Shown one piece after another: positions 1 to 64,000 of a DNA stretch of 64,000 bases. This DNA comes from Escherichia phage Esco_phi_B-01: the sequence record OP292222.1; one strand, written 5' to 3'. Under the pieces are notes generated by a model. That model was not told the DNA's origin. It did no database searches and saw nothing but the letters and a program-made list of their open reading frames with translations. A program made the translations under genes and the position numbers. How positions within the stretch are numbered: the first letter of the stretch is position 1; each line of letters begins with the position of its first letter.

Positions 1-183
1 CGGAAGTTTACGGTTATAATCTAGAAGACGAATTCTCCCATCCCATTGCCCGTAACGGTATTTAGGGTTAAATTTATATCCATCAGCTTCAAAGCTGAAA
101 TAGTCTCTGAGTTCGTAGAAGGTGGATTCATCACACTCAACACGAACATGACTAAAATTATCAAAATGTACTTGAATTTGCAT
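1..183 (-). CDS. uvsW: UvsW helicase, N-terminal 61 codons only (gene runs off window start)
   Basis: Minus-strand translation from ATG at 183 reads MQIQVHFDNFSHVRVECDESTFYELRDYFSFEADGYKFNPKYRYGQWDGRIRLLDYNRKLP, closely matching recalled T4 UvsW N-terminus. Confidence 0.8.
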   Translation of the reverse strand, partial: MQIQVHFDNFSHVRVECDESTFYELRDYFSFEADGYKFNPKYRYGQWDGRIRLLDYNRKLP

Positions 184-197
184 GTCTAATTCTCAGT

Positions 198-205
198 TAT
201 AAATA
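198..205 (+). promoter_or_regulatory. T4-type late promoter TATAAATA upstream of inh-like/hoc
   Basis: Exact TATAAATA 34 nt upstream of ATG 239; a minus-strand TATAAATA at 223-230 faces uvsW. Confidence 0.4.
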
Positions 206-238
206 TAATTATATTTATACACCAACAAGAGACTAATT

Positions 239-910
239 ATGGATACTCAATATATTGAAGAGCTTCGTGCACTCGAAGATAAAAAAGAAGCTAAAGCTAA
301 GTTAATCGAATACGGCGAACAATTCGGTTTAAAACTTAAGAAAACCCGTTCGTTTGATAATTTGATTATCGATATCTCTGAAGGCCTTAAAGCCTTGGCT
401 GATGAACCACTTCCAGAAACCGAAGGTTTGTCTATTTCCGATTTGATTGATGCTGCTGACGAACTCACAGGTGCTAATGAATTTGTTGATGGCGCGGAAC
501 CTGCCAAAGAAGAGGCTACCCTATTATTTGATGCCCCTGAAGCGGTAGTTGAAGTTATTGAGGTAGCCGAACTTCCTAAGGTAGAGATTATTGAAGAAGA
601 CGTCCCGTTTGTCGAAGAGAAATTCAAAGAGGCTGTAACCAAGGTTATTGAATCGGAAAAACCTGTATTCTCTTTGCCTGAAAACTTTAGCCCTAATCTT
701 TTACTCATTGGTAAAAACCCAGGGTATTGTACTGTGCCTTGGTGGATTTATCAATGGATTACCGAAACCCCTGATTGGAAAGAGCGTCCTAAAGATTTCC
801 AACACCCATCTGCCCACCAAACACTATTCAGTCTGATTTATTACATTAATCGTAATGGTTCAGTATTAGTACGTGAAACGCGTAATTCATCTTTCGTAAC
901 TTTAAAATAA
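239..910 (+). CDS. Acidic head-associated protein, candidate Inh (prohead protease inhibitor) by position and size
   Basis: 223 aa, Glu/Asp-rich, between uvsW and hoc as T4 inh (226 aa); sequence not recalled independently. Confidence 0.5.
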   Translation: MDTQYIEELRALEDKKEAKAKLIEYGEQFGLKLKKTRSFDNLIIDISEGLKALADEPLPETEGLSISDLIDAADELTGANEFVDGAEPAKEEATLLFDAPEAVVEVIEVAELPKVEIIEEDVPFVEEKFKEAVTKVIESEKPVFSLPENFSPNLLLIGKNPGYCTVPWWIYQWITETPDWKERPKDFQHPSAHQTLFSLIYYINRNGSVLVRETRNSSFVTLK

Positions 911-919
911 GGGTAAAAT

Positions 920-2329
920 ATGGCTTTTACTGTAAGTATAGCCGGCGCTGCGTCTATTAAAATAGGCGAAAGCGCCAACTACACTGCTACCGCAACAGGT
1001 GCAGCTGTAGAAGGAACCGTTACATATGTATGGACCATTGACGGTGCTTCTAATCCGGAGGCAACCAATGTTTTGAAATATACCGGTGTGGCTCCAGCTG
1101 GTAAGAAAGTTTTAAAAGTAGTAGCAACTTCTACTCCAGCCGAAGGCGAACCTGAGGTAGCTGAAAAAACTTTTGAAGTTACCGTAGCTAATAAGACCAT
1201 TGGGGCTCTTTCTTTGACCTTAGACCCTACTTCTGTTTCTAAAGAAATTGGTCAATCCCAAGTTGTTACTGCTAACGTATCGGGTGTCCCTGCTGGCGCT
1301 ACAATTACTTATGTTTGGAAACGTAATACAACTGTAATTTCAGGTCAAACTGGTAAAACTATTACCATAACCGAAGCAGCGGCAGCGAATTACACTTTGA
1401 ACTGTGAAGTTACTGTTACCGCCCCTGAATATGACCCGGCTACAGCTACTAAAGGTATTGCGGTAACTTTTGTTAAGAAAACTATATCAGGCGCTTCCGT
1501 TACTTTAACACCGGCCTCAATTAGTACAGAGAAAGGCTCATCTGCACAGTTTAAAGCGGATGTAGTTGGCGCTCCTTCCGGCGTAAATGCAACTTATTCT
1601 TGGAAGAAAAATGGTTCTATTATTCCGGGCGAAAGCAGTAATACCCTTGCTGTCGATACATCTACAGTAGGTTCTTACACTATTGAAGTTTCGGTAGTCC
1701 TAAAAGGTGCGGATTATAATGATTTAACCGTTACCAAAACCGGAAGTGTAACAATTACTAAAAAGACCATGACAGGTGTTTCTGTTACTTTAGCGCCGGC
1801 CTCTATTAATACTCCGGAAGGAACTCCAGCTTCTTTTAAAGCTACCGTAGCTGGCGCCCCTGCTGGTGCTACTTTTGCATATTCTTGGAAGAAAGATGGT
1901 TCGCCAGTCGCCGGTACCACAGATACTTTAGTAGTCGATACAAGTGCTGAAGGTTCACAGGTTATTGAAGTTTCTGTTGTGGTTTCGGCTACCGACTATA
2001 ATCCTGTGACTGTCAAAAAATCTGGTAATGTAACAATTACGCCTAAAGTCGCTCCTGAACCTGAAGGCGAACTACCTTACGTCCACCCGCTGCCGGTTCG
2101 TAATTCAGCGTATATTTGGGCCGGTTGGTGGGTTATGGATGAAATCCAGAAAATGACACTTGAAGGTAAAGATTGGAAAACTGATGACCCTGATAGCAAT
2201 TATTATCTCCATCGCTATACTCTTCAAAAAATGGTTGCCGATTATCCAGAGGTTGATGTACAAGAATCACGAAATGGAAGAATTATCCATCGTTCGGCTC
2301 TTGACACAGGTATAATTTATTTTTACTAA
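920..2329 (+). CDS. hoc: Hoc outer capsid decoration protein, four Ig-like repeats plus C-terminal capsid-binding domain
   Basis: 469 aa; four repeats of pattern TY.WK..G....G...TL.V.....G.Y..EV.V; C-terminal WAGWWVMDEIQ...YPEVDVQESRNG. Confidence 0.8.
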   Translation: MAFTVSIAGAASIKIGESANYTATATGAAVEGTVTYVWTIDGASNPEATNVLKYTGVAPAGKKVLKVVATSTPAEGEPEVAEKTFEVTVANKTIGALSLTLDPTSVSKEIGQSQVVTANVSGVPAGATITYVWKRNTTVISGQTGKTITITEAAAANYTLNCEVTVTAPEYDPATATKGIAVTFVKKTISGASVTLTPASISTEKGSSAQFKADVVGAPSGVNATYSWKKNGSIIPGESSNTLAVDTSTVGSYTIEVSVVLKGADYNDLTVTKTGSVTITKKTMTGVSVTLAPASINTPEGTPASFKATVAGAPAGATFAYSWKKDGSPVAGTTDTLVVDTSAEGSQVIEVSVVVSATDYNPVTVKKSGNVTITPKVAPEPEGELPYVHPLPVRNSAYIWAGWWVMDEIQKMTLEGKDWKTDDPDSNYYLHRYTLQKMVADYPEVDVQESRNGRIIHRSALDTGIIYFY

Positions 2330-2343
2330 TTTTGGCTAAATAA

Positions 2344-2372
2344 AAACGGGAGAGCGAAAGCTCTCCCGTTTT
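2344..2372. terminator. Bidirectional hairpin terminator between convergent hoc and hoc-like gene
   Basis: cgggagagc-gaaa-gctctcccg stem-loop flanked by A and T runs. Confidence 0.6.
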
Positions 2373-2373
2373 G

Positions 2374-3234
2374 TTATATGACATTTAATGTCAGGTGCTT
2401 CCTATTCAAAATATACCCATTTCTTGATTCCTGTATTTCTACATCAGGATATCGTGACAAAAGTTCTGCCACTTTTGCGAGCTCACACTTATACCTAAAA
2501 TTGCTATCTTCTATATTGATAGCCCAATCCTGGTTTTTATCAAGGGCACCTTTTATCTCATCCAACACCCACCAGCCTATCCACATGTGGGCCCTATTTC
2601 GGCCACCTGGATAAGACAAATACTGATTTAAATCATGTGAGTATATAAATGGACACACTTCAGGTTCAGGTAAATCACCATCCATAGGCATAATATCTAC
2701 CGTAACTATATCATGATACGGATTATAAGCACCTTCGGCTGTGGCAGAGACATTAAGAGAATATGTCCCATACATAGAAGGCTTTATATCAACATCTAAA
2801 TCCTTTACATTTGAAACCATTTTATCATATTTCCACCATTCACACTCTACTTCGGCCCAGGGTGTGGTACCCATAGAAATTAAAGGTTGTAAAGAAACTT
2901 TTTGACCTATTTCAGCCTTTATGATAGCATCTAAATTTTCTATGGAAATAACTATATCTCTAGGCTCTATCCCGATTTCCAAAACAAAATCTTCGCTTTG
3001 AAAAGTCTCTTGTGTTAGCTTATCAGTGGCTATCGCATAATAAGTCCCTGCTGCAGGAAACCCTACATCCCAAAGATTTAGATACATCGGGTCTTCTTTA
3101 TCTAATAATGGAACGTTTACACCGTTTTTGTACCATTTTATATCGACATCGGTTAAAGATTCAGATAAAACAGCCCTAAGAGTTACCGTTCTCCCAACCA
3201 ATTCATAATGAGGTCCATTTACTTGTATAGACAT
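2374..3234 (-). CDS. Hoc-family paralog: Ig-like N-terminal domains plus Hoc-type C-terminal domain
   Basis: 286 aa; C-terminal HMWIGWWVLDEIK...YPDVEIQESRNGYILNR aligns with Hoc C-terminus in this window; Ig-like motifs IKWYKNG, AGTYYAIATD. Confidence 0.75.
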   Translation of the reverse strand: MSIQVNGPHYELVGRTVTLRAVLSESLTDVDIKWYKNGVNVPLLDKEDPMYLNLWDVGFPAAGTYYAIATDKLTQETFQSEDFVLEIGIEPRDIVISIENLDAIIKAEIGQKVSLQPLISMGTTPWAEVECEWWKYDKMVSNVKDLDVDIKPSMYGTYSLNVSATAEGAYNPYHDIVTVDIMPMDGDLPEPEVCPFIYSHDLNQYLSYPGGRNRAHMWIGWWVLDEIKGALDKNQDWAINIEDSNFRYKCELAKVAELLSRYPDVEIQESRNGYILNRKHLTLNVI

Positions 3235-3245
3235 GCTACCTCCAA

Positions 3246-4253
3246 TTAATAAGGGAAACTAACCATTTTAACCAATATAGGTTTATTAGAATCTACACTG
3301 CGCCCGTGTTGAAATACCGTTATTTCTGAAATTGTTTTAGAACCCCATTCCTTTAAGGTTATATTAATAGGACGTAGCCCGTTATATGCCGCACTTACTA
3401 TAACAAATGAGCCTGTAGGAGACAAAGTCTTAGTTCCGCCACCGGTAGTAACCGTTCCACCCGAAACACTAGGAGCAACAAAGTGATAATCACAATATCG
3501 GGTAGTCCCACCTTTACTTAAAATGCTGTATTCTATTTGGTTGTTAACCAATCTAACTCTAAGAACCGTATTGGCGACCCCAGGTATTTTTATTTCGCCG
3601 TACCCAGCAGCAACGTTGGTATACTTATGGAATGAAAACAAATCTGTACCATCTTTACCAGGTTCGCCTTGAGGACCCTGAGGACCTAGAGGGCCAGTAG
3701 CTCCGTCAAGTCCATCAATCCCATCCACCCCAGGAGGACCTTGAACACCTTGCGGACCCTGCTCACCATCTTTACCCGGGATACCCTGTTCGCCTTGTGC
3801 ACCCTGAGAAGCCAATAAGGCCCAGTAAAGGCTGTTTTCTTCAGCAGGATTATTACCGGTAGAATCCTGAACGCAAAAATAAGAAGCCCCATTGTACCCT
3901 ACTGCATCATCCTTAACATAGGCTGTTGCAGCACTCCATGTTCCTTTCCAATTTAGACCCACAGGGCCTACAGGACCAGCCGGGCCTCTCGGTCCTACAA
4001 TGCTTTCACCTTTAGGGCCAGGGATACCAGGGGATAACATTTCTTCGGATATCCCCAAATGAGCCAGAACTTCAGCTCTTCCGGATTTACTAACCAAGCC
4101 TAAGCCATACGAATTACTCCCTACCAATCTTGCCGGGTTTATAAGACTTTCTTTAGTAAGAATTTTTTCAAAAGGGATAACAGTATCCGATTCCTTTAAA
4201 GCAATACCGGAAAAGGTCCCTCGACCGTCATGACCAAAAATAGAATCTGCCAT
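3246..4253 (-). CDS. Collagen-like repeat protein with embedded CBM5/12-like carbohydrate-binding motif
   Basis: 335 aa; Gly-X-Y runs (GIPGPKGESIVGPRGPAGPVGPVG and about 17 triplets GAQGEQGIPGKDGEQGPQGVQGPPGVDGIDGLDGATGPLGPQGPQGEPGKDG) flanking W..TAY..DAVGYNGASYFCVQ...W; GGAG RBS. Confidence 0.75.
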   Translation of the reverse strand: MADSIFGHDGRGTFSGIALKESDTVIPFEKILTKESLINPARLVGSNSYGLGLVSKSGRAEVLAHLGISEEMLSPGIPGPKGESIVGPRGPAGPVGPVGLNWKGTWSAATAYVKDDAVGYNGASYFCVQDSTGNNPAEENSLYWALLASQGAQGEQGIPGKDGEQGPQGVQGPPGVDGIDGLDGATGPLGPQGPQGEPGKDGTDLFSFHKYTNVAAGYGEIKIPGVANTVLRVRLVNNQIEYSILSKGGTTRYCDYHFVAPSVSGGTVTTGGGTKTLSPTGSFVIVSAAYNGLRPINITLKEWGSKTISEITVFQHGRSVDSNKPILVKMVSFPY

Positions 4254-4292
4254 TTAATACTCCTGTTTACAAGTTAAAAATCCTATGTTAAG

Positions 4293-4535
4293 ATGGCTTT
4301 ACCAAACTCAACAAGAGAATTTGTTATGGATAAGGTTAAAGTACATTTTTTACATGAATCTGGACTTAATTTTATAGAAATTGCTAAAAAATTAGGTGGT
4401 ACTGCTAAAGACATGGCTAAAGCATGGGTTGATGTGGAACAGGCCAAGGCCAAATTTAAGTCAAAAGAGAAAGTAGTATATCGCAAACGTCTAATCAATA
4501 AGGTTCGGCGCAAAGCGCGTTCTAGTTCAAAGTAA
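4293..4535 (+). CDS. Small basic protein, possible helix-turn-helix
   Basis: 80 aa, Lys/Arg-rich C-terminus; weak RBS, start uncertain (alternative ATG 4326). Confidence 0.4.
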   Translation: MALPNSTREFVMDKVKVHFLHESGLNFIEIAKKLGGTAKDMAKAWVDVEQAKAKFKSKEKVVYRKRLINKVRRKARSSSK

Positions 4536-4563
4536 TATGCTTTAAATTTAGGTGTGTTATAAT
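4536..4563 (+). promoter_or_regulatory. Candidate T4 middle promoter (MotA box TGCTTTA plus extended -10 TGTTATAAT) for rnlB
   Basis: ATGCTTTA at 4537-4544, TATAAT at 4558-4563 with TGn, 13 bp apart. Confidence 0.3.
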
Positions 4564-4649
4564 GGGTCTAGGTCCTTCCGTTAAACCATTTGGCTTGGTG
4601 ACAGAAGATTACTAGCTCTTCTATTTAATTATATTTATTATGGTGATTT

Positions 4650-5657
4650 ATGTTCAAGAAATATAGCAGTCTGGAAAACCACTACAACAGTAAGTTTATC
4701 GAAAAACTCCGTACCAATGGTTTGACTGGTGGCGAATGGGTAGCACGTGAGAAGATTCATGGAACCAACTTTAGTTTAATCATAGAACGTGACGCAGTCA
4801 CATGCGCCAAGCGCACGGGTCCAATTCTCCCTGCTGAAGATTTCTATGGTTATGAAATTGTACTTAAGAACTATGCTGATTCTATTAAATCCGTACAAGA
4901 TATTATGGAAACTTCGGCAGCCGTATCTTATCAAGTTTTCGGTGAATTCGCTGGAACAGGCATTCAGAAGAACGTTGATTACGGTGATAAAGATTTTTAT
5001 GTATTTGACATTATTGTTACAACCGAAAGTGGCGATGTGACTTATGTCGACGATTATATGATGGAATCATTTTGTAAGACGTTCAAATTTAAAACGGCGC
5101 CACTTTTAGGTCGTGGTAAATTTGAAGACCTTATTAAATTGCCAAATGATTTGGATTCCGTCCTTCCTGATTATAATTTTACAGTAGATAATGTCGGGCT
5201 AGCCGAAGCTAATGCTCATGTGTGGAATGCTGAAGCAAAAGGCGAAGTATTTACCGCTGAAGGGTACGTATTAAAACCTTGTTATCCACTTTGGCTCCCT
5301 AATGGAAATCGTGTAGCGATTAAATGTAAGAACTCTAAATTCAGCGAGAAGAAAAAGTCTGATAAGCCTATTAAAGTTGCAGTAGTATTATCTCAAGACG
5401 ATTTAGATTTATTACAACAATTCACTGATTATGTGACTGTTAACCGTATTAACAACGTTATCAGTAAGATTGGTGAAGTATCACCTAAAGATTTCGGAAA
5501 GGTAATGGGACTGACGGTCCAAGATATTTTGGAAGAGGCAGCCCGTGAAGAATTAGAATTAACCGATGCAGAAAACCCTGTTGAAGTTAAAAAGCAGCTC
5601 GTTGAGTGTGTAAAAGATACGCTACGGGCCGTGTGGATTGAATTAGTATCCAAATAA
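4650..5657 (+). CDS. rnlB: RNA ligase 2 (Rnl2)
   Basis: 335 aa; near-colinear with recalled T4 Rnl2 ([20 protein letters not shown]..., KIHGTN adenylyltransferase motif I). Confidence 0.9.
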
Positions 5658-5662
5658 ACAGT

Positions 5663-5692
5663 AAAGGGACCTTACGGTCCCTTTTATTTTTC
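5663..5692. terminator. Bidirectional hairpin terminator between rnlB and gp24 paralog
   Basis: gggacc-ttac-ggtccc then T-run. Confidence 0.6.
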
Positions 5693-6964
5693 TAGTGGTG
5701 GAAGTTTAACACCAAGATAAGAACTCAACTGGCTTTGGTTAGCCATTTTGTCCATATCAGAGCCATCAATAATGCGGGCTTCTTTATCGTCCTTAGCGAC
5801 GGTATAAGGGTTTGCAGTCAATGCATAACGAGCAAGCAATGCTACTGTAGGTTGTAAGCTTTCCGGGTCAACAATAACCTTAAATTCACCTACTGAAGTA
5901 TCACCTTCTTCATCAACCACATCCAAACCTTCCGTATAAGGCGCATAATATAAAGATGCGACCGTCTGTCCTTCACCCATCTGGGCATTTACACCAACAA
6001 TAACATAATCACATGGACTATTCATATCAGCATAAAGAGGCAGACCATTCTTTAATACACCATAGGCCAATTCGTCTTGGTCTTCCTTTTTCTCAACCCA
6101 ACCGGAAGCGGCGAGAATAGCAGCACAACGAGAACTAGCTACTGCATAAGTCCCAGCGAAAGAAGTTTGACGTTGGACGGCAGAGTTCATCTCACACATG
6201 TAATAATATAATGTACGAGCACGGTCCTGGGCGTTATCGTAACGTGGGTTGGTAAGGTCTAATACACCTTTTTCAGAAACACCTTGGACTTTAAAACGAG
6301 AACTCACCGTAATTAATGACTGTAATACATCCTTATTAATTTCTTCTGCCATTTGGATGCCTAGCAGATTTTCAACGAAATTAGGAGCATTAAACCCGTT
6401 TGATTCTAGGTCCTGGGCTAATTCGACTGTCAATGAAGTTTTCAGTTTACGTGATTTAACTTCAGATTGCCATTTATCAATACGGAAGCCTGCTTCAGCA
6501 ATTTCAGGATGGCCTTGTTCGAATTTAGAAGTAATAGCAGCATCCGATACCATACGAATATGTCCGGCTGCCACTGCTTCAGAAATAACTTCACCGAGGT
6601 CGGTTTCTGTGGTTCCAGCGAAAGGAGATGCTTCTAGAACTTTAAACACCACACTTTCAAACTGGAACATATCGCCGGCTGCATAAGCTGTAGACGAATC
6701 GGCAAATTCAGGAATATTTTCACGTTCCGACATACCAATCTGGCCCGCAAATGTAGCACCACCAAGATAAGTCATTTTGTCGTCAGGGTTAAGTACACGA
6801 ACCCCGTACAGAGCAGCAACAGGTTGGCTTGTTTTTTGTTCAGCAACTAGGGCTTTAAAGATTCGTTTATTAGTTGCTTGGGTGTATGAAAGAAGAGCAG
6901 GACGGCCAACCGAGTTGGCAGCCGTCAATGTGGATTCTTTAATTAGGTCTATAATCTTAGACAT
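5684..6964 (-). CDS. Second gp24-family head vertex protein (diverged paralog)
   Basis: 426 aa; gp24/gp23 fold motifs shared with adjacent gp24 (RIDKWQSEVKSRKLKT, ELAQDLESNGF, EINKDVLQSLITVS) but strongly diverged. Confidence 0.85.
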   Translation of the reverse strand: MSKIIDLIKESTLTAANSVGRPALLSYTQATNKRIFKALVAEQKTSQPVAALYGVRVLNPDDKMTYLGGATFAGQIGMSERENIPEFADSSTAYAAGDMFQFESVVFKVLEASPFAGTTETDLGEVISEAVAAGHIRMVSDAAITSKFEQGHPEIAEAGFRIDKWQSEVKSRKLKTSLTVELAQDLESNGFNAPNFVENLLGIQMAEEINKDVLQSLITVSSRFKVQGVSEKGVLDLTNPRYDNAQDRARTLYYYMCEMNSAVQRQTSFAGTYAVASSRCAAILAASGWVEKKEDQDELAYGVLKNGLPLYADMNSPCDYVIVGVNAQMGEGQTVASLYYAPYTEGLDVVDEEGDTSVGEFKVIVDPESLQPTVALLARYALTANPYTVAKDDKEARIIDGSDMDKMANQSQLSSYLGVKLPPLEK

Positions 6965-8247
6965 TAATCAGCCTCGTAAATAATTGCTGGAAGTTTAACA
7001 CCAAGCAGATAAGACATATTACTCTGTCCGGCCATTAAATCCATATTGGTGGCATCGATAACACGAGCTTCTTTATCGTCTTTAGCTACGGTGTACGGGT
7101 TAGCGGACAGTGCATAACGAACCATCAGAGAAATAGAAGGCTGTAATGAATCCGGGTCGACAATAACCTTATAAGCACCAACGTGTTCTGGGTCGTCTAA
7201 ATCCAGGCCTTCTGTATACGGGGCATAGAAAATAGAACCGACAACTTCATTACCGCCATAGTTCTCTTTAACACCTACGATAACATAATCCAATGGGCTG
7301 TTAACGTCACAGAACAATGGTAATCCATTCAACAAATAACCATAGGCAGTTTCTGGGAGCCAATTATTATCTTCAGGTCTATGTTTTAACCAGCCAGAAC
7401 CTGCAAGCATTGCAGCCACACGACTTGAAGCCACAACAAACGTACCGGAATAAGAAGTAGTTTTCTGGATTTCAGAATTCATCTCACAAACAATTTCATA
7501 AAGTTTACGTGCAGATTCTGGAGCACTATCATAAGTCAAATCGATGATGCCATTATCAGATACACCCGTAACTTTATAGCGTTTAGATACGGTTATCAGA
7601 GATTGCAGAACGTCTTTATTAATTTCATCTGCCATTACTGTAGCCAGGAGGTCTTCTAAGAATGCAGGGGCGTCGAAGCCATTTGATTCCATATCCTGGG
7701 CCAATTCTACAGTCAAAGCAGTCTTCAATTTACGGGTCTTAACAGGAGCATTCCATTTATTAACCTGGAATACAGCATCAGAGATTTCTACATTACTCGC
7801 TTCGAATTTAGTGGTATGGGCTGCATCAGGAACCAGACGACATGTTAATGACACCAAACCTTCTTGAAGGGCATCAGCCAATCCTGTAGCGCTAGTGGAT
7901 GCGAGTGGGCTTGCTTGAAGAGCCTTATAAACCACATTCTGATACTTAAAGTAGTCACCCTTGGCAATCGCCTGGGCTTTATCTGTGAGTTCTGGGATAG
8001 TTTCACGGTCTTTAGAACCAACTTCACCACCATAAACAGCACCAGTTTGGAAACTGAATTCATTATCAGGGGTAAGATATTTGACACCGTACAATGCAGC
8101 AATAGGCTGACTAGTACGTTGTTCAGCGATGATATCGCGATAAATTAGTTTAGTGGTAGCACGGGTCAAAGCAACAAGATTAGGGCGACCCAATGAGTTG
8201 CTGGTAGTAGTTGTTGACTCGCGCAGTAATTCGTTAATCTTTGCCAT
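6964..8247 (-). CDS. 24: Head vertex protein gp24
   Basis: 427 aa; MAKINELLRESTTT... matches recalled T4 gp24; stop overlaps start of paralog at 6964. Confidence 0.9.
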   Translation of the reverse strand: MAKINELLRESTTTTSNSLGRPNLVALTRATTKLIYRDIIAEQRTSQPIAALYGVKYLTPDNEFSFQTGAVYGGEVGSKDRETIPELTDKAQAIAKGDYFKYQNVVYKALQASPLASTSATGLADALQEGLVSLTCRLVPDAAHTTKFEASNVEISDAVFQVNKWNAPVKTRKLKTALTVELAQDMESNGFDAPAFLEDLLATVMADEINKDVLQSLITVSKRYKVTGVSDNGIIDLTYDSAPESARKLYEIVCEMNSEIQKTTSYSGTFVVASSRVAAMLAGSGWLKHRPEDNNWLPETAYGYLLNGLPLFCDVNSPLDYVIVGVKENYGGNEVVGSIFYAPYTEGLDLDDPEHVGAYKVIVDPDSLQPSISLMVRYALSANPYTVAKDDKEARVIDATNMDLMAGQSNMSYLLGVKLPAIIYEAD

Positions 8248-8275
8248 TGCGCTTTCCTTATTGAGGGTATATGTT

Positions 8276-8283
8276 TATTTATA
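8276..8283 (-). promoter_or_regulatory. Late promoter TATAAATA (minus) for gene 24
   Basis: Reverse complement of tatttata, about 30 nt upstream of gp24 start. Confidence 0.45.
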
Positions 8284-8288
8284 AAGTT

Positions 8289-8340
8289 GTTTACAGCAAG
8301 GTTCTCACGTGTTACTATAGTCCTATCAAAACACGAGGAG
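8289..8340 (+). promoter_or_regulatory. Early promoter with stem-loop (PeSL-like) driving the 88-aa ORF
   Basis: GTTTAC, 18-bp spacer, TACTAT, then conserved AGTCCTATCAAAAC. Confidence 0.5.
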
Positions 8341-8347
8341 ATTAAAA

Positions 8348-8614
8348 ATGAACAAATTAAACTTTATCCGTACCACGCTTTCTAACCTTGACAAAGACAT
8401 CAAAGCTCTGGTAGAAAAATTTGGTACCAATCCTAACGGTAATGCAGTTAATGCATTGGTTAAGAAATACGAAGCTCTGGCTTATGAAACCGACTTCTGG
8501 TGGAACGGCGAATACTCTACCCATACCAAAGACAAATATGGTAACTGGCTGAAAATCCAAGAAAATCGTATTGACTTCCGTGATATCATCAACCGTCGAG
8601 TTAAGATTGCATAG
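8348..8614 (+). CDS. Hypothetical protein at the position occupied by segD in T4
   Basis: 88 aa; GGAG RBS; own promoter and downstream terminator. Confidence 0.5.
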   Translation: MNKLNFIRTTLSNLDKDIKALVEKFGTNPNGNAVNALVKKYEALAYETDFWWNGEYSTHTKDKYGNWLKIQENRIDFRDIINRRVKIA

Positions 8615-8629
8615 TACAGAAACAAGAAT

Positions 8630-8647
8630 GGGAGACCGAAGTCTCCC
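8630..8647. terminator. Hairpin terminator (tetraloop) shared by gp23 and the 88-aa ORF
   Basis: gggagac-cgaa-gtctccc. Confidence 0.6.
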
Positions 8648-8663
8648 ATAATAAGGTTAGGTA

Positions 8664-10223
8664 TTAGATACCTTTAACATAAACGCGACGGAAGTAACCA
8701 TTCAGACCGAGGCTGTTAACGATGTCAGGCATACCGCTCTGAATACGTTTGGTAGGAGCCTGTGCAGACGGGTCAGCGAACGGGTTAATACCGATACCGT
8801 AACGAGTTTTGAAGCCCATTACCGGCTGGAAGTTCTTCGGATCGGAACCGCGCAGTGGGGTAAGTGCAACGTAAGGAGCGTAGTAGATACCTGCGTCCAT
8901 TTCGTTGGAACCTTTATAACCGATGGTGAAGTAATCAGCACGGGCATACTGGTCGATGTAAACGCGATATTTACCACCAAGAACACCGGCAAATACTGCT
9001 TTAGTGGTGTCAACGTTGAAACCTTGACCCAGACCTTGAGCTGCATAACTTACAGAAGTATCAACTGCAGCCAGTACGTTAACTACGTTACGGGAAGCGA
9101 TGATGAAGTTACCAGCACCACGACCGGTCTGACGAGCGATTTCGGCTGCTTCTTTATCAATCTGGAACAGAAGGGCTTTAAAGCTCTCACCGGCCCAACG
9201 AGCACCACGGATATCAATCGGGTCCTGGAAGTCAAACACACCAGCTTTAGCGCCAACGGTGTTGGTCATACCAGATTTACCAACCTGTGCAGAGTAGTTA
9301 ATCCAATCGATAACTTCACGGTTGATTTCGAGCATAATTTCGGTAGCAAGGATACCGGACAGTTCAGCATCTGCATCCATACCGTGTACTGCACGAAGGT
9401 CCTGTGCCAGTTCGATGGAATAGCTTGCTTTCAGCTGACGGGATTTAGCTTCGATAACTTGTTTATCGATACGGAAGCCCATTTCGTTCCACGGGTTATC
9501 CTGAGAACCGTTAAAGCCTTCCTGAAGTTCAGCGATAGAAGTAGCCATACCTTCAGCCAATTCAGCCAGCTGACCAGCTTCCAACAGAGCAGTTACGGCA
9601 ACATCCAGTTTAGCGGCATCAGTAGCAGCAGCATCAACGGTTACGGCTTCAACAGCCTGGAAGTGTGCAGCACCGGTAGCTTCGAAGAAGTGAGAATAAA
9701 TTTTACCAACTTCCAGAACTTTACCTGCAGCCAGTGCTTCAAAAGTCTGAGCAGCGCCCTGACCAGAGAACATAGCGTTCGGAGCATACATCGGGTGGAA
9801 AGCTTCTTTAGCGCCAGCAGCGATAGGGTCTTTACCGTATACTGCACGCAGTGCAAATACCTGGCCGGTAGGGTTATTCAGAGGCTGAACACCACAAATA
9901 TCAAAAGCAATCAGATGAGGAATAGCACGACGAACCATACCCATTACTGCCGGCCCAATCTGAGTTACAGCACCAGAGGTCTGGCCAGCTGCGATATTGG
10001 TAGCATCATAACCGTGGTCACCACCGATTTCAGCTTCGGTCAGGAAAGAACCAAATGCTTCAGAGATTTTTTCGTCACGATATTCAGGAGCGGTCAGAAT
10101 ATCTTGTTCCTGGTTTTCGAAAATTTTAGCGATGATAGCTTGTTTAGAAGCACCAACGATTTCAGGAAGAGCTTCGTTTTCCAGCAGAGCGGACCATTTT
10201 TGAACTAATGCATTCTTTTTCAT
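8664..10223 (-). CDS. 23: Major capsid protein gp23
   Basis: 519 aa; long stretches identical to recalled T4 gp23 (AEIGGDHGY..., QIGPAVMGMVRRAIP, DNPWNEMGFRIDKQVIEAKSRQLKA). Confidence 0.97.
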   Translation of the reverse strand: MKKNALVQKWSALLENEALPEIVGASKQAIIAKIFENQEQDILTAPEYRDEKISEAFGSFLTEAEIGGDHGYDATNIAAGQTSGAVTQIGPAVMGMVRRAIPHLIAFDICGVQPLNNPTGQVFALRAVYGKDPIAAGAKEAFHPMYAPNAMFSGQGAAQTFEALAAGKVLEVGKIYSHFFEATGAAHFQAVEAVTVDAAATDAAKLDVAVTALLEAGQLAELAEGMATSIAELQEGFNGSQDNPWNEMGFRIDKQVIEAKSRQLKASYSIELAQDLRAVHGMDADAELSGILATEIMLEINREVIDWINYSAQVGKSGMTNTVGAKAGVFDFQDPIDIRGARWAGESFKALLFQIDKEAAEIARQTGRGAGNFIIASRNVVNVLAAVDTSVSYAAQGLGQGFNVDTTKAVFAGVLGGKYRVYIDQYARADYFTIGYKGSNEMDAGIYYAPYVALTPLRGSDPKNFQPVMGFKTRYGIGINPFADPSAQAPTKRIQSGMPDIVNSLGLNGYFRRVYVKGI

Positions 10224-10244
10224 GTGTTGTATAACCTTATTAAA

Positions 10245-11060
10245 TTAAGAAATTCGAGATGCTGCGATTGCAGACAGGTCCGCGAAGGACAGGGTAGGCT
10301 TAGCGCCTTTTTCTTCAACTGCTTCCGAAATATAATTCAGTGCTGCAGCATCGTCTTCAGTTTTATTTATAGCGGCTTCGGTGATTGGTTTTTCAACGTC
10401 AGTCTGGCCTTTAACCATTTCAACGATAGCGCCAATTTTTTTACCAAATGCATCGGAATAATCCATGCCTTCTACCAGAGAACTAACTTTTTCTTTCTGA
10501 GATTCAGTCAGGTCTTTAGTTGCTTCAGTCAACGCAACTTCACGCTGTACGTAATTAATATATGCGTCACGCTTACCAACTTCTTCGAACAGACGAGCGG
10601 TTTCATCTTTCTGCTCTTGGAGTTCTTCTTCCATTTCAGCAACAACATCCACTGCTTCTTCTGGAACAACCACATTGTGTTCAACAAACAGTTCTTTCAT
10701 ACCCATCAACATGGATTCGAACAGTTCGGCTTTAATACCTTTATCAACAGCCAGCTGGTTTTCAGCCATCCATTCTTTAGCGACGTGGTCAAGGAAACGA
10801 CCGGCAGCTTCTTGGATTTTCTTATCAGCTTTTTCTTCAGCTTCTTCTTTATTTTTCTCAACTTCTTCTTCCGCTTTTTCAGCGATTTTAGCGATGTGAG
10901 ATTCAGCCAGTTTAACGGCGTGTTGCTTGACGGTAGCTTCGAATACAGTGCCGAAAGTTTCTTTTGCTTCCGGAGAAATATTAACTGATTCGAAAATACT
11001 GTCAAGAGCAACGGAAGCATCAATATTCTGTGCTTCGGCAATCAGTTGTTCTTTAAGCAT
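10245..11060 (-). CDS. 22: Prohead core scaffold protein gp22
   Basis: 271 aa, acidic coiled-coil, between gp21 and gp23. Confidence 0.85.
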   Translation of the reverse strand: MLKEQLIAEAQNIDASVALDSIFESVNISPEAKETFGTVFEATVKQHAVKLAESHIAKIAEKAEEEVEKNKEEAEEKADKKIQEAAGRFLDHVAKEWMAENQLAVDKGIKAELFESMLMGMKELFVEHNVVVPEEAVDVVAEMEEELQEQKDETARLFEEVGKRDAYINYVQREVALTEATKDLTESQKEKVSSLVEGMDYSDAFGKKIGAIVEMVKGQTDVEKPITEAAINKTEDDAAALNYISEAVEEKGAKPTLSFADLSAIAASRIS

Positions 11061-11090
11061 TTTGTAGTCCTGTTGTTTAGATAATAATAT

Positions 11091-11726
11091 TTATAACGCT
11101 TTTTTCATGGCCTCTGCGAGAGCCATAAAGGCGTCATCGGCACTGGTATCGGTATCTACCGTTTGTGATTCTGTAATTTGTTTAGGAGTTACATAAGCAT
11201 CAGGAGCAGATGGACCCCATACTGCATCAACACCGACGGTTAATTTATAACCTTCGTTTACACGCTTATATCCTTTATTGGTTTCGGTTAAAGAACCTAG
11301 ACCACGAGAACTAACACCAGGCACCCAACCAGCTCTAATATTAGCAGCTAGTTTATCACCAGGACCATGGTCGCCTTCAATAATACGAGCACGTCCATAA
11401 ACGTCATTACCTTTCCACCACATATCTTCAATAATAATAGCGGCTTGCATAGGGTCGACGTTAGCACGAGGCGGATGATTTAATTCTCCTAAAGCTTGTT
11501 TAGTAGCAACCTGTTCTGCCATATAATCGGCAACAGCTTTTTCCAAAATAGGTTTTGGATAAAGGCGTTTATTACGGTTAACCACTTCGGCTTGCATGAA
11601 TATGCCTTCTATATAAAGGCCCGGGGCAAGTCCAGAATCTTTTCCATCATGAGATTCCAACATCGGAACCCCATCGATAATTTCACCTGGTTGTCCCCAA
11701 TGTTCGATGAGCAATTCAGGTTTCAT
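11091..11726 (-). CDS. 21: Prohead core protease gp21
   Basis: 211 aa; matches recalled T4 gp21 (GEIIDGVPMLESHDGKD, NHPPRANVDPMQAAIIIEDMWWKGNDVYGRAR). Confidence 0.95.
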   Translation of the reverse strand: MKPELLIEHWGQPGEIIDGVPMLESHDGKDSGLAPGLYIEGIFMQAEVVNRNKRLYPKPILEKAVADYMAEQVATKQALGELNHPPRANVDPMQAAIIIEDMWWKGNDVYGRARIIEGDHGPGDKLAANIRAGWVPGVSSRGLGSLTETNKGYKRVNEGYKLTVGVDAVWGPSAPDAYVTPKQITESQTVDTDTSADDAFMALAEAMKKAL

Positions 11727-12154
11727 TAGTTAAGTCCAAAGGCTTTACGTTTAGAACGAGCTTTCTTACGCTTACGTTCAGCACGTACTTGAGTAGACGG
11801 GTTAGCACGTTTGGTTTTAGACGCTTTGCGAGCGATCTGACGGCGTTTTGCTTTAGACAACCCAGTCGTTTGATAAGCGTTGCGTTGACGGGTTTTAATA
11901 TCTTTAGTACGAGTAAGCTCACCTTTAGAAGAGACGTGCTTAACGATAAATTCGTTAAGAGCCATATTTTCATTCAAAGAGGCAATGGCAATAGCTGTAT
12001 CGATATCACCATCAGCAATCATGTTCTCTACAAGATTATTTATATCGCTTTTCTCGAGGGCTTCAGAAAGAGTAGCAAAACGTCCCTGTGCTTCTGGAAT
12101 TTTGGCCTCTACGCTTTCTAGAGTTAATTCGTAATCATCAGGGATAAGGAACAT
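11726..12154 (-). CDS. 68: Prohead core protein gp68
   Basis: 142 aa; position between gp67 and gp21; basic C-terminus. Confidence 0.7.
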
Positions 12155-12429
12155 TATTCGTCGTCCTCGTCGTCTTCATCGTCGTCATCACCTTCATCCG
12201 CATCGTCAGATTCTTTTTTGTCTTTCTTATCTGCTTTATCGGATTTTTCGTCTTTATCTTCGTCTTCGTCATCTTTATCAGCTTCTTCGCCTTCAATCAT
12301 AACGGAGCGAGCAATTTCTGCTTTACGGGCTTCAATCAAAGCGGCTACTCGAGATTCGATAAGCGGGCCTGCTGCTTTACGAACTGCTACGAGGTCGTTT
12401 GATTTAATAGCTTCGATTAAATCTTCCAT
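12154..12429 (-). CDS. 67: Prohead core protein gp67
   Basis: 91 aa, poly-Asp/Glu tail; directly downstream of gene 20. Confidence 0.65.
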
Positions 12430-14003
12430 TAGAAATCCTCTTCTTCTTCATCTGGGTTTTGGAAACGAGCCTCTTTAGACTCTTCTTCAATTTGCTTAGC
12501 TTCTTGATTAATTTCTTCGTCAGTCATCTGAAGGAAATCTTTCATAGCCGTTTGATGTGAAATATACTTACCAATAAATGGTTCAGCCATCGTTAGCATA
12601 TTGATTCTGCGTTCCATGATTTCCGCATCTTTCATTTCACTGAAATAGCTATCACGGTTGAACGTAACTTTAATATTATTTATTTCTCTTTCCCACTCAT
12701 CTTCTGTAATAATCTTTTTAAGAATGAGGTTTGTTTTTAATGGGTCTAAGAAAATTTCTTCAAATTTATTTTGGAGCTGGCGAATCCATTTAGCAAATTT
12801 CAACTCATCGCGAGTGATTGCTGTACCGGCATCAAACATAACGCCTGAATTAGATTCACTAGGGATACGTGACTCTGGAATACGCAGTGCACGATAAAGT
12901 GCTGTGCGGAAATAAAGAACATCATCCATATCACTCATACCAGTAGCACCTGGCATTGTATCAACTTCTGTTACCGCTTTACCGTCACGACGTTGCAACC
13001 AATAGTCTTCAGTCATGGACATATTGTGTTGTTGGTTTTTAATTTTACCGGTCGAAGCATCATACACCACACGGTTTTTCATCGTGTTCATGATATGTTG
13101 CATTTGTGCTGCAGCCTTACGTGAAGGCATATTACCTGTATCGATATAAAACACACGACGGTCAGGAGCACGTGTAATACGGTAGATGACCATTGCATCT
13201 TCCATCAATTTAAGCTGGTTTGCAGGCTTAATAGCACGTTGCAAATAGCCAATGATGTTTTTACCACAACAATCTAATAATCCAGAATGTGCATAAACTA
13301 CGGCAGCACGAGGAATTTTAACTTTAGTCCCGGCTGAATAAATGCGTCCATCAGCACAATAACTTTCATGACCAGTATCGTAAACGAAAAACTCGCGGTA
13401 CCCATCTACAATTTTAACACCATCTTCCATACGTGTAACAATTTCACGAATATATTGGACTTGGCGCGGGTCTAAGCGTCGAAGCTCTTGTACGCCATCT
13501 TTCATTTTTTTAGGGTTTATAATTTTATGAAAGAATATTCTCGAGTCCACATACCAACGTTGGAAATGGTCAGTGCCTTTACGTTGGAAATTTAAAAGAT
13601 TCAAAACTTCACTAAATTCAGCCAAAATTTTATCTTTAATTGATTGACTGAAATCTGTCCCGTCTAAATTTAATGCAACTACTTCTTTATCATCCTCGTA
13701 GACAATAGCGTCAGACACAATTTCTTGAACTGCGTTATCGACTTCATAGTTGTTCATCAAATTACGGTAGGTATCAATGAGTTCCCTGGTGTTTTTAACT
13801 TCAGGCTCATTACTACCAAACATTTGTTGCATAAGAGCGTTATAAGGAATATTTTGCTCTTGGGTTTCAATTTCGCGAGCGCCATCATCAAGCTTAGGTG
13901 CAGTGACAGACTCTAAATTGTTATTAATTTGTTGTTTATATTCTTTTTCGTCTTCATTAGCCCATGGCTTAAGAAAACTTAATATTGTATTAAAGTTTGC
14001 CAT
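12429..14003 (-). CDS. 20: Portal vertex protein gp20
   Basis: 524 aa, same length as T4 gp20, conserved position. Confidence 0.93.
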
Positions 14004-14051
14004 TAGAGTCTCCGATGAATGGGATAAGGAGCCGAAGCTCCTTTATAATTC

Positions 14052-14059
14052 TATTTATA
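14052..14059 (-). promoter_or_regulatory. Late promoter TATAAATA (minus) for gene 20
   Basis: Reverse complement of tatttata about 50 nt upstream of gp20 start. Confidence 0.45.
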
Positions 14060-14060
14060 C

Positions 14061-14564
14061 TCATTCCCACCAATCGATAGCGAACGTAGATTCGAAAGTT
14101 TCTACCTCGTTGTTTGAATCCCAATCCATCTGGACTTCACCAACGTTAGTAGGCCATAAGCCATAAATTGTAACTTCTTTAGTCACAGTCTTACCGTCAC
14201 GATGGAACTGACGAACAACTGCTTGTTTCTTATATTCTGCAGGTGCTGCACCCGTAATTTCATTGGTCATACCATGGCAGAGGTTTTGCCAATCAACAAT
14301 TGCCTGACGGGTGTCATGGGCATCATCGTTATAAATGGTAATGGTCCAATCATCAAACGTACGGTCGCCAGCTACGTTAATTTTACGGTTCATGTAGCCA
14401 ACCGGTACTTTTTCTACAATGCCTGCCGGCATAGGTGCTGCTTTACATTTAAAGCTAAAGTTTTTACCAAGAAATGGAATTTCCACTTCGAAAAGGTTAG
14501 GGCGTGCAAAGTCACCTGACTCAAACGCACGAGTGATATCTGTCAACTCCATGGGATGCCTCAT
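14061..14564 (-). CDS. 19: Tail tube protein gp19
   Basis: 167 aa; TRAFESGDFARPNLF..., GLWPTNVGE...DWDSNNE match recalled T4 gp19. Confidence 0.95.
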   Translation of the reverse strand: MRHPMELTDITRAFESGDFARPNLFEVEIPFLGKNFSFKCKAAPMPAGIVEKVPVGYMNRKINVAGDRTFDDWTITIYNDDAHDTRQAIVDWQNLCHGMTNEITGAAPAEYKKQAVVRQFHRDGKTVTKEVTIYGLWPTNVGEVQMDWDSNNEVETFESTFAIDWWE

Positions 14565-14604
14565 AAGTCAGTTCCTGGCCACACCAGGAACGTTCTGATT
14601 AATT

Positions 14605-14612
14605 TATTTATA
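14605..14612 (-). promoter_or_regulatory. Late promoter TATAAATA (minus) for gene 19
   Basis: Reverse complement of tatttata in the gp18-gp19 intergenic region; hairpin gttcctgg/ccaggaac lies between it and the start. Confidence 0.45.
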
Positions 14613-14737
14613 ACAGTTGATAAATCATATTCCTGATAGTAAATCACTCCCAGGCGCAATTCTACGTGATGTACGCTGTAACCAAACACATGGTATAATG
14701 GTTTTAGGTTCTTTATATTACAGCCTGGGATAATAGA

Positions 14738-16720
14738 TTATACTAAAGGTCCAATCAATTCATCAAAATCAGCACCAGTGCTCGTTGCAACGAAGTTCAA
14801 CGTGATGTAGTTAATAGAACGAGCAGGTTTAACATAGATATTAGCAATAAACTCATTACGGTCGATAACCGCAGGGGTGTTCACTGTAGTATCACAAACC
14901 ACACGTCCTTCATAAATCCCACCAAGTGCCTTAATACCATCTAAGTACTGAGAAACTTCCATACGGAAGCTTGAACGAGTGAAGTTATCGTTCAATTCAA
15001 ACAGTTTATATTTAGAGGCATCACCGATATTTTTCTTAAGCATGTTGAACAGACGGCGAACGTTAATATGGTCCATCGGAGATGGAACTTTAGTTGCAGT
15101 CTTATCACCAAACAATACGAAACCATCACCACCAGCAAAACCAACAACTGGGTTAATAGCTTCCTGGTACATGCGGTCACGTTGTGCTTGACGTGGTTCA
15201 ATTGCCAATTTCAGAACGTTAAGAATCTGACCACGGTTATAACCGGCAGGAGACATCCAAGGCTGAGACACATCATCAGTACGTGCACACAAACCAGCCA
15301 AATCGGCAGCCAGTGGTACCCAACGGTTTACGTCGTTATATTTGTCGTATTGATATTTATAGTTACCATCAATAGCGGCATAAGTGGTACTGATGTTCAT
15401 GTTGTTGGCATCGAAATTACCGGCACCGGTACGCCAGTCGATAAGGTTATCTACTGCACGAGTTAGTGGAACGTTAACCAACAGACCTTTAGGAGGAGAA
15501 ATAAATGCTAAGCAATCCTGACGTTCATCAGCAATACTCACAACGTGTTTCTGAACAGTAGAAGCCACTTCATCGCCTTCACCAGCAACAGCACCAGCAA
15601 TAAGCAGGTTAATATGGAGTGCTTCACGGTCGGCAAACAAATCCCAACCCTGCATCAAATCACCTGCAGTAACTTTATCGTTAGCGGAAATACCACCAGA
15701 CAGATTAATGATACCGCTAAATCCTTTCGGCCAGTTCAGAGAAGTCGCATAGATGTAATTAGAAGTACCTTTAGCGAAATAGTCGTCAAGATAAATGTTA
15801 TTACCGTAAACGTCTTTTTCACCTTCTTTGGTAGAAAGTACGACGGATTCTACGATAGCGCCATCGCGACGAACGATAATGGCATATTGGTCATCTGTTT
15901 GTGGGCCGTAATTAAATACTGCCTTGGCAATAGAAGCACGGGTACCGCCACCAGGATAAACATCCAACATTTTAGAAGAACCAGCTTCATAAGCTGCTTT
16001 AGAAACGATTTCTACTTCCAGAGTAGAACCAATTTCACCAGGATAAAGAGCCACTACGCCTGGCATAGCAAATTTCTTAAGGGCCGCTTGGAATTCAAGA
16101 GAAGTAATAGCTTCTTCACTATTCTCGGCTTCGGTCAAAAGAATACCGGAATCGGTAACAATTCGGCCAACGGTAATAGTACCGGAAACACCCGAAGAGG
16201 CGGAAGTAACTTCAGCAGTCCAAGCCGGGCCTAGGGTAGGATACTGGTTTAAAGAACGTGCGTAAGCAATAATTTTTGCTGACGGAATAAACACAGAAAG
16301 AATTTTACCGTCTGTATCTACAGAAGTCACACGACCTTCAGATTCGACTACAGTTTGGTTATATTTAATATTAATTTTATCGCCTACAGCATAGTTGGAA
16401 CCAGCCGTAGTAATAGTGGTTTCGATATTACCAGCGATAGGAGATGCGTTTTTAGCAAATTCGCGACTAACGACACGAACTGTACGAAGGTCATTACCAT
16501 ACTGGAGGAAGTTCATACCAGACATAAAGTAATCTGCTACTTCGTTATTAGGACCTCCAAACAAATCAACCAGTTCAACTTCATTGGTAATCTGAGTTAC
16601 CTGGAAAGCAGGGCCCCACTGGAATTTACCAACCAGCGCTGCACGACCCGTTGCGTTACGAACGACAGTACTCTGTACGGACGTTTCTTTGAGCTCAATG
16701 CCCGGTGATAATAAAGCCAT
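14738..16720 (-). CDS. 18: Tail sheath protein gp18
   Basis: 660 aa (T4 659); conserved position. Confidence 0.93.
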   Translation of the reverse strand: MALLSPGIELKETSVQSTVVRNATGRAALVGKFQWGPAFQVTQITNEVELVDLFGGPNNEVADYFMSGMNFLQYGNDLRTVRVVSREFAKNASPIAGNIETTITTAGSNYAVGDKINIKYNQTVVESEGRVTSVDTDGKILSVFIPSAKIIAYARSLNQYPTLGPAWTAEVTSASSGVSGTITVGRIVTDSGILLTEAENSEEAITSLEFQAALKKFAMPGVVALYPGEIGSTLEVEIVSKAAYEAGSSKMLDVYPGGGTRASIAKAVFNYGPQTDDQYAIIVRRDGAIVESVVLSTKEGEKDVYGNNIYLDDYFAKGTSNYIYATSLNWPKGFSGIINLSGGISANDKVTAGDLMQGWDLFADREALHINLLIAGAVAGEGDEVASTVQKHVVSIADERQDCLAFISPPKGLLVNVPLTRAVDNLIDWRTGAGNFDANNMNISTTYAAIDGNYKYQYDKYNDVNRWVPLAADLAGLCARTDDVSQPWMSPAGYNRGQILNVLKLAIEPRQAQRDRMYQEAINPVVGFAGGDGFVLFGDKTATKVPSPMDHINVRRLFNMLKKNIGDASKYKLFELNDNFTRSSFRMEVSQYLDGIKALGGIYEGRVVCDTTVNTPAVIDRNEFIANIYVKPARSINYITLNFVATSTGADFDELIGPLV

Positions 16721-16749
16721 TTTGAATCCTCTTGGTTATGCTTTATTGT

Positions 16750-19059
<2,310 letters not shown>

Positions 19060-19063
<4 letters not shown>

Positions 19064-19929
19064 GGGTTTCTCCTTGGTGCTGGAGGTTCTGGTTCAACAG
19101 GCACCGGAATATCTTGTGAATATGTTTGAATGGATTTACCGTCCCATTCTTTTTCTTCTACACCTCTAGGAACTACTTCGCTATCAACCGATTCAAAATT
19201 ACCCTCAGGAGCGAGTTCTTTAGAGTTGGCAAAGAAATCAAGATAAATGGTTTTGATTTCGCCTTCCATTTCTTTAACAGGAGGATATAGCCATCCGTTA
19301 ACCTCAAACATCATAGACCATTCCAAGCGACGACGTGAAGTGGTATCGCCTTCTAATTGTTCATCCATTGCTATAGATTGGAACACAATACGAATATCAC
19401 GGTCAAATTTAATTTCGTTTGTATAGAGTTCGGTAATTGTTGTATTAAAGTGAGGTTGGAAATACGGCATAATTTGTTCCACAATCTGGAACATATCATC
19501 TTGAGTTCTAGTGTAAATACCCAGTTCAAAAATCATTTTTACTGGAGTAGGAGAATATTGGCTGACTCGTTTACGAGGGTCTCCATTCTCAAATTGAATT
19601 TGTGTTCTATTTTGAAGAGCTGTTTTGTATTGTGAGTTATAAAGCATGTCAACCATTTGGAGGTTCATACGTGGAAGAACAGTTTCAACCTTAGCTTTTT
19701 GTTCAGCCCTTTCTTTTGGCGTCATATTAGGATTTGGGATATTCTGTACTGCTGTCCACTTACCTAAATTAGCCATAAATCTTTCTTTAGAAGCATACGT
19801 AATAGGAACCTTAATAAATTTAAGCCCTGTATCTTCTCTTTGACGTGCTACTTGAACATGGGAAAATAAATCACCCATCAAAACAATATAGCGACGTAGC
19901 GAACTATTATACCAATGTCCAAACATCAA
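19060..19929 (-). CDS. 15: Tail completion / connector protein gp15
   Basis: 289 aa; position and size. Confidence 0.8.
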
Positions 19930-19965
19930 ACCTCCTAAAATGGCGCGGGATGCGCCATGTATTAT

Positions 19966-20739
19966 TTAATCATCTAAAAAAGCATCATCAAATGCTGTAG
20001 GAGGAGCATCTTCTCCTCTACCGTTAATCACTACATAAGGGTGTACGAATTCCGCTGCTTCAGCATTAATCTCATTAACCTCTTCATATTGGATATCAGA
20101 GATATCAGCCAACCCATCAATATTCTTAACAGGCATTAAATCAAGCTCACTGAATTCAGGAATATTAATGCCTTCATTTCTCTGTAATTCAGGACGAAGT
20201 TCTTCACCATTATAAATGAACTTGGTAGCAGTAATGCGACGCTGGACGTTTGTACCGACTTGATAGAACGGGTCGTAAGGTTGAACCCAGTTAATTTCAA
20301 ATAGGCTGTTGTCCATTGGGAAATAAATCAAATCACCCGAAACAGGTTCAGTACCGTTGCATTGATGTTTAAAAAGGTTAGGGTTAATTGTGATTGTTAC
20401 TTCATCATTAACCATCATACCGAACTTACTGAAATAAGTATTGTCACCGGAATAACCTTCAAAGGAATCCAAATAACCCGCAAACTTCCAGGCTTTAGTA
20501 AATTTGTTCTGAAGGTCTTCGCCAAATAGCTGGTCAGGATTAACGTATTCGCGTGGTATATAATAAAGCTCGATACCACGCATTTGAATAGACTCAGCAA
20601 CTAAAGCATCAGCCAATGTTTGAGTGTTCTCATGGCGATAAAAGTTGACGAAAGGGTTCATTATTTCAGTTTCGTTCGTGTTAGCATAGCCGGTGTTATT
20701 TTCCAGCTTAGCAAATAAACTCGAATCGAAAGTAGCCAT
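19966..20739 (-). CDS. 14: Neck protein gp14
   Basis: 257 aa; position and size. Confidence 0.8.
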
Positions 20740-20741
20740 AA

Positions 20742-21677
20742 TTATCCAATTAAAATAGGTGTTGGTGGGTCGAGCAAATCTAATTCTTCGCGAAGACGTT
20801 CTTTTTCTAAACGAGCTTCTTCAATCAATCGAATGCCGTCTACAGTGGTTCCGCCGGCTAATTGCATACCTTGGTGTTTGGCTAAAATATTACCATTGAC
20901 CTCTTTAACTAATGCCGTAGCGTAATCTTTGACCCAACGGTTATTATACGCGCCATCTTGTAGTCCAAGGTCCTCACCAGCTCTCATTCCAGAAATTCGA
21001 CGCGCAGGATTGTCCCAAATAGCCCCAGGACTCCATTCATTTTCGTCACAGCCACCAGAAGCATATCCATATCCTGCTGTATTCCCAACCATGGAATCAA
21101 CGCCATTAAATGAACGGGTATAAACTTCAATTACAATAAAGTCGCCTTTAACAAAGTTGCCCATTACCTTCAATTGTTCAGTGGCATCATTATACCAATA
21201 ATCAGGCAGCGGAACCAAAAGGTCCTGCATCATAGAACGATATTGCATTAATTGTGTAAAATAGCCAAGGTCGGCGCCGAAGGCATTAGGTCCAAAACTA
21301 TTACATGAAGACCCAAGACCACCATTAATACCTGCCAAACCTAGTACAAAATCTGTAAACCATGGATAAGTTGCTTGCCCGTCCATAGATGTTAAAGAGC
21401 CAACGTTAGTTCTCAAAATTTGTGTTACTGCAAATATATTACGTCCTTTAAGGTCGAATACGCCATTACGGAATTTTTCTTCATCGTCATGGCCAATATA
21501 AAAAGCCTGATAACCTTTGTTATACCCGTTATAATGGTATTCGCCGTAGAGCTCCAGGGCGCGCTGGATGCAATCGTATACTTGGTCAGTAGTTACTTCA
21601 ATATTTGTAATCGGTGCACCCAGGCGGCGCAGAATAGCGTCCTTGAGTTGCTTAGGGTTATATGATTCACTTGCCAT
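20742..21677 (-). CDS. 13: Neck protein gp13
   Basis: 311 aa; position and size. Confidence 0.8.
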
Positions 21678-21698
21678 GTTTTATTCCTCTAATAACCG

Positions 21699-21706
21699 TA
21701 TTTATA
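21699..21706 (-). promoter_or_regulatory. Late promoter TATAAATA (minus) for gene 13
   Basis: Reverse complement of tatttata between the wac terminator hairpin and gp13 start. Confidence 0.45.
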
Positions 21707-21710
21707 GCAA

Positions 21711-21728
21711 AAAAAGGGCCGAAGCCCT
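21711..21728 (-). terminator. Hairpin terminator downstream of wac
   Basis: agggc-cgaa-gccct flanked by A/T runs. Confidence 0.5.
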
Positions 21729-21732
21729 TTTA

Positions 21733-24216
21733 TTATGGTGCTGAGTTTAAAGTCACAAAATCAGACAATAATACCCATGCGTTATCAACCAGAACATACG
21801 GAAGTCCATCTGCGGCAGGAGCCACCGGTGGACGTTTAGATAATTCTGTTTCTAAGGCTGTAATTTTACCTTCGGCAGCGGTTAAACGGGTTCCTAAGTC
21901 AGCAACTTTATCAGATTCAACTTTAACATCATCCAAACCTGTTTCAAGAGTACCAACTTTACCTTCGACCGTGCCTAAACGGGTATTAATACCTGCTACC
22001 TTATCGGATTCGACTTTAACAGCAGCTAAACCTGTTTCAAGAGTACCAACTTCACCTTCAACAGCGGTTAAACCAGACTCAAGGGTAGTTATTTTACCTT
22101 CTGCCGTAGTTATTTTACCTTCAGCCGTACCTAAACGGGTATTGATTCCTGCCACTTTGTCAGATTCAACTTTAACTGCTGCTAAACCAGACTCAAGGGT
22201 AGTTATTTTGCCTTCAGCTGTACCTAATCGAGTATCAATTCCTTCTACTTTATCGGATTCAACTTTAACATCATCCAAACCTGTTTCAAGGGTAGTTACA
22301 CGAGTTGTTAAAGGAGCTATTTTAGCAGTATCAACTTTAACTGCAGCCAAATCAGACTGAAGGGTAGTTATTTTACCTTCAGCTGTGGTCACACGAGTTG
22401 TTAAAGGAGCTATTTTAGCGGTATCTAATTTAATATCAGTAATTTCGCCTTCATTAGCTGCTACTCGCCCGGTTAAAGTAACGATATCACCTTTATTCTT
22501 GGTTATATCGGCTTTAATAGGGGTTAATTGTGATTCTATAGAACTCACATCTAAAGCCAAAGCCGTAACATCAGAATCGGTTGTATCCGTCTTGGTTTCC
22601 AATGCGGTTATTTTGCCATTAATAGTTACGTCACTTTCTTCCAAAGCAGTAATACGATTATCTTGCTCGGTGTCTTTGGATTTTAGCAAAACGACATCTG
22701 CTTTAATTTCTCCTACCGAAGTGTTTAAAGCACCAGTTCTAGTATCAAGAGAAGAAATGGAGGCGTCATTAGTATCGACTCTGGAAGTTAAAGCGGTCAC
22801 TTTACCATTGGTAACAACCAAATCGGCTTTAACAGTTTCTATTTCTGTGGAATTATTAACAACTTCGGCCCATGCCGCATTTCGACGTGCATAGAGTTTA
22901 CCATCAGAAGGCGCGTCACCTAATTTACCTTGCATCTGGGTTTCTAAAGAAGTAACCGCATTAATAAGACCACGTTCTTCTACGGTAGCTCCGTTAGGGT
23001 TCGTTCCGTCAACCTTATTTGTGAGCTTAAGCAAAGTACCTTTTATACCGGATTGGTTGTTACCAATTTCTACCTGAATATCCTGGATGGACGAGGTAGA
23101 TTGGTTTGCTTGAATAATAACATCATTCAAACGCTTATTAATTGTGCCAGCAGCAGGAGACACTTCACTACCAAGGCGTCGATTAATATCGGAAACCTGG
23201 AAACGAAGCCCTTCACTAGAACTATTACCAACAACGGTTTTTAAATCATTTACATCAGTACGAAGCCCACTTAAACGTCCATTAATAGATGCTGGTGCAG
23301 ACTCAGAACCGATTTGAGTTTCTATAGAAGTTACTCTAGGTTTTAAATCATCATTAACCGAATTTTCTAAGGTAAAGGTTTTGCTTTCTAAAGTAGTTAC
23401 TCGGTCCTTTATAGGCATACCAGAGAAATCAATATTATCCTTAATTTCGTCAATAGCTGTATTAAAATTAACTGCAGCCGTTTCTAATACTGAAATTCGG
23501 GTATATGCAGGTTGTTTACCTACCGTATCAGAATGTGGTCCTAATTCGGCGCGAATTTCATTTAATTTAATACCCAATTGTCCAACATCAGAATCTTCAT
23601 AGTTTCTTTCAAGGGTATCAATACGAAGACGATGGTCCACCAATTCAGTGGTATTATCCATGATGCGGCGTTTTATACCAGTGGCTTCGCTAGTTTCACC
23701 CGGAGGTAAAGGATTGCCGTTTATATCCTGGTCCTCATAGTGACCAATTTCATTTTTAAGAAGAACAATATTTTCACGTACAGTTAAATATGGGCCGTCT
23801 TGTAAAGGGTCATGATATCCAACATCTTCACGCAAGAAATCAAAATTGGTTGTTAAGGTGTCCAATTTTTCTGTTGTATCTTCGGTGACTTTTTTAAGGT
23901 CTACAATATCAACACGGTTTTTCTCTATTTGTTGAATGATGGAAATATCTGTTGACATTTCTAAAGCGTCATTGATATTATTAACGTTTTCTATAAGCTC
24001 ATTAACTTTATCAGCAGTTTTTAAATCGTTGGCATCAAGAGCTTCTACGTTTTTCTGAACTCCTAAAGCAGCAGCGTTCAAATTACCTTCATTGCCGTAT
24101 TTTGTTTTTGCTGCAGACATACAATCACCCTCGCGTATCCATTGGATACGCTTTTGAGGAGCATCAGGTACGCCGTCAACAAATGGTAACTCACTAAGTT
24201 CCAATTTGTTAATCAT
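21733..24216 (-). CDS. wac: Fibritin (whisker) with expanded coiled-coil and C-terminal foldon-like motif
   Basis: 827 aa; N-terminal ELPFVDG, TVEERGL, VEIGNNQSGIKG, C-terminal DGLPYVLVDNAWVLLSDF resemble T4 fibritin. Confidence 0.85.
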   Translation of the reverse strand: MINKLELSELPFVDGVPDAPQKRIQWIREGDCMSAAKTKYGNEGNLNAAALGVQKNVEALDANDLKTADKVNELIENVNNINDALEMSTDISIIQQIEKNRVDIVDLKKVTEDTTEKLDTLTTNFDFLREDVGYHDPLQDGPYLTVRENIVLLKNEIGHYEDQDINGNPLPPGETSEATGIKRRIMDNTTELVDHRLRIDTLERNYEDSDVGQLGIKLNEIRAELGPHSDTVGKQPAYTRISVLETAAVNFNTAIDEIKDNIDFSGMPIKDRVTTLESKTFTLENSVNDDLKPRVTSIETQIGSESAPASINGRLSGLRTDVNDLKTVVGNSSSEGLRFQVSDINRRLGSEVSPAAGTINKRLNDVIIQANQSTSSIQDIQVEIGNNQSGIKGTLLKLTNKVDGTNPNGATVEERGLINAVTSLETQMQGKLGDAPSDGKLYARRNAAWAEVVNNSTEIETVKADLVVTNGKVTALTSRVDTNDASISSLDTRTGALNTSVGEIKADVVLLKSKDTEQDNRITALEESDVTINGKITALETKTDTTDSDVTALALDVSSIESQLTPIKADITKNKGDIVTLTGRVAANEGEITDIKLDTAKIAPLTTRVTTAEGKITTLQSDLAAVKVDTAKIAPLTTRVTTLETGLDDVKVESDKVEGIDTRLGTAEGKITTLESGLAAVKVESDKVAGINTRLGTAEGKITTAEGKITTLESGLTAVEGEVGTLETGLAAVKVESDKVAGINTRLGTVEGKVGTLETGLDDVKVESDKVADLGTRLTAAEGKITALETELSKRPPVAPAADGLPYVLVDNAWVLLSDFVTLNSAP
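21850..22450 (-). repeat. Intragenic tandem repeats (about 29-aa units) in the wac C-terminal coiled-coil
   Basis: About five units of VKVESDKVAGINTRLGTAEGKITTLESGLAA; also seen as the repetitive antisense ORF 21662-22360. Confidence 0.6.
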
Positions 24217-24225
24217 TTTTTACCC

Positions 24226-25752
24226 TTATTCTACTTTAATAATAAAAAGAACGGACATTGTCCAAGGACGTGTTTCATTTGCAATAAGTCCTTCACTATT
24301 CAGTGTGGTATGGCCGTCACGGTTCCAAGGTTCAGTGGTCTCAAAACCTTCGTTAGTATAATAACTACGGTTATCCCAGTCAAGTCCTTTACGAGTACCG
24401 ACATATCCAGAGTTAGCAGTGTTACCAAAAGCGCCATAGTTATCATGTTCACCAAAACCACCAGCATGTTTATGATAACGTAATGCTTGGGCTTGAACAG
24501 AAGATTGCGGGAACGAACCTACACCGTTACCTAAACGGGCTTTACCTTTACCGTCTTCTCCTCGGTTACCTGCAATATGTGGGTTAACTTCACCTTCAGA
24601 ATATCCACCAACCATGTTAGCACCACGAGGATATAATCCACGGAAATCTGGAATAGCACCCCACCATCCCCAACGTCCACCGACAGCATTTAAATATGCA
24701 CCACCGGTATAAGTTCCACCTACACAAGCTCGCCATTTGCCTGGGATATTACCTTCATGTCCACCCCACATACAAATAGTACCTACAGGAACGCTATCTG
24801 ATAATTGGTCATGGGTAACAACATCAACACCATTACGACGTAATGCGCCATTAACGTTTAAAGTACCCCATATTTCACCGCCCGAAGTAGAAATAACGTT
24901 AGCATTATAAGCCAGGGCCGTATTACCATCGCCTTGACCTACTGTAGTAGTTAAACGCACTAAGCCAATTCGTCCTGTATTACCTGTACGAGCTAGCAAA
25001 GATGCCGGAGTAACAGCGGCAGTATGGTCAGTACCATTAGATACCATATCCCAACCTGCGAGTTTAATAATACCGCTTCGTTCTTCGGTGGAAGTTAATG
25101 TGGCCAATCCCGCTGGAGAAATAGCAATACCTATAGAAAGATTTCCATTACCAACTTCAGCATTAGTCGCTAAACGAACTAAACCTTCATTTGTAGTCGT
25201 TGCCGTAGAATAAACCGGTAACGCCGCTGTCGCTGCACCAATTGCTTGCGATACTTTAAGTGGGGTCATCGCCGTGGTATCGTCGGTACCAGCTAATGCA
25301 GCAGGTGTAGTTGAAATCTTGATAACGCCTGTAGTGTTCTCTGTTGATAAACGGTTCTCAAATGTATAATCCATTACCGCTTTCAAAGAGGTTGCTACGA
25401 TTGCAGCCTGGGGCTCTGTGCCTGCTATAGCTTCAGCGTTAGTAGCATAACGGGTAATACCTACATAAGTTTCTGTTGCCTGAGTAGGAATATCTAAACG
25501 TGCTTTTAAAGTTGCAGGGGTCACTGCACTATAGGCATCCAACCCATCCATTACTTCTTGTGTTGTGGCAAGACGAATAATACCTTGGGATGTTTCTGTG
25601 GCTGAAGGAACATTACCTGTGACACCGATTAATGAAATAGCCGCCAATGCTTCTTGAACATTAGTAATATCAGGTGGGAAATTCGACCCAGTAGGGTCGA
25701 ATGATTTGAATTCCGATTTATCACTAATGTGTTTTAGTGTGTTTGTTGACAT
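24226..25752 (-). CDS. 12: Short tail fiber protein gp12
   Basis: 508 aa; position between gp11 and wac; C-terminal Gly/Trp-rich receptor-binding region. Confidence 0.85.
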   Translation of the reverse strand: MSTNTLKHISDKSEFKSFDPTGSNFPPDITNVQEALAAISLIGVTGNVPSATETSQGIIRLATTQEVMDGLDAYSAVTPATLKARLDIPTQATETYVGITRYATNAEAIAGTEPQAAIVATSLKAVMDYTFENRLSTENTTGVIKISTTPAALAGTDDTTAMTPLKVSQAIGAATAALPVYSTATTTNEGLVRLATNAEVGNGNLSIGIAISPAGLATLTSTEERSGIIKLAGWDMVSNGTDHTAAVTPASLLARTGNTGRIGLVRLTTTVGQGDGNTALAYNANVISTSGGEIWGTLNVNGALRRNGVDVVTHDQLSDSVPVGTICMWGGHEGNIPGKWRACVGGTYTGGAYLNAVGGRWGWWGAIPDFRGLYPRGANMVGGYSEGEVNPHIAGNRGEDGKGKARLGNGVGSFPQSSVQAQALRYHKHAGGFGEHDNYGAFGNTANSGYVGTRKGLDWDNRSYYTNEGFETTEPWNRDGHTTLNSEGLIANETRPWTMSVLFIIKVE

Positions 25753-26417
25753 TAATATAATCTCTTATAGTAATATAAAGGAATCGTGCCGTTAACTGTA
25801 CCACCTGCTAACGATTGGGTAGAGTTACCTAAGTATTCCCACTTACCATATCCGGCCCTTGGCTGCTGGACTATAGTATGGGAAATTGTACAACCCGATT
25901 GTTTATATGGTGAAAAAATATGATTCTGATAGTCATTGTATTTAATATTCAAGGTAGATTGGTCTAAGGCGTCAATAGACGTTTCGGCTAAAATATAGCT
26001 ATTAGCAATGGCGTCTAAAAATACATCATTTACTTTAGATGCAACCAATACAGATGAATCACCAACTAAGACCTCTACAGGAAGTCCAAACACTTTAATA
26101 ATAACCGGGTCGCCAAGTTCGCCGCCTGAAGAAATAGAACCGGTAAATGTAATTTTATCAGATTGTTGGATAAATCCGGGTGCTCTGTTTTCTGTGGTAA
26201 TAATAACAGAGTTCACAGGAAGCTCTGTTCTAAATGCAATATCATCTATTGCACTTTGGACTGTAGGAAAATAAACGCCCTTCTGGGTTTGGTTTGCAGA
26301 AGGGCCACCGATAGGTCGTTGGTCAGCAACAGCAGTAGGCTTGTCACTGGTGTAAGATAATTCCAAATAGTCAGCTAAGCGGGATTTTAACCCGCTTTTC
26401 ATTTCAGTTAAAGTCAT
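25752..26417 (-). CDS. 11: Baseplate wedge protein gp11
   Basis: 221 aa (T4 219); position. Confidence 0.8.
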   Translation of the reverse strand: MTLTEMKSGLKSRLADYLELSYTSDKPTAVADQRPIGGPSANQTQKGVYFPTVQSAIDDIAFRTELPVNSVIITTENRAPGFIQQSDKITFTGSISSGGELGDPVIIKVFGLPVEVLVGDSSVLVASKVNDVFLDAIANSYILAETSIDALDQSTLNIKYNDYQNHIFSPYKQSGCTISHTIVQQPRAGYGKWEYLGNSTQSLAGGTVNGTIPLYYYKRLY

Positions 26418-28228
26418 TATGCAATCCTCATCCAGCGATGAACAGTTAAGTATGGTGGTAGAGTATTAACCGGGATAGGAGTGGTCCCTTGAGCCTTATT
26501 AATACTGGCTTTATCTTCACGATATTTTGTATAAGCCGGTCCTTGTGAATCAGGGTCAACTAAACATCCACCTACAAAAATAGGGCCATCATTATCAGCA
26601 ATAAGGACTTTATCATCTGTATTAAGTTCTGGGATATTCTCATATTTCAAATTAGCCACATGAGCACCACCAGTCCCGCCTGCAGTTGATTGTGGAACAC
26701 CCGCTGAATCCAGGTCGTTATTATTTGCATTAAACAAAGAACTAGCGTCAGGAGACCAACCTACCAAGAACACATCAGATAAACGCTTCCATGAACCAAA
26801 GCCCATATAAGTTTTAGGGTTATTAGGGTTCACCGTGTTCTCATAGATGGTTCCTACAGGGTAAATTAAATCAAAAAATGTCGATGCCGTATCTATTGTA
26901 ATATTAGATGGGGCGACAGGTTCAACGTTAGGTGCAAAAGGATTATCTACATCAGTGATACGAACCTGGCCTGATATATCAATAGAAGGGCCTTTAGAAA
27001 TATAGATGTTATTGGTATAATCCAAAATCTCATCAATTTCCATGGTAGTGCCGATATCGTTATTGTACCAAATTACCGTAAGAATATCGCCATGTTCAAA
27101 GTCACGTCCAAATTCGATGGATTCAATCTTATCTTCAGGGGTCAAATTAAAAATATAGTCTGATTTAGATTGAGTCCATTGCCCACCTGCATTAAAACAC
27201 TCGGTAGCAGTACGTCCGTCGGCACCTTCACAATAAAACGAAGGAAGGCCAGCAGTACCAGCTTGATGAAGTAATGTGCTATTAAGCATGACTTGGCAAG
27301 CATTTGGGTTGATAGGACTGTTAACGGAAATATTCAAATCAGCTGCTGATATAACATGTGAAGTACTCAAATCGCCCACGAAAGAAGAACCAGGAACAGA
27401 AACGTCTTTAGTCAATTCTGAACTTTTGATTGTTATATCACGGCGGTTATAAGAACTGCGCCATTGGGCAAGTCCGTCATTATACGATTTGATAATAACA
27501 GTATCACCTGCTTCGCATGGATATTTTAAACGGATGTCCTTACCATTCAAGGCAACCAATTCACCTGGTTGAGCACCCGGAGAACCAAACTCTGCGGTAG
27601 CTGCATCAAAAATATCATCAACACCATAGAACAAATTGTTACCACGTTGTGAAACGCTTAAACTTGCTACGTTGTAAGAAAGGCCAGGGAAAACATCTAG
27701 AAAATCTGTTTGACCTTCAGTGGCAATAAACTGCTTAGTTGCTACAGTAGCAAGGTCGTTATTTGGGATACGGTTTACTTGCTTATTTTCAACATATTCC
27801 CAACGACCAGGTGCACAATAAACTAATTCAAGGTCAGAGAAGTTGCGAGCAATTTCAACTGGAGTAGCTGAACCTTTAATGGTATCACCTGTGGCAGGGA
27901 TTAAGGTTACCGGGTTAGCTTGCCATGAAGAATACACGTCACGTACACGGATGACAAAGTTATATTCTTCAGGAGAGCCTTTAGGAAGCTGGACGTTAAT
28001 ACGCCCACCCTGGGTATTAAGGGTGTAGCTATGACCCATTACGGCATTCAACAAAGCACCGTCTTCAGTAGAATGTTGTTTCCAAGCGCCTGCGGCATGT
28101 GGGTTATTGCCGTCGCCTAATTGGTAATAAAGCTCATTGAAGTTGTTATTAATTTTAAGACCACCTGCGCGCAGGTAATCACCGGACCCGTCATCAACAG
28201 CGGAACCTACTTTTAAGTCTTGTTTCAT
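26417..28228 (-). CDS. 10: Baseplate wedge protein gp10
   Basis: 603 aa (T4 602); position. Confidence 0.85.
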   Translation of the reverse strand: MKQDLKVGSAVDDGSGDYLRAGGLKINNNFNELYYQLGDGNNPHAAGAWKQHSTEDGALLNAVMGHSYTLNTQGGRINVQLPKGSPEEYNFVIRVRDVYSSWQANPVTLIPATGDTIKGSATPVEIARNFSDLELVYCAPGRWEYVENKQVNRIPNNDLATVATKQFIATEGQTDFLDVFPGLSYNVASLSVSQRGNNLFYGVDDIFDAATAEFGSPGAQPGELVALNGKDIRLKYPCEAGDTVIIKSYNDGLAQWRSSYNRRDITIKSSELTKDVSVPGSSFVGDLSTSHVISAADLNISVNSPINPNACQVMLNSTLLHQAGTAGLPSFYCEGADGRTATECFNAGGQWTQSKSDYIFNLTPEDKIESIEFGRDFEHGDILTVIWYNNDIGTTMEIDEILDYTNNIYISKGPSIDISGQVRITDVDNPFAPNVEPVAPSNITIDTASTFFDLIYPVGTIYENTVNPNNPKTYMGFGSWKRLSDVFLVGWSPDASSLFNANNNDLDSAGVPQSTAGGTGGAHVANLKYENIPELNTDDKVLIADNDGPIFVGGCLVDPDSQGPAYTKYREDKASINKAQGTTPIPVNTLPPYLTVHRWMRIA

Positions 28229-29088
28229 TATACTGGAACTCCAATAGTTTGGGTTTCTACGACCTTAATTGCAAGCCTCATAGGATTGACAGAAGAAGCG
28301 GTCGCGATAATATAGTTTGATGTATCGAATTTAAAATCTAGAGAATAAATTTCGTCATCATCTGAAGTTTGTCCACGTTTAATAACTGCATATTCAGTGG
28401 AATAAATCTTTTTAGCTTGGTTGTCGATAAACACAAGATATTCTGAAGCTTTGTAAATGGTTTCGTTGGCATTCACTGCAGTAACTAAAAGTTTGACCAA
28501 TGAATACTGACCTGAATAAACCAGCGGGATATCACGAGCGACAGAAGATATATTATATGTCTTATTTAATGGAACTCGTTTATCACCAAACATGCTTTCA
28601 ATTGAATAATCCCATACCGCAACACCGTTTGTATCTGATACACACCATAAAAGAACTCGGGTATAAGGTGTTACAATACGTAGGGTTGAAGTAGGATGAC
28701 TTGCAAAAGTATCTAATATACGGATTTCAAGATAGTTGGTAGACGAAATACTTCCGTTAGAGTTGATAATCTCAATTCCTTCACCAACTGCACCCTTTAC
28801 AGTGGTTAATACGATAGAACCGCTAGAAGCATCGATATCCACCAAAGAGCCTAAATCAACCGAGCTTGCTTGGTCCATATCACCAAATTTTTGATAATAC
28901 CCTGTAGCGTGTAATTTCTGGCCGGTCAATTCGCCGGTTAAAGCGGTTTTACGTTGGTCGCCGAAAGTATTATAGATGTTGTTTAAGTCAGTGTTCAGTT
29001 TAACACCGCCGTCATAAAGAATGTCGCCGGTGCTGGCATTACCAATTTCACCGACGTCAATTAGTTCTTTACCAGTTTGCTTAATCAT
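28228..29088 (-). CDS. 9: Baseplate wedge protein gp9 (long tail fiber socket)
   Basis: 286 aa (T4 288); position. Confidence 0.8.
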   Translation of the reverse strand: MIKQTGKELIDVGEIGNASTGDILYDGGVKLNTDLNNIYNTFGDQRKTALTGELTGQKLHATGYYQKFGDMDQASSVDLGSLVDIDASSGSIVLTTVKGAVGEGIEIINSNGSISSTNYLEIRILDTFASHPTSTLRIVTPYTRVLLWCVSDTNGVAVWDYSIESMFGDKRVPLNKTYNISSVARDIPLVYSGQYSLVKLLVTAVNANETIYKASEYLVFIDNQAKKIYSTEYAVIKRGQTSDDDEIYSLDFKFDTSNYIIATASSVNPMRLAIKVVETQTIGVPV

Positions 29089-29149
29089 AGGTATGCCTCA
29101 TTATTGATATACTGTATTTATTAAACCCGAAAGGGCCTTGCGGCCCTTA

Positions 29150-30154
29150 TTAGAATTCGAAGACAATGTTAATTTCTTCTGTTTGGTCCATGGAACGAAT
29201 AACCGGAGGACGGTTTTCCATATAAATCATTTCACCGGAGTGGCGGGAGAGGTCTATAACATCATAGTACTCTTTTTCGGCTTTAATGATCGGATCGGAT
29301 GGGTAGGCTTTAGCTTCTAACGGGTTAGAAATTATCGAAAGCTGTCTAAAACCTTTGTTTCCCGGCAAACTAAATTCAGGGAAATAAACCGAATCTAAGA
29401 ATGCTTTAAAGCGAATAGTATTGGCTTTAATACGGTAAATTAATCCATAATCGTCTTGTTGCCAAGTGAGGTTATTCTCGTATCCCCAACGTTCAGGGTC
29501 CTCAGCAATTTCTTCTGGCCATGGAACTACAATATATTCATTAGTGCATCGGTTAATACTTACATCAGGTGGAATCTCATACAAATATTCCCAGAGATAT
29601 CCATCACCAGTATCCACCATACCTTCCGTATCACCCTGTCCTGCCGGGGCTTTAACTGATTGCACATTTGAAGTCCATTTGCCACCAAGTTTAATACACT
29701 CAGTTTTATTATCAAGGGACAAGATAGAACATGTACCTGATTCAGGAATATCTACACAACGATAAACCATCCACCCGGCACCTACATCAGTACGGTTTTG
29801 TGGCTGGCTATTCGCTACTACAATTTCACCGATCTGGAAAGTAAATGGGTTAGGATAAGTTGTGTCACCCCAGTCTTTGCGTGGGACAACACAATCCAGC
29901 ATACTCTTATAAACCTTAACACAACCCATCATGTTGGTCCAGACGTCTTCTACGCCTTCAGAATCATCTACAGGATAGGGTGGTGCAAAACCAGGGTCAT
30001 TTTCGTTATCGGCCCACGGTCGGGCCCTTCCGAAAGATACATACATAGTGTTCTGGTCTTCGCCATCACCTATTGTTCTGTAAAAGTTGTACATTTTTTC
30101 CGTTCTAAATTTTGAAGTAACAATAGAACGATAAACTACTGTAGAATTAATCAT
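29150..30154 (-). CDS. 8: Baseplate wedge protein gp8
   Basis: 334 aa (T4 334); position. Confidence 0.85.
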   Translation of the reverse strand: MINSTVVYRSIVTSKFRTEKMYNFYRTIGDGEDQNTMYVSFGRARPWADNENDPGFAPPYPVDDSEGVEDVWTNMMGCVKVYKSMLDCVVPRKDWGDTTYPNPFTFQIGEIVVANSQPQNRTDVGAGWMVYRCVDIPESGTCSILSLDNKTECIKLGGKWTSNVQSVKAPAGQGDTEGMVDTGDGYLWEYLYEIPPDVSINRCTNEYIVVPWPEEIAEDPERWGYENNLTWQQDDYGLIYRIKANTIRFKAFLDSVYFPEFSLPGNKGFRQLSIISNPLEAKAYPSDPIIKAEKEYYDVIDLSRHSGEMIYMENRPPVIRSMDQTEEINIVFEF

Positions 30155-33100
30155 TAATTTTTACCTGAGTTGGAACTTTAGGGTCTCTAGGATTTCCAAT
30201 ATCGTCTTTAAGACGCTTATCAACCAGTGCACGCCAATTGGCAAAAGTCACAGCACTTTGGTCAAACAATGGACTATGCTTTTTAATACGTTCGTGTGGT
30301 AATTGACCTTGGAATACAGAGAAATCATTTTCTGCATCATAATCGGCAGGAATATCAAACGGTTCACCCGCTTTAGGTCCAACGTTGTACATCGGAGCAC
30401 CTGTACGAGGGTCTCGTTCTATATTACCATCAAAACCTATTACAGCAACTCTATCATACCATTCAGATGGCAAACCTGAGTCCCATTTATAGTTCTTAAG
30501 GATATTAATAATGGTTTCTGTATGTTTTAGTGTTAAACCAACGTTAACAAACATAGAAAGCAAAGTTATACCTATAAAGCCGAAACCTACCGGGTGAACA
30601 AATCTCAAAACGTCGTTGCGATAACGAGAGGTTGGGAGATTAGACTTAATAGTCATCACATAGTAAGAACGGTTACGGTTGATATAATCGATATTGTTAC
30701 TCAAAAGCTCTTTACCGCGAACGCCTTGAACAATCATACCCTTAAATGAAGTACGTTCAGATTTGATTTCCTGACCGACTATAAAACGACCTAAAAGATT
30801 ATGAATGGTTAAACGCCATTGCAATTTACCATCTTTGTAATTTCGTTCTATATAAGTAACATTACTTCTTCCTGTAGGAGTATAAATCGTTTGGCCTACG
30901 ATATCTTCACTGATATTGTCGGATTCTACGATGATATCATATTCGATAGAGTTCTTGGACTCGATATCAATTTCGACATCTTCATTATAAAGCAATTTAA
31001 ACAGGAATTTATATGAAGCTTCAGTACCTTTAGTTGACCAAAAATCAGACTGACGAGCTTGGAAAAATCTAACAACTTCGTCGCGTTTTTCTTTTGACAA
31101 ATAGATATTACGTTTATAAATTTCAGACCATAGGTATTCCCATGAGTCTTCTTCACGAGGATACTGATTTCGAATAAGGTTTAACAAATTATTATAATGA
31201 GTGCCAGAACCATCACTAATAAACTGTAGATAATATTCGCAGAATTTTTCAAAATTGGAATCTTGGAGTAAATAACTATCCGGGACCATTTTGACCAATA
31301 ATGGTTTCAAATCAGGGTCTTGTTCGCCGGTCTCTTCTTTAGGGGCCCATGGAATTTCATGTTCTTGGTTTTGGAGCTCTGCCGTAAACATAATTTCTTT
31401 AGGCTTCCAAATAACACGGACTTCATCACGCACACGATAGTCGAATTCAAAATAACCAACTAATTCACCGGTAGATTTGTGAATCATCATACCAGAGGAA
31501 TATTTTTTAAAGCCATTAAATTCGATATTAGGGGATGTAACTTTGCAAAATCCTTTATTCCAAATCTCATGAACAATACGTTCTGGCGATGAACCACTAT
31601 TAAGGTCGATTACTTTCTGATACAAAGCATCGTTATAAACAACCATCGCATGGTCACCTGTAGTAATCCAAGAACGGGTTCCATCACGACGTGACCAACT
31701 GAAGAATGGTTCAGCATAATAAGCCATACGACCTGGTTTAAATTCTTTAAAATCTGATTTAGAGTTAGACCTAAAGCTCATCATCAAATAATGTTTATTA
31801 TGAATCCACTGTTCGTCTTTAACGTATTTAACGGCCGAAGTAACAATTTCAGGATATTTCCAAGGAAGTTCAGAATCAACCTCTACTTCATATCTAAAGT
31901 TGCTTGAACTGAAAAATAACTCTTCGCCATCTGTAGACATGCTAGTATATCCATGCTCTATACGACGACGTTCTTCTTCAGTATTTCCGAATACACGAGT
32001 CCAAGTATCTGTTTCTACATCCAACCAATAGACACCTTTAGATTCAGAATCAATTACGTTAGCCTCTACTGTAGGGTCCATTTTTTCTTCTTTAACTTCG
32101 CCTGTAATTAAAGCAAACGTATGCCCTTGGATAGAATCTAATTTATAGCAAACAGCTTTAGGGTTCCCTGTGATAGTTGAATATCCGCTTTCAAATATCT
32201 TCTCGCCGTAAGTTGGTGAGCTAGGGTCAGTGTCTATAGGGGCCTCGGATGTTTTTGCTTTATAAACTCTGTCTCTACCCGCAACATAAATGAAATCGTC
32301 AGAAGCACACATAGCTTCGGCAATAGTGGAAATAGGCAGTGGGAGTTTTGCATATGACCCAAATATTTCTATTTCAAACGGAAGGTCGATATCACTACCG
32401 ATTTTAGCAAATGTTACATCCTGAGAACTAAAGCGAACGTCATCAGCGGACCATCTAATATCACTTGATTTACGCCCGTAAAATATTTGGTCGTAACCTA
32501 GTACGTATGTAGTAGTTTCTGTTTGGTAATGCGCCGTTCTAGATACTGGATTACCTACTCTATCGTTAAACAATCTAATATAGTGCCAGTTTTGTCCTTT
32601 ATCATTAGAAACTTTAGCTGTGCTTTGGAATCTTTCTAAAAGATACAGAACTCCACCAAGTTCCATTAAAATAGAACGTTTAGGGTCTTTACAAACTGCT
32701 TGAATGCTTCCTTGGATTTCATGGAATCGGTCGGCTTTTAAAACATAATTTGATATAGATGACAAATGCGAATACGCCGGCGTAAAGTTAAAATCTTCCG
32801 TCATTAAGGAAGCCATAATGGCATCAGTATTAAAGTTCACATAATTCTGATTATTTTTTGTGAATTTTTCTTCAATAAATTTATTAGACAATGTGAATTC
32901 GCGCATATGCTCAAATGTATATGCGTTGGTAGAGAAAGTTTCAAATTCTTCAGTGTAAACCCACTCAGACTGCTCAAACCCTTGAGCAGCTACCGCAACT
33001 CGCATTTTATAAAATGAATTAGGAGAAATGAATGCCTCTTCAAACCATTCGTTATTAGGGGTGTAACCTAAATTTCTCCAAAATAATCTATCGTCGGGAA

Positions 33101-33242
33101 TTTCTACACCCGCATCCTTCGTTTGGGCCAGTTCTACGAAATAATAGAAGTTGGCGCCTACGTCATCCCAAAGAATGCTCACATGGTTAGCCGAGAGCTT
33201 ATCAATTCTCAGACTAGTAACATAAGGCGCTTGTACAGACAT
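30147..33242 (-). CDS. 7: Baseplate wedge protein gp7
   Basis: 1031 aa (T4 1032); position. Confidence 0.85.
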   Translation of the reverse strand: MSVQAPYVTSLRIDKLSANHVSILWDDVGANFYYFVELAQTKDAGVEIPDDRLFWRNLGYTPNNEWFEEAFISPNSFYKMRVAVAAQGFEQSEWVYTEEFETFSTNAYTFEHMREFTLSNKFIEEKFTKNNQNYVNFNTDAIMASLMTEDFNFTPAYSHLSSISNYVLKADRFHEIQGSIQAVCKDPKRSILMELGGVLYLLERFQSTAKVSNDKGQNWHYIRLFNDRVGNPVSRTAHYQTETTTYVLGYDQIFYGRKSSDIRWSADDVRFSSQDVTFAKIGSDIDLPFEIEIFGSYAKLPLPISTIAEAMCASDDFIYVAGRDRVYKAKTSEAPIDTDPSSPTYGEKIFESGYSTITGNPKAVCYKLDSIQGHTFALITGEVKEEKMDPTVEANVIDSESKGVYWLDVETDTWTRVFGNTEEERRRIEHGYTSMSTDGEELFFSSSNFRYEVEVDSELPWKYPEIVTSAVKYVKDEQWIHNKHYLMMSFRSNSKSDFKEFKPGRMAYYAEPFFSWSRRDGTRSWITTGDHAMVVYNDALYQKVIDLNSGSSPERIVHEIWNKGFCKVTSPNIEFNGFKKYSSGMMIHKSTGELVGYFEFDYRVRDEVRVIWKPKEIMFTAELQNQEHEIPWAPKEETGEQDPDLKPLLVKMVPDSYLLQDSNFEKFCEYYLQFISDGSGTHYNNLLNLIRNQYPREEDSWEYLWSEIYKRNIYLSKEKRDEVVRFFQARQSDFWSTKGTEASYKFLFKLLYNEDVEIDIESKNSIEYDIIVESDNISEDIVGQTIYTPTGRSNVTYIERNYKDGKLQWRLTIHNLLGRFIVGQEIKSERTSFKGMIVQGVRGKELLSNNIDYINRNRSYYVMTIKSNLPTSRYRNDVLRFVHPVGFGFIGITLLSMFVNVGLTLKHTETIINILKNYKWDSGLPSEWYDRVAVIGFDGNIERDPRTGAPMYNVGPKAGEPFDIPADYDAENDFSVFQGQLPHERIKKHSPLFDQSAVTFANWRALVDKRLKDDIGNPRDPKVPTQVKIND

Positions 33243-33269
33243 TAAATCTCCTTAAACCTCCGAAGAGGC

Positions 33270-35228
33270 TTATATTGTAATTGGTTCCAACTCTATAGTT
33301 GTGTACTGAGGACGAAGGTCATCTTCAAATACGATTAAAGAACCGTCTTTGGTAAAGATGTTGTCTTGGTCTGGTCCTGCATAAAGTTCAATAGACTGGA
33401 CTTCAAAACGGTCGGAAGTAAGGCCTATCGCGGCGATATCCCAGAAAATAAAGTCTGAGTAATAATCAATTTCGCCAATAACATAGTAGACCGATTGGTC
33501 TGCAGGAGCTGCCATTTTATCGAAGTCATCTCCGGTATAAGGTTGGATGTATTGGTTTTCAATTACATCACCTGGACGGAAAGGACCTATAACCATTTTA
33601 CCATCGCCTCGTTCGTCTTTATCTGTGGCAACAATACGTACGTTATAAGATTTAATATCATCCGATACGTTTGTTGGGACGAACTCAAATTCACTAGAAG
33701 TTACAGAACGGTTGGTGTATTGATTATAGTATTTAATACCTGCTTCAGGTGTTTTGAAGAAGTTTAATACCTCGCGAACCATTGTTACCGTAGCCGAAGA
33801 GCCAAGGATACTGTGGTCTGCATTATCAATATAAGTCAGCATTTTAGACTTGGCAAATCCATGGTTGAATATTTCAACTTCGTTAATATAATAACGGTCT
33901 ATTTGAGAAAGGATTTGAGCCGTTAGCCATTGTTCGGATTCCTGTAATTTGTTCAGTGCATATGAAACCTTAATTTTATGCTTTAAGAACAAGTAGTCTG
34001 GAGAAATAACCGAAGGAGTAATAGGCGCCAAGTTAAATTCTGAAAGATAATTTTGGATATCTTCACGTTGAACCGCAGTCAAATACAATCCTGATTTAGG
34101 TTTAATAGTAACAAAGGCGTAACCTGGTTTATTTGGGTCCGTAAAGGTTTGTACTGCTTGTACAATAGAACCAAATCGCTCTGAAACGAATGTATCATAA
34201 TCCGTACCAGTTACGGCACGCATCTGGGCTTCGCGTTTAACTACAGCTAGTTCACGAATACGTTCGATATCTTCAGGGTCACCGCCACCATCAGCACCTA
34301 CATAATCCGGATTCCCATCATAGTTTTCTGTAATTTTTTCAACCGTAATATATGCCAAAGAATCCGCATAACTAAAGTCCACTGCGCCGTTAGCAACTTC
34401 ACCATCGGTACGAAGATATTCTATAACAATGGTAGCATCTTTAACAGGTTTTAAACCGCCAATATAATTAGCTTCTAATACACCGCCCGCAACTGATTTT
34501 TCGGCAACGCCTTCACCAAAGAAGAATTCGGTATTACCATCTACGGTTTCACGCATATAGTAAATGGTTGATGTACTACCGGCATGAACCATGGATTTAT
34601 TAGTCCAGTTAGTCCATTCTGCACCATCGACATAAAGTTTAACTTCTTGTCTATCAATATCCGGGTCACGAATAAGAATAGGGGTTTTAGGGTCGTACTT
34701 AAGTTCGGTACGAATAATACGACCTTGTGCTAAAGATACAATAGGGAGATATTGGTTATTAACATCACGTACGGCAATAACGTTTTCCGTGGTAACAAAA
34801 GCATACGGGTCTGCCGAAGTATCACGAGCATAGGCCAAGAATTTAGTACCACGTGGGATACGAATATTCTTTTCATTCAGGGCCTGAGTACAGGTCAACA
34901 TAATACTTGTTTTTGCCGCGGATTTGGAACTAGGAAGGTATCCGTTATCTTGTGCAGCCTGGACAACCGAAGAACGAAGGTTTGCCGTTCCTATAAAAGA
35001 CTCGTATAAAGCTGTGTTAGCAAATTGCTGTATATAAAGAGTATTATAAGCAAGCATATCAATAAGGATATTCATTCGAGAACCAACGAAATCATAATCC
35101 TTAAATTCTTCCTGGCTGGAAAGCCAATCGATAATATTCTTTTTAATTTCTTCAAACGTAGCTCCCACAAATACTTTTGGGATAGCGTTAACGGTTCTTG
35201 TTAATTGGTAATTCGTAGGAGTAGCCAT
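33270..35228 (-). CDS. 6: Baseplate wedge protein gp6
   Basis: 652 aa (T4 660); position. Confidence 0.85.
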   Translation of the reverse strand: MATPTNYQLTRTVNAIPKVFVGATFEEIKKNIIDWLSSQEEFKDYDFVGSRMNILIDMLAYNTLYIQQFANTALYESFIGTANLRSSVVQAAQDNGYLPSSKSAAKTSIMLTCTQALNEKNIRIPRGTKFLAYARDTSADPYAFVTTENVIAVRDVNNQYLPIVSLAQGRIIRTELKYDPKTPILIRDPDIDRQEVKLYVDGAEWTNWTNKSMVHAGSTSTIYYMRETVDGNTEFFFGEGVAEKSVAGGVLEANYIGGLKPVKDATIVIEYLRTDGEVANGAVDFSYADSLAYITVEKITENYDGNPDYVGADGGGDPEDIERIRELAVVKREAQMRAVTGTDYDTFVSERFGSIVQAVQTFTDPNKPGYAFVTIKPKSGLYLTAVQREDIQNYLSEFNLAPITPSVISPDYLFLKHKIKVSYALNKLQESEQWLTAQILSQIDRYYINEVEIFNHGFAKSKMLTYIDNADHSILGSSATVTMVREVLNFFKTPEAGIKYYNQYTNRSVTSSEFEFVPTNVSDDIKSYNVRIVATDKDERGDGKMVIGPFRPGDVIENQYIQPYTGDDFDKMAAPADQSVYYVIGEIDYYSDFIFWDIAAIGLTSDRFEVQSIELYAGPDQDNIFTKDGSLIVFEDDLRPQYTTIELEPITI

Positions 35229-35236
35229 TTTAATTC

Positions 35237-35530
35237 CTATTTTATGAATACTTTAGATGAGGCTTGTGCGACTGTATCTCCGCACGAAATAGGGTCTGCC
35301 ATTTGGACAGCCTTTTTGCCTGTAACATATACCTTTGATGTTCTAGGTTGGGTTACCCCACCGTGGGTTTTATATGGTTTTTTAATTTCTGTATGAGGAG
35401 TTATTGGGTCCCCATCGACTAATACAGGAATGCCGCCTGTAAATACTTTACCCTGGGTGGCATTTATTACTGTAGGAGGCCATGCTTCATGACCTGCTGT
35501 TACGCATTGATTATAACTTAAGCCCGACAT
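35237..35530 (-). CDS. 5.4: PAAR-repeat spike tip protein gp5.4
   Basis: 97 aa (same as T4 gp5.4); immediately upstream of gene 6. Confidence 0.75.
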
Positions 35531-36111
35531 TATGGCCTCGCATATACATATTCTCTGAGTTGATTAGCCCATTTACTCCAATTACCCACTATAACCTTGG
35601 TATAAACCTTAGTAAGAGTTTTTCTTACCGGTGCTGGAGGAGGGTCGGTTTCGTTACCGGCTCTAGAATTACTTCCTCCTGAGTTCCCTGTATCACCTCC
35701 TGATGACTCTTCCTGAAAGTCATAGATTAATGTGACGGTATAGGAAAAAGTCTTCTGAAGATTACCAGGGGCTTTCCAGAGGTATAATTGAGTGCTCTTG
35801 TCCTCTGGTAAATCTTTCCATGAACCTGCTGTTTTAAATTCATCACCTAATCGATATTTTAACGCATCTTCAGAAAATCCGAATACCGATTCATAGGTTC
35901 CGTATAAACGAGCCCCATCGACAATAATGCCTTCTGTTGGCTCATATTCTGTTATATTTATTTCAACTAATGTTTCGTTTGTTTCTAATTGAGCGGTAAA
36001 CGTAACATCGATTGAGGCTCCTTCCATGGAGTCTCCTAAATCTGTGCTCATAGGTAAAATATTAGCCAATGTCAATCCTCGAACCATCAATAGTATATTG
36101 ACCGGACGCAA
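35530..36111 (-). CDS. Hypothetical protein between gene 5 and gene 5.4 (gp5.1-like position)
   Basis: 193 aa in track; 5' end overlaps gp5 by about 50 nt so true start may be an internal ATG (about 36051). Confidence 0.55.
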
Positions 36112-37804
36112 TAGAACTCATAGTCGACATAGTTTCAGACCAATTACCCGCAACGGTCATATCGACGTTTCCGTTTACCGACCACTTAACATTTCCATTT
36201 ACTGTATAATCATGGTTGCCTTCGACTAAGGTTTTTGCATCACCTTTAACAGTTATATCGGCATTGCCTTCAACAATAACCGTAACATTTCCTTTAACAA
36301 TAAGGGTCCCGTCGCCTTCTACCGTTTTGGTTTCATTACCACGAATATGGATGCTTTCAGAACCGTCGGTTTGACGACGAACGTTTGCCATATTATAATA
36401 GGTTTCATCGCCACCTATATTGACTTTATTATTACCACCAACATAAGTATTAGAATCGCCTTGGGTCATATAATACCCGTCGGCTACTGTCTTAGAAGTT
36501 TTACGTCCGTCAGGAGCGACTTCTTCGTAACTACCTGTAGGGTGGATTAATCGGTAACGTTCTTGCCCTGGGGTGTTATCGAATTCTTGGATATGCCCAC
36601 CTTCAGTTTGCATGGTTTGGACATATGGGTATTCGCCTTTATAACTAGAATCCGGCTCTTTAAAAAGAATCCTTGTATCTTCCGGAGTCCACGGGTCGGC
36701 AGGGTCAGAATTTGTAGGGGCTGCAAAGGTTTGAATCATCCTATAAGAACGGCCATTAAATTCTCTTTCTTTAGGGGCCATAATACCGTATGATTCCATA
36801 TTACCTGTAAGGATAATCATTGATACCCTTGATGCTCGGCCTTTAGTTTGGTTGAACCATACTGAATTGCGAGCTTCCTCAAATGCCTTTTTATAATCAC
36901 CTATTAGCATTGCACTGAGCATACCACGGAATTTAGCAAGCCCACCTAAACCCATTTGGAAGGCCATGTTTTCAAGAGCCATTTGTCTTGAACGGTTTTC
37001 TTTATTGTAAACAGGACCTACAACACTATGCCTGCCTATATCGTTTTGAACTTTTTTAAGGTCTTCTTGGAATAATTTAGAGGCCTCGTCCATTGATATT
37101 GCACCCGGGTTTCCTTTAACTTCACGACCTATTTGATTAGATAATATTTTGTTTATCTGATTCATATCTCTAATAGGTTGTGGTGTAATAAGGTGACCTA
37201 TACCAATAGTAGGGTATCCTTCGGTATCCCAATATACCTTCAGACGAAGACCCTCATCACGATGAAGCATGTTTTCTATTGTGAAATTAGGATTATCATC
37301 AGGCTTAACTTGGCTTAAATCTAATCCATCCGGATTAATACCTACATCAGTGTTTGCATCTTGTATTACGTTAGAAGTGGCATCATATCCAACTTCACCA
37401 CCTCGGTTTAGTGCAGCGGCATCATTACCTAAATAAAGTGGATACTGCCCTGTAGGGTCACTAAAACCTTCGTTTGGATTTGCCTTTTGTTTTGAAGCCG
37501 AACCATATGTGCCGAGGACAAGCCCGTTTAATTTCCACTTATCAAGAAAGTGTCCGTAAACTTGTGTACCTGGGACCATACCAGTCATAGCGGTTTGGAT
37601 ACCTGAAACAGAGGCGGAAGATGTAGGCATTAATACCGACATCCATGGTAAATCTTCTGTACGAAGGCCTTTTACAGGACCTTGTACTTTTTCATATGGA
37701 TGCATACCCCAGACGCGTACGCGTACTCGGCCCTGTTTGAGTGGGTCCATTCGGTCTTCAACTACACCGACGAACCAACTTAAATTATCAGACATGTTAA
37801 TCAT
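36062..37804 (-). CDS. 5: Baseplate hub / tail lysozyme gp5
   Basis: 580 aa (T4 575); internal lysozyme domain LHRDEGLRLKVYWDTEGYPTIGIGHLI; C-terminal beta-helix repeats (VxGN pattern). Confidence 0.9.
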   Translation of the reverse strand: MINMSDNLSWFVGVVEDRMDPLKQGRVRVRVWGMHPYEKVQGPVKGLRTEDLPWMSVLMPTSSASVSGIQTAMTGMVPGTQVYGHFLDKWKLNGLVLGTYGSASKQKANPNEGFSDPTGQYPLYLGNDAAALNRGGEVGYDATSNVIQDANTDVGINPDGLDLSQVKPDDNPNFTIENMLHRDEGLRLKVYWDTEGYPTIGIGHLITPQPIRDMNQINKILSNQIGREVKGNPGAISMDEASKLFQEDLKKVQNDIGRHSVVGPVYNKENRSRQMALENMAFQMGLGGLAKFRGMLSAMLIGDYKKAFEEARNSVWFNQTKGRASRVSMIILTGNMESYGIMAPKEREFNGRSYRMIQTFAAPTNSDPADPWTPEDTRILFKEPDSSYKGEYPYVQTMQTEGGHIQEFDNTPGQERYRLIHPTGSYEEVAPDGRKTSKTVADGYYMTQGDSNTYVGGNNKVNIGGDETYYNMANVRRQTDGSESIHIRGNETKTVEGDGTLIVKGNVTVIVEGNADITVKGDAKTLVEGNHDYTVNGNVKWSVNGNVDMTVAGNWSETMSTMSSIASGQYTIDGSRIDIG

Positions 37805-38406
37805 TAGAGGGCTTTCTCCATTTCACGAATAAGAGCAGAAATAAAAGACTCAATATCATTAGGGTCTATAATTTTTATTTCGCGCTTATATTCATTTTTG
37901 CGAATAGCATCCTCGTAAATATCTACTGCGGCCAATGGGCCTTCGTATTGAGGATAACGTTTTTCTGTATCGCCTTTATCATACCAAGTATACGGATTTT
38001 CTGGTGTGTTGACAAGATTCCAGAATTTCTCGCCTTTTTCGTTTACATGGTAAAGGACCTGGTTTCCACCAGCTGTAGAATATCTTTGGATGGCTGCTTG
38101 GTAGGCGGCTTCTTGGCCGGTAATCCATCCATAATACGGGTCGTATATATTATTACACATCAGTAGAACCCAATATAATTGGACATTGCCATAAAGAAGA
38201 TGGGCTAATTCTTCCGGACGCGGGGCTCCATTGATATAATAAGTTTTTAGTGTATAATTTTTAGCCACTCTATCAAAGTATTCTTTATAATTTCTAAATA
38301 TATCAGTCATCGGCACGCTCAATACATCGGCATTTGTTAATGAGCCCGAATCTGGCTTGACTGTTTTTGATTCGTAATCGATAGGATCGAAAAATGAGAA
38401 GAGCAT
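37804..38406 (-). CDS. 53: Baseplate wedge protein gp53
   Basis: 200 aa (T4 196); upstream of gene 5. Confidence 0.75.
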   Translation of the reverse strand: MLFSFFDPIDYESKTVKPDSGSLTNADVLSVPMTDIFRNYKEYFDRVAKNYTLKTYYINGAPRPEELAHLLYGNVQLYWVLLMCNNIYDPYYGWITGQEAAYQAAIQRYSTAGGNQVLYHVNEKGEKFWNLVNTPENPYTWYDKGDTEKRYPQYEGPLAAVDIYEDAIRKNEYKREIKIIDPNDIESFISALIREMEKAL

Positions 38407-38418
38407 AGGGCCTCCGAG

Positions 38419-38426
38419 TATAAATA
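38419..38426 (+). promoter_or_regulatory. Late promoter TATAAATA for gene 4
   Basis: Exact TATAAATA 27 nt upstream of ATG 38453. Confidence 0.45.
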
Positions 38427-38433
38427 ATATTAA

Positions 38434-38441
38434 TATTTATA
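38434..38441 (-). promoter_or_regulatory. Late promoter TATAAATA (minus) for gene 53
   Basis: Reverse complement of tatttata; divergent with the gene 4 promoter. Confidence 0.45.
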
Positions 38442-38452
38442 AGGAGGCAACT

Positions 38453-38902
38453 ATGGCTTACTCAGGGAAATTTAAACCTACCAACTTACAAAAATATAAA
38501 GGTGACTGGAAGAAAATCCAATATCGTTCCTCATGGGAAGCATGGCTCATGCGTTGGCTTGACAACCATCCTAACGTAGTCCAATGGAACTCTGAAGAGG
38601 TAGTTATTCCGTATTTTAGTAATGCAGATGGAAAGAAACGTCGATATTTTATGGACTTCTGGGTTAAGTTTGATAATGGCCAACAATTCTTTTTTGAAGT
38701 CAAACCTTTTAAAGAAACCCATCCTCCAGCGGCTCCTGCTAAAATGACTACAGCTGCTAAAAAAAGATATATCAACGAACATTATACATGGAGTGTAAAT
38801 AAAGATAAATGGAAAGCTGCTAAAGCTACAGCAGATAAAATGGGAATCAATTTTAGATTGATAACTGAAAACTCACTGAAAAAATTAGGATGGAAAGGAT
38901 GA
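38453..38902 (+). CDS. 4: Head completion protein gp4
   Basis: 149 aa (T4 150); AGGAGG RBS; position. Confidence 0.7.
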
Positions 38903-39726
38903 GTATATTTTCCTACATCAATGAGGCTACTGAAACCACAAAAGGTTCTAAGCCTACTCGTTCAGAACAACAATGGATAGCTTTAGGTGTTGAATATGCC
39001 AAAGCTAAGGCCAAAGGTGTCTCGGCTAAGAAATTCGCTGAAGATAAAGGCATTAAGTATTCTAGCTTTACATCTGCGATGTCTCGATACTCGAGTCGAA
39101 TTAAAACTGCTGTACAGGTCGAAAAACTCCAGAAGAAACCTGGCAATAAATTGACCAAAGCCGAACGCCAATTAATTTTGGTGAATAGTTTTAGAAAGAG
39201 TATTCGTGATAAGATTGCTAACGAAGGCGCTGCTGTAAACAATAAATCAGCTAAATGGTTTACAGAAACATTAAAGAAAGGAATTCGTGGACACCAGGTA
39301 TCTAAACCATCTCCTGGCAAGCTTTATGCTTATATCTATGATGCTAAACACAAGGACACATTACCCTACTGGGACAAATATCCTTTAATCATTTATCTTG
39401 GACTTGGTAAGCATAATCTGATGTACGGGTTGAACTTACACTATATTCCGCCTAAAGCGCGCCAACAATTTCTAGAAGAATTGCTGAAGCAATACGCGAG
39501 TACGCCTACCATTACAAACTCGACTAAATTAAAAATCGATTGGAGTAAGGTAAAAGGATTCGCTGGCGCCGACGTGATGATTAAGGCTTATATCCCTGGA
39601 AATATCAAGGGTCCTTTAGTAGAGATAAAACCTTCTGATTGGGCTAATGTCGTAATGATGCCTCTCCAGCAGTTCATGTCTAAAGGTAAGCGTTACTCAG
39701 CTCAGAAAGTATGGAAGAACGCATAA
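38890..39726 (+). CDS. 2: DNA end protector protein gp2
   Basis: 278 aa (T4 274); overlaps gp4 stop; position. Confidence 0.7.
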
Positions 39727-39811
39727 TAATCTATTATACCAGCCAGTTATTGAATGGAACAGACCTAGGACCATTATACACTGTCTGGGACTTAAGCAAT
39801 ATAGGAATCCT

Positions 39812-40402
39812 ATGAACGGTTTATTTAACCAAACTAACACTACCAACTTTATCTTAGAGGTTAGTGACTCAGGAATGACGCAGTCATTCAAATTGAACGT
39901 GCAAGATGTAACACTACCAGGTATCCATATTCCTATCTCAGACGTCCCAGGATCGACCCAGGGCATACATCGTGCTAAACTGCCAGGTTCTACTGTAGAA
40001 TTCGACCCTTTGATTGTGAACTTTCTTGTAGACCGCGAATTGAAATCATGGCTGGATGTTTATAAATGGATGCTATCATTAAACAACTATGTAACACATG
40101 AATCTGAAGCCTGGCATCCTAAAGGTCAGCCTGAGGCTATCACCCTCCACATTCTTGATAACAACAAACAGAAAATCGTAATGAGCATTCATTACTACGG
40201 CGGTTGGCCATCCGACCTTTCAGAGATTCAGTACTCTTATAAAGAAGATTCCGACCCTGCGATAATCGCTACAGCAACCTTCAACTTCAAATCGTTTGCT
40301 GTAGAAATAGATGGTACAATAGTTACAGGTCGTCCACAAATTGATTCGTATGCCGAACAACGTGTGGCTCGTATGTCTATGCATCCATCTATGAGAAAAT
40401 AA
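39812..40402 (+). CDS. 3: Tail completion / sheath stabilizer gp3 (start may be internal ATG 39875)
   Basis: 196 aa by longest ORF, 175 aa from second ATG (T4 176); position. Confidence 0.55.
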   Translation: MNGLFNQTNTTNFILEVSDSGMTQSFKLNVQDVTLPGIHIPISDVPGSTQGIHRAKLPGSTVEFDPLIVNFLVDRELKSWLDVYKWMLSLNNYVTHESEAWHPKGQPEAITLHILDNNKQKIVMSIHYYGGWPSDLSEIQYSYKEDSDPAIIATATFNFKSFAVEIDGTIVTGRPQIDSYAEQRVARMSMHPSMRK

Positions 40403-41155
40403 TGAAACTAATATCAATTGTAGGAATCAAACGTAGCGGTAAGGATACCGTTGCTAACTATGTAATTGAGAATATGGATTCCGTAAAATTCCAACTCGCT
40501 GGTCCTATTAAAAAGTATCTGGCTGAAGCTTATGAATACATATCTGATGACCCTGTATTCGACCGTAGTTATATGCCTAAACTTGATTTTAACTGTTTTG
40601 AAGGTATCGGTTACGACCGTGAAGAAATCCTTCCTTTAAAATCATATGATGTGGTTGATATTTTTGAAAATGCTATTGTTAAGCTGAATAATATCCTTCC
40701 TATTCCAGGAATTGATGTTCGTACCGCATATCATTATGGTCTTACCCCGGTCCAGTATCTGTCTGAAGAAACAAAAGACCAGCTATTTGAAGTAATAAAT
40801 AAAAATAACAATTGGTCAGTACGTCGTCTCATGCAGACCCTTGGGACTGATATTATTGTTAACCAATTTGATAAGATGTATTGGGTTAAGTTGTTCGCTT
40901 TAGACTATTTTGATAAAATATACTCTGATGCGAAATACTATGTCGTACCTGATGTTCGTCAAACACATGAAATTGATTCGCTCAGAGCGATGGGTGCTAC
41001 GATTATTCATGTAGTTCGCGCTGAAACCGGTCAAGTACAAGACTCGCACATCACTGAAGCGGGTCTACCAATTTTACCTGGTGACGTTGTTGTTGAAAAT
41101 AACGGCACTCTTTCTGAACTATACACTACTATTGATAAATTATTAGGAAATAAAA

Positions 41156-41163
<8 letters not shown>
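40402..41163 (+). CDS. 1: Deoxynucleoside monophosphate kinase gp1
   Basis: 253 aa; N-terminal P-loop GIKRSGKDT; position upstream of 57A. Confidence 0.85.
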
Positions 41164-42062
<899 letters not shown>

Positions 42063-42080
42063 TTTAAACTAAGGAACAAA

Positions 42081-42335
42081 ATGAAAACTTACTCTGAATT
42101 TTCTGAAAAATCTCTAACTGAATCCTCACATGGTATGGAAGTAAAACTTGGTACGGCTTTGGCTGAAGCCGAACGTTTGTTCGCGCGTATTAAAGAACTT
42201 GCTGATTCTGTTGACCCGGGTTCCTTTAAAGGTGACCAGACTAAAGTTAAAGCTCTTTTGGCTCTGTGTTCTGATGCCGGTGAAATTGCTAAGAATGGCT
42301 CTAAGATGAAGAAACGTCTGGAAGACCTAAAATAA
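42081..42335 (+). CDS. Internal (capsid-targeted) protein, CTS-bearing
   Basis: 84 aa; N-terminal MKTYSEFSEKSLTE. Confidence 0.6.
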   Translation: MKTYSEFSEKSLTESSHGMEVKLGTALAEAERLFARIKELADSVDPGSFKGDQTKVKALLALCSDAGEIAKNGSKMKKRLEDLK

Positions 42336-42347
42336 TTTAAAAAAGAT

Positions 42348-42395
42348 GTTTACAAGGTCTATAGGCATGATACTATAGACCTATCAAAACAAACT
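42348..42395 (+). promoter_or_regulatory. PeSL-type early promoter
   Basis: GTTTAC, 17 bp, TACTAT, AGACCTATCAAAAC; palindrome ggtctatag/ctatagacc spans the -10. Confidence 0.55.
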
Positions 42396-42413
42396 AACCA
42401 CATGGAACCCAAA

Positions 42414-42638
42414 ATGAAAACTTATCAAGAATTTATTACAGAAGCTAAAAAGCACGAAGACCAGCTGCCGGTTGTTACAAAAACCTTTGATGGTACACTG
42501 GCCGATTTTAAAAAAATCCCTAGTGATAAACTTGCTAAATTGACCGGAAGCATCAGCGAAAAAGATGGCAAGGTTACGTTTTCTGCCCAAGGCACCGCCA
42601 ATCTTAAAAAACTTTTGAAAGCCGCTGGTGCAGAATAA
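42414..42638 (+). CDS. Internal (capsid-targeted) protein, CTS-bearing
   Basis: 74 aa from MKTYQEFITEA (track ORF starts 12 nt earlier). Confidence 0.6.
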   Translation: MKTYQEFITEAKKHEDQLPVVTKTFDGTLADFKKIPSDKLAKLTGSISEKDGKVTFSAQGTANLKKLLKAAGAE

Positions 42639-42646
42639 AAATAATT

Positions 42647-42700
42647 GTTTACAACGGGCCTTAGTGATGATACTATAGCCCTATCAAAACAAATGAGTGA
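42647..42700 (+). promoter_or_regulatory. PeSL-type early promoter
   Basis: GTTTAC, 18 bp, TACTAT, AGCCCTATCAAAAC. Confidence 0.55.
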
Positions 42701-42712
42701 TTGGAGAATAAA

Positions 42713-42898
42713 ATGAAACGATGCGAATTAATTAGAAATGTTACTGCACTGGCCGCCGTTACTGCTTTTGGCTTTAGTATGTTTGCAGGATTCATGTTGG
42801 ATTTGCTTACAACTTCCGAGAATACAATCTCTTTAGTAGTGGCATTCTTAATTGGTTCAATCTCTTTCGTTATGGATAAAATCTCTAAAGGTGAATAA
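42713..42898 (+). CDS. Small membrane protein (two predicted TM helices)
   Basis: 61 aa from ATG 42713 with GGAGA RBS; hydrophobic segments. Confidence 0.5.
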   Translation: MKRCELIRNVTALAAVTAFGFSMFAGFMLDLLTTSENTISLVVAFLIGSISFVMDKISKGE

Positions 42899-43299
42899 TG
42901 AACGTTGAATATTATGTATATGCGGATTACGAAAATAATCCGTCTAAAGATGAAGATAACCGTTTAGGTGTGGATGCTTTTGAATCCCCTGCAGCGGCAT
43001 GGCAATGGGTTGAAAGAACTGATATTCCTTACCGTTATATTGAAGTGGTCGACCACGCAGGAAACAAGTATCCAAAGGAAGCCTATATCCCTTCTGGGAA
43101 GGTAAATTTCCTTTTGTTCGCGGGTGATAATTATTATCCACGTGGCGGGTATACCGATTTAATCGCTAAGGCATTTTCTGAAGACGAACTACGTAATATC
43201 ATTAAAGAAAACGAGAATAAGCCTCTTTACGGTTCTAATCGTTTTGGCTGGTGGCAGATTGTTAATGCCAATACCCACACTATTGTAGACGAGGGTTAA
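42898..43299 (+). CDS. Hypothetical protein
   Basis: 133 aa; ATGA overlap with upstream gene. Confidence 0.5.
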   Translation: MNVEYYVYADYENNPSKDEDNRLGVDAFESPAAAWQWVERTDIPYRYIEVVDHAGNKYPKEAYIPSGKVNFLLFAGDNYYPRGGYTDLIAKAFSEDELRNIIKENENKPLYGSNRFGWWQIVNANTHTIVDEG

Positions 43300-43590
43300 A
43301 TGTTATACGTTAAGGTTACTAATCCAGAGAATGGCTATAAATCCGATCAGGTTGCAGCTGAGTTGTTGATTCGAAATTACGGCAAAGATGCTGTGCTTGA
43401 TGTTCAACAGGTTAATATTGGCCGTAGTTCAAGCGATGTTAAACTCAAAGTTAACAGCCAACGCTATAATTCTGTTAACTTTACTTTTTATACGGCAAAT
43501 GAAAATGGGTTGGTCGAATATGACATCTTTAAAAATCCTTTGAAAATTGCTTCTATTAAACTTGATTACATTAATATGTGGCCACAATGA
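43300..43590 (+). CDS. Hypothetical protein
   Basis: 96 aa; tightly packed. Confidence 0.5.
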   Translation: MLYVKVTNPENGYKSDQVAAELLIRNYGKDAVLDVQQVNIGRSSSDVKLKVNSQRYNSVNFTFYTANENGLVEYDIFKNPLKIASIKLDYINMWPQ

Positions 43591-44063
43591 ATATTAAATT
43601 CGGACAAATTATCCCTAAAGGTTATGCAATTGAAATTGAAACCTGGGAAAATGATGGCGATAACTATAAAACCCAGACTGTATTTGGCGTAGAAGAACAT
43701 GAAATCCAACAGTACAAATATATCCTAGAACTTTTCCATGGTTCGCATTGCAACAACCCGGATAAATGCGGTAATTCGGAATGGGACGTAGTTAAGCATT
43801 TGGTTATTGCTCACATTGAATCTGGTGTAAAATCAGGCCAATTGACTCCTGAATTTTTAGATAAAGTCCTCGGTATCCAAGACTTGGAAGCCTTGCTGAA
43901 CGATGACGAAGAAGAATACTACTTGAATGAAGCCCTTACTGAGCTCCTTGGTATGGCTTGTGAATATGGTGGCGATTTTATCCGTGCAATTTCTTATGTC
44001 AAGCTGTATATCATTGAAGAAGAAATTAAAATCCCTGATGTGAAAGCACTTGATATGCTTTAA
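43587..44063 (+). CDS. Hypothetical protein
   Basis: 158 aa from ATG 43587 overlapping upstream stop (ATGA). Confidence 0.5.
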   Translation: MNIKFGQIIPKGYAIEIETWENDGDNYKTQTVFGVEEHEIQQYKYILELFHGSHCNNPDKCGNSEWDVVKHLVIAHIESGVKSGQLTPEFLDKVLGIQDLEALLNDDEEEYYLNEALTELLGMACEYGGDFIRAISYVKLYIIEEEIKIPDVKALDML

Positions 44064-44148
44064 GAATTATGTGATAATATTACTCTATCATTAATACCCT
44101 CTATTACCAAAGGTTCTTCCCTCAAAGAGCCTTTCATAATAGAATTAA

Positions 44149-44222
44149 GGCCCTGTAGCTGGACGGTCAAGCGAGCGACTCATAATCGCTGGATGGTGGT
44201 TCGATTCCACCCAGGGCCACCA
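44149..44222 (+). tRNA. tRNA with CAU anticodon (Met or lysidine-modified Ile)
   Basis: Hand-folded cloverleaf: acceptor ggccctg/cagggcc, anticodon stem agcga/tcgct, loop cuCAUaa, T-arm ggtgg-ttcgatt-ccacc, encoded CCA. Confidence 0.8.
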
Positions 44223-44226
44223 ATTT

Positions 44227-44301
44227 GGATGTGTAGCTCAGTGGTAGAGCAGTTGACTGTTAATCAATTGGTCCATGGTTCGAATCCATGCATGTCCGCC
44301 A
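44227..44301 (+). tRNA. tRNA-Asn (GUU)
   Basis: D-arm gctc-agtggta-gagc, anticodon loop cuGUUaa, T-arm catgg-ttcgaat-ccatg, 7-bp acceptor with two G-U pairs, encoded CCA. Confidence 0.8.
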
Positions 44302-44305
44302 AATA

Positions 44306-44381
44306 CGAGGCATAGCTCAGAAGGAAGAGCAACGGTCTTCTAAACCGTAGGTCGTAGGTTCGATCCCTACTGTCTCGACCA
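44306..44381 (+). tRNA. tRNA-Arg (UCU)
   Basis: Anticodon stem acggt/accgt, loop cuUCUaa, T-arm gtagg-ttcgatc-cctac, encoded CCA. Confidence 0.85.
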
Positions 44382-44550
44382 AACAAGAAACCGGGTCGCT
44401 ACCGGTAAGTCGTCGGACTGAAGTTCCCTGAATAAGACCCGACTTTAAGGAGTACATGAGTTCCTCTTAAAGTCCCTTATCTCACAGCTGAAACGGCGCA
44501 CAGAACACTTGCCTAGCAGGTGGAACCCCGACAAGGTTACCCTAGGTTAA
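44382..44550 (+). ncRNA. Candidate small stable RNA downstream of the tRNA cluster (analogous position to T4 stable RNA species)
   Basis: About 170 nt non-coding, several short hairpins, ends at terminator; no ORF. Confidence 0.3.
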
Positions 44551-44551
44551 A

Positions 44552-44579
44552 GGCCCTTCCGAAAGGTTGGGCCTTTTTT
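44552..44579 (+). terminator. Intrinsic terminator ending the tRNA/small RNA unit
   Basis: ggccc-ttccgaaaggtt-gggcc then TTTTTT. Confidence 0.6.
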
Positions 44580-44580
44580 G

Positions 44581-44588
44581 TATAAATA
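44581..44588 (+). promoter_or_regulatory. Late promoter TATAAATA
   Basis: Exact TATAAATA 27 nt upstream of ATG 44615. Confidence 0.45.
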
Positions 44589-44614
44589 TACAGTAAACTA
44601 ACTTAGGAAATAAT

Positions 44615-45169
44615 ATGAAACTTTTAAAATATTTGAGTTGGATTCTGTTGGTCCCACTAGATTTTATCTCTATGGTTCTGGCTGTTATCCTTGCACCTTT
44701 TGTAGTTCCTTTCCACAATAAAAAGACTGGTAAATTGCCATACGGTTTTGATTGGATGATGACATACGATAATCCAATTGACGGTGATAAAGGTCATATT
44801 AAACGTTGGGCTAAAATCAGGAAAATGCCTGGTGGTGTTTATCTCCAGAGAGTAGCTTGGCTATGGCGAAATAAAGCTTATAACTTTGCTTATCATAAAC
44901 TAGGACGTGATTGTAGTTCAGAATTCCATTATCGTGGTAATCCTGACGTAGAATCAGGTTCTCCTGATAAAGCCCACCATGGTTGGTTATGGATGTGGAA
45001 TGATGATGCCTGGGGTGTATTTGCTTCAGTTCCTTATCTTAAGGTCGGCGGAATCACATTTTACCTTCGCGTGTACTGTGGATGGAAGCTTAAGAGCCTT
45101 TTGTCTCGTAAAATCCCTAAAGCTATGTTAGCCTTCCACGTGAACCCGTTCCGGTTCTACAAGAACTGA
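44615..45169 (+). CDS. Hypothetical protein with N-terminal transmembrane segment
   Basis: 184 aa; Trp/His-rich; AGGAAA RBS. Confidence 0.55.
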   Translation: MKLLKYLSWILLVPLDFISMVLAVILAPFVVPFHNKKTGKLPYGFDWMMTYDNPIDGDKGHIKRWAKIRKMPGGVYLQRVAWLWRNKAYNFAYHKLGRDCSSEFHYRGNPDVESGSPDKAHHGWLWMWNDDAWGVFASVPYLKVGGITFYLRVYCGWKLKSLLSRKIPKAMLAFHVNPFRFYKN

Positions 45170-45176
45170 TTTACGG

Positions 45177-45203
45177 CCCTTCCGAAAGGTTGGGCCTTTT
45201 TGT
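45177..45203 (+). terminator. Intrinsic terminator (second copy of the 44552 hairpin)
   Basis: Same ggccc-ttccgaaaggtt-gggcc hairpin and T-run. Confidence 0.55.
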
Positions 45204-45210
45204 ATAAATA
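45203..45210 (+). promoter_or_regulatory. Late promoter TATAAATA
   Basis: Exact TATAAATA 29 nt upstream of ATG 45239. Confidence 0.45.
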
Positions 45211-45238
45211 GATAAGTTAATTAACACAGGAAACAATA

Positions 45239-45862
45239 ATGAAAACTTACAATGAATTTTTGAACGAAAGCGTTCTGAGTGAAGCCGGCTTGCGCATGAC
45301 TAAAGATATGTGGCAAGCTGCTTATGATAAAATTTCCGGGACTAAAACCACTACCGAGTTCTTTAAAAACGTTTATGATATGTATGGTTTTGATACTAGT
45401 AGCCAGAAAGAATATTACAAAGCTTCCAAAGCTTTTAAAGATATCGTAGCCGGTGGCGCTACTAAGCCTGCTAAACCAGCTAAAGCTCCTGTTGCTAAAC
45501 CTGCAGCCCCAACCAAAGTTGCACCACCTAAACCTGCTGCAGCGCCTAAAGCAGAGCCTGTAAAAGAAGCTCCTAAATCTAAAATCAAGTTTGACACCAC
45601 TACTATTGTTAAAAAATATAACCAGCTGGCTTCTTTGGTTTCTGAAATCGAAACTGAAACTAAACATCTCGTTCGAGAATTCAACGCTCTTCGTAACGGA
45701 CAGCACATTAACAACCTAGATACCCCAGACCTTTATCGCCTCTATCTGACGGTTGAAGGCCTTAAGTATACCCAGCCTATGCATGAAGAAATTGATAACA
45801 AACTTCGTCAAGCCCGCCGCCTTGCAGGTGACGCAGCACAGTTCGAAAAGACTCGTAAATAA
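45239..45862 (+). CDS. Internal-protein-like capsid-targeted protein with Pro/Ala/Lys-rich linker
   Basis: 207 aa; N-terminal MKTYNEFLNES CTS-like; low-complexity PAKPAKAPVAKPAAPTKVAPPKPAAAPKAEP. Confidence 0.6.
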   Translation: MKTYNEFLNESVLSEAGLRMTKDMWQAAYDKISGTKTTTEFFKNVYDMYGFDTSSQKEYYKASKAFKDIVAGGATKPAKPAKAPVAKPAAPTKVAPPKPAAAPKAEPVKEAPKSKIKFDTTTIVKKYNQLASLVSEIETETKHLVREFNALRNGQHINNLDTPDLYRLYLTVEGLKYTQPMHEEIDNKLRQARRLAGDAAQFEKTRK

Positions 45863-45866
45863 TGAA

Positions 45867-45884
45867 AGGAGACTTCGGTCTCCT
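45867..45884 (+). terminator. Hairpin terminator
   Basis: aggagac-ttcg-gtctcct then TTTT. Confidence 0.55.
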
Positions 45885-45921
45885 TTTAGGGGGTTTAGAC
45901 CAAAAATAATTTCACAAAGTT

Positions 45922-45975
45922 GTTTACACCTCCTTTAAACATGATACTATAGACCTATCAAAACAACAGTGTGAA
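45922..45975 (+). promoter_or_regulatory. PeSL-type early promoter
   Basis: GTTTAC, 17 bp, TACTAT, AGACCTATCAAAAC. Confidence 0.55.
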
Positions 45976-45985
45976 GGAGAGTAAA

Positions 45986-46249
45986 ATGGATAATTATGGC
46001 GAATTGTTTAATTTCTTTATGAAATGCGTTCCTGAAGAATTTGGTGCTACTGTTAACGATATTAAGGTTATAGGTGATGACCATCCCATATTTGAAACTT
46101 ACGCAGTAATGGGTAATGATGATGGACAATGGTACACCGTAAAGGTTGTGGTTAATATGTTTGCCGCCGAAGGTTATGTTAAATTGTCTACCAAAGTTTA
46201 CCATGATAACGATTTTGATGCGGAAGATTATTTCAATAATATGAAATAA
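45986..46249 (+). CDS. Hypothetical protein
   Basis: 87 aa from ATG 45986 with AGGAGA RBS. Confidence 0.5.
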   Translation: MDNYGELFNFFMKCVPEEFGATVNDIKVIGDDHPIFETYAVMGNDDGQWYTVKVVVNMFAAEGYVKLSTKVYHDNDFDAEDYFNNMK

Positions 46250-46305
46250 TTGTTACACGGGCTCATGATTGAGATATTATGAGCCTATAATTTGAGGAGA
46301 GCATA

Positions 46306-46704
46306 ATGAATATCGAAGATAAAGAAATGCAAGAGTTGTATAATTCATTAACACCCGAACAACAAAAAGCTGCCAAAGAATTAGAGAAAGCTCTTACTTT
46401 CAGCTTGGCAAAAACTGATTGGGCCGCCATGTATGAAGAAAAAAGGAGATCGGAAATTGAAGCTGCCGAGAGAAATGAATGGATTGTAGAAACCAAGATT
46501 TCTGATGGTGGTTGCTCTGTTGAGGTGTCAGCTGTGGTTAAAGGTACTCATGGTGAAAAATCACTAGGTTGGCATAATGAGGCAAACAAATATATTGTTC
46601 TCTCAACGTCAAAAACTTATGGTCAAAAGGTTCCTGTATCCAAAGCTATTATTAAGCAAGCTCAATGGGAAGCCAATGAAATCTGCCTCGCCAAAATGAA
46701 ATAA
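46306..46704 (+). CDS. Hypothetical protein
   Basis: 132 aa; GAGGAGA RBS. Confidence 0.5.
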   Translation: MNIEDKEMQELYNSLTPEQQKAAKELEKALTFSLAKTDWAAMYEEKRRSEIEAAERNEWIVETKISDGGCSVEVSAVVKGTHGEKSLGWHNEANKYIVLSTSKTYGQKVPVSKAIIKQAQWEANEICLAKMK

Positions 46705-46706
46705 AT

Positions 46707-46750
46707 GTTTACAACCCTCAGAGGACAGGGTATAATGTCCTCATGGATTA
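46707..46750 (+). promoter_or_regulatory. Early promoter (GTTTAC, 18 bp, TATAAT) with flanking inverted repeat
   Basis: Consensus -10 TATAAT at 46731-46736; gaggaca/tgtcctc inverted repeat around it. Confidence 0.5.
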
Positions 46751-46779
46751 CAAAATACCAACCGACTGAAGGAAATACT

Positions 46780-47373
46780 ATGAATACTTTAAAGAAAATT
46801 GTTGAGTTCATCCGTTCTAAACTGGGTACCGCGATGACTCAGAACCTGTCAATCGAAGACCAGTATACTAAAGCTGCTTCTACCCTGATTGATAAAATTA
46901 CCGAACTCCAGACTGCTCATGTTAAGTCTGTGAATGAAGAAAAACGCATTCGTGCATTGGCAAATGAAAAAGACCAACTGGCTGCTTCTAAAGAACGCGA
47001 AATTCGTAAACTGATTGCCGAAGGCGCCGATGTCCAGGTGCATGCTAAACTTGGCCTCCTTTATCGTCGTACAGCCACTCAACTTCGTAAGAAAGCTGAC
47101 GATTATATCGAAATGCGTAATGAAATTAAACTGAAGGTCAAGGAACTTGATGACTCTCGACAGGAACTGGCTGTTAAGCTCGAGTACATCCGTGAAACTC
47201 GTAATATGGCTGCCCTTGGTATTGCTACTGCCGATGATGTGGTTGAAATCGCTGCACTGACTAAGATTGATATTGAAGATACCCTGCTGCGTGTAGAAAC
47301 GTTTAAAGGCCCACAAGTTGGAATGGATACGACTTCTGCCGATATAGACGACTACATTAATTCACTTAAGTAA
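46780..47373 (+). CDS. Coiled-coil protein, weak PspA/IM30-like pattern
   Basis: 197 aa from ATG 46780 (AAGGAA RBS); heptad-rich; similarity to PspA judged by eye only. Confidence 0.45.
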
Positions 47374-47380
47374 TGTTACT

Positions 47381-47398
47381 GGGAGACTTCGGTCTCCC
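47381..47398 (+). terminator. Hairpin terminator
   Basis: gggagac-ttcg-gtctccc. Confidence 0.5.
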
Positions 47399-47421
47399 TA
47401 TTTGGAGGAGAGGAGAATATT

Positions 47422-47964
47422 ATGAGTTTATATGATGACCTGATATCAAATGTCGATTGGTTTAAACATAGTGGTCTTTCCCATGAAACTAATGCAGTTC
47501 TTTATAGAATTCGCCAAGACTTAGGTTATTCCAATGATTTCTTAAGTCGAACAAGCAGACGTGGGCATACTACCAAATTACCTTTTATCTTTGCTTTAGC
47601 TGAAGACCTTTCTTTTGCAGAAGCTTTAGAAATTATTGACGTAAATCTGGGTATTCAACGGGTGGAATTCGCTGGACTACGTTATTCAGTATACTCTTTA
47701 AATGAACCAAGCGATTATAAACAGCTTGTTGATGCTGATGATGATTATCACTTGGTATGCTATTTGATGTTAGAAAACGGTGACCACTTTGGTATGGTAG
47801 ACCGTCGTCCGAGTTATTCGGATATTAAAAATTACGATAAAGATGAGCTTATTATTTTAGCCAACGAATATACATCAGAGAGTCGTAAACAACAACGGAA
47901 GCTTAATCGCTTTATTGCTGAATGCCGTGAATACGCTAAAGAGGTTCAAAATGGAACGGCCTAG
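47422..47964 (+). CDS. Hypothetical protein
   Basis: 180 aa; GGAGGAGAGGAG RBS. Confidence 0.5.
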   Translation: MSLYDDLISNVDWFKHSGLSHETNAVLYRIRQDLGYSNDFLSRTSRRGHTTKLPFIFALAEDLSFAEALEIIDVNLGIQRVEFAGLRYSVYSLNEPSDYKQLVDADDDYHLVCYLMLENGDHFGMVDRRPSYSDIKNYDKDELIILANEYTSESRKQQRKLNRFIAECREYAKEVQNGTA

Positions 47965-48304
47965 TCTTTCATCGCATGTTTATCAATTGGCTGAATATGA
48001 TATTGCTATTTCCTTATTCACGGGAATTGTCACAGGTATGCTCGGCGGTCTGGTTGGTCTGGTAATGACCACAGTTATGGCTGCAATCGAAGGAGTCATG
48101 CCTATTGAGATGGGTTTCTATATGATAATTGCTCCGGCTGTCGTGGCTTATTTTATCCCTCTCGTGTATGATATTTGCCATACAAATGCTTTGAATGCTC
48201 CCATCCGTAAGAGATATGCTTTAGAGATGGCTAATTATAATGAGTATGTAAAACAAACCAAACGTAATGACCTTGAAACCTTTATTAAGGAATGTAAATC
48301 ATGA
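47951..48304 (+). CDS. Small membrane protein
   Basis: 117 aa from ATG 47951; two hydrophobic helices. Confidence 0.45.
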   Translation: MERPSLSSHVYQLAEYDIAISLFTGIVTGMLGGLVGLVMTTVMAAIEGVMPIEMGFYMIIAPAVVAYFIPLVYDICHTNALNAPIRKRYALEMANYNEYVKQTKRNDLETFIKECKS

Positions 48305-48591
48305 ATAAAATTGAAATTGAAATCCCTGAATACAACGACGAGAAATCTGCAGAAAAAGCTATCTATGCTCTTCTGAATAAAGTAGATACCATCGAACATG
48401 AATGTGAAGCTATTGCCGATAAGTACGGTATTCAATTCGGAACAGGTGATTATGGCTCAGGACGTACATACTACCCTGTTGGTTATGAATGCTCCCAGTG
48501 GTTTAAAGATGAAATTGAAAACAATGGTGGTGAAGTTGAAAATGGCGTCGTTACAGTTGGTGCCTGGATTTCCTCTTCAGCAATGTGCTAA
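48301..48591 (+). CDS. Small protein, member 1 of tandem paralog array (C-terminal WISSSAMC)
   Basis: 96 aa; conserved C-terminal tail and gene junction shared with next three ORFs. Confidence 0.55.
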   Translation: MNKIEIEIPEYNDEKSAEKAIYALLNKVDTIEHECEAIADKYGIQFGTGDYGSGRTYYPVGYECSQWFKDEIENNGGEVENGVVTVGAWISSSAMC

Positions 48592-48600
48592 GGAAACGCT

Positions 48601-48882
48601 ATGATGAATGATAACCATAACCACCCAGAGCTTCTGGCCGCAGTAAAAGAAATTCATGAAGCTATTCGTCGTGCCGAGGAAATTGCAGACAAATATGAGA
48701 CTCATTTTAATATATACCCTGCTCGCGGTATGGGCGGTGACTATTATTCTCCTGGTGCCTTGAAAGCTGACCTTGCCCATTGGGAAGAAGATGGTCATCC
48801 TGAATGGGCTATTGTTAATACTCATGACTATACAACTGACCTGGAAAATGGTGGTTGGGTGTCCTCTTCTTCTGAATGTTAA
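48601..48882 (+). CDS. Small protein, member 2 of tandem paralog array (C-terminal WVSSSSEC)
   Basis: 93 aa; same junction TAAGGAAA-N-ATG. Confidence 0.55.
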   Translation: MMNDNHNHPELLAAVKEIHEAIRRAEEIADKYETHFNIYPARGMGGDYYSPGALKADLAHWEEDGHPEWAIVNTHDYTTDLENGGWVSSSSEC

Positions 48883-48891
48883 GGAAATATT

Positions 48892-49089
48892 ATGTCTCGT
48901 GAATTAGATTGTGCAATCCGAACTGCCGCGGCGGCTATTGAAAACGTTATCCAGATTTGCAAAGAAGAACGTGAAGAAGCTGATATCTATATCGATGGTG
49001 TTCGTGACTTAGAACGACATATCACGCTTTATAACGGTTGTATTACTATTAGTGGTACCTCTTGGGTATCATCCTCTTACGAATGCTAA
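48892..49089 (+). CDS. Small protein, member 3 of tandem paralog array (C-terminal WVSSSYEC)
   Basis: 65 aa. Confidence 0.55.
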   Translation: MSRELDCAIRTAAAAIENVIQICKEEREEADIYIDGVRDLERHITLYNGCITISGTSWVSSSYEC

Positions 49090-49099
49090 GGAATAAAAA

Positions 49100-49324
49100 A
49101 TGACTGATATTGATGAATTAGAAAAAGCTGCTCTTGAACTGGCTGCATTGTATAAGAAAGTAAAAGATATGGCTTCTGCTCAAAGTTTTGGTGTTGAGTT
49201 AGACGATTACGATGGTGAAGTTCGTCTTGAAGATTGGCTGAATAGCTCTTGTTACGGCGAAGAAGCTGGCCGAACCTTCGTTGCTCGTCCCGATGGTAAA
49301 ATCTGGTACCCGAGCTCATGCTAA
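49100..49324 (+). CDS. Small protein, member 4 of tandem paralog array (C-terminal WYPSSC)
   Basis: 74 aa. Confidence 0.5.
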   Translation: MTDIDELEKAALELAALYKKVKDMASAQSFGVELDDYDGEVRLEDWLNSSCYGEEAGRTFVARPDGKIWYPSSC

Positions 49325-49545
49325 AATTAAAGAAAAGATACATTCGTAAAATAAACGGTCTTCGTGATTATGCCAAAGGTTGGCCGTTAAGTATTATTAT
49401 GGCTGATAGACACCCACGTTATAATACTGAGATGACCTATTACAAAAAGTATGATTCATATTGTCGGTCTAAAGCAGGTCGTTTAGATGGTTCTTATGAA
49501 GAATACTTTGGTAAAAAACCTACTCGTATTTCGTTAGGAAAATAA
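49318..49545 (+). CDS. Hypothetical basic protein
   Basis: 75 aa; no clear RBS. Confidence 0.35.
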   Translation: MLKLKKRYIRKINGLRDYAKGWPLSIIMADRHPRYNTEMTYYKKYDSYCRSKAGRLDGSYEEYFGKKPTRISLGK

Positions 49546-49575
49546 TTTAGCCACATGGATGTGGTAGGAGGACTT

Positions 49576-49905
49576 ATGCATAAAGATTCAGTATTCAAAT
49601 ACCTTTTGAAAACGGATAAAGAATTCTATATGAATGGGCAAGCTTTCTTGTTCATTCGTGGTAAACGTGAGATGTTTTATAAATGCGACCTCTCAATGCA
49701 TCACCATATGTATCATACCCATGGCGAGTCTATACTAGGGTTCTCTAGTGACGAGACTAGACACATAGCTATGTACTACGACCATTTTAAGCTCAATGAT
49801 TGTGGTGACAACGCTTTGGTCTGGAATCCATCTTGGCGACGTTGGGATATGGTAGACAACGATAAATTATTTTTAGAATATTGTAGAAGTGATGTACAAC
49901 TCTAA
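49576..49905 (+). CDS. Hypothetical protein (His/Cys-rich)
   Basis: 109 aa from ATG 49576 with AGGAGG RBS. Confidence 0.5.
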   Translation: MHKDSVFKYLLKTDKEFYMNGQAFLFIRGKREMFYKCDLSMHHHMYHTHGESILGFSSDETRHIAMYYDHFKLNDCGDNALVWNPSWRRWDMVDNDKLFLEYCRSDVQL

Positions 49906-49948
49906 AAACTTGTGTTACTATTACCCTACACAAACATGAGGAGAACAT

Positions 49949-50188
49949 ATGTGGTATTACTCTCCGCTGTCTGATAAGTCTGATGAGCCGGTACGAATTA
50001 GTCGTGCTAAGTTTAAAAAGATTTATGGCTTTGCCTATAAGAAGTCTGATTATGGTGTTCGTTTTGAAGATGCCCACTGTATCAATGACCCTTATGCGGA
50101 AGAAATCTCTAATGAGATAATTCCTATCGTTAAGAATAATTCTGATGATATGTGGGAATTGCATAACGATTACGTTGCTGAAATTTAA
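49949..50188 (+). CDS. Hypothetical protein
   Basis: 79 aa; GAGGAGA RBS. Confidence 0.5.
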   Translation: MWYYSPLSDKSDEPVRISRAKFKKIYGFAYKKSDYGVRFEDAHCINDPYAEEISNEIIPIVKNNSDDMWELHNDYVAEI

Positions 50189-50207
50189 GTTTACTGAGGA
50201 AAATATT

Positions 50208-51167
50208 ATGATGCTAGTTATTGGTTCTCGTGCACTGCACCACGCCGGTCTGATTGAAAGTAAGTATATCGAAAATTCTGATTGGGATTTTATTGCCGAC
50301 CAAGGCTCATGGAATCACTTTAAAGCCCGGATGTTCGGCGCTCATGTGCACGTAGACAACCCAGACGTCCAGGCTTTTAAATGCATGCACAACGGTAAAG
50401 AAACCTATTTTGAAGCTTATATCGTCCGCGCCTTGACTAACGTACGTGAAATTACCGGCGAGCTTCAGGACGAAGATTTAACCTCAAGTTATCGACTCCT
50501 GAAATACGCCGAAAATCATATTAAAAAGGATCGTCTTACAGGTTTCTATTGGGCAACGCCTGATATCTGTCTGGCTATCAAAATGAGCCATCGTTATTTG
50601 AAGAACCACCCTTTCTTTTTGAAGACGATGTCCCACATCAAATATCTTCGTAATAAAGGTGTAACCTTGAATGAAGAGCTCCAAGAAATCATGCTGCAAC
50701 GCCAGAAAGAAACGTTGAGCTATTCTCATCCTAAATTGGATGTAAACAAATCATCATTCTTTAATGATACCATTTATACATTAGACCATGACTCCATCCA
50801 CGAAGCTGTGGCATTGGCTGGACGCCCTGCATATACCTTTTATATGAAAGATGGTTCTGAAGTCATGACCTCACGTGAGAAGTTTGAAGCTTTGCCTGAA
50901 GCTATTAAACTGGCTGGCGTATATGAAGAAACTTGTGTGTTGGCCCTAGAACGTTCACAGGTTCCTAACGACTTTAATATTTCACCATCATTAAGTTTCT
51001 ATATGGCTCTTGAGAAAGTGTGTACCTCAATCACTTCAGGCTGGTTCCGCACTTATGCCTGGGAAAACTACCAAGCTGTAGTGAATATGTATAAGACGCT
51101 AGGTGAAAATGACTACATCAAGCGGTTCCAAGATAACCAACATTTAATTCGTCCTTTCACAAAATAA
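50208..51167 (+). CDS. Putative nucleotidyltransferase-fold protein
   Basis: 319 aa from ATG 50208 (GAGGAAA RBS); N-terminal IGSRALHHAGL...SDWDF resembles GS...DxD motif, with atypical spacing. Confidence 0.5.
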   Translation: MMLVIGSRALHHAGLIESKYIENSDWDFIADQGSWNHFKARMFGAHVHVDNPDVQAFKCMHNGKETYFEAYIVRALTNVREITGELQDEDLTSSYRLLKYAENHIKKDRLTGFYWATPDICLAIKMSHRYLKNHPFFLKTMSHIKYLRNKGVTLNEELQEIMLQRQKETLSYSHPKLDVNKSSFFNDTIYTLDHDSIHEAVALAGRPAYTFYMKDGSEVMTSREKFEALPEAIKLAGVYEETCVLALERSQVPNDFNISPSLSFYMALEKVCTSITSGWFRTYAWENYQAVVNMYKTLGENDYIKRFQDNQHLIRPFTK

Positions 51168-51179
51168 TTGCATAAAACA

Positions 51180-51235
51180 GTATACAAGGTCTATAGGTGT
51201 GATACTATAGACCTATCAAAACAACAGAGTGAAAT
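51180..51235 (+). promoter_or_regulatory. PeSL-type early promoter (degenerate -35 GTATAC)
   Basis: GTATAC, 17 bp, TACTAT, AGACCTATCAAAAC; palindrome ggtctatag/ctatagacc. Confidence 0.45.
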
Positions 51236-51245
51236 GGAGAATAAA

Positions 51246-51458
51246 ATGAAACTTTCTAACCAAGCAATCAACATGTTAAACGAAGTTCGTGCAGCTGGTG
51301 CTAAATGCCTGATGGTTAACACTCGTGACGGTGACCTTCGTCAAGCATTTGGTGAATTGAAATCTGCTGACCTGGTTAAATGTTCAGTTGGTATCGGTAA
51401 CGCACTTCGTGTATCTTTATCCCCTAAAGGTAAAATGTACTTTTTCAACAAAAAGTAA
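51246..51458 (+). CDS. Hypothetical protein
   Basis: 70 aa from ATG 51246 with GGAGA RBS. Confidence 0.5.
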   Translation: MKLSNQAINMLNEVRAAGAKCLMVNTRDGDLRQAFGELKSADLVKCSVGIGNALRVSLSPKGKMYFFNKK

Positions 51459-51472
51459 TTGAGGAAAATATT

Positions 51473-52159
51473 ATGAACAGCCCGAAAACTTTTAATTCTC
51501 AAGCTCGTGCAGTAGGTAGTTTTGCCGGTAAAATTTCTAACGATAAAATCAAAAACGAAACTATGTTCTTCAACAGCTCGTTGGCTTTCGCTTTTGATAA
51601 TGGTGGCCCTATTACTCGCAGCTTCATCATGAACCTGCCGGATGATTGGAACACTGACCAGGTTGTATTTGATTCTCGAGTTCATATGCTTATGCCTGGT
51701 TGGTATCCTGCTATCCCAGGTTATCATCATGATGATGTACCACGTCCGGATATTCCGGTTGGTCAACACTTTATTACTGCAGGGCAACCTGATTATGATA
51801 ATCCTCGATACCATTCTGAACATATTCTTGGTCTTGTTAACGCTGATGTGTGTCCTACTTATTTTGCAACCGGAACTGCACAATTTAGCCAGATTCCTGA
51901 TGGCGAACTTATCTATCGCCGGTGGCATAAAGAAGTTCTGGAAAAAATCGAGTCCAATGAATTAACCAAGTGGGATGCTCCTGACCGCACATTGCTCCAG
52001 TTTGATTGGCAGACATGGCATACAGGTTCTCGTGCAGTAAGTAATGGCTGGCGCTGGTTTGGTCGTGTGTCTCGTAATACCGACCGTGTTAAAAAGATTA
52101 CAAATGAAATCCGCGTTAATGCTCAAGTATATCTGGAATTCCCTATGGAGGGCTGGTAA
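51473..52159 (+). CDS. Hypothetical protein
   Basis: 228 aa; GAGGAAA RBS; His/Asp-rich central region. Confidence 0.5.
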   Translation: MNSPKTFNSQARAVGSFAGKISNDKIKNETMFFNSSLAFAFDNGGPITRSFIMNLPDDWNTDQVVFDSRVHMLMPGWYPAIPGYHHDDVPRPDIPVGQHFITAGQPDYDNPRYHSEHILGLVNADVCPTYFATGTAQFSQIPDGELIYRRWHKEVLEKIESNELTKWDAPDRTLLQFDWQTWHTGSRAVSNGWRWFGRVSRNTDRVKKITNEIRVNAQVYLEFPMEGW

Positions 52160-52746
52160 TGGCCCTTTATGAACCTGGTTGCATGGGTGTTGATGTAAAC
52201 TTCATCCGTCGGTCAGAAAATGCCGGAATCATTATCCCAAGTGGTGAACATATGATTATTAAAAAGTCCTGGCGAAATATTGATGATGGGGATGAAGGAA
52301 TTTCAGCCAGTACAATAGATTGGTCGGGTTGTACTGCTGAAATGAAACAACTTTTAATTGAGGAATATAAAATGGGCTATATCGTAAATGGTTGGCAACC
52401 GGAACCCCATAAAGAACAGACACCAGACCCATTGATTTGTTATAGCAAAAAATACGGCTTTCGTACATGGAGTGATGAATACGACAAATTAGTGAGTTCT
52501 AGGTTCTATGTTTGGATGGGTATATTATTTTTCCCACTCCTAGGGTTTTTCCTGACAACAGATAATGACTTACCCATTAGTGTATTCGCTTCAGCGATGT
52601 CTGCAGCTATCTTAGGACTTATCGCATCATTTTTATGGACTGCAGTTATTGAAGTACCTTTTCGTATTTCTAAAGTTAAAAAGGTATATGACGATATCAC
52701 TAAGAAAAATACATTAAACTCTTTTATTGAGGAATGCCGTAAATGA
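52159..52746 (+). CDS. Hypothetical protein with C-terminal TM helices
   Basis: 195 aa; GGAGGG RBS. Confidence 0.5.
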   Translation: MALYEPGCMGVDVNFIRRSENAGIIIPSGEHMIIKKSWRNIDDGDEGISASTIDWSGCTAEMKQLLIEEYKMGYIVNGWQPEPHKEQTPDPLICYSKKYGFRTWSDEYDKLVSSRFYVWMGILFFPLLGFFLTTDNDLPISVFASAMSAAILGLIASFLWTAVIEVPFRISKVKKVYDDITKKNTLNSFIEECRK

Positions 52747-52979
52747 GTATTGCTATTTACATTAAATCCGAATCGTGTGATTCATATCTGTATTCCTACG
52801 ACACAGGAACATCAGAAGAGAAAATCAAAGAAGATTTAGAAAGCGACTTGGATATGTTCCGACCTATTTCTGATTATATGGTCCAAATATCTGATAGTGA
52901 AAGTCCGTCAACAGAAACGTGTGTTGAAATTATTATACGAGATATTTTTGAACAATCATGGAAACGAGACGATGAGTAA
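52743..52979 (+). CDS. Small acidic hypothetical protein
   Basis: 78 aa. Confidence 0.4.
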   Translation: MSIAIYIKSESCDSYLYSYDTGTSEEKIKEDLESDLDMFRPISDYMVQISDSESPSTETCVEIIIRDIFEQSWKRDDE

Positions 52980-53418
52980 AGTTAAAGAATTATCTGCTGG
53001 TATTTTGTTCATGACCGCCGATAAAGAACTAGTTATGGGTCGTGTAACAGGCTCTCGTAATCCAGAGAACATGCGTCATAAATGGGACATTCCTAAAGGT
53101 CATGTCGAACCGGGTGAAGAGCCTATTCAAGCAGCAATGCGTGAAACCGAAGAAGAGATTGGATTCACAGCATACGATCCTGCGTTCCTGAAAGACCTAG
53201 GTGAGTTCAAATATTCAAGCAATAAGAATCTACATCTGTTCTTATATACTGTGCCTGTCGAACACGAGCAGTTCAAGAATTGCAAATGTACAGCTTACCA
53301 TACGTTCCCTGATGGTCGTACGATTCCTGAATTCGATGCTTTTGCCTTAATTAAACGTCCACAATGGAAATACGTCATGGGCCCGTCGATGTTTAAGGTT
53401 TTAGATTCACTCTTTTGA
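52972..53418 (+). CDS. nudE: Nudix hydrolase
   Basis: 148 aa from ATG 52972; Nudix box [23 protein letters not shown]; adjacent to e as T4 nudE. Confidence 0.8.
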
Positions 53419-53426
53419 TATAAATA
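53419..53426 (+). promoter_or_regulatory. Late promoter TATAAATA for lysozyme gene e
   Basis: Exact TATAAATA; predicted start falls inside the SD-sequestering hairpin. Confidence 0.5.
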
Positions 53427-53448
53427 CCTCCTATAATCAGGAGGTATT
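53422..53448 (+). promoter_or_regulatory. Hairpin sequestering the e ribosome-binding site in upstream-initiated transcripts
   Basis: Inverted repeat aaatacctcc/ggaggtattt with loop tataatca; the 3' arm contains AGGAGG immediately before ATG 53450. Confidence 0.6.
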
Positions 53449-53449
53449 T

Positions 53450-53938
53450 ATGGATATTTTTGATATGTTACGTCAAGACGAAGGTCTTGATTTAAATCTT
53501 TATAAAGACACCGAAGGTTATTGGACTATTGGTATAGGCCAGTTAGTTACCAAGAACCCATCTAAAGATGTTGCTCGCGCTGAACTTGATAAGCTTATGG
53601 GGCGAGTTTGTAATGGTCGTATTACTATGGCTGAAGCTGAACAGCTCTTTAACCGTTCAGTGGAAAATGCTCGTAGAGCTATAATGCGTAATCCTAAATT
53701 GAAACCGGTTTATGATGTGCTGGACGAAGTTCGTCGTTGCGCATTGATTAATATGGTCTTCCAAATGGGCGAAGCTGGTGTAGCAGGATTTACCAACTCT
53801 CTGCGTATGCTCCAACAGAAACGTTGGGATGATGCAGCAGTTAACCTGGCACAGTCTCGTTGGTACAAGCAAACCCCGAATCGTGCCAAGCGTGTTATCG
53901 CCACCTTTAAAACCGGTACTTGGGCTGCTTATAGATAA
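53450..53938 (+). CDS. e: Lysozyme (endolysin)
   Basis: 162 aa; [13 protein letters not shown]...[13 protein letters not shown] matches recalled T4 lysozyme. Confidence 0.95.
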
Positions 53939-53942
53939 AGCA

Positions 53943-53990
53943 GTTTACATCTCCTAGAATTGTGATAGTATATCTACAGTTACTTGAACA
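53943..53990 (+). promoter_or_regulatory. Early promoter (GTTTAC, 18 bp, TAGTAT), diverged PeSL
   Basis: GTTTAC at 53943; -10-like TAGTAT. Confidence 0.4.
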
Positions 53991-54021
53991 AACTAATTAA
54001 ATTTACATTTGAAGGACCCGT

Positions 54022-54618
54022 ATGAAAACGTATAAAGAATTTATCACCGAAGCTACTGCAGGAAAGGTCAAAGGCATTAATAAAGATGAGTGGACTTACC
54101 GAGGAAACGGTGTTGACCGCATAGGAAACGGCTTTGACGCTAAAACAGCTCCTATTGAACGATACTTAGCTACAAAGGCTTCCGACTTTAAAGCTTTCGC
54201 TTGGGAAGGACTTCGCTGGCGTAACGATTTGAATATTGAAGCTGATGGACTTAAATTTGGCCATATTCAAGATGTTGTTGCTAGTAACTTAGACTCGGAC
54301 TTTATTAAAGCTGATGAATCCCTTCGTCGCTGGAATTTAAAACTGTTCTCTAAACAGAAAGGTCCGGTGTTTGTACCTAAAGCAGGTAAATGGACTATTG
54401 ATAATAAATTGGCTAAGGCTGTCAACTTCGCCGGACTTGAATTTGCCAAGCATAAATCAGCATGGAAAGGTCTTGATGCAATGGCTTTTCGTAAAGAATT
54501 TGCCGATGTTATGACTAAAGCCGGCTTTAAGGCAGAACTAGATACCTCTAAAGGTACGTTTAAAGACGCTAATATTCAGTACGCTTACGCCGTTGCTAAT
54601 GCAGCCCGTGGTAATTAA
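54022..54618 (+). CDS. ipIII: Internal protein III-like capsid-targeted protein
   Basis: 198 aa (T4 IPIII 193); N-terminal MKTYKEFITEA CTS; adjacent to e as in T4. Confidence 0.55.
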   Translation: MKTYKEFITEATAGKVKGINKDEWTYRGNGVDRIGNGFDAKTAPIERYLATKASDFKAFAWEGLRWRNDLNIEADGLKFGHIQDVVASNLDSDFIKADESLRRWNLKLFSKQKGPVFVPKAGKWTIDNKLAKAVNFAGLEFAKHKSAWKGLDAMAFRKEFADVMTKAGFKAELDTSKGTFKDANIQYAYAVANAARGN

Positions 54619-54644
54619 TAAAGTCCTCTTATAGATAAAAAGTT

Positions 54645-54699
54645 GTTTACTTCTCCTGTAGGCATGATACTATAGACCTATCAACTACAGGAGATTAAA
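54645..54699 (+). promoter_or_regulatory. PeSL-type early promoter
   Basis: GTTTAC, 18 bp, TACTAT, AGACCTATCAA; stem ctcctgtag/ctacaggag pairs the spacer with the SD region. Confidence 0.55.
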
Positions 54700-55116
54700 A
54701 TGACTCGTATCAACCTTACCTTAGTATCTGAATTGGCTGACCAACACTTAATGGCCGAATATCGTGAATTACCACGTGTTTTCGGTGCAGTTCGTAAGCA
54801 TGTTGCTAACGGTAAACGTGTTCGTGATTTTAAAATCAGCCCTACTTTTATCCTTGGCACAGGCCATGTTACATTCTTTTATGATAAGCTTGAATTTTTA
54901 CGTAAGCGTCAAATTGAGCTTATAGCCGAATGTTTAAAACGTGGCTTTAATATCAAGGATACTACAGTCCAGGACATTAGTGATATTCCTCAGGAATTCC
55001 GTGGTGATTATGTTCCTCACGAAGCTTCTATCGCTATTTCACAAGCCCGTTTGGATGAAAAAATTGCACAACGCCCTACCTGGTACAAACATTATGGTAA
55101 GGCGATTTATGCATAA
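54700..55116 (+). CDS. denV: Endonuclease V (pyrimidine dimer DNA glycosylase)
   Basis: 138 aa; essentially identical to recalled T4 endoV ([34 protein letters not shown]...). Confidence 0.95.
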
Positions 55117-55254
55117 GGGAGCAACCTGGACCTCACAATTCTGTGAGGGACTCCCGCCAACCTGTAATAAGGTCGAGCCCAAGTGCGGTAATGGGTAAAT
55201 GCAGAAATGGATGAATTAATGTGCCAAGGAGTGGCCCACAACTAAGAGACAATT

Positions 55255-55800
55255 ATGAAAACGTTTTTAACTGGTAGTTACCTATCCCTGATGAATGCTT
55301 TTGCAAACCATTCTGATGCTAGAGTAGAACACATTTGTAATAGTGGGTTTTATGTACCTGATTCACAAACCCTGTTTAAAGAATGCTGCACCCTAAAACT
55401 TGATGGTGGGCGCCAATCTGGTAAAACAAGGGCAGTATCCATTTTTGCGTCTGATTGGCTCGCAGGTGGTGGGACTGTAATTATTTTGTCTAATTGCGCC
55501 GCGTATGCTAATGTTTCGGCTACTGCAATCCGAAAGGAATATTTTAATAACCATACAGAAAGTATTAAGTACCGTTTGTACACTGATTCTGTTCGTAGTT
55601 TTATTGGTAACACTGCATGTAAATTCCGTGGATTATCACTTTCACGGGTTCTGTATATAATTGATGAGCCTGTTAAAACACCCGATATGGATAAGATTTA
55701 TGATGCCCATATAAAGGTGGTGCAACATTGCTGTCGTGCATCATGTGAAGAAAGCAATCAAACTACTCGCCCTCTGTTCTTTGTGATAGGAATGCAATGA
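55255..55800 (+). CDS. Small P-loop-containing protein
   Basis: 181 aa; Walker A-like GGRQSGKT; hydrophobic strand then DE (YIIDEP). Confidence 0.5.
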   Translation: MKTFLTGSYLSLMNAFANHSDARVEHICNSGFYVPDSQTLFKECCTLKLDGGRQSGKTRAVSIFASDWLAGGGTVIILSNCAAYANVSATAIRKEYFNNHTESIKYRLYTDSVRSFIGNTACKFRGLSLSRVLYIIDEPVKTPDMDKIYDAHIKVVQHCCRASCEESNQTTRPLFFVIGMQ

Positions 55801-56093
55801 TGACCGATGAAGAACTTTTTGAGTTCTGTTATTTCTCACGTAAGGTTCGAAGAGAGGACCTTACTACAAACTTTGAGCATGCTTATTTCTACCCATTAGA
55901 ATATGTATTCATGTCAGGGCCCTTTAAGGGCTCTCGTTTTAGATGCCACGCTCCTAGTATCCGATTAATGAAACAGGTTCCTTACTTCACCCTCGAGTTC
56001 ATCTCTGGGCCTTGTAAGGGTATTATTACTCGCAGTCTCTTGACGTATGACCAAGAGATTCATATGATTTCTGACTGGAAAAAATATGTCTAA
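55797..56093 (+). CDS. Hypothetical protein
   Basis: 98 aa; ATGA overlap. Confidence 0.45.
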   Translation: MMTDEELFEFCYFSRKVRREDLTTNFEHAYFYPLEYVFMSGPFKGSRFRCHAPSIRLMKQVPYFTLEFISGPCKGIITRSLLTYDQEIHMISDWKKYV

Positions 56094-56304
56094 ATTGACA
56101 ATTGAAGGCTCTGATGAAGCTTTGAAGATGTTTGTTGACTGGTTCCATGAACAAGGCGAACAAGGCTTTATGGAATGTTGGGACGGCGGCCAATGGAATG
56201 GTAAAGAAACTGTTTACCCGACTACGTATATCTCTGTTAGTGGTGGATATGACGGCCTTCGTTTTGTAGAATATGATATTGCATCTGATGAGGAAGTGAA
56301 ATGA
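56086..56304 (+). CDS. Hypothetical protein
   Basis: 72 aa. Confidence 0.45.
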   Translation: MSKLTIEGSDEALKMFVDWFHEQGEQGFMECWDGGQWNGKETVYPTTYISVSGGYDGLRFVEYDIASDEEVK

Positions 56305-56579
56305 TTGAAGATATCAAAGGTTACAAGCCACATACCGACGATAAAATCAGTAAAGTGAATGCCATTAAAGATGCTGAAGTTCGATTAGGCTTAATCTTTA
56401 AAGCATTAGAAGAAGAATACGTTGAAGCCTTTACATGCTCAGGTGTTGATAAAATGAGTGATGAAGAATTCGACCTCACTCATGAACGTCTCGCCCAGAT
56501 TCGTACGGCAATCGAACGCTTGAAAGAAGCTTCTATGTGGGCCTGCCGTTCCGTTTTCCAACCTGAAGAAAAATACTAA
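56301..56579 (+). CDS. Hypothetical protein
   Basis: 92 aa. Confidence 0.45.
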   Translation: MIEDIKGYKPHTDDKISKVNAIKDAEVRLGLIFKALEEEYVEAFTCSGVDKMSDEEFDLTHERLAQIRTAIERLKEASMWACRSVFQPEEKY

Positions 56580-56584
56580 AAGCA

Positions 56585-56641
56585 GTTTACATCTCCTGTA
56601 GACGTGGTACTATAGACCTATCAACTACAGGAGATTACAAA
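56585..56641 (+). promoter_or_regulatory. PeSL-type early promoter
   Basis: GTTTAC, 18 bp, TACTAT, AGACCTATCAA; stem tctcctgtag/ctacaggaga. Confidence 0.55.
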
Positions 56642-57100
56642 ATGTCAGAAATTAATTCAGAAGTATTCATCCGCCGCAACAAATTACGTCGTCAGTTCGA
56701 AACCGAATTTCGTGAACTTAACGCGTCCATCAAAAAAGCCGCCATTAAGAGCGGTGTCCCAGCTTTCTTTATTAAGTACTCTAATCACTTGTTGGACCGT
56801 GCTATCCAACGTGAAATTGACGAAAAATATGTTTTCTCTTTGTTCAAGAAGCTCCATAATCATGTTAAAGAAATCCATGAATTTTTAATCCAGGAGCCTC
56901 TTCCTGACGTAGAATCTGAAATTATCCCAGGTAAGGTGTATCGTCCACTGCGTCTCGAGATTACCGATAAAACCTTATGGTTGGGTATGACCGTAGATCG
57001 TAAACATCCTGATAAAGGATATTCATTAAAATGTCGTATGGCATTTGTTAACTCTAAACGTTTAGAAGGTAAAACCAGCACGAAAGTAATCTATCTTTAA
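56642..57100 (+). CDS. regB: RegB site-specific endoribonuclease
   Basis: 152 aa (T4 153); EVFIRRNKLRR, HLLDRAIQREIDE, RLEITD match recalled T4 RegB. Confidence 0.8.
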   Translation: MSEINSEVFIRRNKLRRQFETEFRELNASIKKAAIKSGVPAFFIKYSNHLLDRAIQREIDEKYVFSLFKKLHNHVKEIHEFLIQEPLPDVESEIIPGKVYRPLRLEITDKTLWLGMTVDRKHPDKGYSLKCRMAFVNSKRLEGKTSTKVIYL

Positions 57101-57112
57101 TAATGAGGTCTC

Positions 57113-57652
57113 ATGAAAAAAGTATTAGCCACTTTACTATTGACAGTTAGTATGTCTGCCTATAGCGTAGAGCCTACTTTCAGTAATGAACAACTCGATA
57201 ATTTACATTATGCGTATGCTTTCGGTGAACAATACCAAAAGTCGGGAAAGTTCAAAGAAAACCCTAATCAAAAAGGATTAGGATATATAATGGCCGGATT
57301 ATTATGGCAGGAATCGTCTGCCGGAATTAATCAAGGTTTAAATAAAGATAAGCACCATGCTTATGGCATGTTCCAAAATTACTTGCCTACGTTAAGAAGT
57401 CGTGTTCAACAGGTAGGTTGGAAGATGTCAGACAAAGAAATAATTCGTATGGTCCAAAAACGACAGAACAGTGCCTCTTGGGCCTACATTGAGCTGTCTT
57501 ATTGGATTAATGTTCACAAAGGTGACCTGAGAAAAGCGATTGCTTCTTATAATGCGGGCTGGAATGTCAAAGCAGGCAGTAAATATGCTTCCGAAGTTCT
57601 AGAAAAGGCCAATTACCTAAAATCTAAAAAGATGTTTGAGGCGGTATATTAA
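57113..57652 (+). CDS. Secreted protein with lytic-transglycosylase-like YNAGWN motif
   Basis: 179 aa; N-terminal signal-peptide-like MKKVLATLLLTVSMSAYS. Confidence 0.5.
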   Translation: MKKVLATLLLTVSMSAYSVEPTFSNEQLDNLHYAYAFGEQYQKSGKFKENPNQKGLGYIMAGLLWQESSAGINQGLNKDKHHAYGMFQNYLPTLRSRVQQVGWKMSDKEIIRMVQKRQNSASWAYIELSYWINVHKGDLRKAIASYNAGWNVKAGSKYASEVLEKANYLKSKKMFEAVY

Positions 57653-58009
57653 ATGATTAAACAGATGACTATAGCGCTTATGTTGATTGCTCCGGGAGTA
57701 TTAGCATCACAGGTTGATGATACAAATAATTCAATTGTCGAGTATGCCACCCGTACAGCAAAAGATTATTGTCATCCGAGTAATACTGAATGTGTTATTG
57801 AATTCAGTTCAAAAATAACAGCTGCTTTTAAAGATGGACAGAACGACGTCGAGCATCGCCGAATGAAAGAGAAAACTCTTTCTAAAAGATACGAGCAACG
57901 TCTAAACGTTACTGAATGTGTTCCGTCTGATAAAAAGTACAAAGAAATGTGCGCGTCTATGGTAGACAGACTCGTTGACTCTTACAACCGAGGGCTAAAC
58001 TCTAAATGA
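57653..58009 (+). CDS. Small secreted protein
   Basis: 118 aa; signal-peptide-like N-terminus; four Cys. Confidence 0.45.
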   Translation: MIKQMTIALMLIAPGVLASQVDDTNNSIVEYATRTAKDYCHPSNTECVIEFSSKITAAFKDGQNDVEHRRMKEKTLSKRYEQRLNVTECVPSDKKYKEMCASMVDRLVDSYNRGLNSK

Positions 58010-58485
58010 TTATTGATTATATTAAGGGCGATATCGTCGCCCTGTTTCTTCAAGGTAATATTATTGCACACGGGTGCAACTGTTTTCATACTATGGGTTC
58101 AGGTGTTGCCGGTCAATTAGCAAGGGCCTATCCTAAAATATTAGAAATTGATAAGACCACTACTGAATACGGTTCTCGTGATAAATTAGGCGACATGTCT
58201 ATTGTTTTTAAACATAAGCCTAATGGATTTGCAATGTGCTATAATTTATACACCCAATACGAACCAGGCCCTAATCTTGATTACGGTGCTTTAGTAAACT
58301 GTATGATAGAATTAAATCTACAAGCAAACGACCTTTTGTTTAAACCAAGAATTTATATTCCTCGTATAGGTTGTGGTATTGCTGGCGGTGATTGGGACAA
58401 GGTTTCTAAATTAATCGACATGTTTACTCCTGATATTGATTTAATAGTGGTGGATTATGAAAGCACATTACCCACATCCGTTTGA
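58006..58485 (+). CDS. Macro domain protein (ADP-ribose binding / hydrolase fold)
   Basis: 159 aa; IAHGCNCFHTMGSGVAGQLAR and PRIGCGIAGGDW resemble macro-domain Gly-rich loops. Confidence 0.65.
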   Translation: MIIDYIKGDIVALFLQGNIIAHGCNCFHTMGSGVAGQLARAYPKILEIDKTTTEYGSRDKLGDMSIVFKHKPNGFAMCYNLYTQYEPGPNLDYGALVNCMIELNLQANDLLFKPRIYIPRIGCGIAGGDWDKVSKLIDMFTPDIDLIVVDYESTLPTSV

Positions 58486-58669
58486 CCCTAAAAACAAAGC
58501 GGAAATTATTCGGCACTGGACCGAAACCCGAGTAACTAAATGCCCTATAAAAAGTCAGCATAACACCGATAAATGGTATATTGGTGAATACGTTGAATAT
58601 ACTTTTATAGATAAAAATAAACGTAAACAGCATGTAGAAGAATATTGCTTAAAGGTGCAATGGTTATGA
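58457..58669 (+). CDS. Hypothetical protein
   Basis: 70 aa. Confidence 0.4.
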   Translation: MKAHYPHPFDPKNKAEIIRHWTETRVTKCPIKSQHNTDKWYIGEYVEYTFIDKNKRKQHVEEYCLKVQWL

Positions 58670-58872
58670 GCCAAGCCCGAATTCTTAAAACGGCCAAATG
58701 TGAAAAATGCGAATGGCCAGTAATAGCCGCTTTATGCAACGATGAAATGGAATGTGAATTTGATTACTGGTGGTACTGTTCTAATAAAGGATGTTCTAAT
58801 CATAAGGGTGAAGGTTTTCATTCCGGTTATTGCGAACATCCTAAATTTGTGCGATATGGGGAACCCAAATGA
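58645..58872 (+). CDS. Cys-rich small protein (possible zinc ribbon)
   Basis: 75 aa; CEKCEW...CNDEMEC...YCSNKGCSNH...YCEH. Confidence 0.45.
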   Translation: MLKGAMVMSQARILKTAKCEKCEWPVIAALCNDEMECEFDYWWYCSNKGCSNHKGEGFHSGYCEHPKFVRYGEPK

Positions 58873-59051
58873 GTTTGAGTAAAGAACAGAAAGACAAATT
58901 GTTTGAGCTTATCCATGAGCTCATGGAACTTAATATAGAATGTGAATTTGATAACTCTCTGGACTGGGATTGGAGAGGTGACGAAGAGGATGAGTTTTCT
59001 AAAAAGGAAAACGAATTAATAGCTTATGTGAATACGCTTTAAGAAGGTAAT

Positions 59052-59624
59052 ATGGCTCAACTTTATTTTCATTATGCGGCAATGAACTCAGGTAAGACCG
59101 CTTCATTGCTAACGGCCGCTCATAACTACAAAGAACGCGGTATGGGCGTGCTCCTTTTAAAGCCTGCGATAGACAATAGAGAATCAAGCCATACCATTTC
59201 GTCTCGTATAGGGATTAGTCAAGAGGCTAATGCAGTGACTCCGGATATGGACCTATACGAGTTCTATCGTTGGGCTGAATCTCAAAAAGATATCCACTGT
59301 GTGTTTGTGGATGAAGCCCAGTTCTTAGAACCTGCACAGATAAAACAACTGGCAAAGATAGTAGACAATTATAATGTTCCGGTTATGTGTTACGGGCTAA
59401 GAACTGATTTTCAGGGTAAACTGTTTCCTGGTTCTGCTGAATTACTCGCTACGGCAGATAAACTCGTTGAGTACAAAGGTGTGTGCCATTGCGGCCGTAA
59501 AGCTACTATGACTGCTAGGGTCCAAGATGGTGTCGCAATTAAGGACGGAGCCCAAGTTTCTATAGGTGGCAACGATTCTTACGTGTCATTGTGCAGGAAG
59601 CACTGGATAGAAATAACGAGTTGA
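59052..59624 (+). CDS. tk: Thymidine kinase
   Basis: 190 aa; P-loop AAMNSGKT, VFVDEAQF, CHCGRKA zinc motif; matches recalled T4 Tk. Confidence 0.9.
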   Translation: MAQLYFHYAAMNSGKTASLLTAAHNYKERGMGVLLLKPAIDNRESSHTISSRIGISQEANAVTPDMDLYEFYRWAESQKDIHCVFVDEAQFLEPAQIKQLAKIVDNYNVPVMCYGLRTDFQGKLFPGSAELLATADKLVEYKGVCHCGRKATMTARVQDGVAIKDGAQVSIGGNDSYVSLCRKHWIEITS

Positions 59625-59631
59625 GGGTACT

Positions 59632-59910
59632 ATGGACCTAAATTCAAAGATTTTAATTCTAGCGTTCGCTGTGGCCATCTCTTATATTGTTCTTTCGCCC
59701 ATCATGGATGATGCGGCTTACAAAAGAGAGATAGAAGTTGTAGCAGCGACGTATAATGCTAATAATAAAGAATGTCCTAATAAAAATGGAGTGGATTTAA
59801 TTAAAGCACATTATATGCTTTCTATTACCTCGCCTATACAGAGGAATTGGGTTGAATATAATTTTAACGACGTGTTCTATTCTTATTGTCGTAAGCTTAA
59901 AAAGCTATAA
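59632..59910 (+). CDS. Small membrane-anchored protein
   Basis: 92 aa; N-terminal TM helix. Confidence 0.45.
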   Translation: MDLNSKILILAFAVAISYIVLSPIMDDAAYKREIEVVAATYNANNKECPNKNGVDLIKAHYMLSITSPIQRNWVEYNFNDVFYSYCRKLKKL

Positions 59911-60003
59911 ATAGTAATACTAACCGTAGAGCTTTAGCTTTTGGTAATCGCTATCGGTTAAGGCCGAAAGGCAAATTCGTATAAAATAACAAAGGACTTT
60001 TGT

Positions 60004-60297
60004 ATGGGTATTTTCCGTACAGTGGCTTGTATCCTTATGATTGGATGTTTAAGCCCGACATCTTCACTAGCAAACAAATCCGACCCTAAATTGATGGACG
60101 CCTTTGCTAGTAGTGCGATGCCAGTTTATGCGCAAATGAGTAAACCTAGTGTAAAGGCCTCCGAAGACTACTGGGCTTATGTAACTGCTTCTTGGAAAAT
60201 TTCAAATTGCAATACAATAGAGTCTTGCTCGATTGAAGGTCGGGCTATCGGAGAACGATACGCTAAACTAATGAAGGTAGATGATGAAATTCAATGA
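60004..60297 (+). CDS. Small secreted/periplasmic protein (possible rI-like by position)
   Basis: 97 aa; N-terminal hydrophobic signal; near tk as T4 rI. Confidence 0.4.
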   Translation: MGIFRTVACILMIGCLSPTSSLANKSDPKLMDAFASSAMPVYAQMSKPSVKASEDYWAYVTASWKISNCNTIESCSIEGRAIGERYAKLMKVDDEIQ

Positions 60298-60667
60298 TTT
60301 CGTACTTAGTCGAGGGACTGAAGTAGATTCTTATATTGGTTGGCTGTTGGTTTCTTTAGCCTATTTTAAGTCAGCCCATTTGGAAACCAAAAGCTATGCA
60401 AGACACAAAGCATATGACTTCTATTATACAGAAGTTCAAGGACCACTAGACCAGTTCAGTGAACAGTATTTAGGATTTAGTGGCAAAGAATATAAAGCAT
60501 CACTACCATCTGCTTCAGAACTGCCTAAAGACCCCATAGATTTTCTTGATGAACTTATTAAAGCGTCTGATAAAATCTACAAAAATCTTCCTAAGGCCAT
60601 CCAATCGACTTTGGACGACATCACTGGTGTCTTTTACCAGACTAAGTATTTGTTAACGTTAGAATAA
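60281..60667 (+). CDS. Hypothetical protein
   Basis: 128 aa. Confidence 0.45.
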   Translation: MMKFNDFVLSRGTEVDSYIGWLLVSLAYFKSAHLETKSYARHKAYDFYYTEVQGPLDQFSEQYLGFSGKEYKASLPSASELPKDPIDFLDELIKASDKIYKNLPKAIQSTLDDITGVFYQTKYLLTLE

Positions 60668-60672
60668 TCAAA

Positions 60673-60698
60673 GGTCTCACTTCGGTGGGACCTTTTTT
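60673..60698 (+). terminator. Intrinsic terminator
   Basis: ggtctcac-ttcg-gtgggacc then TTTTTT. Confidence 0.6.
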
Positions 60699-60707
60699 CG
60701 TTTTAGT

Positions 60708-60764
60708 GTTTACATCCTCTAGGAACGTGATACTATAGACCTATCAACTAATGAGGAGAAAGTT
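60708..60764 (+). promoter_or_regulatory. PeSL-type early promoter
   Basis: GTTTAC, 17 bp, TACTAT, AGACCTATCAA. Confidence 0.55.
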
Positions 60765-60947
60765 ATGTTAACTACCGAACAGATTGAGAAAATTATTAAA
60801 CTCGCCCAGCATATTGAAAACGCATCCAATGACCTAGCTGTTGAATATTGTGAAGGCTATTCATATTCCGGAATAGAGCAGTGTAAACGAGATTTGGCTA
60901 ACTCTAAAGCAGCCTTGGTTGAGTATCTTAATGAGTTGAAAGCATAA
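60765..60947 (+). CDS. Hypothetical protein
   Basis: 60 aa; GAGGAGA RBS. Confidence 0.45.
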   Translation: MLTTEQIEKIIKLAQHIENASNDLAVEYCEGYSYSGIEQCKRDLANSKAALVEYLNELKA

Positions 60948-61204
60948 TGGCTGTTGGATTTGCTAAGGACGGAGCTGAACAGCTCGAAATGGAAGCGGTC
61001 GTTCAGGCCGCTATAGTACACGCCCGTAAGCAAGTAGCAGTTGAACGTGAATCGGCTAAATATTGTTTTGATTGTGATGAAGAGATTCCTGAAGCACGAC
61101 GTCAAGCTATCAAAGGTGTGATATATTGTATAGGTTGTCAGTCAATGCATGATGAAATTTTTAAACGTGAGCCACGTAACTGTTGGCACAGGAGCATGAG
61201 ATGA
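60947..61204 (+). CDS. DksA/TraR-family C4 zinc-finger protein
   Basis: 85 aa; CFDC-x17-CIGC. Confidence 0.6.
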   Translation: MAVGFAKDGAEQLEMEAVVQAAIVHARKQVAVERESAKYCFDCDEEIPEARRQAIKGVIYCIGCQSMHDEIFKREPRNCWHRSMR

Positions 61205-61295
61205 TTTACTATCTTGAACCTTGGGCTTGGCTTACAATGCTTATTGGTCCAGTTTTAATGGGTTTATTCTTTTCATGGTTAGCGAGGAAACTGTA

Positions 61296-61493
61296 ATGTT
61301 ATACGACCCGAGTGGTAATTCTGAAGATGGTATTATTGTCCTTTTGGCAGATGTTGAAGAGTCTGACGATGACATCTTTGTTAAAGATTGGGAAGAAAAA
61401 GGCGGAATCACGCTCCAACAAGAAAATGATATGATTTGTCTGAATGCAAGCCAAGTCGAAGAACTTTATAGTATTTTAAAACATAACCGTTGA
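61296..61493 (+). CDS. Small acidic hypothetical protein
   Basis: 65 aa from ATG 61296 with GAGGAAA RBS. Confidence 0.4.
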   Translation: MLYDPSGNSEDGIIVLLADVEESDDDIFVKDWEEKGGITLQQENDMICLNASQVEELYSILKHNR

Positions 61494-61503
61494 GGAACAG
61501 AAA

Positions 61504-62064
61504 ATGATTATTGAAACAACTGAATTGTTTGGTGAACTGACCGCTGAAGTAGTTGATAATGCAATTGTGCTTTCACAAGAAGACGATAAAATCGTACTAA
61601 CTATCCAAGATATTAAACCACTTTATGATTTAAAGGTTTTGGATAAAGATGGGTATCTTGATGGACGCCATAGAGCATCGTTTGATATTAACGACGATGT
61701 ATGGGCCCAGATTTATAAAAATGAAGACGGATTTAATATCGAAACTGATACGGAATGTCTAAGCATTAGGAATTCTAGTAATTTCTTTAAATGTATTTTT
61801 AAACTGTTCCAGGAAGAATGCAAGCCTGAAGTTGAATGGAAAGTTCCAGGTCAAGATGCGGTGATTCGTTCTAGTGAAACATTTGAAGGTGATGAAGAAG
61901 AAATGGATTATGATACCGAACTAACCGTGTATCAACACCAGGGCCGTGATTTGCTATCCTTGGTCCAAAGACACGACGGTGAAAGTGAATTGGTATTTAC
62001 TAAAGACGAGCTAAAAGTTTTAGTCTCTTATCTGAACTCTGTTATCCCAACTATGAACTCTTAA
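61504..62064 (+). CDS. Hypothetical acidic protein
   Basis: 186 aa. Confidence 0.5.
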   Translation: MIIETTELFGELTAEVVDNAIVLSQEDDKIVLTIQDIKPLYDLKVLDKDGYLDGRHRASFDINDDVWAQIYKNEDGFNIETDTECLSIRNSSNFFKCIFKLFQEECKPEVEWKVPGQDAVIRSSETFEGDEEEMDYDTELTVYQHQGRDLLSLVQRHDGESELVFTKDELKVLVSYLNSVIPTMNS

Positions 62065-62074
62065 GGAAAATATT

Positions 62075-62527
62075 ATGATTATCAATTCAAACTCTTGGCA
62101 CGTTAAATTACACGACCGTTTTTACGACCGTCATTCTCGACCACACTCTTTGTGTGCTTATTTCTGGAAAATGGTTTGGGCTTGTTTTGCTTGTGCAGTT
62201 GTTGCAGGTAGTACGCTTTTTGGATTAACTGTTGCAGGAGCTGGTGTATTAGAGCATTTCTTTGTATTAAGTACTCCCGTTCTGTTGAGCCTCGGGTTTG
62301 TTTTAGGGTTGACTGCAATAGCTCTTATTATTGCGCTATCCATCGGTTTGGCATTCGGTGCGATGAATTTACACGCATGGTATGATGCCCGTAAAGAAGA
62401 AAAGGAATGGGAACGAATTAAAGCTAAACGTGAAGGAAAGGAAATTAAAGAAAATATAGTCGTCCAATACATTAAAGCTCGTAAATCTAAGATGTGTCCT
62501 GTAATTCACTTCGAGAACAAAGAATGA
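62075..62527 (+). CDS. Membrane protein (multiple TM helices)
   Basis: 150 aa; AAGGAAA RBS. Confidence 0.5.
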   Translation: MIINSNSWHVKLHDRFYDRHSRPHSLCAYFWKMVWACFACAVVAGSTLFGLTVAGAGVLEHFFVLSTPVLLSLGFVLGLTAIALIIALSIGLAFGAMNLHAWYDARKEEKEWERIKAKREGKEIKENIVVQYIKARKSKMCPVIHFENKE

Positions 62528-63534
62528 GAACAGTTATGAAAGGCTACTTCGGTAGCCATCTTTATGGAACAAGTACTCCGGAATCCGATGTCGATTTTAA
62601 AGAAATCTTTGTTCCACATCCGCGTGATATTCTGTTAGGTACGGCAATGAACCATACCAACCTGAACACGAATAACACTGCTTCCAAAAACACTAAAGAT
62701 GATGTTGACCATGAGCTTTACAGCCTGAAATATTTCTTTAAACTGGCTGCTGAAGGCGAAACCGTTGCTCTGGATATGCTCCACACTCCACCTGAACTAG
62801 TGGTTAAATCTGATTTACCTGATGTATGGAAATTTATCCAAGATAACCGTTCACGTTTCTATACAACTAACATGAAAGCCTATTTAGGGTACGTCCGTAA
62901 GCAAGCTTCTAAATATGGTGTTAAGGGTTCTCGATTGGCTGCTCTGCGTGGTGTACTGGCAATTGTTAACCAGATTCCTGAACAGTGGGTCGATTATCAA
63001 GAAGGCATTCCAGATCGTTTACGTCGGACTAAGGTAGAAGATATCAAGCACAGGCTCCCTGAAAACGAGTTTTGCGAATGGGTATTTCATAACCATGAGA
63101 AAACAGGTCCTCAAACGTTCTATACTGTCCTCGGACGTAAGTACCAAACTACTTTGTCATTGGTCGAGCTTAAGCAATCTCTGAATAAACTCGATGCCGA
63201 ATATGGCGAACGTGCTCGTAAGGCTGAAGCCAATGAAGGTATTGACTGGAAAGCTCTGAGCCATGCTTATCGTGCCGGGTACCAATTGATGGAAATCTAC
63301 CAAACTGGTGACTTGGTATTCCCATTGCGTGAAGCCTCTATCATTAAGCTGATTAAAGCTGGTGAATTACCATTTAAAGAAGTTCAAGAACTTCTTGAAG
63401 ATACTGTCGATTTAGTTGAAGTTCTGGCCATCCAGGCAGCTAAGAATGGTATGCCTGCGAAGGTGGACATGAAGTTCTGGGACAAGTTCGTCGAAGAGGT
63501 GTACCTTGACAACCACAACTCTTATTACCGTTAA
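62521..63534 (+). CDS. Putative Pol-beta-type nucleotidyltransferase-domain protein
   Basis: 337 aa from ATG 62521; N-terminal YFGSHLYGTSTPESDVDF matches hG[GS]x9-13[DE]h[DE]h. Confidence 0.55.
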   Translation, partial: RMRTVMKGYFGSHLYGTSTPESDVDFKEIFVPHPRDILLGTAMNHTNLNTNNTASKNTKDDVDHELYSLKYFFKLAAEGETVALDMLHTPPELVVKSDLPDVWKFIQDNRSRFYTTNMKAYLGYVRKQASKYGVKGSRLAALRGVLAIVNQIPEQWVDYQEGIPDRLRRTKVEDIKHRLPENEFCEWVFHNHEKTGPQTFYTVLGRKYQTTLSLVELKQSLNKLDAEYGERARKAEANEGIDWKALSHAYRAGYQLMEIYQTGDLVFPLREASIIKLIKAGELPFKEVQELLEDTVDLVEVLAIQAAKNGMPAKVDMKFWDKFVEEVYLDNHNSYYR

Positions 63535-63542
63535 CTAAATTT

Positions 63543-63566
63543 AGGACCCTTCGGGGTCCTTTTTTG
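63543..63566 (+). terminator. Intrinsic terminator
   Basis: aggaccc-ttcg-gggtcct then TTTTTT. Confidence 0.6.
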
Positions 63567-63584
63567 GGTTTAGTGCAAAAAAGA

Positions 63585-63650
63585 GTTTACACTCTCGTAG
63601 AGCATGTTATTATGGACCTATCAAATCTACTGAGTGAAACGGAGAATATA
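63585..63650 (+). promoter_or_regulatory. PeSL-type early promoter
   Basis: GTTTAC, 17 bp, TATTAT, GGACCTATCAA. Confidence 0.5.
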
Positions 63651-64000
63651 ATGTTAACTATCAAAATCAACAAAGGTATCTATCGCGGTAATGAAATCTC
63701 TGGTACGTTCATGAGTTCAGGTAAAACCTGGTTCCCTAATAAAATTCATGAATCCGAAGCTCATCTCGGTGATGGCAAGGTATTTGTACAGATTGATGGT
63801 GTTGAACGTGGTGTGTGGGTGTTCAAATGCGACATCGAAATGGAAGGTGCTGAAGCTCATGCAATGGTTACTGAATCCTCTGAAGAAATGAAACATCGCA
63901 TCAACAAACGTTTTAAAGTAATGAACATGATGACTAACGGAATCATCGATGGTAAAATTCGTTCCCTTATCATCTCTGGTGCCGCAGGTATTGGTAAAAC
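63651..64000 (+). CDS. Hypothetical protein, N-terminal part only (runs off window end); P-loop-like GAAGIGK at the end
   Basis: ATG 63651 with GGAGAA RBS; open to position 64000. Confidence 0.4.
   Translation, partial: MLTIKINKGIYRGNEISGTFMSSGKTWFPNKIHESEAHLGDGKVFVQIDGVERGVWVFKCDIEMEGAEAHAMVTESSEEMKHRINKRFKVMNMMTNGIIDGKIRSLIISGAAGIGK

Follow-up and report, generated by a model that had tools for sequence, protein, structure and literature searches.

The phage gene analysed here appears to encode the catalytic component of a phage-specific module of two genes, which is widespread and has the AbiE/MenT toxins as relatives. The gene lies in a 64-kb window (the whole stretch of 64,000 nt of Escherichia phage Esco_phi_B-01, OP292222.1, that was analysed), and the enzyme that it encodes, together with small acidic proteins encoded upstream, would form a two-component module. 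These partner genes were missed by the first-pass annotation of the window and change the likely mode of action of the enzyme. No published description of the enzyme-plus-partner module was found in the literature searched. The enzyme family forms a large branch of the AbiE/MenT-type fold that is carried by virulent phages, and each enzyme is tied to small acidic proteins of a family specific to it.

Esco_phi_B-01 belongs to the genus Dhakavirus and is a JS98-like T4-type coliphage. Its enzyme shares 98.4% protein identity with JS98 orf122, whose annotation notes a similarity to RB69 ORF134c. In the list of open reading frames, the gene is nested within a 340-aa frame opening at 50145. We take 50208 rather than 50145 as the true start because it has a GAGGA 7 nt upstream, because a start at 50145 would overlap the preceding gene and because the homologues share M(M/L)L(V/I)IGS, which forms the N-terminus of every homologue in a 57-sequence alignment. 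The surroundings are those of a variable region, as the term "hyperplastic" in the first-pass annotation had implied: the gene is flanked by a tRNA cluster (44149-44381) and nudE/e (52969-53938), with ipIII nearby, and its neighbours have no Pfam domains. The tRNA cluster is a tandem trio on the + strand (Met-CAT, Asn-GTT, Arg-TCT), 6 kb 5' of the enzyme gene, and is the counterpart of the T4 tRNA region. The features of the locus are listed in Table 1.

Table 1 Features of the enzyme and partner genes in the window (amino acid positions refer to the 319-aa enzyme)
Feature	Position	Strand	Remarks
Type-1 partner gene 1, 96 aa, end ...GAWISSSAMC-stop	48301..48591	+	phrog_899; AAGGA ribosome-binding site
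Type-1 partner gene 2, 93 aa, end ...GGWVSSSSEC-stop	48601..48882	+	phrog_899; TAAGGAA ribosome-binding site overlaps previous stop
Type-1 partner gene 3, 65 aa, end ...SWVSSSYEC-stop	48892..49089	+	phrog_4882
Type-1 partner gene 4, 74 aa, internal DWLNSSC, end ...IWYPSSC-stop	49100..49324	+	phrog_899
Shine-Dalgarno GAGGA of the predicted nucleotidyltransferase gene	50196..50200	+	7 nt 5' of ATG at 50208
Predicted nucleotidyltransferase gene, 319 aa + stop	50208..51167	+	JS98 orf122 / RB69 ORF134c homologue; phrog_2141
N-terminal alpha/beta catalytic domain (predicted), aa 1-105	50208..50522	+	Carries G6-S7, D25-W-D27, E69
C-terminal all-helical domain, Pfam DUF7275, aa 120-305	50565..51122	+	E 2.8e-78

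The enzyme falls into phrog_2141 of PHROGs (E 1.7e-149), which is labelled function unknown, and its residues 2-101 match Pfam DUF7277 (E 3.5e-27). Its N-terminus, MMLVIGSRALHHAGLIESKYIENSDWDF, contains the GS...DxD motif reported by the first-pass annotation, and the spacing is indeed longer than typical, with 17 residues between S7 and D25. In the 57-sequence alignment, which has a mean column identity of 43%, G6, S7, D25, D27 and E69 are invariant. The first four are still invariant in both clades of the family, that is, after the most distant clade is added at ~30% identity (49 sequences), and 34 of the 35 lineage representatives have either E or D at the position of E69. Such conservation of the motif goes well beyond chance.

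The AlphaFold2 model of the enzyme has a pLDDT of 92.8 and a pTM of 0.87. In this model, I5-G6-S7 is at the junction of strand 2-5 with helix 6-12, D25-W-D27-F opens strand 26-31 and E69 is found within strand 64-73; the placement of GS, DxD and E matches the requirement of the pol-beta fold. The model is similar in three dimensions to solved pol-beta-like nucleotidyltransferases, with similarity scores of 10.2 for MenT1 (145 residues aligned), 8.7 for ANT(2'')-Ia, 8.5 for TglT/MenT3, 7.8 for MenT4, 7.6 each for TM1012, 5uvd and 4ok0 (a putative H. pylori nucleotidyltransferase), 7.2 for LnuA and 6.7 for the Megavirus poly(A) synthase. PDB sequence searches, whether started from the protein or from the family profile, returned nothing significant, and NCBIfam and PADLOC gave zero matches for the enzyme.

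AbiE/MenT-type nucleotidyltransferases rank among the commonest bacterial anti-phage toxins. When 49 diverse members of the family were scanned one by one against Pfam, the commonest match after both DUFs was AbiEii (PF08843), which was found, weakly, in five of them. The best match, in P0237, covers the motif I/II region (E 9.8e-5); with 22.8 bits, P0237 is the sole member to reach the gathering cut-off, which is 22.5. In one relative, residues 54-136 (the start of DUF7275) align with positions 134-218 of the AbiEii profile, its motif III/IV part, at an E value of only 0.023. The Esco_phi_B-01 protein itself has no PF08843 match at E <= 10. With a confident model, motif residues placed as expected and these weak matches among relatives, the nucleotidyltransferase fold proposed from the letters alone is borne out by profile and structure comparison. 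Two narrower suggestions of the first-pass annotation found no support in the same comparison: neither profiles nor the fold matched CD-NTase, SMODS or Mab-21 (no Pfam match at E <= 10), and a minimal enzyme of the NTP_transf_2 type likewise finds no Pfam match at E <= 10.

The long spacer between GS and DxD is to be expected, because the published hallmark of AbiEii/DUF1814 is hG[GS]x15DhD, compared to a spacer of x9-13 in pol beta (PMC3985639). The phage enzyme has the same arrangement of hG[GS], long spacer and DhD, with x17 instead of x15. A long spacer of comparable length is also present in the verified sequence of ANT(2'')-Ia. The motif II Arg of AbiEii (R63, four residues before D67) corresponds to I21 in the Esco_phi_B-01 enzyme; it is present in many other family members and is nearly invariant, as R18, in a clade of shorter enzymes. 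The invariant K125, within L-A-I-K-M, would be equivalent to the motif III-like Lys of AbiEii/MenT, and K139-T-M-x-[DH]143 and H194-D195-x-x-H198 are candidates for motif IV (+DxxD).

The likeness to MenT/AbiEii extends to the gene neighbourhood: a small partner gene adjoins the enzyme gene, and each clade has partners of another family. Nonetheless, there are clear differences. The C-terminal domain of the phage enzyme (200 aa) is far larger than its AbiEii/MenT equivalent, and no solved relative of it was found. The carriers of the phage enzyme are virulent phages, whereas AbiEii and MenT are carried by cells. Finally, the phage partners are multi-copy and have an invariant Ser motif, unlike the partners of MenT/AbiEii. 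Based on profiles and the model, AbiEii/MenT are probably the nearest kin of the phage enzyme, and its assignment as a pol-beta-superfamily nucleotidyltransferase of this branch, predicted to be catalytically intact, is supported.

An exhaustive HMM search found 1,587 clusters of the enzyme family at 50% identity. At 90% identity, there are 2,121 clusters in the long clade, which includes the Esco_phi_B-01 enzyme, and 743 in the short clade. The family is present in 733 of 50,697 phage genome records. Its carriers belong to Straboviridae, Stephanstirmvirinae, Otagovirus, jumbo phages and phages of Gordonia and Streptomyces, and include T4-like and rV5-like phages; all are large and have tRNA genes. 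Cellular genomes gave five matches among 185,579 species genomes, all on MAG contigs, and the family is essentially phage-only. A few depositors have already used the label "putative nucleotidyltransferase". One record, of Klebsiella phage vB_KpnM-VAC36, names a 75%-identical homologue (P0006) "prohead assembly scaffold protein", a name for which our fold and family analysis gave no support. Full-text literature searches on DUF7275, DUF7277, ORF134c, YGMGG, phage AMPylation and anti-defence nucleotidyltransferases returned nothing relevant.

We next turn to the partner genes. Upstream of the enzyme gene, at 48301-49324, four small genes stand in tandem, each with an AAGGA ribosome-binding site before it. 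Their products share an ending, W-x-x-S-S-x-x-C-stop, that is found in 4 of the 214 ORFs of the window, all of them in this interval. For a broader view we clustered every ORF of 95 enzyme loci, each taken with flanks of 8 kb, counting as lineages enzymes below 65% identity (n = 35). The sole gene family accompanying the enzyme across lineages is that of the small proteins with the W-x-x-S-S-x-x-C-stop ending. The 95 loci contain 251 such ORFs, of which 247 are on the same strand as the enzyme, 245 upstream of it and 219 within 2 kb, while control end-motifs gave 0-2 matches in 6,395 ORFs. An adjacent partner of this type (type 1) is found in 30 of the 35 lineages, lies 5.8 kb off in one and is absent in four, although the lineages are related phages, so that these linkage counts are not fully independent and overstate independence.

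The linkage is also found in the reverse direction. Searching IMG/VR with the YGMGG core of the partner alone, we found the enzyme in 41 of 44 loci, and in 39 of these 41 it is located 0.1-1.9 kb downstream of the partner. Two of the three enzyme-less loci are at contig ends. The flanking genes differ completely between the phage families carrying the module, and the syntenic 20 kb of T4 contain neither the enzyme nor a partner gene.

Type-1 partners have a median length of 84 aa, a pI of 4.4 and a net charge of -9, and occur in 1-6 diverged copies per locus. An N-terminal helix carries EAExxAD, the core is YGMGGxY, and the consensus of the tail is GGW[VIL]SSSxxC-COOH, in which a Gly-Gly linker precedes the W-x-x-S-S-x-x-C motif. 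A second, internal copy of the motif is found in 29 of 214 type-1 partners. The partner profile has no relative in the PDB (only designed helical proteins were returned) and no Pfam family, and no literature on it was found.

Partner copy number varies between phages with 98%-identical enzymes. JS98 has a fifth partner gene (L001 4489-4698; 69 aa, end ...GFWFSSSMSC), which is absent from Esco_phi_B-01 at 49089-49100. The sole long-clade lineage without an adjacent partner is lineage 5 (L074, enzyme at 7416-8342), whose single motif ORF (139 aa, ...AWCSSSMEC) is located 5.8 kb downstream on the opposite strand. A metagenomic protein of 377 aa, P0465, joins a partner-like N-terminus (WDNSGC, WNSSGGPAC) to the enzyme. 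We did not count it as a Rosetta-stone fusion: its junction, ...PAC-W-QKGKH-V-LLIGS, suggests that a TGA was translated as Trp and a GTG start as Val, and the protein looks like a gene-calling artefact or the product of a TGA-recoding phage.

The four lineages without a type-1 partner (phages of Streptomyces and Gordonia and two Vibrio phages) fall within the clade of shorter enzymes of ~250 aa. In this short clade, a distinct small protein accompanies the enzyme in 81 of 85 loci and in 25 of 26 lineages. This second partner is ~113 aa long and acidic (pI 4.5), and each locus has 1-4 copies of it. Its genes share the strand of the enzyme gene in every case and mostly follow it directly downstream, with a median gap of 10 nt. 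Its consensus is ...GGEGxGEY...F..G..FK..G.Y.S[YW].G..WD....EV.P.....T.Y, in which the Ser of G-x-Y-x-S-[YW] is the only invariant residue besides the start Met and one Val. It has no Pfam family, and no kinship between the two partner families is detectable.

The two partner types are mirrored in the enzyme. The DUF7275 domain contains a core common to both clades (K125, H128, K139, E168, H194-D195-x-x-H198, E240-E241, E248-R249, K270 and S274), which is invariant in alignment A4 except for E168, K270 and S274, these being conserved or nearly so. A second set of residues (R129, T140, R165, Y172, H174, Y212, C272, S277 and R281) is invariant in all 31 long-clade lineages and is replaced throughout in the short clade. 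These residues change with the type of partner; those of the catalytic core do not. A Zn or disulfide site built from C243 and C272 was considered and rejected: C272 tracks the partner, but C243 does not, varying between C, Y, M and A even in partner-bearing enzymes.

With respect to the mechanism, our tentative proposal, to which we give slightly less than even chances, is that the enzyme nucleotidylylates the invariant serine of its partner protein and that the acidic partners are effectors during infection. According to this model, G6-S7, D25, D27 and E69 would bind NTP and Mg2+, and a pocket of the helical domain would hold the flexible Gly-Gly-Trp-x-Ser-Ser-x-x-Cys tail of the partner. 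The tail pocket would be built from the second set of residues above, R129 to R281, which are invariant only in type-1 partner-bearing enzymes. A nucleoside monophosphate would then be transferred to the hydroxyl of the invariant serine, and the resulting nucleotidylylated small acidic proteins would be the actual effectors in infection. We infer that the partner is an acceptor rather than a regulator, and likewise the nucleotide used and the role of the modified proteins.

Several pol-beta nucleotidyltransferases modify partner proteins: MntA-HepT, GlnE, GlnD and CitX/MdcG. The favoured mechanistic model for the phage enzyme is MntA-HepT, a pol-beta nucleotidyltransferase with its acceptor residue on a protein encoded by a neighbouring gene. 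MntA is a minimal nucleotidyltransferase that polyadenylylates its HEPN partner, and the acceptor is a Tyr of a toxin, whereas the acceptor proposed here would be a Ser of small acidic phage proteins. The phage enzyme also differs from this system in having no NTP_transf_2 (PF01909) Pfam match and no HEPN neighbour. A HEPN-like C-terminal domain was considered after a weak match to RNase L KEN (E 0.28) and the presence in the Esco_phi_B-01 enzyme of R129-x4-H134, which fits the Rx4-6H motif of MntA-HepT; it was rejected, as neither the match nor the motif is conserved in the phage family. The CitX and MdcG holo-ACP synthases are assigned to the nucleotidyltransferase fold and transfer a nucleotide-derived group onto a Ser of an acidic protein of ~100 aa from the same cluster. 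They differ from the phage enzyme in donor substrate and biological context, and the phage enzyme has no Pfam match to their families.

We lean towards partner proteins as substrates because an invariant Ser, next to aromatic residues, is found in two unrelated partner families, because the partners are multi-copy and diverged, with a Gly-Gly linker before the tail and internal repeats of the motif, and because the pI of the enzyme is close to neutral (6.5, with a family median of 6.0). The precedents for modification of proteins encoded by adjacent genes argue for the same reading, as does the auto-phosphorylation of MenT1 on T39 and of MenT3 on S78 (PMC11375011), which shows that a protein Ser/Thr hydroxyl can enter the active site in this clade. 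Against this reading, the residue core common to both clades reaches well beyond the metal triad, and a common acceptor other than the partner could account for it. Furthermore, all characterised close structural relatives, MenT1, MenT3 and MenT4, act on tRNA 3' ends, and the small genes that adjoin them encode antitoxins, not substrates (PMC10435456, PMC11375011).

Accordingly, the main competitor is a toxin-antitoxin-type pair of the MenT/AbiEii kind, which we consider somewhat less likely than the preferred reading. Here the enzyme would add nucleotides to the 3' CCA ends of host or phage tRNA, or to other RNA, and the partners would bind the enzyme, like the 68-aa MenA1 on MenT1, to neutralise or time its activity, perhaps by inducing modification of the active-site Ser7. 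The weak AbiEii matches among relatives and the invariance of S7 are consistent with this, and the conserved EAExxAD helix of type-1 partners would be as well. The two unrelated partner families have a parallel in the MenA antitoxins, which are small, adjacent and drawn from unrelated families (PMC10435456, PMC11375011). The tRNA genes of the large carrier phages, three of them 6 kb upstream in Esco_phi_B-01, also point to tRNA. Nonetheless, 1-6 diverged tandem copies are unusual for antitoxins, and the strongest conservation in the partners is found in the Ser motif on a tail or loop and not in the helix. The enzyme is near-neutral and not basic as expected of an RNA binder, the Esco_phi_B-01 protein has no PF08843 match, and the carriers are virulent phages, which need translation. 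Less probable still is an RNA-repair nucleotidyltransferase that would refill damaged tRNA or other RNA ends before religation, like RlaP or a CCA enzyme, with the partners as accessories. It would fit the genes for RNA ligase, polynucleotide kinase, LigT 2H phosphoesterase, YqeY and metallophosphatase found 1-5 kb away in several unrelated lineages. Pol-beta nucleotidyltransferases are known from RNA-repair clusters of jumbo phages (PMC7824862, PMC12776372), and RlaP itself is such an enzyme of large phages, sometimes near RNA ligase and Pnk. However, the Pfam families of RlaP (PF10127) and of PolyA_pol/CCA enzymes (PF01743) do not match the phage enzyme, and RNA ligase and the other repair genes are inconsistently adjacent; the small partners are the only consistently linked genes.

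The structural matches to ANT(2'')-Ia and LnuA raise the idea of a small-molecule or nucleotide transferase, which would O-adenylylate a metabolite or antibiotic, or synthesise or cap a signalling nucleotide. We regard this as very improbable. The likeness is one of fold only: the family profile gave no match to the verified ANT(2'')-Ia sequence by hhalign, ANT(2'')-Ia (AadB) and LnuA are much smaller (~160-180 aa) and act on small molecules with no partner proteins, and the strict partner linkage would be left unexplained. At the far end of the scale, as a long shot, the module could be a phage peptide-maturation system based on a new chemistry of serine activation. The nucleotidyltransferase domain would O-nucleotidylylate a Ser of the W-x-x-S-S-x-x-C-COOH tail, the His/Asp/Glu/Arg core of DUF7275 would eliminate NMP to leave dehydroalanine, and addition of the C-terminal Cys would close an S-x-x-C ring resembling lanthionine, with the diverged partner genes in tandem as arrays of precursors. 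In known lanthipeptides, a Ser(-3)/C-terminal Cys pair forms AviCys rings, a spacing equal to that of the S-x-x-C tail. Class V lanthipeptide pathways use APH-like kinases, in place of which this reading would put an ANT-like transferase.

If the partners are substrates, as we tentatively prefer, the module would constitute a new system of protein nucleotidylylation and would open to functional tests several hundred small ORFs of phages that lack a Pfam family and an assigned function. If they are regulators, a tRNA-modifying module of the toxin-antitoxin kind would have been taken up by phages to take over the host or to counter its defences. In both cases, the module provides a concrete hypothesis for two Pfam DUFs and at least two orphan families of small proteins, the first of which comprises phrog_899 and phrog_4882.

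A variety of other genes are found near the enzyme gene. NAMPT, RNA ligase, Pnk, metallophosphatase, Macro, DprA-like and HisRS-like neighbours each occur in only 3-6 of the 35 lineages, these being raw counts. Genes for RNA ligase, LigT-type 2H phosphoesterase, YqeY, kinase/Pnk and metallophosphatase are found close to the enzyme among several unrelated large phages, at 478-2672 in L140, at 1-2804 and 6706-7449 in L012 and at 285-1157 in L005. NAMPT and NAD-salvage genes are found near the enzyme in Vibrio and Aeromonas phages (L014, L015). A short HisRS-like gene (~180-190 aa) lies no more than 2-4 kb from the enzyme in two unrelated phage lineages, one per enzyme clade. The copy in L142 (8806-9342) matches Pfam tRNA-synt_His; the one in L002 (1-203, phage anhysbys) has only the depositor's label "histidyl tRNA synthetase", noted there as hypothetical.

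Finally, we looked at the expression signals of the locus. A promoter scan was at chance level (16 sites compared to 14.0 expected), and no terminator-like site separates the partner genes from the enzyme gene. This absence fits co-transcription of the partner and enzyme genes, without proving it. An ORF annotated as JS98 orf125 (49318-49545, + strand, 75 aa) runs into the end of partner gene 4; as no ribosome-binding site can be recognised for it, it may be a spurious gene. The same 16-nt initiation region, TGAGGAAAATATTATG, is present at 50194-50210, at the start of the enzyme gene, and at 51459-51475, at the start of the ORF at 51473-52159. The latter encodes an RB69 ORF132c-like protein of 228 aa (phrog_1843, function unknown in PHROGs). 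Past the enzyme gene, 20 nt from its stop codon, a perfect 10-bp hairpin, GGUCUAUAGG...CUAUAGACC, is found at 51187-51214 on the + strand, with -15.4 kcal/mol and a z of -2.66 compared to shuffles. It is not a classical terminator because no U-run follows it; a role in RNA processing or stability is possible.

Follow-up and report, generated by a model that had tools for sequence, protein, structure and literature searches.

The open reading frame at 58006..58485 of the stretch of Escherichia phage Esco_phi_B-01 DNA analysed here (sequence record OP292222.1, 64,000 nucleotides; the window) is, as judged from protein similarity and gene order, the syntenic Dhakavirus ortholog of tk.4 (adfM) of phage T4. 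The product is a macrodomain protein that probably serves as an orphan antitoxin-like hydrolase, clearing from phage DNA the ADP-ribose installed by the toxin DarT2. On alignment, the active site of the family is of a Gln type, without the lysine that is catalytic in DarG and TARG1. The gene and its anti-defence role are already known, since the gene is annotated as Tk.4 in JS98 and T4, the records of which have for years carried the description 'A1pp phosphatase motif', and since an anti-DarTG2 role has been reported for the T4 ortholog. An earlier note had guessed the macrodomain and its role correctly from sequence alone, and little new biology is added to them here.

The reading frame, as read from the window sequence, runs from an ATG start to a TGA stop. 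The start of tk.4 and the stop of vs share the ATGA at 58006-58009, an arrangement that suggests translational coupling, and a GAGGG Shine-Dalgarno-like element lies about 11 nt 5' of the ATG. Homologs of the protein occur in 2,769 phage records. The dN/dS ratio is 0.01 against JS98, 0.08 against Kha5h and 0.2-0.3 against IME08 and T4 (range 0.01-0.31), so that the gene is under purifying selection, which is strong against close relatives (0.01-0.08). The overlap with vs, the GAGGG element, the matches to Pfam and PHROG profiles, the breadth of the phage records and the purifying selection together mark the reading frame as real and not a chance occurrence. The ORF map, Pfam and the annotated JS98 and T4 genomes identify its neighbours as vs, tk.3, a phage zinc-binding protein, tk.2 and tk (Table 1). 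A scan of positions 55000-60500 gave 18 promoter-like sites, where shuffled sequence would lead one to expect 16.5; with a count so near to expectation, the promoter and terminator scan of this interval does not inform the transcription unit. A terminator-like hairpin at 58025-58043 was set aside as a probable chance occurrence, since it lies inside the tk.4 coding sequence.

Table 1. Features of the tk.4 region, in window coordinates.
Feature	Position	Strand	Description
vs (valyl-tRNA synthetase modifier)	57653..58009	+	Upstream neighbour; context, outside the macrodomain function
tk.4 / adfM coding sequence	58006..58485	+	159 aa plus stop; single-domain macrodomain protein, from the ORF, Pfam Macro, identity to JS98 and T4 Tk.4 and the AlphaFold model
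Loop-1 region, residues 20-40 IAHGCNCFHTMGSGVAGQLAR	58063..58125	+	H22, N25 and G31-x-G33 of the predicted ADP-ribose cleft
Gln84, codon CAA	58255..58257	+	Aligns with the catalytic lysines K84 of TARG1 and K80 of DarG and with Gln85, which is essential in SCO6735
Loop-2 region, residues 119-130 PRIGCGIAGGDW	58360..58395	+	Predicted diphosphate-binding loop
tk.3 (DUF7202)	58457..58669	+	Downstream neighbour; its 5' end shares 29 nt, read in another frame, with the 3' end of tk.4; context

The assignment to tk.4 follows from comparisons at several levels. The surrounding 5 kb share 98% nucleotide identity with the Escherichia phages MN04 and JS98 (genus Dhakavirus, subfamily Tevenvirinae), and the protein itself is 99.4% identical to Tk.4 of JS98. 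Identity to T4 Tk.4 is 56% over 155 aa, without gaps (E = 8e-69). The gene order regB-vs.1-vs-tk.4-tk.3-(tk.2)-tk is common to the window and to the annotated genomes of JS98 and T4. The window protein and T4 Tk.4 are of the same length class (159 versus 155 aa), are both encoded between vs and tk.3, and both possess H22, N25, N80, Y82 and Q84. They nevertheless differ at 44% of residues, and the allele with a reported phenotype is that of T4. Loop 2 reads GAGIGKGNW in T4 Tk.4 and GCGIAGGDW in the window protein, which also carries a four-residue C-terminal extension relative to T4; the overlap with tk.3 is 29 nt in the window but 4 nt in T4. We considered whether the divergence from T4 might be the mark of fast evolution in an arms race and rejected the idea. 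The neighbouring genes show 45-71% identity to those of T4 and the divergence of tk.4, which falls within that range, is therefore ordinary.

The earlier note had called the protein a macrodomain on the strength of two glycine-rich motifs, and the profile searches bear this out. The Pfam Macro family (PF01661) matches with 33.8 bits (E = 3.7e-8) over profile positions 2-117 of 118, against a curated gathering cut-off of 22 bits, and PHROG 335, which is labelled 'phosphatase', matches with E = 1.6e-70. A search of solved structures with the single sequence as query brings up as nearest yeast Poa1p, Bacteroides BT1257, Streptomyces SCO6735, Mycobacterium tuberculosis (Mtb) DarG and human TARG1. 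A profile built from 62 homologs and compared with the PDB gives E-values of 3.8e-19 for BT1257, 8e-17 for TARG1, 6e-16 for SCO6735, 6e-15 for Poa1p and 2e-12 for Mtb DarG. An AlphaFold2 model built on the same 62-homolog alignment (mean pLDDT 94.2, pTM 0.89) has alternating strands and helices and, in keeping with the Foldseek matches, displays the three-layer alpha/beta/alpha fold of a macrodomain with its central mixed sheet. Among PDB entries Foldseek ranks TARG1, Poa1p, BT1257 and the DarG macrodomains highest (E 1e-9 to 1e-7, TM about 0.7), and the 50 matches listed are all either macrodomains or designed enzymes ranking among them; the latter we take to be constructs on a macrodomain scaffold. 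Profile, solved-structure matches and predicted fold agree, and membership of the Macro superfamily is secure.

TARG1-like macrodomains act on O-acetyl-ADP-ribose and ADP-ribose-1''-phosphate. Members of the group also act on Glu/Asp-linked ADP-ribose of proteins (PMC9411070) and on uracil-ADP-ribose of RNA (PMC13036486). Given such promiscuity, DNA may be neither the sole nor the main substrate of the tk.4 protein. One reading is that the protein mainly processes small soluble derivatives of ADP-ribose, such as the first two of these substrates or immune signals and toxins derived from ADP-ribose. The best single-sequence structure match is Poa1p, an ADP-ribose-1''-phosphate phosphatase, which is also a top Foldseek match (E = 4e-9); the invariant H22 aligns with the histidine of the Poa1p H-x-C-N-C motif, and an H23A mutant of Poa1p has been crystallised. 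RefSeq and PHROG both label the family 'phosphatase', and a comparative-genomics survey argues that the Macro domains of phages act for the most part on ADP-ribose derivatives of low molecular weight (PMC9503650). Strong similarity to Poa1p is, however, limited to residues 3-82, the N-terminal half (E = 4.5e-10), with the C-terminal half aligning weakly, and the word 'phosphatase' was transferred with a motif annotation and does not reflect an assay. The sole experimental phenotype of the T4 ortholog is moreover a loss of resistance to DarTG2, which modifies DNA, and no gene other than tk.4 reached significance in the screen concerned. We consider a main role in small-molecule processing improbable.

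The reading that we prefer, hydrolysis of ADP-ribose from DNA, directs attention to the binding cleft. Conservation was counted over 120 homologs retrieved from a large protein collection. Gln84, Asn80, Tyr82 and Gly33 are each present in all 120, H22 and N25 are present in every one of the 118 that align at those positions, and P119, G122, G124 and W130 vary little or not at all. The patterns G31-x-G33 and G122-x-G124...G127-G128 are kept and line up with their counterparts in the loops of TARG1, DarG and SCO6735; the two glycine-rich motifs singled out earlier are the pair of loops with which a macrodomain binds ADP-ribose. In loop 1, H22 and N25 align with H24 and N27 of SCO6735, and the position of N25 is that of N22 in DarG and N23 in the AdfM protein of phage PhiKZ; in loop 2, G124 aligns with G128 of SCO6735. 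The reference sequences were recovered from PDB alignments and aligned with the window protein and T4 Tk.4. A PDB query with the C-terminal 98 residues aligned SCO6735 only at loop 2 and not around Gln84, and the SCO6735 sequence was recovered by a PDB query with BT1257.

The catalytic position divides these proteins into two types. The motif is LITK in TARG1 (K84) and FPTK in both DarG (K80) and PhiKZ AdfM, where the catalytic lysine is K78 in the authors' numbering (PMC13309987). In the window protein and T4 Tk.4 it is NLYTQ, and in SCO6735 and BT1257 it is NMIGQ. TARG1 (OARD1/C6orf130) is the best structural match (Foldseek E = 9e-10, TM 0.72-0.81), yet its K84/D125 dyad is replaced by Q84 and A126, the latter at the position of D125, so that the Lys/Asp dyad is absent. 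The Gln-type pattern matters because SCO6735, which shares it, has been characterized. Q85A and N27S each abolish its activity on thymidine-ADP-ribose DNA, and G128E lowers its activity; mutation of the loop-1 asparagine reduces activity in DarG as well (PMC9411070), as does N23A in PhiKZ AdfM (PMC13309987). The mechanism proposed for SCO6735 is mediated by water and needs no lysine, the glutamine serving to position the distal ribose (PMC9411070). By analogy the chemistry of the window protein is probably lysine-independent too, and a Schiff-base or lysine mechanism of the TARG1 or DarG kind is unlikely.

SCO6735 and BT1257 share further characteristics with the phage protein, namely the glutamine within an N-x-x-x-Q motif, the equivalents of His24, Asn27 and Gly128, and a PRIGCG(L/I)AGG-W loop; they too are orphan genes, with no adjacent DarT. 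A bacterial homolog from Pelagimonas (P0080, 41% identity) likewise stands alone, with no toxin gene beside it, in keeping with an origin as an orphan hydrolase. Nevertheless, SCO6735 and BT1257 are only 27-28% identical to the window protein, and the phage family has a signature of its own, HGCNC...NLYTQ. The mobile loop that follows the glutamine is 5-6 residues longer in SCO6735 and BT1257 and, in SCO6735, carries the DNA-binding K89; the other DNA-contacting residue, K34, corresponds to S32 in the window protein and to alanine in most homologs. With neither K34 nor K89 conserved, DNA binding must be organized differently in the window protein. From these alignments the tk.4 family is best described as a sister group of SCO6735 and BT1257 with what would be the same chemistry but without their DNA-binding loop features.

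The comparison with DarG2 of Thermus aquaticus and M. tuberculosis is instructive in another respect. The fold, the loop-1 asparagine and the biological logic of erasing DarT2 thymidine marks are common to both, but the catalytic lysine (K80 in T. aquaticus DarG) is Gln84 in the window protein, and DarG carries a C-terminal DarT-binding domain and has an adjacent darT, both of which are absent here. The NCBIfam DarG model (NF048014) gives 27.8 bits against a cut-off of 250, the match spanning positions 1-142 of its 338; with the PADLOC DarG model the score is 28 bits over positions of about 2-145 of 329, the macrodomain part, to which the match of T4 Tk.4 is also confined. None of the neighbours of tk.4 (vs, tk.3, the zinc-binding protein, tk.2 and tk) has a Pfam match to DarT. 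The candidate identification as a DarG-type antitoxin was rejected on three grounds, there being no catalytic lysine, no C-terminal domain and no adjacent darT.

These observations also bear on whether the protein might counter DarT2 in a mainly non-catalytic way, through inhibitory binding to the toxin or through sequestration of the sites that carry ADP-ribose. There is precedent, in that catalytically dead SCO6735 (Q85A), DarG (K80A) and TARG1 (K84A) inhibit DarT in vitro by interaction, SCO6735 most strongly (PMC9411070). The window protein is, however, without the C-terminal domain by which DarG binds DarT, and the conservation of the catalytic-site residues H22, N25, Q84 and G124 across the 120 homologs argues for an enzyme. 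We regard non-catalytic inhibition as very unlikely.

Evidence for the biological role comes from T4. Phage lacking adfA and adfN, the latter being gp30.3, a NADAR enzyme that counters DarTG1, is still resistant to DarTG2 (PMC11825919), a result that predicts a further factor. AdfN (gp30.3) is not among the annotated genes of the tk.4 region in JS98 or T4. In a preprint of November 2025, a T4 transposon library was passed over E. coli expressing DarTG2 and tk.4 emerged as the single significant hit in the screen; a clean knockout of the gene sensitizes T4 to DarTG2 (bioRxiv 10.1101/2025.11.20.689424). The authors renamed the gene adfM (anti-DarT factor, macrodomain) and noted a likeness to the structure of the Mtb DarG macrodomain, while describing enzymatic removal of ADP-ribose from DNA by T4 Tk.4 only as something that 'seems likely' (bioRxiv 10.1101/2025.11.20.689424). 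The suggestion that the window protein reverses ADP-ribosylation by a host defence system is thereby supported through its T4 ortholog. We infer that the window protein, and any protein of the Tk.4 type, hydrolyses thymidine-linked ADP-ribose.

The sequence of events that we envisage is as follows. DarT2, the target of which is reported to be thymidine in TNTC motifs of single-stranded DNA (PMC13309987, PMC11825919), would use NAD+ to ADP-ribosylate such thymidines in single-stranded phage DNA and so block replication of the phage. The ADP-ribose would be bound by the Tk.4 protein in a cleft formed by loop 1 (H22, N25 and G31-S-G33) and loop 2 (G122-C-G-I-A-G-G128). Gln84, held by Asn25, would orient the distal ribose, with the chemistry itself carried out by a bound water molecule. 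Hydrolysis of the bond between ribose and thymine would free ADP-ribose and leave the DNA normal, and infection could then proceed. In support of such a scheme we note that SCO6735, with its Gln-type site, removes thymidine-linked ADP-ribose from DNA (PMC9411070).

The substrate range of SCO6735 raises a further issue. This enzyme acts in addition on Glu/Asp-linked ADP-ribose of PARP1 (PMC9411070) and on uracil-ADP-ribose in single-stranded RNA (PMC13036486), and TARG1 also clears both thymine- and uracil-linked ADP-ribose (PMC13036486). The tk.4 protein could then remove ADP-ribose that the transferases of other host defences attach to uracil in RNA or to Glu/Asp in proteins, with the DNA modified by DarT2 being one substrate of several, and a family present in so many phage records, with many hosts, may extend beyond the reach of DarTG2. 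The literature surveyed yielded, however, no bacterial defence that ADP-ribosylates uracil in RNA, and the adenine modification made by CmdT is described as irreversible (PMC13036486). Neither has a tk.4 phenotype been reported against other systems; HIDEN-SEQ gave new hits for six systems, with different genes for each (bioRxiv 10.1101/2025.11.20.689424). We judge such a broader role distinctly improbable.

Linkage chemistry weighs against the other role offered in the earlier note, regulation of the phage's own ADP-ribosyltransferases by erasure of the marks left by Alt, ModA and ModB. The T-even phages do possess these three transferases (PMC8120803), which places a writer and a potential eraser in the same type of genome. 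The marks are, however, arginine-linked, arginines being the sites of Alt and ModA (PMC8120803), and the linkages reported for the group of TARG1, DarG and SCO6735 are to thymine, uracil and Glu/Asp; arginine is absent from these reports and no trial of it was found in them (PMC9411070, PMC13036486). In the window, alt, modA and modB neither adjoin tk.4 nor lie near it, and the literature searched provided no supporting evidence. This proposal found no support, and we hold it to be barely credible.

Defence against DarT2 through hydrolysis thus remains the preferred reading, and here a second protein must be considered. Gp104 of PhiKZ, a chimallivirus macrodomain, was independently named AdfM and removes DarT2-installed ADP-ribose from DNA in vitro (PMC13309987). 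It resembles the window protein in its fold, in its loop-1 asparagine and in erasing DarT2 thymidine marks, the last of these being, for the window protein, the proposed activity. The two differ at the catalytic position, PhiKZ AdfM being Lys-type (FPTK) and DarG-like and the window protein Gln-type (NLYTQ). They differ also in their proximity to DarG. PhiKZ AdfM matches Mtb DarG with E = 9e-25 and the window protein with 9e-6, and the PADLOC DarG model scores 133 bits against PhiKZ AdfM compared with the 28 bits given above. From the identity of the catalytic residue and this gap in similarity to DarG, the T-even and chimallivirus AdfM proteins appear to belong to distinct lineages that do not share a catalytic residue. 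We did not find the distinction between Gln-type and Lys-type AdfM stated in either of the reports that introduced the name (bioRxiv 10.1101/2025.11.20.689424; PMC13309987). It is possible, and we put it forward tentatively, that the two were acquired independently from different TARG1-like branches, so that the same counter-defence is achieved with different chemistry (Gln versus Lys).

For T-even AdfM the mechanistic model should therefore be SCO6735 and not DarG. Recognition of a Gln-type site also guides the choice of test substrates and of catalytically dead controls, for which Q84A or N25A would be appropriate because there is no lysine to mutate. If the two AdfM lineages did arise independently, the Gln-type phage enzymes may, like SCO6735, accept uracil-ADP-ribose on RNA. 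In that event they would be general erasers of ADP-ribosylation on pyrimidine bases, shielding phages from more than DarTG2.

The gene following tk.4, the macrodomain gene, is tk.3, which overlaps the 3' end of tk.4 by 29 nt, compared with just 4 nt in T4. The additional overlap matches a C-terminal extension of Tk.4 in Dhakavirus. Close to its 5' end the tk.4 coding sequence also contains a terminator-like hairpin. This is probably a chance occurrence, but the structure could affect read-through out of the upstream gene vs.

Features in the tk.4 region and elsewhere in the window
Feature	Coordinates	Strand	Basis or remark
tRNA cluster (Met-CAT, Asn-GTT, Arg-TCT)	44149-44381		Three genes only
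denV (endonuclease V)	54700-55116		Protein comparison with T4
G+C-rich terminator-like hairpin	58025-58043	tk.4 sense	Terminator scan; AGGGCGATATCGTCGCCCT then GTTTCTTC
Central segment differing among tk.4 alleles	~58160-58240		Residues ~53-78; sequence comparison with IME08 and S16
tk.3 (DUF7202)	58457-58669	+	Pfam; starts inside tk.4, other frame
rI antiholin homologue	60004-60297		Pfam Antiholin
85-residue ORF, DksA/TraR C4 zinc finger	60947-61204		Pfam zf-dskA_traR, E = 1.6e-9
nrdC.11 homologue	62494-63534		Pfam RlaP, E = 4e-13

Several other genes in the window deserve comment. The three tRNA genes form a compact cluster with spacers of 4 nt. For the zinc-finger ORF, the JS98 annotation offers nothing beyond similarity to Pseudomonas aeruginosa PA4870, and the T4 locus annotation has no counterpart at the equivalent position. 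The RlaP family matched by the nrdC.11 homologue is described as an 'RNA repair pathway DNA polymerase beta family' nucleotidyltransferase.

Comparison of the tk.4 neighbourhood with T4 sets one gene apart. DenV shares 97.8% protein identity with its T4 counterpart, whereas the values for every other gene compared lie between 25 and 71%, the lowest being that of the rI homologue (25% identity to T4 RI). Such a disparity suggests that denV was recently transferred between the Dhakavirus and Tequatrovirus lineages.

Judged by identity to the window protein, two classes of tk.4 allele are in circulation among the T-even phages. The JS98 type (at least 90% identity) is present in about 300 phage records and the T4 type (less than 60%) in about 400. 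Since Kha5h, which like T4 is a Tequatrovirus, carries a JS98-type allele (95% identity), the distribution implies that tk.4 has moved between phage genera.

The window Tk.4 differs from that of JS98 by one amino acid. At the nucleotide level, pS is 0.22 (about 22% synonymous difference per synonymous site) and dN/dS is 0.01; the whole 5 kb region around the gene is 97.9% identical to JS98. By these figures silent divergence is concentrated locally in tk.4, and the patch may be a recombination tract.

By alignment, tk.4 is also an internal mosaic. IME08 (Dhakavirus) and S16 (Gelderlandvirus) have in common a central Tk.4 segment, …KLG-x-(F/Y)TQATG-x-x-GQIC…, in place of which the window, JS98 and Kha5h proteins carry …KLGDMSIVFKHKPNGFAMC…. 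The active-site segments on either side are near-identical between the two sets. The central hairpin of the protein could represent a variable surface that faces the substrate or a toxin.

Follow-up and report, generated by a model that had tools for sequence, protein, structure and literature searches.

The RlaP family of nucleotidyltransferases has had a predicted role in RNA repair in print since 2016, and Burroughs and Aravind are said to have given the family its name in that year. [quoted passage not shown] The in vivo role of bacterial RlaP is a proposal in the same work, which also puts the phage T4 protein NrdC.11 in the RlaP Pfam family as a protein of 'unknown function'. For phage RlaPs, Iyer et al. 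(2021) predicted restoration of nucleotides lost after cleavage by, for example, RloC (PMC7824862). The T4 block nrdC.11-mobD.3 can be deleted with laboratory viability kept (PMC9825161), and thus any role of NrdC.11 is conditional. Our literature search found no functional data on nrdC.11.

We analyzed a window of 64,000 nucleotides from Escherichia phage Esco_phi_B-01, a Dhakavirus (JS98/JS10-like relative of T4). One of its genes corresponds to T4 nrdC.11 as its ortholog and is already catalogued; neither the gene nor its kind is new. The window protein and T4 NrdC.11 (PHROG 388) have equal length and are 81.5% identical over the full length, and there is no difference of substance between them. 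The T4 gene position is kept as well, with the mobD.1/membrane-protein genes on one side, nrdC.10 on the other, and tk and rI farther upstream. Only the immediate upstream neighbor varies, being a homing endonuclease in some phages and a small membrane protein in the window. As a gene call, this is a routine case: a T4-type accessory gene that is conserved and already has a named family.

The RlaPs of Pseudomonas fluorescens and P. aeruginosa, encoded in an RtcB-RlaP-RtcA operon, belong like the window protein to PF10127, carry the same GS...DxD motif and appear, like it, to have a helical domain after an N-terminal nucleotidyltransferase core. The bacterial proteins are nevertheless distant, falling into cluster 1a of the sequence similarity network, whereas NrdC.11 falls into cluster 5 (10.64898/2025.12.29.696909). 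The window protein is about 70 residues longer than the tested bacterial RlaPs, apparently by an internal insertion, and the demonstrated nucleotide addition is that of the bacterial RlaP type. Class II CCA-adding enzymes and poly(A) polymerases (PF01743) are likewise members of the Pol-beta superfamily that extend RNA 3' ends without a template, but they form a separate family, and the window protein has no PF01743 match. Outside T4-like phages, a PF01743 gene is the commonest immediate neighbor of NrdC.11-type genes, whereas none lies near nrdC.11 in this lineage. Since the CCA-adding enzyme and the NrdC.11-type protein are encoded by separate adjacent genes, successive or complementary steps are suggested.

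Gene structure, catalytic signature and family assignment

The ORF list and the sequence agree on an open frame at 62494-63534 of the plus strand (Table 1). The initial annotation had placed the gene at 62521-63534; its frame is real, but its start lies one codon too early, on an AGA. The ATG at 62524-62526 is the likely start of the nrdC.11 ortholog, and the 336-residue product read from it has the length of most database orthologs. The ATGA overlap with the upstream ORF suggests, as far as the nucleotide arrangement goes, translational coupling of the two genes. A hairpin within codons 7-12 is found in only a subset of orthologs and for this reason is not counted as part of the feature.

Table 1. 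Coordinates of the nrdC.11 ortholog, its sequence elements and its flanking features in the window
Feature	Coordinates	Strand	Description
Terminator	60670-60695		Before the promoter-like site of the nrdC.11 unit
Promoter-like site	60709..60736	+	TTTACA, 16 nt, TACTAT, upstream TG; consensus match
Upstream ORF, membrane protein	62075-62527	+	150 aa; JS10 annotation; weak hydrophobic Pfam match
NrdC.11 ortholog CDS	62524..63534	+	336 aa plus stop; RlaP-family nucleotidyltransferase
ATGA overlap	62524..62527	+	nrdC.11 start over the stop (62525-62527) of the upstream 150-aa ORF
Nucleotidyltransferase signature	62545..62598	+	YFGSHLYGTSTPESDVDF, residues 8-25
G10-S11	62551-62556	+
D22	62587-62589	+
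D24	62593-62595	+
Two further invariant carboxylates	62713..62775	+	E64 62713-62715, D84 62773-62775
Middle segment	62875..63159	+	About residues 118-212; long helix, low-confidence loop, three-stranded sheet (model)
C-terminal helical domain	63160..63531	+	About residues 213-336; helix pLDDT about 86-96
Intrinsic-terminator-like hairpin	63543..63560	+	AGGACCC-UUCG-GGGUCCU plus T run; closes the nrdC.11 transcription unit
Second promoter-like site	63586-63613		Between nrdC.11 and nrdC.10

The motif that had drawn attention to this gene, hG[GS]-x(9-13)-[DE]h[DE]h, is indeed present, with F9-G10-S11 followed by D22-V23-D24-F25. In an alignment of 101 homologues reaching down to 27% identity, G10, S11, D22, D24, E64 and D84 are invariant, as are 20 more positions. 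Judging from the Pfam and PHROG matches, the 1549 phage records with homologues and the invariance across 101 sequences, the YFGSHLYGTSTPESDVDF signature is far beyond chance. The third carboxylate of the Pol-beta superfamily has two invariant counterparts here, E64, located in a predicted strand (residues 61-67, pattern H-E-L), and D84; one of the two presumably completes the active site as its third metal ligand.

The protein matches PF10127 (RlaP) with 48.1 bits and E = 1.6e-12, against a curated gathering cut-off of 23, the match being limited to residues 8-136, which correspond to model positions 24-143 of 249; PF10127 is also the precomputed assignment of essentially all close homologues. 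The PHROG 388 match has E = 1.2e-131. Homologues occur in 1549 phage records, with a full-length gene in 1442 of them, and a search of 1.84 billion proteins found 3302 cluster representatives. The protein is 98.8% identical to that of phage QL01, a protein with 100% identity is already in a public collection, and the syntenic ortholog nrdC.11 of phage JS10 carries the RefSeq annotation 'nucleotidyltransferase'. The initial view that sequence alone could not decide among the candidate functions therefore does not stand, as the protein falls into a named family (RlaP, PF10127) and has T4 NrdC.11 as its ortholog. In GenBank and UniRef, many entries call this protein 'thioredoxin', an error taken over from the gene name, and they need correction.

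Predicted fold and distance to canonical RlaP

The AlphaFold model of the protein (pLDDT 85) resembles only nucleotidyltransferases of the Pol-beta fold. The motif, the family model and the predicted fold thus agree with the superfamily proposed at the outset, and the fold assignment does not reject it. The closest solved structures are kanamycin nucleotidyltransferase ANT(4') and Hailong HalB, and no CD-NTase is among the fold matches of the model. A single-sequence search of PDB entries, which did not include the PfRlaP structure, gave no match with the window protein, and a PDB profile search gave chance-level matches only; among the relevant ones, the MNT antitoxin 5yep ranked first (E = 0.32).

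The initial description of the approximately 300 residues after the motif as a region of unknown function was partly right; this remainder consists of the rest of the nucleotidyltransferase core and a conserved helical domain of the same family. Between them, the middle segment of the model looks like an insertion of about 70-80 residues relative to the canonical RlaP proteins of 260-270 aa. The C-terminal helical domain contains invariant residues of its own (G228, R230, D241, K243, S246, H247, R250, P267 and K278 in the 101-sequence alignment) and, by analogy with the description of the PfRlaP crystal structure, is presumed to line the cleft on the side that binds NTP and RNA.

Comparison of profiles places the two types at a considerable distance. 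In canonical RlaP profiles, the GS...DxD region is the counterpart of the YFGSHLYGTSTPESDVDF stretch. When the NrdC.11-type profile was compared by hhalign with a canonical RlaP profile built from 55 sequences, the first 56 columns only were aligned, with a probability of 36%. A canonical-RlaP profile gave weak collinear two-part matches, the C-terminal part included, in a few NrdC.11-type members, and the tentative insertion in the middle segment is drawn in part from this pattern. Because the profile alignment is confined to the N-terminal motif region, equivalence to the tested RlaPs over the full length is not claimed.

Transcription unit and gene neighborhoods of homologues

The promoter-like site at 60709..60736 is the probable start, on sequence grounds, of a six-gene early unit that ends with nrdC.11. 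The other genes of this unit, including a y05I/MobD.1-like putative transcription factor, a DksA-type zinc finger protein and the membrane protein, gave no functional clue. The downstream gene nrdC.10 encodes a P-loop AAA-type ATPase, whose matches to AAA_14, AAA_22 and STAND are all sub-threshold. It was considered as an operon partner of nrdC.11 and rejected, because the terminator and a separate promoter-like site lie between the two genes. The RlaP family owes its name to a neighborhood with RNA ligase or other RNA-repair genes; there are none beside nrdC.11 in the window. JS10, which has 94.7% DNA identity over the region, encodes pseT, rnlA and stp, and in this lineage pseT and rnlA are located about 85 kb from nrdC.11.

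The distant homologues add a genomic context that is contributed by the present analysis, namely adjacency to CCA-adding and other RNA-repair genes. Among T4-like loci, an RNA-repair gene within 5 kb was observed in only 6 of 74. Of 45 viral loci that are not T4-like, 24 have a CCA-adding-family gene at a distance of no more than 1 kb from the homologue, nearly always directly upstream and on the same strand; these counts are corrected for one locus (L078), whose apparent CCA match is an HD-kinase protein. In that locus, the HD-kinase gene is followed by an Rnl1 ligase gene and, 18 nt downstream, by a homologue with 40% identity. Two other loci combine both kinds of neighbors, with the gene orders CCA-adding enzyme, homologue, metallophosphoesterase, Rnl1 and kinase (L086), and RNA ligase, Pnkp, CCA-adding enzyme and homologue (L089), and a further RNA-repair neighborhood was found in L088.

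Similar arrangements were observed in bacterial and metagenome-assembled genomes (MAGs). The homologue is directly preceded by RtcB in one locus (L095), adjoins a CCA-adding enzyme in two MAG loci (L115 and L116), and in Desulfovibrio (L105) is directly followed by Thg1, a tRNA 5'-end repair polymerase. In three bacterial loci (L093, L095 and L096), a canonical RlaP paralog is encoded directly downstream of the NrdC.11-type gene. The side-by-side occurrence of the two types suggests that they are probably not redundant.

Probable RNA 3'-end repair and competing explanations

We consider it reasonably probable that the window gene, as the Dhakavirus NrdC.11 ortholog, encodes a Pol-beta-fold RlaP nucleotidyltransferase that adds a nucleotide or nucleotides to the 3'-OH of damaged RNA and thereby repairs damage done by host ribonucleases. 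The family, the intact and invariant active-site signature, the nucleotidyltransferase fold and, in relatives, the adjacent RNA-repair genes are results of the analysis; the pathway proposed next also infers which RNA this protein extends, by how many nucleotides and with which metal, and what it does for the phage. The protein would be made early in infection and would use NTPs, together with a divalent metal bound by D22, D24 and the third invariant carboxylate (E64 or D84), to extend the 3'-OH of damaged RNA, chiefly tRNA, by one or a few nucleotides. This would be an accessory step in phage RNA repair that puts back the nucleotides removed by host defence ribonucleases. Completion of the RNA would next fall to an RNA ligase (in this lineage, Pnkp together with Rnl1, whose genes are elsewhere in the genome) or, alternatively, to a CCA-adding enzyme, here that of the host. 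Of the candidates offered initially, 'anti-defence factor' was the closest to this evidence, although the specific sense, repair of RNA ends in response to host ribotoxins, was not spelled out.

Should NrdC.11 put nucleotides back ahead of ligation or CCA addition, the T4 tRNA-repair pathway would be complete, and it would be explained how phages cope with nucleases that take bases away instead of just cutting. T4-type phages are the best test ground: they have the Pnkp/Rnl1 pair, they can do without the gene under laboratory conditions, and host strains that express nucleotide-removing tRNA nucleases can be constructed. The strong linkage to CCA-adding enzymes in other phages makes for a concrete and cheap experiment.

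A more specific and rather doubtful proposal is that the NrdC.11 type is a functionally distinct RlaP branch whose task is to rebuild tRNA 3' tails, not broken anticodon loops. The immune nuclease Cas12a3 shortens tRNAs by 2-4 nt, as far as the discriminator base. After the action of such tail-cutting nucleases, an NrdC.11-type enzyme would re-add the discriminator-side nucleotide(s) and a CCA-adding enzyme would next restore CCA, the two forming a phage counter-defence module; T4-like phages would depend on the CCA-adding enzyme of the host. This mechanism is speculative and testable, and the grounds on which it may be considered are the CCA adjacency, the Thg1 neighbor and the side-by-side RlaP types. 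No description of such a two-enzyme module was found in the literature searched, which did not cover Burroughs and Aravind 2016.

The general reading as RNA 3'-end repair was compared with explanations that give the same chemistry another purpose. Untemplated addition of 1-2 nt to an RNA 3'-OH with little NTP specificity, the activity of RlaP, could also serve as a weapon that inactivates host tRNAs or defence RNAs; MenT nucleotidyltransferase toxins are reported to extend tRNA acceptor stems (PMC10435456), and nrdC.11 is in an early-type unit, expressed when host shut-off functions are made. Such offensive tailing is nonetheless improbable, given that homologues repeatedly adjoin genes for enzymes that rebuild RNA ends (the CCA-adding enzyme, Rnl1/Rnl2, Pnkp, RtcB and Thg1), that no toxin-antitoxin partner was seen, and that PADLOC gave no match to MenT, AbiEii or any other defence nucleotidyltransferase. 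Its only hits were two motif matches of 17 residues each (E = 0.005 and 0.05), both with a candidate family that is unrelated. The same searches bear on the nucleotide-signal synthase suggested initially, an enzyme that would make or mimic an oligo- or cyclic-nucleotide immune signal, such as a HalB-like oligodeoxyadenylate holding a host effector off. The match to HalB covers the generic nucleotidyltransferase core, with only 13% identity (TM 0.24), neither PADLOC nor Pfam matched a CD-NTase or other signalling-enzyme model, the curated match being to RlaP, and no effector, sensor or sponge gene is adjacent in the window or in the loci examined; we see a very slim chance for this function.

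Modification of a small molecule or a protein, either of the aminoglycoside/lincosamide type or by an AMPylating MNT-type antitoxin that neutralizes a host HEPN ribonuclease, is highly improbable. All matches of this kind remain below the family thresholds (TM about 0.3, identity 9-14%), no HEPN partner gene is present, and the RlaPs did not label E. coli proteins. Antibiotic resistance would moreover be pointless for a lytic phage, and the antibiotic- or nucleotide-modifying enzyme among the initial candidates finds no antibiotic-NTase family model that matches. Membership in the KNTase/ANT/Lnu group was rejected for lack of a family-level sequence match or a close structural match. The MNT/MntA antitoxin was also rejected, with 15.7 bits for NF047752 over 18 residues against a cut-off of 60, a length of 336 aa against about 100-140 aa, and no adjacent HEPN gene. 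Finally, tolerance of T4 to loss of the nrdC.11-mobD.3 block and more than 20 years of T4 genomics with no assigned function would be compatible with a protein that has lost catalysis and plays a structural or regulatory role, or with an ORF that is a decaying remnant. This has almost no likelihood in view of the invariance of the catalytic-signature residues and 20 further positions down to 27% identity and of the widespread retention of the full-length gene, which together indicate selection on an active enzyme.

Gene assignment and surroundings in the window

An ORF scan of the window revealed a single open frame on the + strand at 62494-63534. The frame and stop codon of the initially annotated ORF (62521-63534) are retained, whereas its start is not: position 62521 begins an AGA codon, and the earliest ATG is at 62524-62526. 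This ATG forms an ATGA overlap with the TGA stop (62525-62527) of an upstream 150-aa ORF, and the protein starting from it has 336 aa, a length shared with most database orthologs. A database search with this protein found 100% identity to one public protein. The Pol-beta motif peptide noticed earlier is indeed present, spanning residues 8-25 and including G10-S11 and D22-V-D24.

The window was assigned to Dhakavirus, T4-like phages of the JS98/JS10 group. Its final 4 kb share 94.7% DNA identity with JS10, and the gene order in this matching region is rI, rI.-1, mobD.3, mobD.1, a membrane protein gene, nrdC.11, and nrdC.10. The protein is 98.8% identical to its counterpart in phage QL01 and 81.5% to that in T4. 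Based on the JS10 synteny and these identities, the gene is the ortholog of T4 nrdC.11. The protein scores 48.1 bits (E = 1.6e-12) against the Pfam family RlaP (PF10127, "RNA repair pathway DNA polymerase beta family"), above the curated cut-off of 23, and therefore belongs to it; the match is confined to residues 8-136, and PHROG 388 "nucleotidyltransferase" matches end to end (1.2e-131). Taken alone, the assignment as an RlaP-family nucleotidyltransferase and T4 NrdC.11 ortholog is near certain. Databases and papers already describe the gene and its family as well as the predicted role, and the family lookup largely answers the question that the initial annotation considered undecidable from sequence alone.

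Many ortholog records in GenBank and UniRef are misnamed "thioredoxin" (e.g. among protein entries P0007, P0008, P0022, P0034, and P0055), a wrong name evidently copied over from the gene name nrdC.11; no thioredoxin model was matched by the protein in the Pfam search. One further ortholog record is named "HNH homing endonuclease" and another "ArsR family regulator".

Upstream of nrdC.11, the unit includes genes for a small membrane protein and for a putative transcription factor of the y05I/MobD.1 type. The downstream nrdC.10, which has its own promoter-like site and is conserved beside nrdC.11 in T4-like phages, encodes a P-loop AAA-type ATPase with AAA_14, AAA_22, and STAND-NTPase matches, all sub-threshold. 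The window neighbors of nrdC.11 thus give no clue to its function. JS10, the closest annotated relative, has genes for polynucleotide kinase-phosphatase (pseT) and RNA ligase 1 (rnlA), as well as stp and cef, at other places in its genome; therefore, ligase-based repair partners exist in this lineage.

Both terminator-like hairpins flanking the unit and the hairpin within nrdC.11 share C(UUCG)G tetraloops. The in-gene hairpin, GGCUAC-UUCG-GUAGCC, has a perfect 6-bp stem, a UUCG loop, and about -9 kcal/mol. Its codon choices recur at homologous loci L017, L022, L032, L037, and L047 despite differing upstream sequence, and are missing from T4 proper and from others with the identical peptide (L007, L045). 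Elsewhere in the window, the counterpart of T4-type tk.4 is an ORF of 159 aa, whose JS10 version carries the annotation of phosphatase with A1pp (macro-domain) motif; such domains act on derivatives of ADP-ribose, some of them by-products of NAD-dependent RNA repair. In each of three clustered phage tRNA genes (Met-CAT, Asn-GTT, and Arg-TCT), the DNA itself encodes the 3' CCA.

Coordinates of features in the window and at loci carrying homologues (L-numbers)
Feature	Sequence	Coordinates	Remark
tRNA gene cluster	window	44149-44381	
tk.4-type ORF	window	58006-58485	
Terminator-like hairpin	window	60670-60695	upstream of six-gene unit; C(UUCG)G tetraloop
Promoter-like site	window	60709-60736	before six same-strand genes, the last nrdC.11
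Hairpin within nrdC.11	window	62542-62557	codons 7-12 (G-Y-F-G-S motif), 18 nt past start codon
Strong hairpin with T run	window	63543-63560	after nrdC.11 stop codon; C(UUCG)G tetraloop
Promoter-like site, good	window	63586-63613	ahead of nrdC.10
nrdC.10	window	63654-64000	runs past window end; 326-aa P-loop protein (GAAGIGKT)
nrdC.10	L001	10196-11176	
Portal gene, genomic span	L083	1396-3979	
CCA-adding enzyme gene, genomic span	L083	5344-7525	
Terminase gene, genomic span	L083	9643-11330	
CCA/NrdC.11-type pair, apparently split	L090	4815-8984	
Homologue and canonical RlaP	L093	6001-7771	
Homologue and canonical RlaP	L095	1770-4892	
Homologue and canonical RlaP	L096	2972-4766	
Homologue and Thg1-family gene	L105	5293-9048	

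Conservation, fold, and distance from tested RlaPs

The gene was found by tblastn in 1549 phage records (at least 80% query coverage in 1442), with hosts including Escherichia, Klebsiella, Aeromonas, Acinetobacter, and Vibrio. Among 1.84 billion cluster representatives, 3302 relatives were detected, 835 of them under 1e-30; the best 150 of the 3302 are mostly about 300-350 aa. An alignment of 101 sequences, with identity down to 27%, revealed invariant residues in the first part (G10, S11, Y14, S21, D22, D24, P31, E64, and D84) and in the second half (G122, Y123, Y131, K134, R137, K206, G228, R230, D241, K243, S246, H247, R250, P267, and K278). The pattern is that of an active enzyme under selection, not of a chance motif.

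No close solved structure was found by sequence and profile searches of the PDB. The AlphaFold2 model built from the same alignment (mean pLDDT 85, pTM 0.68) runs from an N-terminal alpha/beta core through a long helix and a low-confidence loop with a small sheet of three strands to a helical domain at the C-terminus. Its top Foldseek matches in the PDB, all weak (best E = 0.016, TM about 0.3), are kanamycin nucleotidyltransferase, Hailong HalB, the nucleotidyltransferase-like 3c18, AadA/AAD(9), and LinB; among predicted viral structures, many phage and giant-virus "nucleotidyltransferases" were matched with TM up to 0.70. The Pol-beta superfamily assignment thus withstood the fold search.

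The name RlaP reportedly goes back to Burroughs and Aravind (2016), who chose it because of a linkage to RNA ligases. Among jumbo phages, RlaP is the most frequent enzyme of this type; its distribution mirrors that of RNA ligases, and it is predicted to put back nucleotides lost, for example, through RloC cleavage (Iyer et al. 2021, PMC7824862). A December 2025 preprint (10.64898/2025.12.29.696909) examined two RlaPs of Pseudomonas whose genes lie between rtcB and rtcA. RNA, but neither DNA nor protein, was labelled by these enzymes, which attach one or two NMPs (or dNMPs) to the RNA 3'-OH with low base specificity and work best with Mn2+ or Co2+. On a cleaved-tRNA mimic, their preferred 3' end is the one at the break, and they increased the aminoacylation of a tRNA that was short of one nucleotide before repair. 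The crystal structure in that work has a nucleotidyltransferase domain and a helical domain with a cleft between them, and its sequence network places T4 NrdC.11, labelled "unknown function", in cluster 5 and the tested enzymes in 1a.

The window protein is not close to these tested enzymes, and equivalence of substrates would be an inference. A canonical RlaP profile (55 sequences of 260-280 aa) aligned with the NrdC.11-type profile over its first 56 columns alone, with 36% probability; run against NrdC.11-type sequences, it matched the N-terminal core. A few members showed a weak collinear second match (model positions 124-226 versus residues about 190-320), which suggests that the helical domains may be homologous and that the phage type may hold an insertion of about 70-80 residues. 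A full-text literature search found no functional study of nrdC.11; the T4 block nrdC.11-mobD.3 is among the large fragments missing from viable genome-reduced mutants (PMC9825161).

Genomic neighborhoods of homologues

Phage relatives sharing about 30% identity carry the gene after one of the CCA-adding-enzyme family (PF01743, often with an HD domain), as in Rheinheimera phage Barba31A, Vibrio phage 11895-B1, and six more long metagenomic contigs. Among 119 non-redundant viral loci collected with jackhmmer seeds, a CCA-family gene lies within 1 kb in 24 of the 45 loci outside the T4-like set, almost always immediately ahead of the homologue in the same orientation, and in only 1 of the 74 T4-like loci. 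When 10 of the "CCA" ORFs were sampled and checked against Pfam, 9 held up; the remaining one is the HD-kinase of L078 (40% identity), a locus that reads HD-kinase, small ORF, Rnl1, and homologue, the latter starting 18 nt past the ligase end. Some of the loci at about 30% identity are full repair cassettes: CCA enzyme, homologue, metallophosphoesterase, Rnl1, and kinase in L086, and RNA ligase, Pnkp, CCA enzyme, and homologue in L089.

In a 146-kb viral contig (L090), the otherwise conserved CCA/NrdC.11-type gene pair appears to be split by a mobile element, with a resolvase and an IS605 OrfB/TnpB-type gene in between; two further TnpB-type genes lie a few kb downstream. In Vibrio phage 11895-B1 (L083, HQ634157), the portal, CCA-adding-enzyme, and terminase products are far shorter than their genomic spans, a separate ORF lies within the CCA gene span, and in another assembly (L082) an HNH_3 ORF lies within the portal gene span, which points to several introns, or insertions of a similar kind, within essential genes.

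RNA-end enzymes were the only recurring neighbor themes at 35 loci from bacterial genomes and MAGs. A canonical RlaP paralog, matching PF10127 over its full length (E = 1e-63 to 1e-73), lies directly downstream at three loci (L093, L095, and L096), from Terasakiella, a Rhodospirillales MAG, and a gammaproteobacterial MAG; at L095, RtcB directly precedes both RlaP-type genes. Two differing RlaP-type enzymes per operon suggest a division of labor. A CCA enzyme adjoins the homologue in L115 and L116, and RtcR is another recurring neighbor. Thg1, a family of tRNA-His guanylyltransferase-like 3'-5' polymerases, is present in 3 of 23 cellular loci scanned, directly downstream in a Desulfovibrio MAG (L105); there, as at similar Desulfovibrio loci, the NrdC.11-like region lies inside a far longer open frame (857 codons, a frame length with a provisional start site).

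Predicted function and alternatives

With the family, the fold, the intact active-site signature, and the repeated adjacency of homologues to enzymes healing, sealing, or extending RNA ends established, we favor, with moderate confidence, a role of NrdC.11 in adding nucleotides to RNA 3'-OH ends, replacing losses to host RNases during infection. The enzyme would bind NTP and metal via D22, D24, and either E64 or D84, and attach one or a few nucleotides to the 3'-OH, restoring during infection those taken away by host ribonucleases; Pnkp/Rnl1 could then reseal the anticodon loop with all its bases, or a CCA-adding enzyme could finish a trimmed 3' tail. 5'-phosphate ligases, among them T4 Rnl1, require a 3'-OH, precisely what such an enzyme leaves. 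Therefore, the end incompatibility noted for RtcB (10.64898/2025.12.29.696909) would be absent here.

Three features of the homologous loci, namely linkage to a CCA enzyme, pairing with a canonical RlaP, and adjacency to Thg1, suggest that the phage branch might work at tRNA acceptor ends, a narrower reading that we regard as rather unlikely. Recently described immune nucleases cut tRNA tails back to the discriminator base (PMC12851939), so that nucleotide replacement would, speculatively, precede CCA rebuilding.

A MenT-like RNA-tailing weapon would use identical chemistry, but the repair-gene neighborhoods of homologues speak against it, and neither a toxin-antitoxin partner nor a match to defence-system nucleotidyltransferase models in PADLOC was found. 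The nucleotide-signal synthase proposed initially, or a signal mimic, has the remote HalB fold match as its sole hint; it loses ground because no CD-NTase model was matched in PADLOC or Pfam and an effector context is absent. Nucleotidylylation of a small molecule or protein, including the antibiotic- or nucleotide-modifying activity suggested earlier, is represented by sub-threshold matches alone. A dead enzyme is contradicted by the invariance across the 101 aligned sequences.
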